Positions 1 to 8,509 of a stretch of 8,509 nt of DNA are shown one piece after another. The notes under the pieces were generated by a model. The model was not told the DNA's origin. It saw nothing but the letters and a program-made list of their open reading frames with translations, and did no database searches. The stretch comes from a virus (taxonomy: Duplodnaviria > Heunggongvirae > Uroviricota > Caudoviricetes), in IMG/VR virus record IMGVR_UViG_648276669_000009. One strand, written 5' to 3'. How positions within the stretch are numbered: the first letter of the stretch is position 1; each line of letters begins with the position of its first letter. Made by a program: the position numbers and the translations under genes.

Positions 1-1053
1 ATGACGTTACCACTAAGAGATTACTATCCTATTGAGCGCGCGGCAAAGTTATTAGACTGCGATATTGATGATCTTATTCATTGGGCTGTGACAGGCTGCA
101 TTCGTATTTGTATAAAAATTGAATCTGCATATGGAGTATTAAATATCCCAGATGAAAAAGATGTGGTTAATTTCGATTGTCTGCGTAAGTTTATGGATTC
201 AGAACCATGTAAATCACGGTTATCTGACCTTGATGCCATTTCAGAAAGGGCGGCAGAACACCATGGTTTTAATTATATAAAAACCAAGTCGAGAATTATA
301 TTTGATTCAATGTGCGAATCTCTAAGCCATTCATATGTAGCGCCCAAATTTGGTGACATAGCAATTGATACTGCATTTGCTTTGTTAAATTATTATAACA
401 GGGGGTTATATTATGGGGAAAATTATCACATATATAGTGTATATCGAATAGCAACGGATGAAAGAGCTGTGGCAGTTGTACCACCAGTATTTAAAGGTAT
501 TCAAGAAAAATACCATAAGTATTTCGTTGAAATAGGCGGTATTTTCGCTTTGGGGGGAAGTTTTTTTGCCAACTATGATTTTAATAAGAAGTTTAAAGCC
601 AACCGAATAATTAATAGCAATATTATAATTGCTTCTGACGTTGATATACATATAGGAGTAATTGTTACTGAGGATGTTTCTTTTGATATTGGTGATTTAT
701 ATATCTTAAAGAATGATTTTTTAAAAATACAAAATGCTACAAACTCCAATAGCGAGTTAAGAAAAGATTATGTTAGTCCATTGGCAGATACTTTATATTT
801 GTGTGCGGGTAACAATATATTAAGTTCTGAGGATGGAGAGAAAGATATATGCACCAATAAAAACAATATAGAACGATTATCTAAAACAATGAAGGATTTT
901 TTTCGTGCGATGCTTGTTATTCATTATAAAGAACTCGAAAACAATCCGGTAAAACTTGCTGATATATTGACCGCGGAAGCAAGAGAGGCAGGACTCAATA
1001 TGCGCTTTGATAAAAGTACTATATCAAGATGGATTAAGGCATCATCTCAGTAA
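1..1053 (+). CDS. Hypothetical protein, AT-rich, HTH-like motifs at both termini; possible regulator or accessory (cargo) protein
   Basis: Uninterrupted 350-codon ORF starting with ATG at position 1, so the upstream RBS cannot be seen and the ORF may extend upstream. GC is about 35 percent by eye, against about 50 percent for the neighbouring genes. N-terminal segment PIERAAKLLDCDIDDLIHWAVTG resembles excisionase/AlpA/MerR-type HTH; C-terminal LADILTAEAREAGLNMRFDKSTISRWIK resembles a classic HTH. No catalytic motif recognised. Confidence 0.55.
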   Translation: MTLPLRDYYPIERAAKLLDCDIDDLIHWAVTGCIRICIKIESAYGVLNIPDEKDVVNFDCLRKFMDSEPCKSRLSDLDAISERAAEHHGFNYIKTKSRIIFDSMCESLSHSYVAPKFGDIAIDTAFALLNYYNRGLYYGENYHIYSVYRIATDERAVAVVPPVFKGIQEKYHKYFVEIGGIFALGGSFFANYDFNKKFKANRIINSNIIIASDVDIHIGVIVTEDVSFDIGDLYILKNDFLKIQNATNSNSELRKDYVSPLADTLYLCAGNNILSSEDGEKDICTNKNNIERLSKTMKDFFRAMLVIHYKELENNPVKLADILTAEAREAGLNMRFDKSTISRWIKASSQ

Positions 1054-1148
1054 GACCAGCAAGCATCTTAATAAGACCTTTAATACTTGCTTTCAAAACT
1101 CCGTAAAACAAAAATCTCCCCCGAAAGTTTAGAAACATAGGGGGAAAT

Positions 1149-1469
1149 ATGACTCAATCCGCATTCATTCCACCAACTCCAGAACAGCGCCGCACCATAC
1201 TCGCCGAGTATGGTTTTGACTGCGAAGAACGCATCAGGGAAGAGAAGTGTAAAAAGATGACCACGCTTTCACGCTCCCGGCGCTGGGAACTGGAGAAGAT
1301 CGGTGCTTTTCCTCCCCGTCACTCTTTGGGGCGTTGCTCATGTACCTGGCTGTTAAGTGATGTTTTATGGTGGCTGCGTAATCCGCCAGTTATTGCCAAA
1401 GTGAATAACCCATACGAAAACGCCAAAAAGAAAAGGGAGAGGGAATCCGGTAGCGCCAGAGTTGAATAA
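1149..1469 (+). CDS. AlpA/Vis-family phage transcriptional regulator (excisionase-like winged HTH)
   Basis: 106-aa ORF with RBS GGGGGA about 7 nt upstream of the ATG. The segment TTLSRSRRWELEKIGAFPP...TWLLSDVLWWL matches the AlpA-type pattern of a helix followed by a conserved Trp-containing wing. Position upstream of an icd-like gene and primase is as in P4-like elements. An internal Met (MTTLS...) could be the true start. Confidence 0.65.
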   Translation: MTQSAFIPPTPEQRRTILAEYGFDCEERIREEKCKKMTTLSRSRRWELEKIGAFPPRHSLGRCSCTWLLSDVLWWLRNPPVIAKVNNPYENAKKKRERESGSARVE

Positions 1470-1579
1470 GCGTTGGTGGTTTATTGCGTCCATCACTGGG
1501 TGGCAAAACTTACTGATCTGAACGTATTGCTACATGTGGGGGAAGGAGGCCAAGTACTGACAGCAGAGCAAAAAAAGAA

Positions 1580-1599
1580 GCTCGCTAAAGCTAGCGAGC
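1580..1599 (+). other. Perfect 8-bp stem / 4-nt loop hairpin (GCTCGCTA-AAGC-TAGCGAGC) in the alpA-icd intergenic region; candidate RNA structural element
   Basis: Read directly from the sequence. No U-tract follows, so it is not a canonical intrinsic terminator. Confidence 0.4.
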
Positions 1600-2015
1600 C
1601 AACCAGTCAAGGATGTGCATTTAGTGCACCTGAAACCAACAATAAGAAACAATAGGCAGGAATGATTATGGCTTTTTTACTCTTTAAAATCAATCACTCA
1701 GCGAAAGTGAGCAAAAATAATTTGCAATATTGCTTGACTCGCTTTTTTGTCATGGCGTATCGTTTGCCCGCACCTCATAAAGCGGGTGCCGGGTTTAGCA
1801 GCCTGAACAATCAAGCGGGTAGCCGCTATATTTCCGTAATGCGGTTTTTTTGTGCCCGTAATTCCACCCTACCCCGTATTATGGCGGGGCGTAATGGGGG
1901 AGCCTTTGCGCTCGCTGGTTCCTTGATTGCCAGTCTGCTAACCCTGTTACGTCCCGCCACCATGTTTAGCAGCGTGCTGGCGAGACTCCGTAAACTTAAT
2001 CAAGGAGCCGCCAAA

Positions 2016-2189
2016 ATGGCTATATCAACACGCCCTGATTTTATCTGGCGCTTTATGCAGTGCCACGGTAAAAATATTCGCCTTCATACCGTTACCGCAG
2101 CCAGTGAGCGCGAAGCGCGCGCCATGCTTCCGGCATCCCGTCTGGTCTTTGTTGCCCGTATCCGTGTCCGGGAGGCGTGCCATGTTTAA
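2016..2189 (+). CDS. Icd-like / Kil-like small protein (host cell division inhibitor family of P1/P4-type immunity regions)
   Basis: 57-aa ORF MAISTRPDFIWRFMQCHGKNIRLHTVTAASEREARAMLPASRLVFVARIRVREACHV with SD AAGGAG 7 nt upstream of ATG 2016. The IWRF...SEREAR...LP...ARI pattern matches my recollection of Icd-like proteins. The 6-frame ORF 1662..2189 is probably coding only from this internal start. Confidence 0.55.
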   Translation: MAISTRPDFIWRFMQCHGKNIRLHTVTAASEREARAMLPASRLVFVARIRVREACHV

Positions 2190-2364
2190 GCTCCTTATCA
2201 CCCTGATTAACTACCAGAACGGCGACGTTCGCCAGATGATTCATTCCTGGGAATATCCGACTTATGACGATGCATGGCGTGATGCCTGTCGTATGGCATA
2301 TTCCCGCAATGACAAACAGGGGCGATTAACCCACAAATGCGCAGTAAAAATCATGGAGGGGTAA
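2182..2364 (+). CDS. Hypothetical small protein (60 aa), translationally coupled to the icd-like gene
   Basis: ATG at 2182 preceded by GGAGG (2172-2176); start overlaps the upstream stop (ATGTTTAA). Product MFKLLITLINYQNGDVRQMIHSWEYPTYDDAWRDACRMAYSRNDKQGRLTHKCAVKIMEG. Function unknown. Confidence 0.5.
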   Translation: MFKLLITLINYQNGDVRQMIHSWEYPTYDDAWRDACRMAYSRNDKQGRLTHKCAVKIMEG

Positions 2365-2366
2365 CG

Positions 2367-2555
2367 ATGTACGAGATTCATATTAAATTGCGTAATGTGG
2401 TAACAGGAGAGGAAGAAAACTTCCACACGATACGTAAATATAAATCAAAAGGAAAAGCGACAAGGGACGCTATCAGGTATACGGAAGAAATTGCGCCGAA
2501 ATATCAATTGCCAGAAGAAGAACTCACAGCATCAGTGGTAAAGGTGAAGAAATGA
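2367..2555 (+). CDS. Hypothetical small protein (62 aa)
   Basis: ATG at 2367 with SD GGAGGGG 5 nt upstream, 2 nt after the previous stop. Lys/Glu-rich product MYEIHIKLRNVVTGEEENFHTIRKYKSKGKATRDAIRYTEEIAPKYQLPEEELTASVVKVKK. Confidence 0.5.
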   Translation: MYEIHIKLRNVVTGEEENFHTIRKYKSKGKATRDAIRYTEEIAPKYQLPEEELTASVVKVKK

Positions 2556-2770
2556 AAAGCCGTTCAATATCCCGTAAAAATAATGGCAGTGGTGAAAAAC
2601 GTTTCTTTGTGCTGGGTTATGCCGTTAATAAGCGCGGGTTAACCAAACATGCACATGCAACGGTATACGGAACAGGGCCGGGCGAAGCTATCCGTCGCGC
2701 AGCCGAAGGGCTGGAAGAGCTGGGAATGACACATTTCAGAGCGTTGAAGGTGACGCAACTTTCCGCCTGA
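2552..2770 (+). CDS. Hypothetical small protein (72 aa)
   Basis: ATGA start/stop overlap with the preceding ORF and a purine-rich SD-like stretch AAGGTGAAG upstream. Product MKSRSISRKNNGSGEKRFFVLGYAVNKRGLTKHAHATVYGTGPGEAIRRAAEGLEELGMTHFRALKVTQLSA. Confidence 0.5.
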   Translation: MKSRSISRKNNGSGEKRFFVLGYAVNKRGLTKHAHATVYGTGPGEAIRRAAEGLEELGMTHFRALKVTQLSA

Positions 2771-2837
2771 TTCCCGAATTATCCACTGATAACTGAATTA
2801 AATTTATATTTCGATCTTAACGGGTCGGGGAGTTTTT

Positions 2838-3137
2838 ATGTCTGAAAAACAGAATATCCGCAATATATACAAAAAAGAATACGCTGGTTTTTTCACGGAA
2901 GATTCCATTGAGAATCTTGAAGATGTAATAAATGTTATTGCGCTCCTTTCAGCATTGACAGGTGAAATTAATACCAGTGAGAGAATGCCAGTGCAAATTA
3001 ATGAAATGGAATCATTAACTAACATTCTTTATCGGGAATTACGAGCGATTAAGTCAGGAATGCATACTTCTGGCGGAATTTTTTCATGGCATAGTGCCGA
3101 AACCGCCGGGATTGCCAAAGCAATAAGTAACGAGTAA
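2838..3137 (+). CDS. Hypothetical protein (99 aa), AT-rich, possible moron / accessory gene
   Basis: ATG 2838 with SD GGGGAG about 6 nt upstream, after a 67-bp AT-rich intergenic gap. Visibly lower GC than the flanking genes. No recognisable motif. Confidence 0.5.
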   Translation: MSEKQNIRNIYKKEYAGFFTEDSIENLEDVINVIALLSALTGEINTSERMPVQINEMESLTNILYRELRAIKSGMHTSGGIFSWHSAETAGIAKAISNE

Positions 3138-3147
3138 TTAATAAAAA

Positions 3148-3172
3148 CCCCACTGCAAAAGGTGCAGTGGGG
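3148..3172 (+). terminator. Stem-loop (10-bp stem CCCCACTGCA / TGCAGTGGGG, 5-nt loop) with a short downstream T-tract; putative terminator or attenuator just upstream of the primase start
   Basis: Perfect inverted repeat read from the sequence. The 3-prime arm overlaps the primase SD region (GGTGGAG 3171-3177), which suggests control of primase expression. Confidence 0.4.
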
Positions 3173-3185
3173 TGGAGTTTTATAT

Positions 3186-5855
3186 ATGAAATCTGACATC
3201 AGAAAAGAGATTATTAACCGTCTTATCCGTGATTACAACTTCAAAGAAGAAAATAACTACCTCCGGTATGGTGTTTGTCCGCAATGTGGAAAGAAAGAGT
3301 TGTTTACCAGCCTTGAAAGGCCGTACATCGTACACTGCGGGCGTGAAAATAAATGCGGTGCAGACCTGCTGACCAAAGAACTTTACCCGGATGTGTTTTC
3401 ATCATGGTCAGATCGCTATATCAGCACGAAAGACGAGCCATATGCAGCGGCGGCAGCTTACCTTCAGGAGGCGCGCAATATTGCTGTGGAGCCGCTGAAG
3501 GGGGCATTTACTCAGGAGCGATACCAGGACAAGGAAAACGGCGAACAGGCCGCTACTGTGCGTTTTACGCTGGCTGACGGCGTGTGGTGGGAGCGCATCA
3601 TAGACCGACCGGAACGCTTCGCTCGCAAGGCGAATTTTTCCGGCAGCTACAAGGGGTTGTGGTGGGCTTATCCGGGAGCGGATTTAAGCAAGGCCAAAGA
3701 AATCTGGATTTGTGAGGGTATCTTTGATGCCATCAGCCTTAACCAGAATGGCATTGCGGCCGTTTCTGTCATGTCTGCCGTAAACTACCCGGATAAGGCG
3801 CTGGAAGAACTGGCGAAGCTGTGCGGTGATACCCCCCGTCCGGTTATCGTGTGGGCGCTGGATAACGGGCGTGCGGGTGAGCGTTACGCGAAAAAACATG
3901 CAGAACGCAGCGCCGAAGACGGCTGGAGAACGGCAGCGGCGTTACCGGGCGAAAACAACAATAAACGCGACTGGAATGATTTACACATCGCCGGAAAGCT
4001 GCGTGGCCATGATGTGAAAAGATACCGTTATTACGGTGATTTATTGTTGGCGAAATCTCCGAGAGATAAGGCACTAATAATGTTTTCCTTTCGTGAGCGA
4101 AAGGAATTTCATTTTCCCTTTGATAACCGTATTTTCTGGTTCAAGCTGGATATTGAGCGCCATATGAAGGCTGTTGAGCGTGTCATTAATGAGCGAAATG
4201 TTGACGAAGATGAAGCGCGCAAAATTGCACTCAAGGAATCCGGCGCTGTAAAAGAAATCGCAAACTGTAACCCAGTGCCGCTTTATTACATTCGAAACAA
4301 TGATACGGATGAAGCATGGTATTACTTCCGCATTACATTCCCGGATGGTGCTACGGTGAAAAACACCTTTACATCAGGGCAATTAACATCCGCATCTGAA
4401 TTTAAAAAACGTCTGTTGCACGTAGCAAAAGGCGGCATTTATACCGGAACGACTACGCAACTTGACGCATTAATAAAAAATGACCTTCCCGCAATAAAAG
4501 AGGTTATTGGTCAGGATTTTATCGGATACAACAAGGCCATTGGGGCATGGCTGTTTAATGATATTGCTGTTTACAAGGGTAAAACTTATGAAATCAATGA
4601 CGAAGATTATTTTGAAATTGATGGCATAAACGCAAAACCATTAAGCGAAAAACCCACATTACAGATTAACTACAAAAAACCGGATGAATTTACAACGTCA
4701 TGGGTGGAAGATCTCTGGCTGGCTTTTGGCGAAAAGGGAATTATTACCCTGGCTTTCTGGCTGGGTTCGCTGTTCAGTGAACAAATCCGGGATAAAGAAG
4801 AATCCTTCCCCTTCCTTGAAGTCACCGGGGAGCCCGGAACGGGTAAATCAACATTGATTGATTTTTGCTGGCGGCTGTGCGGTCGTGACAACTATGAAGG
4901 CGTAGATCCAACCAAAGGATCAGAGGCGGGCTGGAAGCGCACCTTTGGACAGGTCGCCGGATTACCTGTTGTTCTGATTGAAGCAGACCGGGGAGACAAT
5001 GCGCAAAAAAGAGGTGCGTTTGACTTCGATAACCTGAAAAGCCTCTATAACGGTGGCGGTATCGGTGTTCGTGGGGTTAAGGCCAACAATAACAACACCT
5101 ATGACCCGGATTTTAAGGGCGCTATCGTGATTGCGCAGAATGCGCGGGTAAATGCCTCGCCGGCAATTATTGAGCGCCTGATACGCATATACACCGATAA
5201 AAAACGCCATTCACCTGATACCCGACTGGCGGCGAGACGGCTGGAACTCTACCCCGTCGAGAAGGTATCGGGGTTTATTCACCGGGCGGTAAGTCAGGAA
5301 CGGGCGATTATGCAAACGTTCCTGGAAGTATCGCCCTCTGAAACGGAACGCCTTTGCGGATGCGAAAATATTCGCCATCCCCGTATTGCCAAAAATCACG
5401 CGCAACTTATCGCGCTGGTCAGGGCGCTGAAATGCGTTATCGATATCCCGGATGAATGGCTTGATGCCACATGTCTGGAACTGGAACAAATGGCAACGGC
5501 GCAGGTTAAAGCGGCGGCGGCTGACTTGCCAGAAGTGATGGAGTTCTGGGAGGCGTTCGACTTCCTGGACGGCATAACAAAATACGGTGTAAACCATTAC
5601 GGCAAGGGATGCCGCGAAGGGATTGCTATCAGTATTCCGCAACTGGCACAGGCTGCCGCCATTCACCGCGTGGAGATCCGAACCGATCGCGAAATGATTG
5701 AGTTGCTCGGAGCCGGACGTTCCCGACCTTTGACAGGCCGCAAAACCATTCGTAGTGAGGTGTCCAGACAGGCAAACGCCGGAAAAGGAGTAGCCGAAGC
5801 CAGAGAACCAGAAGTACTGAAATGCAGGATATTCAGTTACAAGGAGGGGGCTTAA
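3186..5855 (+). CDS. Replicative primase-helicase, P4 alpha-like (zinc ribbon + TOPRIM primase + D5/SF3-type P-loop NTPase)
   Basis: 889-aa ORF. N-terminal Cys4 zinc ribbon (CPQCGKK...HCGRENKCG), TOPRIM-like motifs (ICEGIFDAISL; LDNGRAGERY) and Walker A GEPGTGKST. ATG 3186 with SD GGTGGAG upstream is preferred over the GTG at 3162 used by the ORF track. The stop overlaps the integrase RBS. Confidence 0.85.
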   Translation: MKSDIRKEIINRLIRDYNFKEENNYLRYGVCPQCGKKELFTSLERPYIVHCGRENKCGADLLTKELYPDVFSSWSDRYISTKDEPYAAAAAYLQEARNIAVEPLKGAFTQERYQDKENGEQAATVRFTLADGVWWERIIDRPERFARKANFSGSYKGLWWAYPGADLSKAKEIWICEGIFDAISLNQNGIAAVSVMSAVNYPDKALEELAKLCGDTPRPVIVWALDNGRAGERYAKKHAERSAEDGWRTAAALPGENNNKRDWNDLHIAGKLRGHDVKRYRYYGDLLLAKSPRDKALIMFSFRERKEFHFPFDNRIFWFKLDIERHMKAVERVINERNVDEDEARKIALKESGAVKEIANCNPVPLYYIRNNDTDEAWYYFRITFPDGATVKNTFTSGQLTSASEFKKRLLHVAKGGIYTGTTTQLDALIKNDLPAIKEVIGQDFIGYNKAIGAWLFNDIAVYKGKTYEINDEDYFEIDGINAKPLSEKPTLQINYKKPDEFTTSWVEDLWLAFGEKGIITLAFWLGSLFSEQIRDKEESFPFLEVTGEPGTGKSTLIDFCWRLCGRDNYEGVDPTKGSEAGWKRTFGQVAGLPVVLIEADRGDNAQKRGAFDFDNLKSLYNGGGIGVRGVKANNNNTYDPDFKGAIVIAQNARVNASPAIIERLIRIYTDKKRHSPDTRLAARRLELYPVEKVSGFIHRAVSQERAIMQTFLEVSPSETERLCGCENIRHPRIAKNHAQLIALVRALKCVIDIPDEWLDATCLELEQMATAQVKAAAADLPEVMEFWEAFDFLDGITKYGVNHYGKGCREGIAISIPQLAQAAAIHRVEIRTDREMIELLGAGRSRPLTGRKTIRSEVSRQANAGKGVAEAREPEVLKCRIFSYKEGA

Positions 5856-5857
5856 AC

Positions 5858-6861
5858 ATGTCGATCAGAAAACTGGATGATGGGCGATGGTTGCTCGATA
5901 TCAGGCCATGCGGACGTAAAGGAAAGCGCGTCAGAAGAATATTTGACAGAAAATCGATAGCTGTAGCAACTGAACGGTACATCATAGCGAACGCCGAAAA
6001 ACGCGAGTTTATACAGGGCTACCGCGACCGGAGAACCCTCAGCGATTTACTGGAGTTGTGGTGGGTTTATCACGGTCAGCACAGGCGAAAGGCAGGCACA
6101 GATAAACAGCAGCTTGGCAAAATCATTAATGAGCTTGGAGCTGACATGTTTGCGGTAGAGCTCGACAAATTAAAAATCATTGCATGGCGATCGCAGAAAA
6201 TTGCGGAAGGGCTAAAGCCGTCCTCAGCAAACAGATATATGAACAGATTATCTGGGATGTTTACAGCCCTGAAAAAGATCGGTTTGTGGGATGCAGAACA
6301 TCCTGTTCACGGTATTCCTGTTCTTTACGTAAGGCAGCGGGAGATGGCCTTTTTATCAAAAAACGAGGTCACATTGTTGCTTGACAGACTGAATGGAGAT
6401 CAACGAAGGGTTGCGCTCTTATGTCTTTGCACCGGAGCTCGCTGGAGTGAAGCCAGCAGATTACACGGAGAGCAAATAGTTCATAACAGAATCACGTTTC
6501 TGGAAACCAAAAACGGTAGAAAAAGAACGGTGCCTGTGTCGCAGGAAATATGTGCTGCCGTAAAAACAAAAGAAACCGGGCGACTGTTTGATGTGAAGTA
6601 CAGAGAGTTTTGCCGGGCATTAAAAAAATAAAACCCGATTTACCGAGGGGGCAGGCTGCGCATGTATTGCGGCATACATTCGCCAGTCACTTTGTGATGA
6701 ACGGTGGCAACATTCTTGCGCTACAAAAAATCCTTGGGCATGCGACAATTCAGCAGACTATGGCATACGCACATTTTGCACCGGATTATCTGGCAGATGC
6801 CATGAGATTTAACCCGGTAGCCAACATAGTGATCACCGAAGAAAAAGAGCCAGCAGAGTAA
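5858..6861 (+). pseudogene. int: Tyrosine recombinase / integrase, phage P2 Int-like, interrupted by a -1 frameshift in an A7 run (reading frame switches at about 6622-6631)
   Basis: ATG 5858 with SD AAGGAGGGGG upstream. N-terminus MSIRKLDDGRWLLDIRPCGRKGKRVRRIF is colinear with P2 Int as I recall it. Box I TGARWSEASRL lies in the first frame; the HxxR motif (HVLRHTFASHF) and catalytic Tyr region (TMAYAHFAPDYL) lie in the -1 frame (6610..6861). The first frame ends at TAA 6629-6631. Joining the frames at the A-run gives ...RALKKIKPDLP..., with the same spacing as the P2 Int junction. Confidence 0.8.
6622..6631 (+). other. A_AAA_AAA slippery heptamer immediately followed by an in-frame TAA; site of the integrase frame change
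   Basis: Codons TTA AAA AAA TAA in the zero frame. A -1 shift reads ATA AAA CCC (I K P) and continues into the catalytic domain. Could be a 1-nt deletion from an ancestral A8, a homopolymer sequencing error, or programmed slippage. Confidence 0.6.
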
Positions 6862-6890
6862 CCCGCAGAACGCTACATTCACAGCAAAAG

Positions 6891-6918
6891 AGGTCAGTTT
6901 CCCGCTGACCTTTTTTGT
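6891..6918 (+). terminator. Rho-independent terminator downstream of the integrase
   Basis: Stem AGGTCAG (6891-6897) / CTGACCT (6905-6911) with a 7-nt loop, followed by TTTTTTGTT. Lies 30 nt after the integrase stop. Confidence 0.6.
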
Positions 6919-7108
6919 TGGCCAGAACCAACGGTAACAGCAATGCAATGGTGGCCATATTGCAGTGGTGCCGCCATCAATTTTTTGCTCCCCTGATTAT
7001 CAGAAAGAGTCAAATAGTGGTGAGATACATTTTAATTACAGAGAGTTAATGAAAGTGAGATAGAGTGAGTGAGTTTAATTAACATTTTAAAGGGTCGCGC
7101 TAAAGTTT

Positions 7109-7426
7109 GGGGGGGGATGCGCAAAGCGGTTACAACGGTTACAAATTTAAAATCACTTATTTTTGTATTATGTATCAATATATTATAACTGGTCTGATGA
7201 GTTACAAAAGCGGTTACAACGCGGTTACATGTAACCGTTTTGTTAGGTTACAGGCGGTTACAGGTTAAGTTTTTAATTGATTGATAATAAAGTGCTTTTT
7301 GAAACCTGTAACCGTTGTAACCGCAGTGTAACCGCAAAGCGGTTACAAACAATATCCATTAAAATCATGTTGTTAAGTGGTGTTTTTGACTGTTGTAACC
7401 GTTGTAACCGCTTTGCGCACCCCCCA
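7109..7426. repeat. Iteron cluster: at least 13 copies of GGTTACA / TGTAACC in dyad-symmetric arrangement, bounded by a 34-bp inverted repeat and containing AT-rich spacers; putative replication origin and/or recombination arm-site region
   Basis: Perfect heptamers at 7128, 7137, 7212, 7223, 7246, 7256, 7341 (top strand) and 7230, 7307, 7316, 7327, 7394, 7403 (complement), plus degenerate copies. Left arm 7111-7144 and right arm 7393-7425 are reverse complements apart from one extra A at 7117. There is a 16-bp perfect palindrome CGGTTACATGTAACCG at 7222-7237. AT-rich tracts lie at 7145-7200 and 7263-7300. Confidence 0.7.
7173..7185 (+). promoter_or_regulatory. IHF-like site (TATCAATATATTA fits WATCAANNNNTTR) inside the AT-rich spacer of the iteron region
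   Basis: Consensus match read from the sequence. AT-rich DNA produces such matches easily, so this is weak on its own. Confidence 0.3.
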
Positions 7427-7653
7427 CCGGATTATGAGGCAGAGTCCCAAAACAACTGGCCTGACCTCTAACAAAAATGCAACATCAATCATTGATTTTT
7501 TTTGGGGCTGTCAGTCACGGGGAGTTGCCCTGTTGTTTGGCAGAAAAATGAAGTATGTACATGCGCGGCGGGGATGGTAAAAAACGTAATACACGCGGCG
7601 CAGTTGCCATAAAAAATCTCTCAAAAGCACTCTTTTTGACGCTATTGTTCATC

Positions 7654-7680
7654 TGCACAAAAGTGCACAAATTTGCACAA
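7654..7680 (+). promoter_or_regulatory. Three tandem TGCACAA repeats with exact 10-bp phasing (plus a fourth copy at 7746-7752); candidate operator / regulator-binding array
   Basis: TGCACAA at 7654, 7664 and 7674 places the copies on one helical face. They sit inside a 540-bp apparently non-coding region upstream of the ogr-like gene. Confidence 0.35.
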
Positions 7681-8042
7681 TTTTTTAGAGTAACTTTTTG
7701 CCCATCCGGCCCAGTACTGGCGCGCCCGGAGGGCGATTTCGTGCGTGCACAAAAAACGGTGAGTTTTTCGCGCGCAGGTGACGGGGGAACAGCCCGCGTT
7801 TCAGGGGGTAAATTACATCTTTCGCTAAAGACTGTGGGAATGTCCGACCGGGTTAGTTTTATCGCCAGCCAGAGCCGTTCTTACTGCAAGAGAGAACTGA
7901 TACGGGGAATGTGAGGAGTGAGTATGGGAACGGTGTGCCTGCGCGTAATACGCAGCGACCGTTGCGGATTTATTTGATACAGCCAGAGGAGGCGGCGGAA
8001 GATATAATAGGTTAAATTTCACACCAGTAAGAGGAGCGTGAT

Positions 8043-8225
8043 ATGTCTTTCCCTTGCCCGGCCTGTGGCGCTTCAGCCCGCACCCGTGGTCGTTCGTTGG
8101 AAGAACACGAACAAAACATCTACAAAACGTATTACCAGTGCAATAATATTGAGTGCGGGGCCTGTTTTTGTACGCTTGAGTCGTTTGTACGCATCACTAA
8201 GCGCAGGAAGTCGAAAACTTCATAG
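8043..8225 (+). CDS. ogr: Ogr/Delta-family zinc-finger late-gene transcriptional activator
   Basis: 60-aa ORF with SD AGGAG 7 nt upstream of the ATG. Cys spacing C-X2-C-X24-C-X4-C (CPAC...QCNNIEC), and the local sequence CPACGASARTRGR...YYQCNNIECGACF parallels P2 Ogr (CPLCQHAAHARTSRY...YHQCQNVNCSATF, from memory). Confidence 0.85.
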   Translation: MSFPCPACGASARTRGRSLEEHEQNIYKTYYQCNNIECGACFCTLESFVRITKRRKSKTS

Positions 8226-8275
8226 TGATTTGTATAACACAGCCAGCGAGTGTGACCGGCTGCGTTATTTCTGTA

Positions 8276-8509
8276 TTATGTCGTGTGGTTCTGGTCATTT
8301 GCCCAGGCCCACACATCCCCCGCGACATTGCGCCCGTTGCGGTCTTCTTCATGCTTTTCCCCGGCCTTAATTCCCTGACTGATAAACATCCTGACGCACT
8401 GGGAGTAGTTCATCTCTCTGTCCTTACATATCTGATTTATTTTATGGTCGATTTCGAGCGGAATACGAATACAGCGTAATACGCATCGCATTTTCTTTTG
8501 TTTTTTCAT
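8276..8509 (-). CDS. Ribbon-helix-helix (Arc/Mnt-like) DNA-binding protein, putative repressor
   Basis: 77-aa ORF convergent with ogr, 50 bp between the two stops. LRCIRIPLEIDHKINQICKDREMNYSQCVRMFISQG fits the RHH pattern (beta strand, helix A, N-x-S/N-capped helix B) of Arc. The start codon is at the window edge, so the RBS and promoter are not visible; the internal Met at 8491 is an alternative start. Confidence 0.55.
   Translation of the reverse strand: MKKQKKMRCVLRCIRIPLEIDHKINQICKDREMNYSQCVRMFISQGIKAGEKHEEDRNGRNVAGDVWAWANDQNHTT

What the first reader, a model, noticed from the sequence alone, without database searches (positions are those of the whole stretch)
1..1053. Compositionally foreign 350-aa ORF with HTH-like motifs at both termini and an uncharacterised 250-aa central region
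It sits at the position where P4-like elements vary (upstream of alpA/vis), is markedly more AT-rich than the conserved core, and carries no motif I can assign to a known enzyme or defence family. The two terminal HTH-like segments suggest a DNA-binding protein. It could be a master repressor or anti-repressor for the element (Stl-like logic) or a nucleic-acid-sensing accessory protein. This is the gene in the window most likely to represent something undescribed.
Basis: partly seen in the sequence, partly recalled or inferred. Interest (0 to 1): 0.65.

Follow-up and report, generated by a model that had tools for sequence, protein, structure and literature searches.

The report
Hypervariable integrase-linked satellite regulator gene
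This unnamed 350-aa gene is not swappable cargo but a fixed, extremely variable part of the integrase–X–AlpA switch module of enterobacterial phage satellites, and it is a testable candidate for the unknown component that lets such satellites respond to their helper phage.

Summary
The ORF (1..1053, 350 aa) is real, complete and AT-rich (33% GC). It matches no Pfam, PHROG, NCBIfam, PADLOC or PDB entry by sequence or fold, and every public copy is labelled "hypothetical".

It is not cargo. In every related element examined the order is int → X → alpA. All 43 E. coli genomes with this int/alpA pair have a homologue of similar length in the slot. These alleles are only 25–31% identical, while Int is 90–97% and AlpA 97–100% identical. 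They are old alleles reshuffled module by module (dS 1.2–1.3 in the centre against 0.06–0.10 in the flanks; dN/dS about 0.3).

The protein has three parts: a conserved, acidic, excisionase-like N-terminal module; a variable body with no fold match; and a basic C-terminal three-helix module.

Downstream of the X stop codon lies a pair of allele-specific repeats 21 nt apart. Repeat 2 lies a fixed 79–88 nt from the alpA ATG. The repeats change with the X allele, not with AlpA.

The closest known thing is iolg/icg of Vibrio PICMI satellites. That gene sits in the same slot, overlaps int at ATGA, is hypervariable and is essential for helper-induced excision.

Best reading (inferred, confidence 0.42): a constitutively made adaptor or sensor that positively controls AlpA-dependent activation.

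The parts
1..1053 (+). Gene X: 350-aa protein of an unnamed family. It is the int-contiguous gene of the int-X-alpA module; the integrase lies just upstream of the window.
   Evidence: ORF. The same CDS is annotated in 30 E. coli genomes. It starts 16 nt after the int stop. dN/dS is 0.26-0.35, so it is a real coding gene.
1..144 (+). N-terminal module (aa 1-48). This is the most conserved part of the family. It has an excisionase/MerR-like beta-alpha-alpha-beta-beta fold but is acidic, so it is a probable protein-docking module.
   Evidence: AF2 pLDDT 82-97 and topology. 83% and 80% consensus in the first two 10-residue blocks; charge -2 and pI about 5. Weak MerR/HTH_17 hits in 7 of 34 members. 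Local excisionase-like Foldseek hits.
145..750 (+). Variable body (aa 49-250): a helical sub-domain (49-135) followed by an alpha/beta sub-domain (136-250), with family motifs GFFxL..FF and DLFILKxDF. It has no known fold relative and is a candidate ligand or helper-protein sensing region.
751..876 (+). Flexible linker (aa 251-292).
   Evidence: pLDDT <50 for residues 262-289. Length-variable and gap-rich in alignment A2.
877..1050 (+). C-terminal basic three-helix module (aa 293-350), ending in FDKSTISRWIK. It is the candidate DNA-binding module.
   Evidence: Helices 295-308, 316-329 and 338-349. Charge +3, pI 9.6; family median +2, pI 9.0. Invariant T and near-invariant W. No HTH family match.
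1049..1057 (+). Repeat unit 1 (AGTAAGACC), overlapping the X stop codon.
   Evidence: Best 9-mer direct repeat in the region, spacing 21 nt. 9 of 300 shuffles reach this in the L001 copy.
1070..1078 (+). Repeat unit 2 (AATAAGACC), 21 nt after unit 1. It is embedded in the 11-bp palindrome TCTTAATAAGA (1066-1076).
   Evidence: sequence. The related core CTTAATAAG recurs in alleles L024, L006 and L015.
1087..1115 (+). Putative weak alpA promoter: -35 TTGCTT (1087-1092), 17-nt spacer, -10 AAAAAT (1110-1115). This is an inference.
   Evidence: An AAAAAT-like hexamer just 5' of the anti-SD is conserved in the alleles read. The consensus scan did not call it.
1117..1145 (+). alpA leader hairpin pairing anti-SD UCCCCC (1117-1122) with the alpA Shine-Dalgarno GGGGGA (1140-1145).
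   Evidence: MFE -12.1 kcal/mol, z = -3.5 in the L001 copy. The SD is paired in 12 of 13 loci with different complementary stems.
1149..1469 (+). alpA (106 aa), the downstream partner gene of the module.
   Evidence: Pfam Phage_AlpA E 3.3e-7 and phrog_2790 E 4.6e-30.

Best explanation
X is the enterobacterial member of the 'int-overlapping / int-contiguous gene' class (iolg/icg) found in satellites that carry an integrase-AlpA switch.

Proposed mechanism:
1. X is made constitutively together with Int, through operon arrangement or translational coupling.
2. It acts as a three-part adaptor. The conserved acidic N-terminal module docks on a conserved partner (Int, AlpA or a host factor). The variable body recognises an allele-specific signal, most plausibly a helper-phage protein. 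The basic C-terminal three-helix module binds a pair of allele-specific repeats spaced two helical turns apart, immediately upstream of the alpA promoter.
3. The net effect is positive. X is needed for helper-dependent AlpA expression and/or for assembly of the Int-AlpA excision complex, and its allele sets which helper can switch the satellite on.

Shown here: synteny, allelic hypervariability with modular recombination, purifying selection, domain layout and charge, and the co-varying phased repeats fixed relative to alpA.

Inferred: DNA binding by the C-terminal module, the partner of the N-terminal module, helper sensing, and the positive sign of regulation. The sign is borrowed from the PICMI115 iolg deletion phenotype.
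For: 1. Invariant int->X->alpA order holds across integration sites and replication modules: gcd|hpt, the ycaO/pflB region, fis, a plasmid and metagenome contigs; Toprim/DUF927 versus D5_N/DUF5906 primases.
2. The slot is always filled. All 43 E. coli genomes with this int/alpA pair have a gene there, spanning 2085-2119 bp.
3. Pairwise identities Int / X / AlpA are, for example, 97/28/100 and 90/31/100.
4. Nucleotide identity collapses about 120 nt before the int stop and recovers about 25 nt before the alpA ATG. The alpA upstream region therefore travels with the X allele.
5. dN/dS is 0.26-0.35. Centre dS is 1.2-1.3 against 0.06-0.10 in the flanks, and the modules swap independently.
6. A direct repeat pair spaced 20-22 nt occurs in 11 of 12 loci, with about 8-9 unrelated unit sequences. 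Each has a 1-4% chance expectation. The pair is unique within an element.
7. Repeat 2 lies 79-88 nt from the alpA ATG in 11 loci, while spacer length varies from 95 to 126 nt (derived).
8. AlpA is identical in L001, L021 and L022, yet their repeats differ.
9. L021 and L025 differ in helices 1-2 of the C-terminal module (pN 0.38) but keep the last helix DDTI[ST]NWLK and the same repeat GCTAAATTAGCC.
10. The C-terminal module is basic, while the N-terminal module and body are acidic.
11. Family members overlap the int stop by 4 nt in 11 of 14 fis-satellite loci.
12. In PICMI115, iolg occupies the same slot with an ATGA overlap. Its deletion abolishes helper-induced excision, packaging and transduction. 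int and iolg are constitutive, alpA is phage-induced, and iolg/icg genes fall into 13 families (PMC10803314).
13. The helper-sensing step upstream of alpA is explicitly unknown in Gram-negative satellites (PMC6092414, PMC10803314).
Against: - There is no experimental datum for this family.
- Sequence homology to PICMI115 IOLG could not be tested, so the phenotype is transferred by position only.
- The C-terminal module has no detectable relationship to any HTH family.
- The C-terminal coding region and the spacer are physically adjacent, so their co-variation may be plain linkage.
- The putative alpA promoter is weak and was not called by the consensus scan.
- The repeat pair is found in only 3 of 14 fis-type loci, which have short spacers.
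- Classical PICIs (EcCICFT073, EcCIMP1) use AlpA without any X, so X is not a general requirement for alpA induction.
- In PICMI115, alpA given in trans did not change satellite transcription, and the authors favour an excision-complex role for IOLG rather than a transcriptional one.
Confidence: 0.42

Rival explanations
1. Pure excision-complex cofactor. X is an architectural or accessory recombination protein that acts with Int and AlpA at the att sites, as proposed for PICMI IOLG. It has no role in alpA transcription, and the phased repeats belong to something else.
For: - X is tightly or translationally coupled to int: a 4-nt overlap in 11 of 14 fis-type loci and in L017, and 3-27 nt gaps elsewhere.
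- The N-terminal module has an excisionase-like fold.
- The PICMI authors propose that Int, IOLG and AlpA form the excision complex, and alpA in trans did not alter satellite transcription (PMC10803314).
- Int's C-terminal tail co-varies with the X allele.
Against: - All E. coli alleles use the same attB (gcd|hpt) and near-identical Int and AlpA, so a recombination cofactor has no obvious reason to diverge to 25% identity.
- The N-terminal module is acidic.
- The repeats sit about 2.4 kb from attL and are positioned relative to alpA, not to att.
- The motif occurs nowhere else in the element, including near the ends.
Confidence: 0.22
2. Stl-like master repressor. X binds the repeats and keeps alpA off until a helper-phage protein binds its variable body and releases it.
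For: - The architecture has the same logic as SaPI Stl: a conserved DNA-binding end plus a hypervariable partner-binding part, co-expressed with int (PMC6092414 for Stl).
- Operator-like repeats co-vary with the allele, as in immunity regions.
- Deep, long-lived alleles are typical of immunity or specificity loci.
Against: - The positional analogue iolg is required for induction; its deletion does not derepress (PMC10803314).
- In the three alleles read (L001, L021, L006) the repeats lie upstream of the putative -35 and overlap neither promoter hexamer (read).
- The element already has a C4 antisense-RNA/isrK/icd immunity module.
- There is no XRE/cI-type HTH.
- X and alpA are in tandem, not divergently transcribed.
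Confidence: 0.15
3. Anti-phage, interference or superinfection-exclusion effector. The gene is kept next to int for constitutive expression and diversifies in an arms race with phages. The repeats and the alpA linkage are incidental.
For: - The composition is AT-rich and looks foreign.
- Allelic diversity is extreme.
- Satellites often carry defence genes (PMC9122126, PMC13586616).
- One distant family member gives marginal hits to PADLOC candidate PDC-S05 (E 5e-4).
Against: - Neither the window protein nor the 32 closer relatives hit any PADLOC model at E<=0.01.
- No enzymatic or effector domain, such as a nuclease or TIR, is detected.
- A single homologous family always fills the slot, unlike true hotspots where unrelated systems alternate.
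- It is not at the psu-int/cos hotspot.
- It is absent from 50,697 phage genomes.
- The conserved cis-architecture relative to alpA would remain unexplained.
Confidence: 0.12

Closest known systems
iolg / icg (integrase-overlapping / integrase-contiguous gene) of PICMI satellites of Vibrionaceae (PMC10803314)
   Same: - Same slot, between int and alpA on the same strand.
- Family members show the same 4-nt ATGA overlap with int (11 of 14 fis-type loci and L017). The window copy is of the contiguous (icg) type, with a 16-nt gap.
- Function unknown and hypervariable: 13 families in PICMIs; 25-31% identity between E. coli alleles here.
- Co-expression with int is implied.
   Different: - The host element is a 12.5-kb P4-like satellite at gcd|hpt in E. 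coli, with its own P2-type capsid gene, ogr/delta and C4 RNA. It is not a ~6-kb fis-integrated Vibrio element with a virulent helper.
- Sequence homology to PICMI115 IOLG is untested.
- The PICMI paper reports no domain architecture, no shared N-terminal module and no cis repeats for iolg.
- Essentiality for excision is shown only for PICMI115.
SaPI Stl / PICI Rpr master repressors (Gram-positive PICIs; described in PMC6092414)
   Same: - Modular logic: a DNA-binding end plus a highly divergent region that would confer helper specificity.
- Encoded next to and co-directionally with int.
- Alleles differ greatly between otherwise similar islands.
   Different: - Not homologous.
- No XRE/cI-type HTH.
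- Tandem rather than divergent arrangement with the regulated gene.
- The likely sign of action is opposite.
- Here the proposed DNA-binding module is C-terminal.
AlpA / Vis / Xis / TorI excisionase-type and MerR-type winged helices (Pfam Phage_AlpA, HTH_17, MerR_1)
   Same: The predicted beta-alpha-alpha-beta-beta topology of residues 8-48, sub-threshold profile hits, and low-rmsd local structural matches.
   Different: - No significant family match.
- The module is acidic, whereas these DNA binders are typically basic (my general knowledge, not tested here).
- It is fused to a ~300-aa body, whereas the excisionase-like proteins matched here are 67-81 aa and AlpA is 106 aa.
P4-like satellite defence hotspot between psu and int (PMC9122126; PMC13586616)
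   Same: An AT-rich, variable locus in a P4-related satellite near the integrase.
   Different: - It lies on the other side of int, not adjacent to cos.
- It is occupied by one homologous family rather than alternating unrelated systems.
- No known defence domains are present.
- The canonical hotspot position in this element (right end, next to att) holds mazEF.

Membership tests
iolg/icg class (PICMI, PMC10803314) | Gene located between int and alpA on the same strand | tested here: met
   Window plus L001 and all other contexts examined.
iolg/icg class (PICMI, PMC10803314) | Overlaps int (1, 4 or 13 nt, usually ATGA) or is contiguous to it | tested here: met
   The window allele is contiguous, with a 16-nt gap. 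Family members overlap by 4 nt in L017 and in 11 of 14 fis-type loci.
iolg/icg class (PICMI, PMC10803314) | Unknown function, split into many divergent families | tested here: met
   No family or fold match. All copies read are 'hypothetical'. Alleles are 25-31% identical.
iolg/icg class (PICMI, PMC10803314) | Required for helper-induced excision and transfer | not testable with these tools
   Needs a deletion mutant and an inducing helper phage.
iolg/icg class (PICMI, PMC10803314) | Sequence homology to PICMI115 IOLG or any of the 13 PICMI families | not testable with these tools
   No IOLG sequence is held in the paper or its supplements. All fis-type loci retrieved came from Enterobacterales, with Fis 95-100% identical to E. 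coli Fis.
iolg/icg class (PICMI, PMC10803314) | Host element is a PICMI (fis-integrated, about 6-7 kb, Vibrionaceae) | tested here: not met
   The element is about 12.5 kb, lies between gcd and hpt in E. coli, and has capsid, ogr/delta and mazEF genes.
SaPI Stl / PICI Rpr repressors | XRE/cI-type HTH DNA-binding domain | tested here: not met
   No HTH_3-like hit in the window protein or in 32 + 59 relatives.
SaPI Stl / PICI Rpr repressors | Divergently transcribed from the excision/replication operon, with operators in the shared intergenic region | tested here: not met
   int, X and alpA are all on the same strand in tandem.
SaPI Stl / PICI Rpr repressors | Derepressed by binding a helper-phage protein; deletion gives constitutive induction | not testable with these tools
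   The analogue iolg shows the opposite deletion phenotype in PICMI115 (PMC10803314).
Excisionase/AlpA/MerR winged-helix (Pfam HTH_17, MerR_1, Phage_AlpA) | Significant profile match | tested here: inconclusive
   The window protein has no hit. Seven of 34 N-terminal modules give E 0.013-0.086, below the thresholds.
Excisionase/AlpA/MerR winged-helix (Pfam HTH_17, MerR_1, Phage_AlpA) | beta-alpha-alpha-beta-beta winged-helix topology | tested here: met
   AF2 model: E8-10, H11-17, H22-30, hairpin 36-48, with pLDDT 94-97 over residues 11-50. Local matches to excisionase, TorI and MerR-like proteins at 1.2-3.4 A, not significant by E-value.
Excisionase/AlpA/MerR winged-helix (Pfam HTH_17, MerR_1, Phage_AlpA) | Basic DNA-contacting surface | tested here: not met
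   Net charge -2, pI 4.9; family median -2, pI 5.2. The second helix is D/E-rich (DDLIHWA).
P4-like defence-hotspot cargo (PMC9122126) | Located between psu and int next to cos, with unrelated systems alternating between elements | tested here: not met
   The gene lies downstream of int and the element has no psu. The same homologous family is present in all 43 E. coli elements.
P4-like defence-hotspot cargo (PMC9122126) | Match to known or candidate defence protein models | tested here: not met
   PADLOC gives no hit for the window protein at E<=0.1 and none for the 32 relatives at E<=0.01. One distant member gives a marginal PDC-S05 hit.

The most novel reading that the evidence does not exclude
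X is the specificity-determining helper-phage sensor of a large class of enterobacterial (and possibly Vibrio) satellites. Its variable body would bind a helper protein. Through the C-terminal module bound at the phased repeats, and the N-terminal module docked on Int or AlpA, it would switch on alpA and excision. That would make the iolg/icg genes one superfamily, and the missing link between helper infection and AlpA activation in Gram-negative satellites.
Probability: 0.3. Interest if true: 0.85.

Novelty: new variant of a known kind. Interest (0 to 1): 0.62.

Why it matters
How Gram-negative satellites (PICIs, PICMIs, P4-like elements) detect their helper phage and turn on AlpA is an explicitly open question (PMC6092414, PMC10803314).

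This analysis does three things:
- It defines a protein family at the exact point where that decision is made.
- It shows that the family is a fixed yet hypervariable part of the int-alpA module in E. coli, Salmonella, Klebsiella, Providencia and Enterobacter elements.
- It supplies concrete handles for experiments: three separable modules, natural domain-swap alleles, a co-varying pair of phased repeats upstream of alpA, and an SD-sequestering leader.

If X sets helper specificity, its alleles would predict which phages mobilise which satellites. Those satellites carry defence and virulence cargo. X alleles could also be exchanged to re-target engineered satellites.

If X is instead only an excision cofactor, its extreme diversity between elements with near-identical Int and AlpA and the same attB still needs explaining.

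Tried and rejected
Searches that found nothing:
2. The species-representative genome scan returned only one near-identical locus.
3. The N-terminal module profile search of the 5.8-billion-sequence database retrieved too few candidates to reveal domain fusions.
4. RNAalifold on the alpA leader gave a weak consensus because of register shifts. It was replaced by per-sequence folding.

Leads rejected:
5. yfjH of CP4-57 lies between intA and alpA in K-12. It is unrelated (hhalign probability 1%) and on the opposite strand.
6. EcCIMP1_002, the mis-annotated 'UvrB' between int and alpA of a characterised PICI, is a small ORF in a 428-bp gap and is not a homologue.
7. The repeats as an intrinsic terminator. 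Several alleles have non-palindromic direct repeats that cannot form a hairpin, and no terminator was called there.
8. The repeats as AlpA sites. AlpA is 100% identical in L001, L021 and L022, but the repeats differ.
9. The repeats as Int arm sites. They lie about 2.4 kb from attL and are fixed relative to alpA.
10. Rapid positive selection as the source of variability. dN/dS is below 1 everywhere and dS is saturated in the centre, so these are old recombining alleles.

Unresolved:
11. The PDC-S05 lead. It is not present in the closer relatives or in 10 distant ones tested, and the member that gave the hit was not located.
Full report
THE OBSERVATION

The window opens with an ATG-initiated ORF at 1..1053 (+) encoding 350 aa. 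The region has 30-36% GC in sliding windows, against 43-55% for most of the rest of the window. It is followed by alpA (1149-1469; Pfam Phage_AlpA, phrog_2790), a toprim primase, a second tyrosine recombinase and an ogr/delta gene.

The ORF is complete. In E. coli strain 2-1 (99.8% identical over the query) the same 350-aa CDS is annotated 16 nt downstream of a 399-aa P4-type integrase. The whole element sits between gcd and hpt, with the gene order int, X, alpA, icd-like, small ORFs, toprim primase, second integrase, ogr/delta, a hypothetical gene, a P2-family major capsid gene and mazEF.

NO KNOWN RELATIVE

- The protein has no hit in Pfam, PHROGs, PADLOC or NCBIfam and none in the PDB by sequence.
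- It has no tblastn hit in 50,697 phage genomes.
- A word-indexed search of 5.8 billion proteins found three clusters. With a profile it found seven.
- An exhaustive phmmer search of 1.84 billion representatives found 114, of which about 25 are full length. Many share only residues 1-50.
- Family profiles still hit nothing in Pfam or the PDB.
- All ~440 cluster members read, from E. coli, Shigella, Salmonella and Klebsiella, are called 'hypothetical protein'. Further branches come from Providencia and Enterobacter.

STRUCTURE

AlphaFold2 with a 32-sequence alignment gave mean pLDDT 84.6 and pTM 0.69. The model contains:
- a beta-alpha-alpha-beta-beta unit (residues 8-48);
- a helical region (52-134);
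- an alpha/beta region (136-248);
- a disordered linker (262-289);
- a three-helix bundle (295-349).

Three weak lines of evidence support an excisionase/MerR-type winged helix at the N-terminus:
- the topology of the model;
- sub-threshold MerR_1/MerR/HTH_17 hits in 7 of 34 isolated N-terminal modules;
- low-rmsd local matches to excisionase, TorI and MerR-like viral proteins.

However, this module is acidic across the family (median charge -2, pI 5.2), and so is the body. The C-terminal bundle is basic (median +2, pI 9.0). It ends in a helix with an invariant T and a near-invariant W (T-[VI]-x-[RN]-W-[LIM]-K). The C-terminal module matches no HTH family.

The C-terminal end is the more plausible DNA binder, and the N-terminal end looks like a docking module.

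CORE GENE, NOT CARGO

Every context retrieved shows int -> X -> alpA on one strand:
- E. coli and Salmonella gcd|hpt elements;
- a Salmonella element near ycaO/pflB with a DUF927 primase;
- metagenome contigs, one with a D5_N/DUF5906 primase;
- a Klebsiella plasmid with a disrupted integrase upstream.

All 43 complete E. coli genomes that carry this int/alpA pair have a 'hypothetical protein' between them, and the span is almost constant at 2085-2119 bp. In 14 of them only the flanks are alignable.

Pairwise identities Int / X / AlpA include 97/28/100, 90/31/100 and 96/64/89. Nucleotide identity is 96-100% through most of int. It collapses about 120 nt before the int stop, stays near random through X and most of the X-alpA spacer, and returns to 95-100% about 25 nt before the alpA ATG. 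All alleles are 33-36% GC.

X is under purifying selection (dN/dS 0.26-0.35, against 0.09-0.20 for int and alpA). Between L001 and L020, synonymous divergence is 1.2-1.3 in the centre but 0.06-0.10 in the flanks. The variability is therefore old allelic lineages moved by recombination. The N-terminal module, the centre and the C-terminal module are exchanged separately.

What varies is the allele, not presence or absence.

A CO-VARYING CIS ELEMENT

At the X stop codon and the start of the spacer, 11 of 12 loci carry a direct repeat of a 9-12-mer spaced 20-22 nt (21 nt in 10 of them). About 8-9 unit sequences are unrelated to one another. Examples:
- AGTAAGACC / AATAAGACC in the window (1049-1057 and 1070-1078);
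- GCTAAATTAGCC / GCTAATTTAGCC;
- GCTTAATAAGC / GCTTATTAAGC;
- GTATCAATAA / GTCTCAATAA.

Only 1-4% of shuffles per locus reach this. In a full element the motif occurs only at this spot.

Several units are self-palindromic. Others are plain direct repeats that cannot form a hairpin, and no terminator was called there.

Repeat 2 lies 79-88 nt from the alpA ATG in 11 loci, although the spacer varies from 95 to 126 nt and repeat 1 starts anywhere from -9 to +19 relative to the X stop (derived). Reading the sequences, a conserved AAAAAT-like -10 with a weak -35 (TTGCTT, TTGAGC, TTGCCA) follows. In L001, L021 and L006 this places the repeat centres at about -50 and -71 relative to the predicted start. 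The promoter itself is my inference; the consensus scan did not call it.

AlpA is 100% identical in L001, L021 and L022 although their repeats differ, so AlpA is an unlikely reader of these sites. L021 and L025 differ in helices 1-2 of the C-terminal module (pN 0.38) yet keep the last helix and the same repeat.

Caveat: the C-terminal coding region and the spacer are adjacent, so linkage alone could produce this co-variation.

THE ALPA LEADER

In 12 of 13 loci the minimum-free-energy fold pairs the alpA Shine-Dalgarno with an upstream anti-SD, using different complementary stems. In the window this is 1117-1122 with 1140-1145, at -12.1 kcal/mol and z = -3.5. The anti-SD sits between the -10 and the predicted start. 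Read-through int-X transcripts would therefore be translationally silent for alpA, while promoter-initiated transcripts would not. This is inference.

Controls are mixed. EcCIMP1 alpA lacks the hairpin, and CP4-57 alpA has a weak one.

COMPARISON WITH WHAT IS KNOWN

The canonical P4 defence hotspot lies between psu and int, next to cos (PMC9122126). Other populated regions in P4-like elements are int/psu and sid/alpA (PMC8628076).

For Gram-negative PICIs the existence of a repressor is 'unclear'. [quoted passage not shown] The closest match is in Vibrio PICMI satellites:
- iolg overlaps int by ATGA and lies between int and alpA.
- Its deletion abolishes helper-induced excision, packaging and transduction of PICMI115.
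- int and iolg are constitutive, and alpA is phage-induced.
- Across the 35 PICMI subfamilies, iolg or the contiguous icg fall into 13 families of unknown function.
- The authors ask how the helper activates the early regulon and how AlpA, Int 'and probably IOLG' interact (PMC10803314).

I scanned viral contigs with the fis att repeat given in that paper and applied HMMs of the X family. This found members in about 15 of 93 loci. Eleven of 14 overlap the int stop by 4 nt, and 13 of the 14 have an identifiable alpA 14-102 nt downstream. All fis-bearing loci retrieved were from Enterobacterales, judged by Fis identity. No IOLG sequence was available, so homology to the Vibrio genes remains untested.

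MECHANISM

Best supported (confidence 0.42): X is a constitutively made, three-part adaptor that positively controls AlpA-dependent activation and excision, and its allele confers specificity.

The positive sign rests on four points:
- the PICMI115 iolg deletion phenotype;
- the upstream position of the repeats;
- the weak -35;
- a separate C4 antisense-RNA/isrK/icd immunity module in the element.

Rivals:
- a pure excision-complex cofactor (0.22);
- an Stl-like repressor (0.15);
- a defence or interference effector (0.12).

None of these is excluded without experiments. X is not needed by classical PICIs such as EcCICFT073 and EcCIMP1, which lack it.

VERDICT

The ORF and its unusual composition are real. 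It belongs to an unnamed, structurally novel family. It is a syntenic, hypervariable core component of the int-X-alpA module rather than cargo.

It is best filed as an enterobacterial variant of the positional class iolg/icg. This analysis adds new features to that class: a shared N-terminal module, modular allelic mosaicism, and co-varying phased repeats upstream of alpA.

Interest is moderate to high, because it turns an open question (helper sensing by Gram-negative satellites) into specific experiments.

Noticed in passing
window 1770-1964 (+): Rfam finds isrK (RF01394, 1770-1851, 52.1 bits) and a C4 antisense RNA (RF01695, 1877-1964, 74.7 bits) inside the ORF annotated as 'Icd-like' (1662-2189). 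The element therefore carries a P1/P4-type RNA immunity module just downstream of alpA.
   Followed up: partly
window 1117-1145 (+): The alpA leader forms a hairpin that pairs an anti-SD with the alpA Shine-Dalgarno. The pairing is kept in 12 of 13 related loci through different complementary stems. It is absent from EcCIMP1 alpA and weak in CP4-57 alpA. The anti-SD lies right after a conserved AAAAAT -10-like hexamer.
   Followed up: partly
window 5822-6861 (+), indel near 6614-6621: The second tyrosine recombinase (Int_N + Phage_integrase) is split into ORFs 5822-6631 and 6610-6861. The cause is a 1-nt deletion in an A-run (A8 to A7) relative to the intact 346-aa gene in the closely related locus L005. 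This could be a pseudogene, a slippage site or a sequencing error. This gene is also allelic between elements (about 50% identity).
   Followed up: partly
L001 12785-25299 (element in E. coli strain 2-1): The satellite lacks psu and sid but carries its own P2-family major capsid gene, preceded by a 236-aa hypothetical gene (a possible scaffold), plus ogr/delta and a mazEF pair at the right end next to hpt. Salmonella relatives place the capsid gene right after alpA. I found no paper describing P4-like satellites with a P2-type capsid gene.
   Followed up: no
L028 5962-6783 (K. pneumoniae record NZ_CP129740): A 273-aa relative that shares only the N-terminal module sits alone between a WbuC-like cupin gene and cynR, among housekeeping genes, with no integrase or alpA nearby. 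It may be an orphan or a domesticated copy.
   Followed up: no
distant family members (alignment A7): One of 59 distant relatives hits seven PADLOC 'PDC-S05' candidate-defence models at E 5e-4 to 7e-3. The hit is absent from the 32 closer relatives and from 10 distant ones tested, and the member responsible was not identified.
   Followed up: partly
L001 13865-13984 and equivalents (3' end of int, just upstream of the window): The last ~120 nt of int, including Int's final ~12 residues, diverge together with the X allele, while the rest of int stays 96-100% identical. This could reflect the recombination breakpoint, an internal promoter for X, or an Int-tail/X contact.
   Followed up: no
family alignment A2, columns 401-479: Two alternative C-terminal modules occur on otherwise homologous bodies. 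Type A is ...NPxKLAxxLxxEA...FDKSTVSRWIK, as in the window. Type B is ...KWAExIHDHAHKFW.GECPL.... More distant members carry further variants that end in a similar T..W[LIM]K helix.
   Followed up: partly

Follow-up and report, generated by a model that had tools for sequence, protein, structure and literature searches.

What occupies the interval between the alpA-like and the icd-like gene of this 8,509-nt stretch of viral DNA (referred to as the window, at its full length), and is it read as RNA, as protein, or as both? An earlier note had proposed an antisense-RNA immunity region resembling P1 c4 and P4 CI for positions 1470–2015. This proposal holds up against two Rfam families, homology to P7 and the layout of P4 (Table 1), and positions 1734–2015 very probably control the immunity of a P4-like satellite prophage, with a build like that of P1/P7 immI c4 and of P4 seqA-cI-seqC. 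As read from sequence, homology and covariation, the order of elements is promoter, leader (a1/b1), C4 (b′/a′), a2/b2 and icd/kil. The locus is an ordinary addition to the known P1 c4/P4 CI antisense-RNA family, located on an E. coli phage-satellite island, and leaves the known picture of P1/P4 immunity unchanged.

Of the core genes of P4-like satellites, the element carries alpA, a primase of the toprim type, a frameshifted integrase gene and Ogr_Delta. Neither sid nor psu was found in the window, nor is either listed in a 19.3-kb stretch of a near-identical element from E. coli strain 2-1 (NZ_CP097198); in their place, that copy carries a major capsid gene of the P2 family. A frameshift in the second integrase gene, seen in the window, raises the possibility of a defective element. 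The two flanking genes had been named correctly. The alpA-like gene corresponds in position to P4 vis (ORF88), which lies directly upstream of the RNA region in P4; no Ogr/Delta-type late promoter (TGT-N12-ACA) was found upstream of it with a simple pattern that a divergent site could escape. The icd-like gene starts at the ATG at 2016 and matches a profile that gives 76.1 bits for P4 Kil and 52.7 for P7 Icd. At its stop, it overlaps by 8 nt with the gene that follows (ATG 2182), and the toprim primase gene lies further downstream (3186–5855). Variation at the three codon positions of the icd/kil-like gene (0.24/0.21/0.36) shows an excess at the third and hence indicates purifying selection on the protein; by analogy, this gene would be the first to be translated on transcripts from the RNA promoter, and repression would act on it. 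A scan of genome contigs with the 57-aa icd/kil-like protein confirmed no locus; the comparison loci used below were sampled from IMG/VR and 5,426 E. coli genomes.

Table 1. Features assigned between the alpA-like and the icd/kil-like gene, with both flanking genes, in order of position.
Feature	Position	Strand	Evidence and remarks
alpA/vis-like helix-turn-helix gene	1149–1469	+	Pfam Phage_AlpA, 30.5 bits (cutoff 21)
Intrinsic-terminator-like hairpin	1569–1600	−	9-bp stem 1579–1600, then TCTTTTTTT (terminator scan)
eta-like open frame, 175 codons	1662–2189	+	ATG 1662 or 1668; AGGCAGGA (1654–1661) upstream
Sigma-70-type promoter (predicted)	1734–1763	+	−35 TTGACT, 18-nt spacer, −10 TATCGT; predicted start near 1770
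IsrK/SeqA-type leader RNA	1770–1851	+	Rfam RF01394, 52.1 bits (gathering score 50)
a1 target GGGTTTAGCAG	1791–1801	+	complementary to a′; covaries with a′
b1 target CAATCAAG	1808–1815	+	perfect 8-nt complement of the b′ loop
C4/CI-type antisense RNA	1877–1964	+	Rfam RF01695, 74.7 bits (gathering score 45), E = 1.3e-13
b′ recognition loop UUCCUUGAUUG	1919–1929	+	loop of C4 hairpin 2; hypervariable between elements
a′ recognition sequence CUGCUAACCC	1935–1944	+	in the family fold, 1935–1941 form the unpaired linker
a2 target GTTTAGCAG	1964–1972	+	directly 3′ of C4
b2 target TAATCAAGGAGCC	1997–2009	+	contains the Shine-Dalgarno sequence AAGGAG (2002–2007) of the icd/kil-like gene
icd/kil-like gene, 57 codons	2016–2189	+	NCBIfam NF033153 (Icd-like), 56 bits over 2016–2186 (cutoff 25)

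The covariance-model search that had been suggested as a check, with an accession that proved correct, yields a full-length match to the C4 family (model positions 1–87 of 87). Its score is close to those of P4 CI (74.9 bits) and P7 c4 (69.6 bits) with the same model. The predicted RNA consists of a long closing stem around two hairpins, a single-stranded linker and a 3′ CCA tail (1960–1962), the latter preceded by a tRNA-like 7-bp end stem that is visible in the sequence. The minimum-energy fold coincides with the family fold (−45.8 kcal/mol, z = −5.7), and in 14 relatives 94.4 % of the cells at structural pairs are paired, as compared to 37–46 % when the partners are slid. The arms of a CCCCG/CGGGG stem-loop described before are present at 1872–1876 and 1885–1889, and the 3′ arm falls within the closing stem of C4, on its 5′ side.

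Upstream of C4, the promoter-like site is invariant in seven of eight close relatives, aligns with TTGACC/TATAGT of P7 and ends 7 nt 5′ of the RF01394 match. It shares this geometry with P4 PLE (TTGCCT-18-TATAGT, ending 7 nt ahead of the P4 isrK match) and is the counterpart of both PLE and the P1/P7 c4 promoter. The leader begins with two hairpins, the second of which presents a1 in its loop, and continues with a single-stranded b1 and a putative intrinsic terminator whose stem is weak, followed by a U7 tract at 1845–1851 (a T7 run had been placed one position further downstream, at 1846–1852). The stems are kept in relatives, and the terminator stem and U7 are present and conserved. The RF01394 score clears its threshold narrowly (P4 reaches 60.8 bits). 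The c4-a1b1 model RF03163 overlaps the isrK match at 1757–1809 and stays below its gathering score (29.5 bits vs 46.7; the homologous P7 segment reaches 55.5 and P4 44.1), so that the segment is classed as isrK and called a1/b1-bearing only.

The recognition sequences had in part been seen before. The repeat GTTTAGCAGC was noted at 1793–1802 and 1964–1973; both copies are exact and correspond to the a1 and a2 targets, and with one mismatch allowed the window contains three matches against 0.56 expected, a number reached in 2 of 200 shuffles. The element at 1935–1944, CTGCTAACCC, had been rightly singled out, as it is the a′ recognition sequence of C4. The 10-bp duplex with one bulge ascribed to it exists with GGGTTTAGCAG at 1791–1801 (10 pairs, one bulged T), but the downstream copy gives 8 pairs only (7 contiguous plus G1964–C1942). 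What had escaped attention is the second set, in which the b′ loop pairs with b1 and, over the Shine-Dalgarno sequence, with b2. In the minimum-energy fold of the read-through RNA, it is this latter pairing of b′ with the Shine-Dalgarno region of icd/kil that forms.

Across relatives, both sets covary. In b1:b′, six of eight pairs are changed on both sides, in b′:b2 eight of eleven, and in a′:a2 all cells (100 %) are paired, with three covarying pairs. Taken together, a1:a′ and b1:b′ are paired in 97.6 % of cells (27–45 % when slid), with 52 cells changed on both sides as compared to 16 in shuffles, a value reached by none of 500; for b′:b2 and a′:a2 the figures are 95.9 % and 53 double changes against 17 (0 of 500), and over both pairing sets the slid-partner control leaves 27–48 % of cells paired. 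Among 27 unique regions, there are 16 distinct b′ loops and three a′ cores. Both b1 and b2 match their own b′ in every one of the 27; a1 and a2 likewise fit a′ everywhere except in L055, whose a1 does not. The covariation of b′:b2 is as strong as that of b1:b′, which argues that the pairing with the Shine-Dalgarno sequence is itself under selection. A further candidate, CAGTCAAGGA at 1604–1613, was considered as a third b-type target or as a b′-like motif on a minus-strand RNA and was rejected, because it is unchanged in L008 and L010 despite their differing b′ loops.

These data bear on the reading implied by the current annotation, according to which the region is the N-terminal part of an Icd-like protein of 173–175 aa (PGAP) and its RNA-like features are incidental. 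RefSeq annotates 1668–2189 as one CDS, the frame has no stop and stays open in relatives, and a purine-rich stretch lies 5′ of the ATG starts. The Icd-like domain is, however, confined to residues 127–169 of the long-ORF protein, while the N-terminal 118 codons match no family and lack a third-position excess of variation. Moreover, two Rfam models score above threshold, a promoter lies inside the ORF, P7 keeps the same RNAs despite six in-frame stops, and the covarying partners are 100–190 nt apart, a pattern that is impossible from protein constraint. A protein-only explanation is accordingly extremely improbable.

Among the closest known systems, the immI loci of P1 and P7 (c4-icd-ant1/2) are directly homologous in DNA, with 79–81 % identity over 186 nt (window positions 1789–1974, P7-annotated c4). 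The c4-icd region of P7 aligns base for base from the promoter through icd. The a1, a′ and a2 sequences are identical, terminator and C4 fold are the same, and in both the icd Shine-Dalgarno sequence lies under b2 with an Icd-family protein encoded downstream. The b elements differ in a compensating manner: GAUUGUG/CACAAUC/GAUUGUGAGG in P7 correspond to CAAUCAAG/CUUGAUUG/AAUCAAGGAG in the window (b1/b′/b2). Unlike P1/P7, the window has no C1 operator 5′ of its promoter and a gene other than ant behind icd, and its icd frame is open far upstream, whereas P7 has six stops there.

With P4, in contrast, sequences can be aligned in the RNA cores only, and what is shared is the architecture. A comparison with the P4 seqA/seqB/seqC arrangement had been proposed, and the window indeed follows the order of the P4 seqA-cI-seqC-kil region as well as the spacing logic of PLE, seqA, cI/CI RNA (seqB), seqC and kil within eta. 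Both possess alpA/vis, a promoter ending 7 nt before an isrK-type leader, a1 and b1 in that leader, a terminator, a C4-family RNA whose loop is b′ and whose linker is a′, then a2, b2 across the Shine-Dalgarno sequence, and an Icd/Kil gene that ends a longer ORF of the same frame, begun upstream of the promoter; small ORFs and then the toprim primase follow downstream, and an Ogr/Delta gene is found in the element. The long open frame of P4 comprises 214 codons (8812–8168), and lengths of 65 and 197 codons for the two nested genes agree with the P4 sequence. The long ORFs share only the Kil/Icd domain, and this at profile level; in BLASTP, their translations gave no match, nor did the eta-like ORF of the window match the 138-aa "cI gene product" ORF of the P4 record. 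P4 also differs in its recognition sequences (b′ CCUGUGAA, a′ UUCUCAC), in the gap between leader terminator and C4 (107 nt vs 25 nt in the window), in the eta start, which overlaps the alpA stop in P4 but follows it by 193 nt in the window, and in lacking the minus-strand terminator that the window has in the alpA–eta gap.

A third related system is isrK-orf45 (STnc1160)-anrP of the Salmonella prophage Gifsy-1, which has in common with the window a match to the Rfam family RF01394. An IsrK-type sRNA with a leaky terminator is known there and predicted for the window. The Gifsy-1 read-through RNA contains a processed ~80-nt RNA complementary to IsrK, and the pairings control translation of the first downstream reading frame (PMC4825925). 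The downstream gene there is an antirepressor rather than icd/kil, and activation in trans by IsrK was shown experimentally in that system. Transferred to the satellite, this would mean that the short IsrK-type RNA is a trans-activator that opens a closed read-through mRNA and that C4 is a processing by-product instead of a repressor. In addition to the isrK match, the predicted read-through RNA folds either a1/b1 onto a′/b′ (centroid) or b′ onto b2 (minimum energy), two folds reminiscent of the alternatives termed structures A and B in PMC4825925, and an in-frame AUG at 1881 is the counterpart of the translated orf45 start. On the other hand, the homologous RNA is a genetically defined immunity repressor in P1, P7 and P4 (PMC8198154, PMC10111431), and the covariation of b′:b2 points to selection on the Shine-Dalgarno pairing. 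We regard a mainly Gifsy-1-like mode of action as quite improbable; a trans-activator role of IsrK and a repressor role of C4 are in any case not mutually exclusive.

Embedded in the antisense-RNA immunity region is an open frame that complicates its description as noncoding. The earlier note had found no convincing CDS, which is true for ORF 1473–1655 but not for 1662–2189, a conserved frame that begins 5′ of the RNA promoter, spans both RNA genes and ends in frame as the icd/kil-like gene. Likewise, canonical starts and ribosome binding sites are lacking only for the former (TTG start), given that the latter has ATG 1662/1668 behind AGGCAGGA. This frame is free of stops, as compared to 7 and 10 in the other two. 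Frame comparison covered first 15 satellite loci including P4, in all of which the icd frame upstream of the gene has no stop (1–11 in the other frames), and then 27 further unique regions, many of the compared loci being close relatives of one another: 24 of the 27 are without a stop and 26 are open for at least 110 codons, while three have at least one in-frame stop within 360 nt 5′ of the ATG and are open for 58 (L054), 110 and 118 codons. Indels among relatives sum to multiples of three and thus compensate each other.

It is conceivable that the C4/IsrK locus is real but that full-length translation of 1662–2189 never occurs; the open frame would then follow from the conservation of G+C-rich RNA sequence, and expression would be confined to the 57-codon icd/kil. 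The eta-specific part indeed lacks the third-position excess of variation seen in icd proper, which indicates that its protein product is not under selection, and its openness could partly be inherited from the conserved RNA sequence. The alpA stop lies at 1467–1469, the next in-frame ATG at 1662 and an in-frame TAG at 1653–1655; at this distance from the alpA stop, the eta-like ATG lacks the translational coupling known from P4, and the pattern search for an upstream late promoter was negative. The stops in three of the 27 further regions and the close relationship of many of the loci compared also fit this alternative. However, the A+T-rich, non-RNA part (1662–1769) is open as well and has stops in the other frames, the compensating indels keep the frame open in independent lineages, and all four spacings between tandem units are multiples of three. 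Furthermore, P7, which is without the upstream promoter arrangement, has lost the open frame, and translation of eta was shown experimentally for the same design in P4 (Forti 1999 via PMC10111431). On balance, this alternative appears rather unlikely. From frame conservation and the P4 precedent, we infer that transcripts arriving from upstream may be translatable across the RNA region into icd/kil. Such translation had been listed as grounds for abandoning the RNA interpretation, which is not valid, since in P4 the homologous region serves as an RNA gene and, at the same time, is translated within the nested eta/kil frame (Forti et al. 1999, as summarised in PMC10111431).

The alpA–eta gap itself holds a perfect 8-bp hairpin (1580–1587/1592–1599) that had been counted among the features of the immunity switch. 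The stem exists, within the 9-bp stem listed in Table 1, but it lies upstream of the promoter with its T-run on the minus strand, and a role as part of an immunity RNA was rejected. Weak Rfam matches to Trp_leader and suhB at this site (E about 0.7) are terminator look-alikes. The hairpin may end a short divergent transcript. Other module types carry a minus-strand hairpin with T-run of different sequence 150–190 nt upstream of the isrK start, namely the L009/L006/L012 type (by alignment) and L013 (by scan). ORF 1473–1655 was discarded as a gene; it matches no family, and even between relatives with over 90 % identity its frame is broken by differences in A-run length.

For RNA processing, stability, repression and termination at the satellite locus, a scheme can be derived by analogy with the immI mechanism of P1 (PMC8198154), with eta/kil/CI of P4 (PMC10111431, citing Forti 1999) and with IsrK (PMC4825925). 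As judged from work on P1 and P4, most transcripts would end at the leader terminator, while those reading through would be processed at the tRNA-like, CCA-ended stem by RNase P, giving a stable C4 RNA of ~80 nt. C4 would pair with a2/b2 of other transcripts (in trans) as well as with those of its own read-through transcript (in cis) and thereby block ribosome binding to icd/kil; the untranslated RNA would then be terminated prematurely and the early genes, including the toprim primase, would remain silent. Silencing would hold in the prophage as well as in superinfecting elements with the same a′/b′ specificity. The upstream a1/b1 copy would serve as a second pairing site; in P4, the upstream target copy is required for efficient termination. 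Transcripts started upstream and running through alpA, if translated through 1662–2189, would melt these pairings and be insensitive to immunity.

A broader, three-part reading would join an override of RNA immunity by the open frame with a multi-specific array and a minus-strand regulator RNA, and we put it forward tentatively, as its parts are unlikely to hold jointly. First, this group of satellites would keep its immunity RNAs in a frame selected for openness only, with translation as a general override. Second, a′ and b′ would reassort into many specificities, and some relatives, in which two or three isrK/C4 units of different specificity are stacked in a single frame, would thereby possess a multi-specific immunity array. 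Third, a divergent minus-strand RNA (~1658 to 1570), running from a conserved promoter-like site to the terminator at 1579–1600, may work in the interval that separates alpA from the eta-like start and would represent an undescribed extra regulator.

For the annotation of such elements, the 173-aa "Icd-like protein" of RefSeq really comprises a 57-codon icd/kil gene, the genes of two regulatory RNAs and a leader frame of the eta type, and the comparative data suggest that the eta/kil translation override of P4 is general among these satellites. The three-way covariation offers a clean natural example of antisense recognition, with 16 b′ types that each have their own two targets. The immunity specificity of this satellite is given by b′ UUCCUUGAUUG together with a′ CUGCUAA, and specificity of this b′/a′ kind should determine which related satellites coexist in E. 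coli and which exclude each other.

The antisense-RNA immunity region of the P1 c4/P4 CI type that an earlier note had proposed between alpA and the icd-like gene stands. The Rfam search it recommended gave a full-length match to the C4 family (RF01695; 74.7 bits, gathering score 45), one of only two plus-strand matches at curated thresholds, the other being isrK (RF01394; 52.1 bits against 50). At permissive settings, c4-a1b1 (RF03163) was additionally detected at 1757-1809, with 29.5 bits under its threshold of 46.7. Folded alone, the C4 segment adopts the family structure at -45.8 kcal/mol, 5.7 standard deviations below shuffles. Moreover, NCBIfam NF033153 (cutoff 25) matches the window protein encoded at 2016-2186 with 56 bits, as compared to 76.1 for P4 Kil and 52.7 for P7 Icd. 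The window therefore holds the elements in the order of the table, which is the layout of P4.

Elements of the immunity region in the window (a' and b', recognition sequences in C4 RNA; a1/b1 and a2/b2, upstream and downstream targets; SD, Shine-Dalgarno sequence)
Element	Position	Content or match
alpA/vis	1149-1469	
Promoter	1734-1763	TTGACT/TATCGT
IsrK/SeqA-type leader	1770-1851	a1 and b1; RF01394
C4/CI RNA	1877-1964	b' and a'; RF01695
a2	1964-1972	
b2	1997-2009	SD
icd/kil	2016-2189	NF033153

The repeats described previously are in place, namely the direct repeat GTTTAGCAGC (exact at 1793-1802 and 1964-1973), its near-complement CTGCTAACCC at 1935-1944, the 8-bp hairpin at 1580-1599 and the CCCCG/CGGGG arms at 1872-1876 and 1885-1889; the T7 run lies one base further left, at 1845-1851. 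A repeat scan furthermore revealed a second, overlooked complementary set, which matches GGTTCCTTGATT (1917-1928) with AATCAAGGAGCC (1998-2009) and CTTGATTG (1922-1929) with CAATCAAG (1808-1815). Separately, a perfect 10-bp palindrome, GCAATATTGC, occupies 1724-1733, directly next to the -35 hexamer of the RNA promoter; seven of eight close relatives keep this palindrome, a possible operator for some regulator.

Distant BLAST against phage genomes found 79-81 % identity to window 1789-1974 in P1, P7 and related plasmid prophages, with the P7 part falling on the annotated c4 gene. Pairwise alignment with P7 spans the promoter hexamers (TTGACC/TATAGT in P7), a1, the leader terminator, C4 and a2 and reaches into icd. 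The two share identical a1, a' and a2 sequences; their b1, b' and b2 are all different, with changes that compensate one another (GATTGTG/CACAATC/GATTGTGAGG in P7, CAATCAAG/CTTGATTG/AATCAAGGAG in the window), and the window is without the C1 operator that P7 has 5' of the promoter. In the left operon of P4, the isrK model matches 8692-8615 (60.8 bits) and the C4 model 8507-8420 (74.9 bits), the latter being the CI RNA. The P4 promoter, TTGCCT-18-TATAGT, ends 7 nt before the isrK match, a geometry identical to that of the window. The leader holds a1 (GTGAGAA) and b1 (TTCACAGG), the C4 match b' (CCTGTGAA) and a' (TTCTCAC), followed by a2 (GTGAGAA), and b2 (TTCACAGGAGG) is the Shine-Dalgarno sequence of kil.

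A protein-guided IMG/VR scan yielded 17 related loci, 15 of which were scannable (L005, which duplicates the window, was omitted, and L007 is truncated within C4); in all 15, Rfam placed a C4 upstream of the icd-like gene. Across the aligned C4s, the stems are kept, the hairpin 2 loop (b') is strongly variable and the linker (a') less so. At each locus, b' finds its best complement both at the b1 position and at the SD, and a' finds its own at the a2 position; in loci of the window's C4 type, the best complement of a' also lies at a1, a site that is tied or outscored by an unrelated 7-9-nt match in several loci. On a 14-sequence whole-region alignment, a1:a' and b1:b' are paired in 97.6 % of cells (27-45 % with the partner slid), with 52 cells changed on both sides versus 16 in shuffles; the values for b':b2 and a':a2 are 95.9 % (29-48 %) and 53 versus 17, and in either case none of 500 shuffles reached the observed count. 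The structural stems (94.4 % of cells kept) have a covariation score of 0.16 as compared to 0.56-0.57 for the target pairings and thus vary much less, so it is the recognition sequences that evolve fast. Searching by DNA pattern for the conserved C4 5' stem added 39 stretches, including 27 unique regions, with 16 different b' loops and three a' cores; all 27 have b1 and b2 that match b', and in 26 both a1 and a2 match a'. As identical b' occur with different a', the two reassort. Taken together, these data argue strongly for pairings that are functional and that define immunity specificities. In some related satellites, icd is preceded by two or three isrK/C4 units in tandem (L018, 845-1928, on a contig shared with L035; L013 and L014, 1783-2501; L016, 1697-2438). 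Every unit has an a'/b' specificity of its own, with targets to match, and a single open frame contains them all; such an arrangement may constitute a multi-specific immunity array.

The earlier note saw no convincing CDS here. This is correct for ORF 1473-1655, which has no family match and whose frame is broken by A-run length variation among 90-98 % identical relatives, but not for 1662-2189, which is conspicuously open and encloses the promoter and both RNA genes. In RefSeq, an E. coli copy with 99.9 % identity has 1668-2189 annotated as an "Icd-like protein" of 173 aa, with the Icd-like domain confined to residues 127-169. Between 1656 and 2015, the icd frame of the window contains no stop, versus 7 and 10 in the other two. 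Likewise, the 360 nt upstream of the icd ATG are free of in-frame stops in 15 of 15 satellite loci including P4 (1-11 in the other frames), unlike in P7, where the corresponding stretch has six. Of the 27 further unique regions, 24 are likewise free of in-frame stops over these 360 nt; two of the remaining three are open for 110 and 118 codons, and L054 for 58 only. Measured against the window, indels add up to multiples of three in three lineages (L008, -1/+1; L013, +3/-3/-1/+1; L015, +3/-3), and the tandem unit spacings (342, 357, 477 and 351 nt) are all multiples of three. Variation at codon positions 1/2/3 is 0.24/0.21/0.36 in icd proper, a third-position excess, versus 0.46/0.42/0.40, without such excess, in the eta-specific part; hence, it is the openness of the frame that is conserved there and not the protein sequence.

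By analogy, the nested open frame of the window is the design described for P4 eta/kil. P4 kil and eta comprise 65 and 197 codons, as the P4 sequence confirms: its 214-codon open frame gives 197 codons from Met18 and a 65-codon kil. kil forms the C-terminal part of eta, which begins upstream of the constitutive promoter; only transcripts from the upstream late promoter support eta translation, and this translation keeps immunity-dependent termination from occurring (PMC10111431, summarising Forti et al. 1999). The earlier view that translation of 1662-2189 would speak against an RNA region consequently fails, as P4 eta/kil combines both. In contrast to P4 eta, which is coupled to an alpA-type gene, the eta-like ATG lies 193 nt from the alpA stop, and a window motif search found no Ogr/Delta-type promoter motif upstream of alpA. 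We also observed that alpA, ORF 1473-1655 and ORF 1662-2189 share one frame with single stops between them (TAA 1467-1469, TAG 1653-1655), which may be chance or the remnant of a P4-like layout with the long frame abutting alpA. At the other end, the icd/kil-like stop overlaps the ATG (2182) of the next ORF by 8 nt (2182-2189), identical to the overlap of the P4 kil/eta frame with epsilon (8168-8175), which suggests conserved translational coupling.

On the minus strand, the hairpin at 1580-1599 extends to a 9-bp stem (1579-1600) followed by TCTTTTTTT and resembles an intrinsic terminator; a hairpin and T-run of different sequence are found at a comparable position in two other module types. 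Upstream of the hairpin on this strand is a promoter-like site, TTGATT (1693-1688)-17 nt-CATAAT (1670-1665), with hexamers invariant in eight relatives and a differing spacer. The interval between alpA and the eta-like start could therefore give rise to a divergent RNA of about 85 nt (within 1569-1693); no Rfam family matches this candidate, permissive search included.

Among 5,426 complete E. coli genomes, 108 contain DNA resembling window 1100-2400, invariably on the chromosome, and in 40 of the 108 a single match spans at least 80 % of this stretch. In E. coli strain 2-1 (NZ_CP097198; L002), the element adjoins gcd and comprises an integrase, alpA, the RNA region, small ORFs, a toprim primase, a second integrase, Ogr/Delta and, downstream of the latter (L002 16583-19200, outside the window), a P2-family major capsid gene and a MazEF toxin-antitoxin pair; neither sid nor psu is listed in the stretch read of this near-identical element. 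This gene set is unusual for a P4-like satellite. In the window, the second tyrosine-integrase gene (5858-6861) is split into ORFs 5822-6631 and 6610-6861 at an A-run (~6621-6632), which indicates a 1-bp frameshift; it is annotated as intact (333 aa) in strain 2-1. In the gene-free stretch 7100-7420, GGTTACA/TGTAACC(G) repeats are densely clustered in both orientations; they probably serve the upstream toprim primase as iterons of a replication origin.

What the analysis shows are the elements themselves, their homology and selection acting on the pairings; the steps of the mechanism we infer from work on P1, P4 and Gifsy-1 (PMC8198154, PMC10111431, PMC4825925). The promoter would be constitutive, with the leader terminator ending most transcripts, and read-through RNA would be processed to stable C4 RNA. 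RNase P processing of C4-type RNA was reportedly described by Hartmann et al. in 1995, and the 7-bp end stem of C4 followed by CCA (1960-1962) fits such processing. The icd/kil SD would be masked because a' and b' of C4 pair with a2 and b2, and the untranslated RNA would be terminated, keeping the early genes downstream, up to the toprim primase gene, off. The a1/b1 copy would provide a second C4 site; when carried on the short IsrK-type RNA, this site could titrate C4 or else open up read-through transcripts, as demonstrated for Gifsy-1 (PMC4825925). For the 261-nt read-through RNA, either state is predicted: the minimum-energy fold contains b':b2, and the centroid pairs a1/b1 with a'/b'. The locus is a straightforward addition to the C4/CI immunity family and has a b' specificity of its own.

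Follow-up and report, generated by a model that had tools for sequence, protein, structure and literature searches.

The window, that is, the whole 8,509-nucleotide stretch of DNA analysed here, is the early/replication operon of a P4-like satellite and forms part of a chromosomal P4-like satellite of Escherichia coli. Directly 5′ of its primase gene lies a small AT-rich gene, ORF99, followed by a GC-rich hairpin. The explanation that we favour, and to which we give about an even chance of being right, is that ORF99 is a specificity factor with old, recombining alleles that occupies the slot held by cnr in P4, and that the hairpin is a separate element of the primase leader, serving most likely as the terminator of an antisense RNA. 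The anatomy of the two features is well characterised, and it is from this anatomy that we infer their functions. What is new is the definition of a cnr-less lineage, with an undescribed and hypervariable protein family in the place of cnr and, in the same lineage, a conserved and apparently antisense-oriented terminator at the primase start. P4-like satellites are present in a large share of Enterobacterales genomes and, to our knowledge, the control of their replication is known only from P4 itself, in the form of Cnr.

The Satellite and Its Early Operon

Islands nearly identical to the window (98–99%) are found in ST131 and other E. coli strains, and the segment 2100–3700 occurs in 76 of 5426 complete E. 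coli genomes, where it is chromosomal every time. In the window and in its annotated twin (L001), the gene order leads from an integrase through a 350-aa ORF, an AlpA-type HTH gene, a C4/isrK RNA, three small ORFs, ORF99, the primase and a second integrase to ogr/delta, and all annotated genes are on the + strand. The AT-rich 350-aa ORF (1–1053; GC 0.26–0.37, no family match) adjoins the first integrase, as it does in L001 and L003. It is followed by the AlpA-like HTH gene (1149–1469) and by a C4/isrK-type immunity RNA (1757–1964) located inside an “Icd-like/Ash” ORF. Within that ORF, Rfam recognises isrK (1770–1851), the C4 antisense RNA (1877–1964, 74.7 bits) and a c4-a1b1 target (1757–1809), and the C4 loop (1919–1929) is complementary to sites on either side of it, as in P4/P1 RNA immunity. 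The primase gene (3186–5855, + strand) encodes an 889-aa protein of PHROG 1139 with a zinc-ribbon-like N-terminus, Toprim_2/3 and P-loop/DUF5906-like regions. Its translation start (3174–3188, + strand), which is also the RefSeq start, is composed of the SD GGAG (3174–3177), an 8-nt U/A spacer and the ATG (3186–3188). The second integrase, of the Int_N type (5858–6861), and the ogr/delta gene (8043–8225) lie further downstream.

Capsid genes are unusual in P4-like satellites. The twin L001 nevertheless carries a P2-family capsid gene (423 aa) at its far end, and in L002, L004, L005 and L025 the gene for a 350-aa P2-family capsid protein (PF05125) closely precedes the Icd/Ash-like gene, no AlpA gene intervening.

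ORF99 and Its Leader

The first-pass annotation of this DNA had described a 99-aa AT-rich ORF with an AT-rich gap upstream, and this description is accurate: GC is 0.37 in ORF99 (GC3 0.32) and 0.34 in the 67-nt gap (2771–2837), against 0.48 in the upstream small-gene block and 0.49 in the primase gene. ORF99 (2838–3137, + strand) extends from the ATG at 2838 to the TAA at 3135–3137, behind the SD GGGGAG (2827–2832) that lies 5 nt before the ATG, and the same CDS is annotated by RefSeq in near-identical islands. Comparison with its homologs establishes ORF99 as a real protein-coding gene, since the frame is open in all of them (94–121 aa), with conservation of the SD and a dN/dS of about 0.3. 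A minus-strand ORF (2804–3025) was also considered as a true gene and rejected, the substitution patterns fitting the + frame; the antisense open stretches of 57–78 codons are as expected for AT-rich sequence.

The AT-rich leader of ORF99 (2771–2837, + strand) is itself conserved and remains 93–100% identical among close elements, although the ORF behind it diverges. It carries a small hairpin (2812–2827) of five pairs, CGATC-TTAACG-GGTCG with the loop at 2817–2822, whose 3′ side continues into the SD GGGGAG. Pairing in the stem persists although the paired bases differ: CGATC/GGTCG in the window corresponds to CGGCC and CGACC in L002 and L004, and to TGACC/GGTCA in the distant elements L018 and L020. 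This layout, consisting of a stem, an SD, a U-rich spacer and an ATG, is common to the ORF99 leader and the primase leader, and the ORF99-leader hairpin is devoid of a minus-strand U-tract. A consensus scan, which could miss a weak or activator-dependent promoter, found no sigma-70-like + strand promoter in the ORF99 gap or in 2300–3500.

A Small and Undescribed Family in a Fixed Position

The ORF99 family is undescribed. Profile and structure searches with the 99-aa protein, advised in the first-pass annotation, identified neither a family nor a fold. ORF99 has no match in Pfam, PHROGs, NCBIfam, PADLOC or the PDB sequences; Pfam gave no hit for ORF99 (E ≤ 0.1), nor for 40 family members under the looser threshold of E ≤ 1, and tblastn against 50,697 phage records returned no match. 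The family is very small, comprising 69 clusters at 90% identity among 5.8 billion proteins and 14 clusters at 50% identity among 1.84 billion proteins, and a scan of species-representative genomes added just one further locus. The named members are all “hypothetical” proteins from Escherichia, Salmonella, Yersinia, Serratia or Erwinia, and no description of the ORF99 gene, of the primase-leader hairpin or of this type of element was found in the literature.

An ORF99 homolog (26–98% amino-acid identity) occupies the same slot in nine of nine independently sampled lineages and in all close relatives, where it has 94–101 codons throughout. The genomic context of eight distant members (26–57% identity) reveals the same operon and the same order in all eight, i.e., integrase, variable gene, HTH, Ash, two to four small ORFs, ORF99 homolog and primase, with a second Int_N-type integrase in most. 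The primases that follow are of two architectures, either the Toprim_2/3 type present in the window or the Zn_Ribbon_Prim-Toprim_3-DUF927 type of P4 alpha. Synteny of this extent establishes ORF99 as a fixed component of this satellite lineage.

These observations bear on the explanation advanced in the first-pass annotation, according to which ORF99 is a separately acquired, epsilon-like moron inserted between the core block and the primase, while the hairpin terminates or attenuates its transcription on the + strand and, in addition, covers the primase SD. The low GC, the AT-rich leader and a history different from that of the flanks are in line with such an acquisition, and a variable acidic protein would fit interaction with a helper. 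However, when related elements are inspected for the ORF, as had been proposed, it is present at this position in all those examined and is syntenic across genera; ORF99 is therefore not an insertion present in some elements and absent from others. No promoter of its own was recovered in the consensus scan. The low GC, which had been read as a sign of separate acquisition, is seen in all ORF99 alleles, including distant ones (0.35–0.42), and is thus a family trait rather than the mark of a recent import. Considered together with the evidence on epsilon and on the hairpin presented below, the moron explanation appears quite improbable.

In the P2-like phage ESSI2_ev239 (L024), most of the 258-bp gap before the primase is filled by an unannotated ORF of ~72 codons (2745–2960, MLTVTSHASES...), which has no obvious similarity to ORF99.

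Old Alleles Exchanged by Recombination

The part of the moron account that is upheld is that ORF99 has an evolutionary history distinct from that of its flanks, as evidenced by a divergence island, an excess of synonymous divergence and its composition. The island (2845–3200) is sharply bounded, with identity down to 25–60% between flanks at 90–100%, and extends from approximately codon 7 of ORF99 through the hairpin and the SD to the fifth codon of the primase. Synonymous divergence (dS) amounts to 1.0–2.3 for the divergent ORF99 alleles and 0.34–0.71 for the closer ones, compared with 0.13–0.33 for the primase and the upstream ORF, for which dN/dS is 0.0–0.14 (0.27 in one comparison). Such an excess over the flanks argues for old alleles exchanged by recombination and not simply for fast drift. 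Judging from these substitution rates, the ORF99 alleles are much older than the backbone and have been moved by homologous recombination between otherwise near-identical elements. Recombination may be traced within the gene as well, the N-terminal, middle and C-terminal segments being combined differently among alleles.

The contrast with the primase is also seen where two such satellites reside in one strain: ETEC1732 carries them at different sites, and their ORF99 proteins are 32% identical, whereas their primases are 90% identical. Among IMG/VR relatives, the first 405 aa of the primase are 94–98% identical, and ORF99 ranges from 41 to 98% among close relatives. The divergence is unevenly distributed along the protein, as omega is 0.3–0.9 in codons 33–58 against 0.1–0.3 at the ends, and changes in the middle region of the closest ORF99 pairs, although at few sites, are exclusively non-synonymous. 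No linkage was seen between ORF99 alleles and the variable segments in the small ORFs (2236–2560) or in the primase (4480–4630). The small ORFs at 2236–2560 contain two more mosaic segments (65–80% identity in L004, L005, L012 and L016, with flanks at 95–100%), and the whole small-gene block is recombinationally mosaic, less extremely so than ORF99.

Predicted Structure and Role of ORF99

Conserved motifs are found at both ends of ORF99, EYxGFFTED..L.DVIN in the N-terminal part and NILYREL..IKSGMH.SGGIFSW in the C-terminal part, and the middle of the protein (about residues 33–58) is hypervariable. The family is acidic, with a pI of 4.4–6.1 in 40 members and a median of 4.9. AF2 models of moderate confidence (pLDDT 74 and 65) predict a helical hairpin formed by helices 21–43 and 51–73, in which the variable residues would be located at the distal helix ends and in the loop; a second AF2 run with a deeper alignment yielded a model of lower confidence. 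Foldseek searches with the ORF99 model against BFVD and the PDB gave no hit below E = 0.5, and the top PDB fold hit, a lengthened ROP variant (E = 1.7), was discarded as evidence, given that any helical hairpin would match.

These alignments and models suggest an acidic helical-hairpin protein whose conserved N- and C-terminal motifs would hold a constant partner, while the hypervariable helix tips and loop would recognise a variable protein partner. The variable partner would most likely be a protein of the helper or of a competing phage; the satellite’s own replication machinery, with its conserved primase, seems a less likely candidate. We infer that ORF99 acts as a protein-binding specificity factor and is not cargo. 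If ORF99 does bind helper proteins, the allele series would map helper specificity.

Relation of ORF99 to Epsilon and Cnr

In P4, the operon order is epsilon, ORF151, ORF106 and alpha. ORF106 is cnr, the copy-number regulator (PMC8628076), and a gene family that includes cnr is found between epsilon and alpha in 90% of P4-like elements (PMC8628076). The first-pass annotation placed epsilon at the position equivalent to ORF99, but the slot before alpha belongs to ORF106, i.e., cnr (DUF5375), and epsilon is located two genes further up. Like ORF99, epsilon is a small protein of the same early operon; it is involved in helper derepression, and its helper-directed protein binding is the kind of role that the variability of ORF99 suggests. 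No homology was detected between ORF99 and P4 epsilon (PF25738; hhalign probability 0.12%). Moreover, ORF99 and epsilon are distinct genes, because they stand side by side in Serratia L022 and Salmonella L028, where a PF25738 epsilon homolog lies between the ORF99 homolog and the primase. Of the proposal that ORF99 is a small helper-manipulating factor, the helper-directed role is a possibility worth retaining, whereas equivalence to epsilon by position or by homology has to be abandoned.

P4 cnr (ORF106, DUF5375/PF17345) belongs to the same operon and to the same slot immediately 5′ of the primase, and its product is of similar size (106 aa, against 99 aa for ORF99). The two genes are mutually exclusive in the elements examined, with no DUF5375 gene in those carrying the ORF99 family. 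ORF99 could then be a functional replacement of Cnr, namely a protein that represses satellite replication by acting on the primase or initiator, and the shared slot, the similar size, the lack of cnr from every element with the ORF99 family and the 90% occurrence of the cnr-including family between epsilon and alpha would all be accounted for. Nevertheless, ORF99 and Cnr show no homology in sequence or profile (BLASTP E = 8.8; hhalign profile–profile probability 0.12%). Cnr has a near-neutral median pI of about 7 and retains at least 67% identity between genera, whereas ORF99 is acidic and hypervariable beside a primase conserved at 94–98%. In addition, the ORF99 family accompanies two unrelated primase architectures, and the variable segments of the primase do not track the ORF99 alleles. 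A replacement of Cnr in its regulatory function thus seems unlikely, and we retain the specificity factor as the preferred reading of ORF99.

A Conserved Hairpin in the Primase Leader

The perfect 10-bp stem noticed earlier downstream of the ORF (3148–3172) is confirmed. It is GC-rich and formed by CCCCACTGCA (3148–3157) and TGCAGTGGGG (3163–3172) around the loop AAAGG, and it reaches 11 bp with the pair A3147-T3173. In a 76-nt context, the minimum free energy is −22 kcal/mol (z = −3.8); for the 60 nt before the primase ATG, z is −4.9, and none of 300 shuffles folds as well. A stable stem-loop precedes the primase start in all ten lineages and exists in five stem versions with compensatory changes. 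The window has CCCCACTGCA/TGCAGTGGGG; Yersinia L025 has CCCCGCTGCA/TGCAGCGGGG, with an A-T pair changed to G-C; the L002 group has CCCCCTGTA/TACAGGGGG; L018, L022 and L027–L029 have AAGCGCCG/CGGCGCTT; L020 has GCGCCG/TGGCGC, with a G.T intermediate; and L026 has GCGCCAC/GTGGCGC, with A-T. A compensatory series from G-C through G.T to A-T thereby runs across L018, L020 and L026. The lineages sharing the AAGCGCCG stem are not independent of one another, and in L026 the hairpin is clear only after the primase start is moved to MNPIK.

Five of the six Toprim_2 lineages have 13 nt between the stem end and the ATG, in spite of three unrelated stems, and the sixth has 16 nt. In DUF927-type elements, 23–29 nt separate the hairpin from the ATG, and it does not adjoin the SD. 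In elements with epsilon between ORF99 and the primase, the hairpin is located after epsilon and remains next to the primase, not to ORF99. The ORF and the hairpin had been regarded as one unit, and this arrangement dissociates them; it also opposes the view of the hairpin as the terminator of an acquired ORF99. On this comparative evidence, the hairpin stands as an element of the primase leader in its own right, maintained by selection. Such a hairpin is missing both between cnr and alpha in P4 and in ESSI2_ev239, the primase of which is 51% identical.

Two other identities of the hairpin were rejected. It is not a dispersed REP-like repeat, as it is found at this locus alone in E. coli (61 places in 58 of 5426 genomes). 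Nor is it a target of C4/CI-type immunity RNA, for which the sites complementary to the RNA loop are at 1808–1815 and 1998–2006, with none in 2838–3250.

The 3′ arm of the stem had been reported to end in the GGGG of the primase ribosome-binding site. It does abut the SD and shares its G-run, but the core SD GGAG (3174–3177) is outside the stem, one base 3′ of its extended form. Gating of the primase SD by the hairpin, as the moron explanation would have it, may occur, but is only partial in the window. The merging of the 3′-arm G-run with the SD in some alleles is more favourable to SD masking: in L004, for example (...CAGTGGGG-GGGATTTATATATG), the usable G-run overlaps the 3′ arm of the hairpin.

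Polarity of the Hairpin and a Predicted Antisense RNA

On the + strand, the stem is directly preceded by the A-tract AATAAAAA (3140–3147), which on the minus strand reads as the U-tract UUUUUAUU located 3′ of the stem. The 5′ flank on the + strand is A-rich in ten of ten lineages whatever the stem sequence, with A and T in a ratio of about 5 to 1, and the 3′ flank is either the SD or a mixture of A and U. In the 8 nt after the stem, the minus strand has 5–7 T (mean 6.5) and the + strand 0–4 (mean 2.7), the minus strand being the better one in each of the ten lineages. The combination expected of an intrinsic terminator, i.e., a GC-rich stem and then a U-tract, is present on the minus strand (UUUUUAUU in the window). 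The + strand has the stem without the U-tract; its tail is the purine-rich SD in Toprim_2 lineages, and the sequence after the stem reads GGGAGAGG in L002. On the + strand, only the lenient terminator scan flags the window (tail GGAGTTTTAT), which is in favour of the + strand terminator or attenuator included in the moron explanation; the orientation of the U-tract in all ten lineages contradicts it. The hairpin would at best be a weak + strand terminator, and a true one is unlikely.

The conserved polarity, with the A-tract followed by the GC stem and then the SD, makes the hairpin a canonical terminator for the minus strand. Most likely, it would end a short antisense transcript initiated within the first codons of the primase and spanning the primase SD and ATG, the interior of the primase gene being the sole plausible source of minus-strand transcripts. 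A hypothetical antisense promoter can be proposed at 3210–3238 on the minus strand, opposite primase codons 9–18 (TTGTAA, 17 nt, AATAAT). The resulting antisense RNA of ~65 nt, equally hypothetical (3138–3203, estimated ends, minus strand), would be complementary to the primase SD, the ATG and the first codons; it has no family match in Rfam. At the same position and spacing, the promoter reads TTGAAA/AATAAT in Yersinia, TGGTAA/TATAAT in Serratia and TGGTAA/TATGAT in L018 and L028. A promoter-like site with 8–10 matches out of 12 occurs at this position in all Toprim_2 lineages, a conservation confounded by the conserved primase peptide EII.RL..DY.F, the Ile-Ile codons of which force key −10 bases. 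The promoter scan gave one promoter-like hit against 2.9 expected by chance. DUF927-type lineages have a different candidate promoter, a weak one, and in the ESSI2_ev239 homolog the site is absent together with the hairpin. Altogether, termination of an antisense RNA is a tentative assignment for the hairpin, somewhat short of an even chance.

It can also be proposed that the hairpin operates in the sense mRNA only, as an intercistronic stem-loop or translation element, and that no antisense RNA is made. Cleavage in the A-rich tract would then turn it into a protective 5′ end of the primase mRNA (or the 3′ end of the upstream mRNA), and the hairpin would keep the SD free of long-range pairing. 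The constancy of the 13-nt distance from stem to ATG, with three stems of unrelated sequence, speaks for a function on the sense strand and against the antisense one. The second hairpin, placed before the ORF99 SD in the same layout and without a minus-strand U-tract, suggests a general sense-strand design in the operon, and the location of all genes on the + strand is consistent with it. Translation can also be enhanced by A-rich tracts located 5′ of an SD. Yet a purely sense-strand function leaves unexplained why the 5′ flank is A-rich, and not AT-rich, in ten of ten lineages, and why DUF927-type elements have a terminator-like module 23–29 nt from the ATG. We consider it possible, although rather doubtful, that the hairpin functions in the sense mRNA only. 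Antisense and sense roles are not mutually exclusive: besides terminating an antisense RNA, which we continue to prefer, the stem, at its constant distance of 13 nt from the ATG, adjoins the SD on the sense mRNA and may tune or insulate primase translation.

Comparison with Known Control Systems

The copB–copA–repA region of IncFII/R1 is an example of antisense control of plasmid replication. As in the satellite, a small protein gene is located directly 5′ of the rep gene, a terminator in antisense orientation lies in the rep leader, the hairpin loops on the two strands are complementary, and divergent alleles of the control region stand beside a conserved rep gene. A short countertranscript over the rep SD and ATG is a further parallel, but in the satellite it is only predicted, and its candidate promoter is weak and within coding sequence. 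Unlike in IncFII/R1, ORF99 is acidic and matches no regulator family, and the element is a satellite prophage, not a plasmid. By analogy, one can imagine that in this branch of P4-like satellites the Cnr system has been replaced by a plasmid-style module, in which the ~65-nt antisense RNA would block primase translation and ORF99 would be its partner or a second specificity determinant; we give this a low probability. If it were true, ORF99, the hairpin and the first primase codons would diversify for incompatibility or immunity, and this diversification would let several satellites share one cell, as in ETEC1732. The antisense RNA, if it exists, would constitute RNA-based replication control in a phage satellite.

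Two further systems invite comparison. The OOP RNA of lambda is a short antisense RNA with its own intrinsic terminator, situated inside the early rightward operon near the replication genes. In both cases, a canonical terminator opposes a phage operon with genes in a single direction, from which a short antisense RNA would follow; OOP differs in targeting the 3′ end of cII rather than the start of a replication gene, and has no sequence relation to the hairpin described here. In the macromolecular-synthesis operon of E. coli, the internal terminator T1 between rpsU and dnaG keeps primase expression low. T1 resembles the satellite hairpin in being an operon-internal stem-loop placed immediately 5′ of a primase gene; it differs in that it terminates sense-strand transcription and has a U-tract, which the sense strand here lacks.

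Second Integrase and Repeat Array

In most lineages examined (L018–L031 and the window), a second, short Int_N-type integrase (326–333 aa) is encoded directly 3′ of the primase, besides the arm-binding integrase with which the element ends. In the stretches seen, this second integrase seems to mark a P4-like sub-lineage without cnr, sid and psu homologs. In the window, it is split into two ORFs (5822–6631 and 6610–6861) because an A-run (6622–6628) is 1 nt shorter, with A7 in place of the A8 of the intact 1005-bp gene of L001; the gene may be a pseudogene, the A7 tract may be prone to slippage, or the difference may be a sequencing error. The interval from the second integrase to ogr/delta includes, at 7109–7428, a dense repeat array in which CGGTTACA(A) / TGTAACCG occurs at least 14 times, in both orientations. 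The array is flanked by G8 and C-rich runs, has 36-nt inverted arms (7109–7144 and 7393–7428), and looks like an iteron-type origin or a primase-binding region.

Follow-up and report, generated by a model that had tools for sequence, protein, structure and literature searches.

The closest described elements to the locus studied here are the P4-like satellites (Moura de Sousa & Rocha, PMC8628076; PMC10085698), with which it has in common a P4-type integrase at the border, AlpA, a C4/CI-type immunity RNA and isrK, and also a primase, an Ogr/Delta activator and a location in the E. coli chromosome. An integrase lies beside alpha in <1% of P4-like elements and has there been ascribed to neighbouring mobile elements (PMC8628076), and in the literature on two-integrase satellites we found solely remarks that treat the extra integrases as neighbouring elements. 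A second group of described systems bears on how one integrase gene of this locus is interrupted. The IS1- and IS3-family transposases and dnaX resemble it in their in-register lysine-codon heptamer and in the pairing of a truncated DNA-binding product with a full-length enzyme. According to Sharma et al. 2014 (PMC4066793), the heptamer concerned, A_AAA_AAA, gives >0.10% frameshifting in the absence of a stimulator, background being about 0.055%, and the best unstimulated motifs reach roughly ten times background; the same work found AAAAAAA to be under-represented in all three frames, suggested slippage and indels as the cause, and noted that some IS elements use A_AAA_AAA. The part of a recoding review drawn on here (PMC5009743) describes A_AAA_AAA as far less shift-prone in E. 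coli than A_AAA_AAG, and the word "integrase" is absent from that part.

The DNA analysed here, referred to as the window, is the whole stretch of 8,509 nucleotides of the IMG/VR virus record IMGVR_UViG_648276669_000009. We found that it corresponds to positions 4144-12652 of a locus (L018) on scaffold GL884198.1 of the E. coli TA206 draft assembly GCA_000176595.2, where it forms part of an island of ~12.9 kb at the 5' end of hpt, bounded by a 42-bp duplication relative to the empty K-12 gcd-hpt site. The features of the window that surround the interrupted gene are as follows.

1149-1469, plus strand: AlpA-type excisionase/regulator (domain search).
1770-1964, plus strand: isrK-like RNA (1770-1851) and C4/CI-type antisense RNA (1877-1964), both from Rfam.
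3186-5855, plus strand: Toprim primase gene, 889 aa (ORF, domain and relatives comparison).
6882-6920, plus strand: G+C-rich hairpin AGGTCAG...CTGACCT followed by TTTTTTG, the hairpin being flagged at 6891-6911 (sequence, inverted repeat).
7109-7428, no strand assigned: some twelve copies of the repeat CGGTTACA, in either orientation, flanked by a 36-nt inverted repeat (repeat search).
8043-8225, plus strand: Ogr/Delta zinc-finger late activator (domain search).

The two RNAs, which score 74.7 bits (C4) and 52.1 bits (isrK) and lie inside an Icd-like region, mark a P4-type immunity region, and the CGGTTACA repeat field is a probable replication origin composed of iterons. The field is not a P2-type attP, and comparison with the attP regions of P2 and the P88-like phages showed no resemblance. 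The left border of the island, immediately upstream of the window, carries a P4-type integrase of 399 aa with Arm-DNA-bind_3 and Phage_integrase domains, which is intact in TA206; a P2-family capsid-like gene and a MazEF pair also lie outside the window. When the primase was compared with a phage collection by tblastn, the matches were to P2-like Evevirus, Ralstonia (RSY1-type), Pseudomonas and similar phages and P4 was absent from them, so that the label "P4-like" rests on the other markers found in the island, namely the P4-type border integrase, AlpA, the CI/C4-type RNA and the Delta/Ogr activator. Neither psu nor sid is annotated in the relatives L003 and L004, which have the capsid-like gene of the P2 family instead.

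The interrupted gene is a second, internal integrase gene that follows the primase and is distinct from the border integrase. Its ATG at 5858 is preceded by AAGGAGG, as read from the sequence, and the primase stop codon ends 2 nt before it, a spacing that makes co-transcription and translational coupling of primase and integrase probable; the hairpin at 6882-6920 is the probable intrinsic terminator that closes this primase-integrase operon. The gene itself is made up of the following parts.

5858-6631, plus strand: split integrase, 0-frame ORF of 257 codons and TAA (sequence, Pfam; identical to EGI24268.1).
6622-6628, plus strand: A7 homopolymer, in-register heptamer A_AAA_AAA; intact relatives have A8, so that the 1-nt loss maps here (sequence and alignments).
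6629-6631, plus strand: 0-frame TAA stop, made from ancestral ATA AAA by the deletion (sequence and alignment).
6628-6861, plus strand: -1 frame continuation, in a frame open from 6610, which encodes IKPDLP... and then HxxR, His and the catalytic Tyr, with a C-terminal tail peculiar to the satellite (sequence and alignment).

The original prediction, that a P2-type integrase is split at an A7 heptamer directly followed by TAA and continues with its catalytic C-terminal part in the -1 frame, agrees with what we found on every structural point. The 0-frame ORF runs from the arm-binding N-terminus through the Int_N core-binding domain into the start of the catalytic domain, where it takes in the box I Arg and the β-hairpin Lys, and ends ...GCA TTA AAA AAA TAA; its product is identical to EGI24268.1, annotated as "putative phage integrase [E. 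coli TA206]", and the neighbouring primase is an exact match to EGI24267.1. The split at the heptamer and stop is read directly at 6622-6631, and in the heptamer register the last base of TTA takes position X, with AAA in the P site as well as in the A site. The -1 frame, open from 6610 to its stop at 6859-6861, encodes IKPDLPRGQAAHVLRHTFASHF...LGHATIQQTMAYAHF and contributes HxxR, His and Tyr, and the 0 frame contributes Arg and Lys, so that the full catalytic set (Arg, Lys, HxxR, His, Tyr) is present in the joined protein, as aligned to P2 Int and PDB 5c6k. Insertion of one A yields a protein of 334 aa with Pfam domains Int_N at 57-154 (PF24624, 3.1e-23) and Phage_integrase at 165-308 (PF00589, 7.6e-20). 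In tblastn comparisons the identity of the joined protein reaches 52.6% with P2 Int and 82-83% with the Int of Xuanwuvirus (P88-like), in both cases over 96% of its length, and together with the Pfam domains these values make the label "P2-type" correct. The predicted joining of the frames with no gap and with the residue spacing of P2 Int is likewise upheld by a gapless alignment of the junction ALKKIKPDLP with ILRRVKPDIP of P2 Int. The nearest solved structures are 5c6k, 5dor and 1aih (HP1 integrase), of which 5dor and 1aih, both constructs of the catalytic domain, cover residues 161/165-322 of the joined protein when aligned with it. Truncation at residue 257 falls within the Pfam catalytic domain (165-308). 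The number of A7 runs in the window is unremarkable (7 observed and 7.05 expected from shuffles).

Intact relatives of the gene are in frame. Among complete E. coli genomes carrying the integrase gene, 29/29 have an intact 1005-nt ORF, and a 91-nt A8 probe matches all 29 with no indel, 25 of them at 100% and 4 with one substitution. Alignment of the window with the intact relatives shows A7 versus A8 as the sole difference at the site. Across the 8.5 kb compared, the window and the closest complete genome differ by 203 substitutions and two indels, one in the A run, which is the only coding indel, and the other at 7496, where a T run outside any gene varies in length. Three further copies came from pattern scans, one of metagenome contigs and one that covered a single genome for each GTDB species, and all three are A8. 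The nearest alleles of all, on the Logan contigs L005 and L006, are A8 and differ from the window by one synonymous base, and the exact joined protein occurs in Logan assemblies (as P0001). The original prediction had put forward conservation of the A7-plus-TAA configuration among homologues as a discriminating observation; that configuration is not conserved, and in-frame A8 is the rule.

The ancestral codons are thus TTA AAA AAA ATA AAA (L K K I K). The exact junction of the two frames and the adjacent TAA are both explained by the loss of one A from AAA AAA ATA AAA, and because a heptamer followed by TAA is the necessary outcome of such a deletion it is not evidence of design. In its A8 form the run is the longest coding homopolymer in the window, and non-coding runs of like length (at 1570 and 7496) differ by one or two bases between elements. 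Phage orthologues have no A run at this site, their codons being AAA AGA GTT, AAG AGG GTC or CGC AGA GTG, and the integrase alleles of sister islands in strains C25 and A36 read AGG ACT GTG and CAG GAG GTG; no homopolymer of at least 6 bases is found anywhere in the C25 or A36 allele. Two G-to-A changes in this lineage alone thus produced the A8 run as a by-product.

Could the missing base be an error of the TA206 assembly, the strain itself being A8 and the draft one base short, as the original prediction allowed? The exact A7 allele of the window has a single source, one contig of the draft GCA_000176595.2, and the allele closest to it, at a distance of 1 nt, is A8. Another draft whose accession number is close by, that of M605 (GCA_000176555.2), is also A7, as against 0/29 complete genomes, and several assemblies break or have a gap exactly at the A run, which marks it as a technically awkward site. 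Drafts of that period were often pyrosequenced, and pyrosequencing miscounts long homopolymers. Against a miscall, the other long runs of the window (G8 at 7109 and T7 at 561, 897 and 1845) match those of relatives in length, no other gene is frameshifted in 20.7 kb of TA206 sequence, and A7 recurs well beyond these two drafts. Contigs were counted as true A7 solely when they read through A7 into TAAAACCC, checked at the sequence level, and exact look-up of truncated forms of common intact alleles yielded further 257-aa entries. Unbranched A7 followed by TAAAACCC is found in TA206, in M605 (both GCA_000176555.2 and a Logan assembly of the early run SRR024152) and in SRR7012942, SRR31383135, SRR21141951, SRR31122164, SRR18746540, ERR3991049 and SRR12247610. 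Besides the two drafts, then, at least seven independent runs that differ in project and year have unbranched A7, which makes it a real allele in nature, with a frequency of a few percent that is probably above the per-site consensus error rate. We therefore regard a miscall in TA206 as unlikely, although it is the most serious of the rival readings.

The few-percent figure is based on the listed cluster members, of which about 13 are true A7 contigs and about 390 are intact; the A7 share is roughly 2-4% of contigs, a rough figure drawn from part of 227 distinct sequences. Our assumption that 257-aa database entries are A7 alleles proved partly wrong, in that five Logan contigs (L027-L031) end exactly after the seventh A and an NCBI assembly (L033) has a 59-N gap at the A run; none of these was counted. 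In a neighbour-joining gene tree, the A7 copies fall in at least four separate places. Three of these placements have an A8 sister 0-1 nt away (the window with L005/L006, L023-L026 with L020, and L032 with L021), and the fourth is the M605 clade, the intact protein counterpart of which (P0046) is present on 171 contigs. The other island genes are intact in the A7 carriers that we examined, except for a split primase in L028, itself a contig that ends at the A run, and so there is no sign that the element is decaying as a whole. Between two A7 contigs, L009 and L010, we counted 9 substitutions; every one is synonymous, and 1 lies in the unbiased C-terminal part. We rejected a reading of this pattern as purifying selection on A7 alleles: both contigs were fetched because they encode exactly one and the same 257-aa protein, and the absence of nonsynonymous differences is hence an ascertainment artefact and uninformative.

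Recurrence of this kind is also what a contingency tract would produce, in which A8 and A7 would be the ON and OFF states of a selected, reversible switch of the second integrase. At least four independent A8/A7 transitions among near-identical alleles show the recurrence expected of phase variation, the A7 twigs are shallow, and most A7 carriers have an element that is otherwise intact. The five contigs that end after the seventh A hint at mixed A7/A8 reads within a sample, which would be the signature of a switch, but such ends could be technical, and the second frameshift in one of them, the split primase of L028, suggests noisy reads. The ON state, moreover, is found in about 96-98% of contigs and in 29/29 complete genomes, the tract is absent from the two sister alleles that occupy the same slot, and a neutral mutational hot spot would give the same A8/A7 pattern. 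Eight bases are also shorter than typical contingency tracts. Together these observations make a selected switch very unlikely.

A further suggestion in the original prediction was that of programmed slippage, whether a -1 ribosomal frameshift or slippage of RNA polymerase, that would give the truncated protein by default and a set, low ratio of full-length integrase. Some features of the site are in line with this: an X_XXY_YYZ heptamer is present in register, A_AAA_AAA over the 0-frame codons AAA AAA, the stop comes next, and a slip would yield exactly the wild-type integrase, from a motif that some IS elements put to use. The surroundings do not bear it out. No stimulatory structure was found 3' of the heptamer, where the 99 nt from 6622 to 6720 have a folding energy of -23.5 kcal/mol as compared with a shuffle mean of -24.1 kcal/mol (z=0.20), and no Shine-Dalgarno-like (GGAGG-like) element is evident 5' of it on reading the sequence. 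A hairpin picked out by eye, GCGCATGTAT...ATACATTCGC, ~27 nt 3' of the heptamer, is unsupported by the folding statistics. Because the break lies inside the catalytic domain, the default product would not be a clean domain. The out-of-frame state is sporadic rather than conserved, which counts against ribosomal and transcriptional slippage alike: it is rare, derived and of several origins from in-frame A8, intact single-frame orthologues are the rule, and the phage orthologues have no A run. Seven A's, furthermore, are shorter than the tracts known to slip efficiently in transcription. Given also the weakness of this heptamer in E. coli relative to A_AAA_AAG, as described in part of the recoding review (PMC5009743), programmed recoding is the least probable of the readings considered, and we think it extremely improbable.

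A 1-nt deletion was the remaining option in the original prediction, coupled there with immobilisation of the element. The deletion is supported, all intact relatives being A8, whereas immobilisation does not follow from it, because the border integrase is intact and the internal integrase has no cognate attP. In the phages, tandem pairs of TG(T/A)CCAC arm sites lie at both attP arms, starting inside the 3' end of int. A motif scan of the satellite for TG[TA]CCAC found no tandem arm sites, and a search for a P88- or P2-type attP, by blastn-short with phage int-downstream regions, returned only chance matches of at most 13 nt. Nucleotide similarity to phage int ends ~34 nt short of where the phage arm sites begin, and beyond that point a satellite-specific tail, PDYLADAMRFNPVANIVITEEKEPAE, replaces the last ~20 residues of phage Int. 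The island is flanked by the att duplication, which adjoins the border integrase gene, and by two tandem pairs of GTGTATCAAT arm-like repeats, which occur at both ends. Islands with three different internal integrase alleles are all located at the hpt site, and the att duplication and the GTGTATCAAT repeats are the same whichever of the three is present. On this genomic context, the intact P4-type border integrase is most likely the enzyme that inserts and excises the island, and loss of the internal integrase probably leaves the island mobile.

The three internal integrase alleles are 47-55% identical to one another, and each is 77-86% identical to the Int of a different P88-like or P2-like phage. 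The window-type allele matches Xuanwuvirus P88_4B11, Escherichia phage Chuche and Citrobacter phage Shae_phiSM, the C25-type allele matches phage P88, and the A36-type allele matches vB_EcoM-569R5 and 705R2. All three have the satellite-specific 3' end in common and occupy the same place directly after the primase gene. From sequence comparison, this arrangement looks like repeated capture of helper-type integrase cassettes that lack attP. One possibility is that the internal integrase acts in trans on the att sites of a helper. Taken one step further, the A8 run would be a partly reversible, leaky switch on an orphan integrase copied from P88-like helpers and acting in trans; A7 variants would then be OFF or low-expression states and not dead genes, and the orphan integrase would, for example, drive or block excision of the helper prophage. 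We consider this combined proposal very improbable.

The A7 allele of TA206 is probably a genuine slipped-strand contraction of A8 at a hypermutable run, one that has left an accessory integrase with an allele that is catalytically dead or possibly leaks slightly. In the satellite lineage, TTA AAA AAA ATA, and with it the in-frame A8, arose by two substitutions as compared with the phage orthologues, and slipped-strand mispairing in DNA replication would then have deleted one A. Translation would stop at the next triplet and release a 257-residue protein that has the DNA-binding parts but that, in the absence of HxxR, His and the catalytic Tyr, would be unable to recombine DNA. A rare -1 ribosomal slip, or an extra A added by RNA polymerase, would restore the exact wild-type integrase, and by analogy with the frameshifting measured for unstimulated heptamers a leak of a few tenths of a percent is plausible. 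The best reading of A7 is as an ordinary mutation at a hypermutable site that has arisen repeatedly, and not as an evolved recoding signal, and as an allele it would be a null with little effect on mobility.

The change from A8 to A7 is itself a textbook single-base contraction of a coding homopolymer, real but ordinary. It does carry a lesson for annotation, namely that a "perfect slippery heptamer plus stop" is what an A8 run looks like minus one base; since one lost base is enough to create that appearance, the first test to apply is whether relatives are in frame. More notable is the presence in a P4-style satellite of a primase-coupled second integrase, in at least three versions and none with a phage attP. 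If the internal integrase acts on helper DNA, satellites would have a means of manipulating their helpers that is new.

How, then, does the locus compare with the systems that it most resembles? In the IS1- and IS3-family transposases and in dnaX the out-of-frame state is conserved, stimulators are usually present and the domains are separated by the shift site, and none of these holds for the site in the window. The likeness to slippage alleles of coding homopolymers is closer and consists of recurrent, independent 1-nt change in a mononucleotide run. Cases of a "savior indel plus low-level compensatory frameshifting", described in part of the recoding review (PMC5009743), suggest that a similar restoration is plausible on the integrase run, but the A7 allele has no known selective benefit and its compensatory product is putative. 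At the level of the protein, the joined integrase has the same Int_N plus Phage_integrase architecture as P2 Int and the Int of the P88-like Peduoviridae Xuanwuvirus P88_4B11, Chuche and Shae_phiSM (334 aa as compared with 334/326 aa). The genes are differently placed: int of the P88-like phages and P2 adjoins C/cox and attP arm sites, whereas int of the satellite directly follows the primase gene, has no attP, differs in its tail and, in the window, is frameshifted. Unlike the integrases found beside alpha and ascribed to neighbouring elements (PMC8628076), the one described here is internal to the island and operon-coupled. The island as a whole, for all that it shares with the P4-like satellites, is set apart from them by the different tblastn matches of its primase, by its capsid-like gene and by its second, helper-type integrase.

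In the sister islands, the slot directly 3' of the primase gene is occupied by no fewer than three P2-type integrase alleles, which are highly divergent, with 47-55% amino acid identity to one another (L016 and L017 are related islands, L018 is the TA206 locus that contains the window and L001 and L003 are islands with a capsid-like gene).

Features of the TA206 island and its relatives
Window 1-1053: 350-aa ORF, immediately following the border integrase
Window 1770-1851: isrK (Rfam, 52.1 bits)
Window 1877-1964: C4/CI-type antisense RNA (Rfam, 74.7 bits)
Window 3186-5855: Toprim primase, 889 aa
Window 5858-6861, L016 4200-5210 and L017 4230-5231: internal P2-type integrase alleles, directly 3' of the primase gene
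Window 7109-7428: field of dense CGGTTACA (GCGGTTACAA) repeats in both orientations
L018 2750-2930 and 15600-15700, L003 4585-4626 and 17533-17574: border regions, outside the window
L003 15384-16655 and L001 1663-2715: gene carrying a P2-family major capsid protein annotation, outside the window

Each allele is matched by a different P88-like or P2-like phage Int, at 77-86% identity, all three end in one common satellite-specific C-terminal tail, and a phage attP accompanies none of them in the window, L016 and L017 islands. Taken together, this divergence, the different phage matches, the common tail and the lack of a phage attP suggest that the slot receives helper-matched integrase cassettes acquired through recombination.

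Five Logan contigs from different runs (L027-L031) have the seventh A of the integrase tract as their last base, and in one NCBI assembly (L033) a gap of 59 N (3772-3830) starts after that same A. These breaks could be a de Bruijn branch signature, that is, A7 and A8 reads mixed within one sample, whether of technical or biological cause. A baseline for the slippage freedom of 7-8-mer runs in this satellite is provided by other tracts: among otherwise close elements the non-coding runs at 1570-1576 and 7496-7503 vary as A6/A7/A8 and T6/T7/T8, respectively; the coding T7 runs at 561, 897 and 1845 are constant in length between elements.

The best phage matches of the primase in tblastn are the P2-like Evevirus ESSI2_ev239 (51.5%), whose primase is not followed by an integrase, and Ralstonia RSY1-type phages (about 45%); P4 is not among the matches. 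The boundaries of the repeat field are formed by the 36-nt arms of an inverted repeat (7109-7144 and 7393-7428, 94% complementary), which has a G8 run at its start; the field is probably an iteron-type replication origin serving the adjacent primase. Both RNA matches lie within an ORF annotated as Icd-like and mark a P4-type immunity region. At the island bounds, 42 bp of the hpt 5' region are duplicated, and close to each end, on the island side, lie tandem pairs of GTGTATCAAT that are probably arm-type sites for the P4-type border integrase.

The 350-aa ORF, conserved in Escherichia and present as the exact sequence on 157 contigs, has no match in NCBIfam, in PHROG or in the precomputed Pfam gene tables, and it occupies the position corresponding to the variable/defence hot spot described for P4-like satellites. 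The capsid-annotated gene of the related islands encodes 350-423 aa at a position that varies by island, and the annotation of these islands includes neither psu nor sid, an unusual combination for P4-style satellites.

Follow-up and report, generated by a model that had tools for sequence, protein, structure and literature searches.

The nearest described relative of the repeat field analysed here is the R3 region of Pseudomonas phage phiCTX, and the nearest characterised systems are the SaPI origins and the ori and crr regions of phage P4. In P4, the alpha protein is a multifunctional primase-helicase that recognises its origin via repeated octamer- or heptamer-type iterons, and Ziegelin and colleagues (1993, cited in PMC8628076) are said to have described the binding of both ori and crr by alpha. 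The phiCTX record (NC_003278) gives the order int, an attP core with R1 and R2 repeats, a "region containing R3 repeats" (35100–35390) with two IHF sites, and cos, and lists the R3 region without a function. The SaPIbov1 and SaPI1 origins consist of short iterons that lie downstream of the gene for the Rep initiator-helicase and run in opposite directions around an AT-rich region, Rep itself being self-loading and carrying a C-terminal winged helix (PMC9371898). For the origin type that belongs to phiCTX- or P2-like primases, we found no experimental work in the searchable literature.

In E. coli MIN10 and strains related to it, gcd and hpt flank a ~13-kb island to which the window (the whole stretch of DNA analysed, 8,509 nucleotides) belongs. 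Starting at gcd, the island has a 399-aa integrase, a 350-aa ORF and a regulator resembling AlpA. An Icd-like region, which is also the source of C4/isrK-type RNAs, precedes small ORFs and the gene for the 889-aa Toprim primase-helicase. There follow the second integrase, which is of the P2 family, then the repeat field, a cos-like block and Ogr/Delta and, on the hpt side, a 236-aa protein, a P2-family major capsid protein and mazEF. The parts of the window that matter here are as follows.

3186–5855, plus strand: primase-helicase, 889 aa if the start annotation of RefSeq homologues is followed
5858–6861, plus strand: second P2-family tyrosine integrase, with Pfam Int_N and Phage_integrase across two ORFs; not part of the origin
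6891–6917, plus strand: GC-rich hairpin with T-run; AGGTCAG-N7-CTGACCT from the terminator scan (minus strand), with a T6 run on the plus strand
6916–7108, no strand: conserved leader that always accompanies the field
7109–7428: repeat field, itemised below
7651–7815, plus strand: cos-like block, ~82% homologous to the P88-like P2-family portal-proximal intergenic region; not part of the origin

We consider it likely that the field (7109–7428) and the ~190-bp leader ahead of it form the origin from which a ~12–13-kb satellite of P2-family phages, residing between gcd and hpt, replicates vegetatively. The origin is most likely used by the neighbouring primase-helicase of this small E. coli element, a parasite of P2-like phages. 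Repeat anatomy, conservation, linkage to the primase and a predicted protein fold all point to this reading.

Set against phiCTX, the window has the same colinear architecture of iterons, spacers and IHF sites, with cluster order and orientation alike and three forward, one reverse and one forward iteron between the first two spacers of phiCTX; the same gene order (primase, int, field, cos); and a primase of the same family at 41% identity. The two IHF annotations of phiCTX fall in the counterparts of spacers 1 and 2 of the window. They differ in that the phiCTX iteron is GGTAAT, a real attP lies between int and field (the R3 region begins 170 bp past the annotated attP region), 4.4 kb separate the field from the primase gene, and the host element is a complete P2-like phage rather than a satellite.

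The SaPI origins likewise have iterons 3′ of an initiator-helicase gene and flanking AT-rich DNA, and the model of the window primase is structurally near SaPIbov1 Rep, though at a sequence identity of just 10–12%. However, SaPIs have 6–12 iterons and one central AT region, whereas the window has ~14 iterons in four clusters with three IHF-type spacers, conserved outer boxes and G/C runs, and a primase and helicase fused in one 889-aa protein.

The P4 comparison made in the initial annotation is an analogy only; the closest counterpart is the R3 region of phiCTX. Both P4 and the window element are satellites of P2-type phages with a primase-helicase and an iteron origin, a proposed one in the case of the window element. 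P4-like immunity RNAs (C4/isrK) are likewise encoded by the window satellite, as are AlpA and Delta/Ogr proteins. Unlike P4, its primase is of the phiCTX type (phrog_1139), with no match to P4 alpha reported; its repeats form one compact field with a different iteron, whereas the two P4 regions are 4.5 kb apart; and the island has neither sid nor psu but its own P2-family capsid gene.

Anatomy of the Repeat Field

The field is made of four iteron clusters and three spacers.

7109–7144, plus strand: left outer arm, an inverted repeat; G8 at 7109–7116, TGCGCAAAG box at 7118–7126, iterons at 7128–7134 and 7137–7143
7145–7199, no strand: spacer 1, the most AT-rich (12–28% GC); perfect IHF consensus at 7173–7185 (+)
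7200–7262, no strand: inner-left cluster; degenerate AGTTACA at 7200–7206, then iterons at 7212–7218 (+), 7223–7229 (+), 7230–7236 (-), 7246–7252 (+) and 7256–7262 (+)
7263–7306, no strand: spacer 2, AT-rich; perfect IHF consensus at 7274–7286 (-)
7307–7347, no strand: inner-right cluster; iterons at 7307–7313 (-), 7316–7322 (-), 7327–7333 (-) and 7341–7347 (+)
7348–7392, no strand: spacer 3; IHF-like site at 7363–7375 with one mismatch
7393–7428, minus strand: right outer arm; reverse iterons at 7394–7400 and 7403–7409, CTTTGCGCA box at 7410–7418, then a C-run

Fourteen copies of the heptamer GGTTACA are present in the 8,509-base window, where 0.84 would be expected and none of 200 shuffles attained 14. 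Thirteen of these copies lie within 7128–7409, in agreement with the initial annotation, which had counted at least 13 perfect heptamers in about 320 bp. Iterons with one mismatch (e.g., AGTTACA at 7200–7206) enlarge the array further. From left to right, the perfect copies run ++ in the first cluster, ++-++ in the second, ---+ in the third and -- in the fourth. A head-to-head iteron pair of the inner-left cluster makes up the perfect 16-bp palindrome CGGTTACATGTAACCG at 7222–7237 that had been noticed before. The AT-rich spacers also stand as first described, with GC content dropping to 12–28% in 25-bp windows.

Other elements of the first description needed revision. Inverted repeats do bound the field, but each outer arm is 36 nt long rather than 34 (7109–7144 and 7393–7428, 94% complementary) and combines a G/C run with a TGCGCAAAG box and two iterons. 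The dyad symmetry once ascribed to the whole field is confined to these outer arms; the inner clusters (+++- on the left, ---+ on the right) are not rotationally symmetric, and instead keep their order while flipping strand. Where one IHF-consensus match had been noted, there are two perfect ones in the entire 8.5 kb (7173–7185 on the plus and 7274–7286 on the minus strand), both of them in spacers of the field. We regard spacer 1 (7145–7199) as a candidate unwinding element. Taken as a whole, the field consists of short-repeat clusters in two orientations that flank AT-rich DNA, which is the arrangement of an iteron origin.

The boxes of the two arms covary. The window has the pair TGCGCAAA/TTTGCGCA, as against TTCGGAAA/TTTCCGAA in E. 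coli Eco_24-2013 (locus L005) and in other genera; some E. coli relatives share both TGCGCAAA and TTTGCGCA with the window, such that both arms have been altered together.

Further scans returned little. DnaA boxes are lacking in the field and occur at chance level across the window, a result that is neutral for a self-loading initiator. Rfam has no RNA family in or near the field, its one hit in the window being C4/isrK at 1757–1964, and the output of a promoter scan was at chance level. Two ORFs inside the field (7107–7268 and 7277–7471) are unannotated in every RefSeq homologue and were treated as spurious.

Distribution Among Phages, Prophages, and Satellites

Within E. coli, 66 of 5,426 complete genomes carry the field, intact within integrated elements. 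The upstream stretch at 6862–7105 (~240 bp) is found in 64 E. coli genomes, effectively the same set, and the leader is 85–97% identical in these same 64 genomes, a conservation that persists where integrase alleles have fallen to about 51% identity. The hairpin at 6891–6917 is the likely terminator of the primase–integrase operon.

Beyond these close relatives, a primase-alignment scan of species-representative genomes yielded 80 loci. A common layout emerged: two forward iterons, a spacer, three forward with one reverse and one or two forward, a spacer, three reverse with one forward, a spacer, and two reverse. This layout recurs with different iteron sequences and, wherever found, stands beside the same primase family. 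Fourteen fields are colinear over ~310 alignment columns. Iterons of colinear fields elsewhere include GGTTACA, CGTTACA, TGTTACA, ATTACA, CTTACA, AGGTGA and TTACAA, and the hosts are Providencia, Proteus, Xenorhabdus, Pectobacterium, Samsonia, Klebsiella and Enterobacter as well as Arsenophonus, Vibrio, Paraburkholderia, Alkalilimnicola and Mycoavidus. The field of Escherichia phage ESSI2_ev239 has CGTCACA/CATCACA iterons and the same outer arms, and lies ~1.4 kb past that phage's own attP (with GTCCACA arms).

An nhmmer profile built from the 14 fields detected a full-length field in 30 of 91 sequences, all of them primase loci and all co-oriented with the primase gene. Stricter detectors were weaker, with exact tandem 6-mers in both arms recovering 14 loci and a CGGAAA-box anchor 17. 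The field is thus linked to the gene of its presumed initiator, as in iteron origins, though it was not detected in about two-thirds of the distant primase loci. In particular, the profile search found no field within 10 kb at most beta-proteobacterial and Xanthomonadales primase loci, where fields may be too diverged, more distant, or absent.

Several details are conserved along with the layout. In most fields the left side reads G-run, CGGAAA and two iterons, and the right side two iterons, TTTCCG and a C-run. The orientation order of the inner-left cluster is kept across genera, as is, in the alignment of fields, an AAATCA...TTA motif in spacer 3. IHF-consensus matches occur at 3.2 per kb in fields versus 0.09 per kb outside (~35-fold), and they recur at field offsets of ~60, ~160, and ~250. 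With four clusters, three IHF-type spacers, and boxed arms with a G/C run, the window belongs with the phiCTX-type "R3" fields, a homology group that we define in the present analysis.

The distance between field and primase gene varies. At the Pectobacterium, Samsonia, Providencia, Proteus and Arsenophonus loci, the primase stop and the field start are 150–500 bp apart; adjacency is nonetheless not universal, since in phiCTX and ESSI2_ev239 gene and field are ~4.4–4.6 kb apart. In all three kinds of element (phage, prophage and satellite), the architecture of the field tracks the primase family, independent of which integrase is present or where it lies.

The same survey bears on whether the field serves some other small DNA-binding protein, as an operator, partition or copy-control array, or represents a miniature transposon ending in inverted repeats. 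Inverted repeats do delimit the field, and centromere-like sites, P1 parS among them, can likewise have iteron arrays around IHF sites. Against this, the primase is the one protein that we traced across all field-bearing elements, and a partition site is unlikely because the satellites carry no par genes. The transposon variant was rejected: the field is single-copy in each element, confined to primase loci with no occurrence elsewhere, and not accompanied by a target-site duplication. On balance, we judge this group of readings very improbable.

The Neighbouring Integrase and Attachment Sites

The integrase gene that separates the primase gene from the origin leader is of the P2 family, as first described. 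However, it is the second integrase within the element and it is split: relative to the intact 334-aa copy at another locus (L001), a 1-nt deletion has turned an A8 run into A7 (6622–6628). Its residues 1–321 are 81% identical to integrases of P88-like Peduoviridae phages.

Given this neighbour, the field might instead hold the arm-type and accessory sites of an attP, an alternative that the initial annotation had raised. The field does lie ~250 bp downstream of a P2-family int, the usual place of attP in P2-like phages, and it has the IHF-consensus sites and short repeats that such a reading wants. Yet in the integrated elements of the 66 E. coli genomes the field is unsplit and ~7 kb from either island end, and the island ends are furnished with another integrase and with GTGTATCAAT repeat pairs of their own. 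The arm repeats do not fit either: P88_4B11, whose integrase is the 81%-identical one, has its attP downstream of int with GTCCAC arm repeats arranged 2 + 2, and ESSI2_ev239 has six copies of GTCCACA beside int, whereas GTCCAC and GTGGAC are both absent from the 8.5-kb window. Moreover, phiCTX and ESSI2_ev239 have a separate attP in addition to the field.

Nor is int a constant neighbour. Four integrase alleles that are at most 59% identical adjoin the same GGTTACA core; among the E. coli satellites, alleles are only 51–59% identical and the iteron core is still GGTTACA or GGTCACA. In Providencia, Proteus and Arsenophonus prophages, a P2-type int lies on the other strand 2.5–4 kb upstream of the primase start, which places it across the primase gene and ~5–6 kb from the field (L019, L021, L027, L030, and L058). 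The Pectobacterium loci (L014 and L015) have no P2-type integrase near the field. The field is therefore neither split on integration, nor furnished with matching arm repeats, nor constantly adjacent to int, as a P2-type attP would be, and we rejected this identity on account of its internal position, unmatched arm repeats and the separate attP of phiCTX and ESSI2_ev239. We give the attP reading next to no weight.

It had also been suggested that the nature of the field would decide where the element ends. Instead, comparison of the two ends of the island, as had been proposed, places GTGTATCAAT repeat pairs at both of them; because the pairs sit there, the field is internal and marks no element end. 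This settles the boundaries: the island ends at gcd and hpt, the field is internal, and the neighbouring integrase, for which we found no attP, is an orphan.

The arrangement at a further E. coli locus (Eco_24-2013) bears on how the integrase came to lie where it does. There, the leader is directly 3′ of the primase stop, the field is located between primase and integrase, and int lies beyond the field, which suggests that int was inserted into a pre-existing module of primase, leader and field.

A tyrosine recombinase gene that starts 3 nt past the primase stop, and long inverted arms around ~250 bp, could also indicate that the field is a substrate of this co-transcribed enzyme, either as an invertible segment of the fimS type or as a multimer-resolution site. 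Satellites of several genera indeed retain int beside the field without an attP. However, a synthetic allele with 7109–7428 inverted was contiguous in none of 5426 E. coli genomes (best coverage 64%, in two pieces), and none of the 30 fields departs from a common orientation relative to the primase gene. Many prophages have the field without an adjacent recombinase, and in the window the recombinase gene is frameshifted. The invertible switch was rejected, the field having been found in one orientation rather than both, and we regard the recombinase-substrate reading overall as highly improbable.

There is a somewhat better, though still slim, chance that an attP-less integrase of helper type, co-transcribed with the primase and retained beside the origin in satellites of several genera, may act together with the field. 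Such an integrase might resolve replication multimers at the 36-nt arms or, delivered with replication, act on the att sites of a helper prophage; under either variant, the field would serve recombination as well as replication and so be more than a simple origin.

Relation to the cos-Like Block

The field might alternatively be a packaging accessory site comparable to lambda cosB (terminase-binding repeats plus an IHF site) that serves a nearby cos. In the window, ~220 bp separate the end of the field from the cos-like block, and in phiCTX the gap to cosR is ~170 bp; the field also consists of repeats with IHF sites. The block itself has three TGCACAA repeats. Two 19-mers that we take to be candidate cos-cut sites each match the presumed P2 cohesive end at 13 of 19 positions, as counted by eye, and a 12-nt cos-core motif at 7562 coincides with the first of these candidates with one mismatch.

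Field and cos nonetheless come apart. P88 has the cos block in common with the window (~82%) but an A-type replication endonuclease, and no field was found in it even at E ≤ 10. In E. coli, the cos block is present in 1123 of 5426 genomes versus 66 for the field. In six prophage loci of Pectobacterium, Providencia, Proteus and Xenorhabdus (L014, L019, L020, L021, L030, and L058), a P2-type cos motif is 2.1–5.5 kb from the field, while in five of these six the primase stop is merely 0.15–0.5 kb away. The distance between field and cos thus ranges from 0.2 to 5.5 kb, unlike the fixed proximity expected of a cosB-like site, and we consider a packaging role very unlikely. Together with the preceding comparisons, these data show the field to be independent of integrase, attP and cos, and we return to the origin reading and to the protein that may act on it.

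The Primase-Helicase as Proposed Initiator

The 889-aa protein is a full-length match to phrog_1139, and is 51% identical to its ESSI2_ev239 homologue and 41–45% identical to those of phiCTX and Ralstonia RSY1-like phages. Its predicted parts are a DnaG-like primase with zinc finger and Toprim at the N-terminus, a helicase in the middle and a winged helix at the C-terminus. A whole-primase sequence search against the PDB gave no meaningful match. An AF2 model (pLDDT 85.5) was more informative: the best PDB structure matches of its helicase body are SCCmec Cch (5dgk, E 6e-13) and SaPIbov1 Rep (8tch, E 5e-11), and SaPIbov1 Rep is among the top two structural matches for the whole primase and the C-terminal domain alike. 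The C-terminal domain is modelled as H-E-H-H-E-E, and its fold similarity is modest. By its model, then, the primase resembles the SaPI Rep and Cch initiator-helicases and would end in a winged helix, and we propose it as the initiator that binds the iterons. That the field is an origin for the adjacent primase-helicase had been the favoured view from the outset; it is strengthened here by an architecture that follows the primase family and by the modelled body like that of SaPI Rep and Cch with its putative C-terminal winged helix.

We envisage initiation as follows. The primase-helicase would recognise (C)GGTTACA iterons via its C-terminal winged-helix domain, and the converging outer arms with the inner clusters between them may position oppositely oriented helicase rings around the AT-rich spacers. 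IHF bound in the spacers would bend the DNA and draw the clusters together, with melting probably occurring in the spacer richest in AT (7145–7199). The enzyme might then load itself and prime by its own DnaG-like domain, which would lead to bidirectional theta replication, much as for P4 alpha and SaPI Rep.

Nothing in this scheme changes the accepted working of such origins, and the field represents a well-built yet ordinary origin of its kind. Its value is rather that the phiCTX region recorded just as "R3 repeats" now has a functional reading, and that a primase-helicase family widespread in P2-like phages, prophages and satellites of Gamma- and Betaproteobacteria acquires a recognisable origin signature.

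Iteron Variation and Primase C-Termini

Natural variation at these loci offers a view of iteron specificity. A homologue search with the C-terminal 229 aa alone returned only eight fragments, and the full-length query was required to find homologues. The primases of the E. coli satellites are 93–95% identical over their first 680 aa and 76–78% identical over the last 200 aa, and their iterons vary alongside these C-termini (CGGTTACA, RGGTTACA and GGTCACA), in cases that are few and not independent. Similarly, five loci of Providencia, Proteus and Xenorhabdus pair R871/K876 with GGTTACA and K871/R876 with CGTTACA, again a small set that is not phylogenetically independent. The iteron types of L019 and L021 differ although L021 is 95.8% identical to L019. 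These cases of covariation could reflect co-transfer of a block comprising C-terminus and origin rather than direct recognition. GGTTACA is, in addition, common to loci with primase C-termini only ~40% identical.

The iteron variants CGGTTACA, RGGTTACA and GGTCACA form a test system with their primases, whose differences are concentrated in the last 200 aa, and such pairs are suited to the study of origin specificity and of incompatibility among co-resident satellites and helpers. The GGTCACA variant is uniform where it occurs in the E. coli locus L004, in which every iteron copy has this sequence.

Conserved leader and duplicated fields of the probable origin

Upstream of the GGTTACA iteron field that we read as a replication origin lies a leader of ~190 bp (6916-7108) that is 85-97% conserved among satellites and is kept even where the satellite integrases differ by half. 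This leader, which was found only together with the field, carries GTGAGATA-like direct repeats at about 7028 and 7055, as well as a weak promoter-like match at 7079-7106. In two prophage loci with the same primase family the field itself is multiplied: in Providencia rustigianii (L021, 12746-13692) two full tandem fields and one partial field follow the primase gene, and L020 (14206-14336) has a partial field in addition to one full copy. These duplicated fields recall the two iteron regions of P4 (i.e., ori and crr).

Unit size and island ends

A metagenome contig with a related satellite (L010; 12,723 bp, binned as Bacillota) ends in a terminal repeat of 516 bp at 98% identity (1-516 vs 12208-12723), located within and just past the origin field. 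Such a repeat would fit a unit of about 12.2 kb that is circular or concatemeric and has close to a third of the length of a P2-like genome. At both ends of the island in L001, the E. coli locus with an intact second integrase, paired direct repeats occur:

L001 5850-5875, paired GTGTATCAAT direct repeats at the island end next to the 399-aa terminal integrase
L001 18570-18592, paired GTGTATCAAT direct repeats at the island end just before hpt

These pairs probably serve as arm-type sites for the integrase by which the element does in fact integrate.

A second integrase, a cos-like block and the likely helpers

Two features flank the origin field within the window:

5858-6861 (L001 12958-13962), second P2-family integrase, attP-less, between primase and origin
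7555-7914, ORF spanning a cos-like block; a 119-aa "hypothetical protein" in RefSeq homologues

The second integrase starts 3 nt past the primase stop, is frameshifted in the window (A7 run, 6622-6628) and shares 81% identity with integrases of P88-like phages (P2 family). Different integrase alleles, 50-66% identical, occupy the same spot in satellites of E. coli, Kluyvera, Erwinia and Izhakiella. The cos-like block (7651-7815), which opens with three copies of TGCACAA, is ~82% identical to the intergenic region that lies near the portal gene in P88-like phages, and the 119-aa ORF across it is probably spurious. P88-like phages are the likely helpers of the satellite, and the second integrase might target att sites of the helper.

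Capsid genes and probable RNA immunity

Past the right end of the window, the island encodes its own capsid pair:

L001 15774-17755, P2-family major capsid protein and a preceding 236-aa protein

At 423 aa, this major capsid protein is longer than the usual ~350 aa; in the E. coli satellite loci L004 and L005 the pair is instead found in the island's left half. The island has no sid or psu genes, and an own capsid pair without them may represent a different route to small capsids from that of P4.

Three Rfam matches fall within 1757-1964, inside the Icd-like region:

C4 antisense RNA (74.7 bits)
isrK (52.1 bits)
c4-a1b1 target (sub-threshold)

These matches point to P4-type RNA immunity in the satellite, the primase of which is phiCTX-type, not P4-alpha-type.

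Follow-up and report, generated by a model that had tools for sequence, protein, structure and literature searches.

A delta-like gene beside a probable helper cos site and candidate operators in an apparently undescribed P4-like satellite of Escherichia coli

The right-hand end of the viral DNA analysed here (IMG/VR record IMGVR_UViG_648276669_000009; the whole stretch of 8,509 nucleotides is called the window) is probably the helper-interface control region of one P4-like satellite. Positions 7427-8509 would bring together a copy of a helper cos site, the gene of an Ogr-type activator and the gene of an RHH-like protein. Judged from its sequence, the 60-codon gene in this region is a real Ogr/Delta homologue of the short single-domain type. 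It belongs to one P4-type satellite and not to a neighbouring prophage, and is taken to be the counterpart of P4 delta. The arrangement is read here as a delta-like transactivator that would be placed under a repressor switch.

The ogr/delta-like gene (8043-8225, plus strand) starts 1182 bp downstream of the end of the integrase gene int2 (6861) and is codirectional with it, in agreement with the first-pass annotation, which had placed it about 1.2 kb past int. Its 60-residue product, a homologue of late-gene activators with a single zinc finger, matches the Pfam family Ogr_Delta (PF04606; E 2.4e-11, 43.8 bits for a cut-off of 26.3) and phrog_603 'transcriptional regulator'. The gene is labelled 'ogr/Delta-like zinc finger family protein' by PGAP in all 52 full-length E. 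coli matches. The zinc ligands C5, C8, C33 and C38 align with those of P2 Ogr, Xuanwuvirus Ogr and the N-terminal half of P4 Delta, and the pattern CxxC...CxxxxC is invariant in this alignment. Identity reaches 47-54% with Xuanwuvirus Ogr, 33% with P2 Ogr and 35% with the N-terminal half of P4 Delta. The single-domain type assigned beforehand is supported, and P4 Delta is indeed the longer, duplicated form (166 aa, two finger domains). The protein lacks the approximately 12-26 C-terminal residues present in phage Ogr proteins and ends in a basic tail, KRRKSKTS; P2 Ogr reportedly tolerates C-terminal truncation. Upstream of the gene, a putative promoter -10 element (TATAAT, 8004-8009, plus strand) with a poor -35 and a ribosome-binding site (AAGAGGAG, 8030-8037, plus strand) were read from the sequence; the promoter was not flagged by a consensus scan. 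The gene is split between frames in a Salmonella relative, and in the E. coli copy K_EC180 a deletion fuses int2 to ogr and removes cos and half of ogr.

The window is 98.8% identical to a copy in E. coli MIN10. There it is part of one island of 12.95 kb with the duplicated 5' end of hpt at its borders. A direct repeat of 32 nt, a duplicate of the hpt start, brackets everything from int through mazEF with a spacing of 12,951 bp, and arm-type repeats (GTGTATCAAT) are found at both island ends. A P4-type integrase gene with an Arm-DNA-bind_3 domain (Pfam) occupies the left end of the MIN10 island, just left of the window. The flanking genes are gcd and hpt; phage genes are absent from the flanks, and no tail, portal, terminase, protease or head-tail adaptor gene was found on the MIN10 island. 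The same succession of primase, int2, small gene, Sid-like gene and gpN-like gene is seen again at tRNA-Arg and near dapE, and in Salmonella near rpoD. For the longer query, each of the 20 listed full-length copies in E. coli has annotated open reading frames for Ogr, the RHH-like protein, the Sid-like protein and the gpN-like protein, as do the inspected loci.

Most of the window corresponds to the replication and immunity core of P4. An AlpA/Vis-type excisionase-regulator gene (1149-1469, plus strand; Pfam Phage_AlpA E 3.3e-07; phrog_2790 'excisionase and transcriptional regulator' E 4.6e-30) is followed by a P4/P1-type RNA immunity region (1770-1964, plus strand) composed of isrK (1770-1851) and a C4/CI-type antisense RNA (1877-1964). 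The Rfam matches in this region, RF01394 (52.1 bits) and RF01695 (74.7 bits), are each above the gathering score. The P4 alpha-type primase gene (3186-5855, plus strand; phrog_1139 DNA primase E 5e-297; Pfam Toprim_2) is given here with the start chosen by PGAP in MIN10; the ORF found mechanically begins at 3162. Behind it lies int2 (5858-6861, plus strand), the gene of a second, P2-type tyrosine integrase (Pfam Int_N and Phage_integrase) that shares 48% identity with P2 Int across 324 aa and 81% with the integrase of Xuanwuvirus P88_4B11. In the window int2 reads as two ORFs: compared with MIN10, where the gene encodes an intact protein of 334 aa, the A-run 6622-6628 has lost 1 nt and the frame is shifted. 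Integration at the chromosomal site is not the work of Int2, since this backbone carries another left-end integrase where it sits at tRNA-Arg. A P2-type integrase on a P4-like backbone had been recognised beforehand, and these matches bear this out.

An intrinsic-terminator-like hairpin (GGTCAG...CTGACC then T6; 6891-6917, plus strand), read from the sequence and also flagged by the consensus scan (20092-20112 of locus L001), ends the primase-int2 operon. It is followed by an iteron field (7108-7428) of 13 GGTTACA copies in both orientations, with an AT-rich centre (7145-7200) and inverted outer arms of about 35 bp. These 13 are among 17 copies in the 41.7-kb locus, for 4.0 expected per whole locus. 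The field lies downstream of the primase gene, as does the cis-required replication region crr in P4, and is probably a replication origin or a crr-like site bound by the primase. Two other roles were rejected. Integrase arm sites would not be expected to stay with the primase when int2 is replaced, which is what happens in the relative L020, where the iterons are kept, the primase is 90% identical and the int2 allele only 51% identical. An invertible switch between the 35-bp arms was discarded as 20 of the 20 full-length genome matches listed are colinear in one piece. The idea of a helper attP downstream of int2 was likewise abandoned (similarity to phage DNA ends at about 6800 and none is shared beyond), as was that of the L020 allele being the integrase of another helper, its best phage match reaching only 57%.

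Between the iterons and ogr lies a block of about 160 bp (7652-7820) that is common to P88-like phages and is probably a helper cos (packaging) site. The block is 80-84% identical over 160 bp to an unannotated segment found in 1123 of 5426 E. coli genomes; in two genomes inspected, this segment is located inside P2-like prophages, between accessory genes and the portal gene. Repeats of TGCACAA occur in it at 7654, 7664, 7674 and 7746, and a 43-nt core (7771-7813) is identical in three P88-like phage or prophage sequences, its flanks being unrelated to phage sequences. The block is also present in the Xuanwuvirus phages P88, 520873, 500465-2 and P88_4B11. In P88-like phages and prophages its homologue occupies the interval just upstream of the 3' end of the portal gene, which is the position of cos in P2, and the P88_4B11 record, which has the layout of a virion genome, is cut within it. 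The cos block and int2 are the only DNA common to the satellite and these phages. A search for a cos site, proposed as a check in the first-pass annotation, has thus yielded a probable one. Resemblance to the P2/P4 cos junction was no better than chance: 13 of 19 positions seemed by eye to match the P2 19-nt cos end, and this was dropped when Smith-Waterman comparison of the whole P2 and P4 genomes gave better chance matches elsewhere. PGAP annotates an ORF spanning the block (7555-7914, plus strand) as 'hypothetical protein'. It has no Pfam or PHROG match, and its status as a gene was rejected because conservation in phages is restricted to the central 160 bp and the indels are not multiples of three.

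The packaging site would name the helper. Among satellite-bearing genomes, 36 of 52 match the query at one or more additional places, presumably a second cos block, compared with about 20% of the other carriers (raw genome counts). The closest phage Ogr (47-54%) and the closest phage integrase (81%) come from the same Xuanwuvirus phages. The helpers are probably P88-like (Xuanwuvirus) phages of the P2 family.

The statement that no sid or psu gene is visible is true inside the window, because the window ends there; 165 bp farther on starts the pair formed by a probable gene of the Sid/Psu family and a divergent gpN capsid gene. Inspection of the flanks, which had been recommended, recovered these two genes and the att repeats, while terminase and psu are absent: the island carries one Sid/Psu-like gene, and the next slot is taken by the gpN-like gene. 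The 236-residue Sid-like protein has no match in Pfam or PHROG, belongs to narrow unnamed families only in sequence searches and gives a BLASTP E-value of 0.22 with Sid and no match with Psu. Its AlphaFold2 model (pLDDT 90) retrieves P4 Sid (7jw1_E, probability 0.98, E 0.05) as the first and P4 Psu (3rx6, E 0.12) as the second Foldseek match among 350,542 chains, and hhalign against Sid gives a probability of 70% and an E-value of 4e-5. The gpN-like protein is recognised (Pfam E 3e-73; gpN of PDB 7jw1 E 1e-56), with only 33-39% identity to any phage capsid gene. A search of species-representative genomes returned one close relative only. The gpN-like proteins form their own clade, with 40-48% mutual identity across genera and conserved full length, which implies long purifying selection inside satellites. 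The right-hand module is adjoined by mazEF.

No exact TGT-N12-ACA Ogr box occurs in 7500-8040, where a search had been proposed, or near ogr itself, and the exact pattern is not enriched in the Xuanwuvirus genome. The exact search is too strict because the boxes of P2's own promoters PO and PF end in CCA. Upstream of the Sid-like gene, a box with one mismatch (TGTGAGCGTATTACGAGA) was found by eye, and the search in relatives gave exact boxes in two diverged ones. The box centre lies 82-88 bp upstream of the ATG in all three satellites and at P4 Psid. If transcription starts downstream of the AAAAAT taken as the -10 element (compare GAAAAT in P2 PF), at a start predicted near 21845 of locus L001, the centre falls near -55. 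The Ogr-like protein may activate this promoter.

The small regulator gene on the opposite strand (8276-8509, minus strand) encodes 77 aa and is convergent with ogr and divergent from the operon of the Sid-like and gpN-like genes. Its ATG coincides with the last base of the window, and the PGAP call in MIN10 is identical. The AlphaFold2 model (pLDDT 68 overall) is strand-helix-helix, with elements E14-17, H18-30 and H35-45 (pLDDT 74-81 over these residues) and an extra C-terminal helix at residues 62-76. An RHH topology is weakly supported by this prediction. The Pfam match to CopG_antitoxin (E 0.093) is below the cut-off, Arc, NikA and VapB appear only among weak Foldseek matches (best E 1.0), RHH proteins are absent from the results of a PDB profile search, comparison with the helper's Arc-like repressor is non-significant, and sequence searches find narrow unnamed families only. 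Of the convergent Arc-like RHH gene announced by the first-pass annotation, the convergent ORF is confirmed and the Arc-like label stays below significance. Homologous small genes occupy the equivalent position in Salmonella and other E. coli satellites, and their products share the motif LR..R.P..D..I...C......YS.

An 11-bp palindrome with the consensus GCGTAWTACGC occurs in seven copies across 1.3 kb around these genes. The first (ACGTAATACAC, 7584-7594) lies left of the cos block and is retained in the relatives L008 and L020. The second, a perfect GCGTAATACGC (7943-7953), is centred 95 bp upstream of the ogr ATG, at about -68 and outside the core promoter, and the third, also perfect (8474-8484), falls within the 5' end of the RHH-like ORF. 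Four further copies (21764-21864 of locus L001) are located just past the window in the promoter region of the RHH-like gene. Six of the seven copies of CGTAATAC in the 41.7-kb locus lie within 1.04 kb, for 1.08 expected in the whole locus, and the window holds two perfect 11-mer palindromes for about 0.004 expected (own estimate). At the late promoter, the Ogr-box spacer, the -35 region and the leader each contain one palindrome, so that palindromes overlap the P4-Psid-like box of the Sid-like and gpN-like genes. The Salmonella relative has seven copies of a variant, TGTAATACA, and the relative L018 has none. Across relatives the palindrome sequence varies with the beta-strand of the RHH-like protein, while the Ogr box is constant. 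The palindromes are considered candidate operators of the RHH-like protein. In size, predicted topology and the clustering of short palindromes before and inside the 5' end of its own gene, this protein resembles the Arc/CopG/MetJ repressors; it differs from them by the extra C-terminal helix and by the non-significance of its sequence and fold matches. Such a placement, before the gene and in its 5' end, is usual for the operators of autoregulated RHH repressors. The proposal that the RHH gene may regulate ogr receives circumstantial support from the palindromes upstream of ogr, in the 5' end of the RHH-like gene and, in four copies, in its promoter region, with the reservation that the RHH label itself is non-significant.

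According to the preferred model, the copy of the helper cos (7652-7820) would let the helper terminase package the satellite. The Ogr-like protein and the Ogr of the helper would bind TGT-N12-ACA-type boxes near -55 and recruit RNA polymerase, both at the late promoters of the helper and at the satellite promoter of the Sid-like and gpN-like genes; cross-activation of helper late promoters is assumed by analogy with P2 and P4. In the integrated state, the RHH-like protein would sit on the palindromes and silence the late operon and probably ogr as well.

The P2-family relatives of int2, ogr, cos and the gpN-like gene could also mean that two elements lie side by side, as the first-pass annotation had envisaged, the P4-like island ending near 6900-7500 and ogr coming from an adjacent P2-like prophage or remnant. 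A 19-nt imperfect direct repeat (family D5) does bracket 6798-7424, at about chance level however (0.5 expected, own estimate), and 6900-7430 consists of a terminator and iterons. One att pair, the hpt repeat, surrounds the element from the left-end integrase to mazEF. Outside it lie gcd and hpt, and no P2 prophage with its D-ogr end abutting the element is seen there. Since, moreover, the gene order recurs at tRNA-Arg, near dapE and near rpoD in Salmonella, tail, portal and terminase genes are absent, and the gpN-like gene is only 33-39% identical to any phage capsid gene, this possibility is extremely improbable. What does hold is mosaicism in evolutionary terms: int2, cos, ogr and a gpN-like gene, all related to P2-family phages, are joined to a P4-like core for replication and immunity. 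These P2-derived parts might instead be non-functional remains of a former exchange with a helper by recombination, and the Ogr-like protein inactive. The int2 frameshift, the split ogr of Salmonella, the int2-ogr fusion of K_EC180 and the short C-terminus of the Ogr-like protein all fit such a relic. Decay is nevertheless decidedly unlikely given the four ORFs annotated in every one of the 20 full-length E. coli copies listed, the full-length conservation of a gpN-like clade only 40-48% identical across genera, a 43-nt cos core identical to phage sequences amid unrelated flanks, and an Ogr-box position kept in three diverged relatives. P2 Ogr is, besides, said to withstand the loss of its C-terminus.

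The wiring itself could be different, the palindromes being bound by the Ogr-like protein, AlpA or a packaging accessory factor and the 77-aa ORF having another role, for example antitoxin-like. Such an arrangement would accommodate the non-significant RHH assignment and the fact that palindromes flank the cos block in both the E. coli and the Salmonella satellites, and GCGCGTAAT-like strings are present in late intergenic regions of Xuanwuvirus. The palindrome is, however, not enriched in the genome of the Xuanwuvirus phage 520873, which also led to the rejection of the palindrome as the helper's late-promoter motif. Four copies directly precede the 77-aa gene and a fifth lies in the 5' end of that gene, and the motif changes or vanishes in step with the N-terminal strand of the small protein whereas the Ogr box is constant. 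A different binder is therefore unlikely. Finally, the region could serve anti-phage interference: the helper Ogr would switch on the Sid-like protein and a capsid protein acting as a decoy, which poison the helper's head assembly, and the Ogr-like protein would amplify the response with no productive transfer. The Ogr-box promoter before the Sid-like and gpN-like genes and the adjacent mazEF are compatible with this function, and P4 Sid itself interferes with P2 (PMC8628076, PMC7552001). The conserved cos copy, integrase, primase and iterons rather favour a mobilisable replicon, and transfer and interference are not mutually exclusive in known satellites; a mainly interfering role without transfer is judged unlikely.

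The core set of P4-like satellites comprises int, psu, delta, sid, alpA and epsilon, together with alpha (PMC8628076). Of these the island carries a P4-type int, alpA, the alpha primase and a single-domain delta, with the Sid-like gene as a candidate sid, and psu and epsilon are absent; the small ORFs that separate alpA from the primase gene gave no epsilon match (Phage_ASH or related), although the relative L018 does carry this gene (Ash). The satellite shares with P4 the P4-type integrase at the left end (MIN10), AlpA/Vis, the CI/C4-type immunity RNA, the alpha primase followed by crr-like iterons, a gene for an Ogr-family transactivator, a Sid-like gene that follows a Psid-like box and a short block of helper sequence, which in the case of P4 is cos. 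In P4, the two-finger Delta of 166 aa is encoded inside the sid-delta-psu operon, whereas here the activator has 60 aa and one domain and its gene stands alone, convergent with the RHH-like gene. The satellite further differs from P4 by the undetected psu and epsilon, the gpN-like capsid gene in the late operon, the second, P2-type integrase after the primase, late genes located downstream of alpha on the same strand, and a cos block that matches P88-like phages and not P2. The CxxC...CxxxxC finger is shared with the Ogr proteins of P2 and Xuanwuvirus, which are longer (72-86 aa against 60 aa) and encoded at the D-ogr end. Possession of its own major capsid protein gene is a trait in common with the cf-PICIs. 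These encode a full head and packaging set with HK97-type capsid, portal, protease, adaptors and terminase. The present satellite, in contrast, has only gpN-type capsid and Sid-like proteins on a P4-like backbone. The helper must supply portal, terminase and tails. Literature searches turned up no account of a P4-like element that has a gpN homologue or a second integrase of P2 type, and the element is apparently an undescribed P4-like variant.

A wider interpretation can be offered tentatively, at somewhat less than even confidence. The element may represent a P4-like lineage, as yet undescribed, whose members occupy several integration sites in E. coli and Salmonella and parasitise P88-like Peduoviridae. 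It would not only remodel the capsid of the helper but use its own gpN-type capsid protein and Sid-like scaffold, and a swappable helper-type integrase, possibly for helper att sites, and its short Ogr-like activator would be countered by an RHH repressor acting at operators that overlap the Ogr box. For annotation, islands like these lack the psu and epsilon markers used for P4-like detection, and their cos block is labelled as a hypothetical protein. P4 is the textbook satellite, which takes the helper capsid protein and reshapes it with Sid. Four departures from it are seen here, namely a Sid-like gene together with an own capsid gene, the probable cos of another helper genus, an integrase 81% identical to that of the probable helper, and candidate repressor sites atop the activator box. 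If functional, the system would test the co-assembly of a satellite capsid protein with helper portal and tails, whether helper specificity is set by cos, by the Ogr box or by both, and what a second, helper-like integrase does for a satellite. If the wider interpretation is true, the lineage would fall between the capsid-remodelling satellites typified by P4 and the capsid-forming cf-PICIs.

The E. coli genome MIN10 carries a locus with 98.8% identity to the 3' third of the window, and near full-length copies occur in 55 of 5426 complete E. coli genomes. In MIN10, the sequence belongs to an island located between gcd and hpt. In this direction, the first part of the island encodes a P4-type integrase, a 350-aa ORF, AlpA, an Icd-like protein, small ORFs and the primase. 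These are followed by a second, P2-type tyrosine integrase (int2), ogr, a ribbon-helix-helix (RHH)-like gene on the minus strand, a 236-aa ORF, a 423-aa ORF annotated as 'P2 family major capsid protein' and mazEF. Arm-type repeats lie at both ends of the island. The first-pass annotation had considered two juxtaposed elements with a boundary in 6900-7500. This reading is contradicted by the single pair of 32-nt direct repeats, duplicating the hpt 5' end, that encloses the whole 12,951-bp island; the proposed boundary region is an iteron field tied to replication. Nor does a P2 prophage abut the element, since no tail, portal or terminase gene is found near the island in the MIN10 locus. The absence of portal, protease and terminase genes also distinguishes it from capsid-forming PICIs. 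The same architecture was found at tRNA-Arg (E. coli, with a different left-end integrase), near dapE (E. coli) and near rpoD (Salmonella). The chromosomal site is therefore not set by int2, and the recurrence of the gene combination at several sites makes it a conserved design. The tRNA-Arg copy of E. coli K_EC180, which carries a different P4-type integrase, is a decayed derivative in which a deletion (L021 8472-9171) joins a truncated int2 to a truncated ogr and removes the iterons and cos.

The P4-like replication backbone recognized in the first-pass annotation was recovered on the plus strand by the ORF list and family scans of the window. It comprises the 350-aa ORF without family matches (1-1053), an AlpA/Vis-type regulator gene (1149-1469), isrK and C4/CI-type RNAs (1770-1964, both above the Rfam gathering scores), small ORFs and an alpha-type primase gene ending at 5855 (phrog_1139, E 5e-297). 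The segment 1770-1964 is an RNA immunity region of the P4/P1 type; the two RNA matches in it, to isrK and to the C4 antisense RNA, overlap an ORF annotated as 'Icd-like' in its 5' part. The int2 gene (5858-6861, plus strand) is indeed of P2 type, with 48% identity to P2 Int over the full length. In the window it is split into two ORFs, because the A-run at 6622-6628 is 1 nt shorter than in MIN10 (A7 against A8), where int2 is intact with 334 aa. A sequencing error or recent inactivation may account for this deletion. Integrases of P88-like phages are 81% identical to the int2 protein (L006 27072-28076). L020, a sister island likewise integrated at hpt, has an int2 allele (9258-10259) that is 51% identical to this protein and has no close phage match (57% at best). 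No phage attP-like sequence was found in the DNA 3' of int2. From these comparisons, int2 looks like a swappable helper-type integrase cassette that may act on helper att sites, resolve multimers or play another role.

The primase-int2 operon is ended by a terminator-like hairpin with a T-run (6891-6917). Further downstream, 13 GGTTACA iterons in both orientations surround an AT-rich centre (7108-7428), with inverted outer arms of about 35 bp flanked by G8 and C6 runs. The 41.7-kb locus containing the island (L001) holds 17 copies of the motif in total for 4.0 expected, and no second such cluster is present in the island. The position of the field, just after alpha, matches that of P4 crr. In the sister island, whose primase is 90% identical, the iterons are the same while int2 differs. 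The iterons thus belong to replication and not to int2, and they probably constitute an origin or a crr-like site. An imperfect 19-nt direct repeat (6779-6797 and 7425-7443, 17/19 identical) brackets the terminator and iterons; its first copy lies at the end of the DNA homology to the phage integrase gene and its second right after the iterons, and it is about at chance level. The non-coding stretch 7427-7650 is almost invariant in the window, MIN10 and L008, a related locus whose identity elsewhere is about 82%. This invariance is explained by no RNA family, ORF or promoter, and the stretch may be part of an extended packaging site.

The adjacent block (7652-7820) matches, with 80-84% identity, an unannotated segment present in 1123 of the 5426 complete E. 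coli genomes. Inspection of two of these genomes placed the segment in P2-like prophages with ParM, between accessory genes and the portal gene, i.e. where P2 has cos. It is also found in the Xuanwuvirus (P88-like) phages P88, 520873, 500465-2 and P88_4B11. The alignment displays three TGCACAA repeats plus a fourth copy. At 7771-7813 it shows a 43-nt core that the three aligned phage or prophage sequences share without a difference; the flanks are unrelated. Similarity to the P2 and P4 cos sequences is not above chance. Because of the prophage position, the sharing with Xuanwuvirus, the identical core and the P88_4B11 record, whose virion-genome layout is cut inside the block, 7652-7820 is probably the helper's cos. 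An ORF predicted by PGAP across it (7555-7914, 'hypothetical protein') is probably not a gene. The block and int2 are the only DNA common to the satellite and Xuanwuvirus phages, and the same phages encode the Ogr proteins (51-54%, tblastn) and integrases (81%) that are closest among phages. The query matched at least once more in 36 of the 52 genomes with the full interval, and at all in about 20% of the remaining genomes; these are counts of matches, uncorrected for relatedness. The additional matches presumably represent second copies of the block, and this points to a satellite that often shares its host genome with the presumed helper.

The ogr/delta-like gene (8043-8225, plus strand) is in itself ordinary and already annotated as ogr; its interest lies in its setting. 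As first described, it encodes a short single-domain protein of 60 aa (Pfam Ogr_Delta, E 2.4e-11, well above cut-off), whereas P4 Delta has two domains and 166 aa. Alignment with P2 Ogr, two Xuanwuvirus Ogr proteins and P4 Delta showed that all four zinc-finger cysteines are conserved and that the C-terminal 12-26 residues of phage Ogr proteins are missing. The gene is preceded by a good ribosome-binding site, and the hexamer TATAAT stands 34 nt 5' of its ATG; no convincing -35 could be read from the upstream sequence, and the Ogr boxes (TGT-N12-ACA) sought there were not found. In a Salmonella satellite (L016 9290-9582), the ogr homologue is split across two frames, with the C-terminal 51 codons alone in one ORF, and the promoter of the Sid-like gene retains a perfect Ogr box; this satellite may rely on its helper's Ogr. 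The convergent gene on the minus strand (8276-8509, 77 aa) starts exactly at the window end and is also called by PGAP in E. coli. Its convergence with ogr stands, and its first-pass assignment to Arc-like RHH proteins is plausible, though short of proof. In the AlphaFold2 model (pLDDT 68), a strand-helix-helix is accompanied by an extra C-terminal helix, Pfam CopG_antitoxin matches at E 0.093 only, and Foldseek and PDB profile searches returned nothing significant. Related islands carry homologous small genes at the same position, sharing the pattern LR..R.P..D..I...C......YS.

Two further genes lie beyond the window end. The 236-aa protein, from a small family of 236-253 aa, has no Pfam, PHROG or PDB sequence match. 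The family profile aligns with P4 Sid (hhalign probability 70%, E 4e-5), and the aligned part includes a W-x8-GV motif. In a Foldseek search of 350,542 PDB chains, the confident AlphaFold2 model (pLDDT 90.3) had P4 Sid as its top hit and P4 Psu as the next, at modest E-values. We take this predicted protein as a member of the Sid/Psu family. The 423-aa protein (L001 22584-23855, about 875 bp past the window end) is genuinely homologous to gpN (Pfam E 3e-73; 7jw1 gpN E 1e-56). About 110 aa at its N-terminus are unique, and its homologues in related satellites have N-terminal extensions of 0-130 aa. It shows only 33-39% identity to any phage capsid gene product, and the satellite copies form their own group with 40-48% mutual identity.

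The motif CGTAATAC occurs seven times in L001, for 1.08 expected, six of them within 1.04 kb around ogr and the RHH-like gene. In full, the site reads GCGTA(A/T)TACGC, a palindrome that is perfect at 7943 and 8474 and degenerate at 7584, with four more copies in the 164-bp intergenic region between the RHH-like and Sid-like genes. It is not enriched in the one Xuanwuvirus genome tested. In the Salmonella relative, a variant, TGTAATACA, is found seven times at the corresponding positions: on both sides of the cos block, around the ogr remnant, in the 5' end of the RHH gene and between the RHH and Sid-like genes. L018, another related locus, lacks the palindrome, and its small protein differs in the N-terminal strand. 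Upstream of the Sid-like gene, exact TGT-N12-ACA boxes are present in the Salmonella and L018 relatives and a one-mismatch box, TGTGAGCGTATTACGAGA (L001 21781-21798), in the studied element; the box centre lies 82-88 bp 5' of the ATG in all three, as in P4 Psid. An AAAAAT hexamer (L001 21833-21838), similar to GAAAAT of P2 PF, would place the box centre near -55. Palindromes lie, one each, in the box spacer, just upstream of the box, in the -35 region and in the leader, a layout in keeping with competition between a repressor and an Ogr-type activator.

Most, but not all, published P4-like markers are present (integrase, alpA, alpha, delta), sid being a remote match only; psu and epsilon were not found in the island. 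The element would work like P4. It differs from P4 in five respects: its activator has a single domain and is encoded apart from the late operon, an RHH-like gene with associated palindromes is present, a capsid protein is encoded by the element itself, the second integrase is of helper type, and the predicted cos specificity is for another genus. Full-text literature searches and the main surveys of P4-like satellites gave no mention of such elements, although a prior description is still possible. From the observed gene content, motifs and homologies, the following scheme can be proposed. In the integrated state, the early operon would be silenced by the RNA immunity region, as in P4 and as suggested by the Rfam matches, and the palindromes would be occupied by the RHH-like protein. 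On late development of a P88-like helper, or derepression of the satellite, Ogr-type activators of helper and satellite would drive the helper late operons and the Sid-like/gpN-like operon, while the island would be replicated from the iterons by its primase and packaged through cos by the helper terminase.
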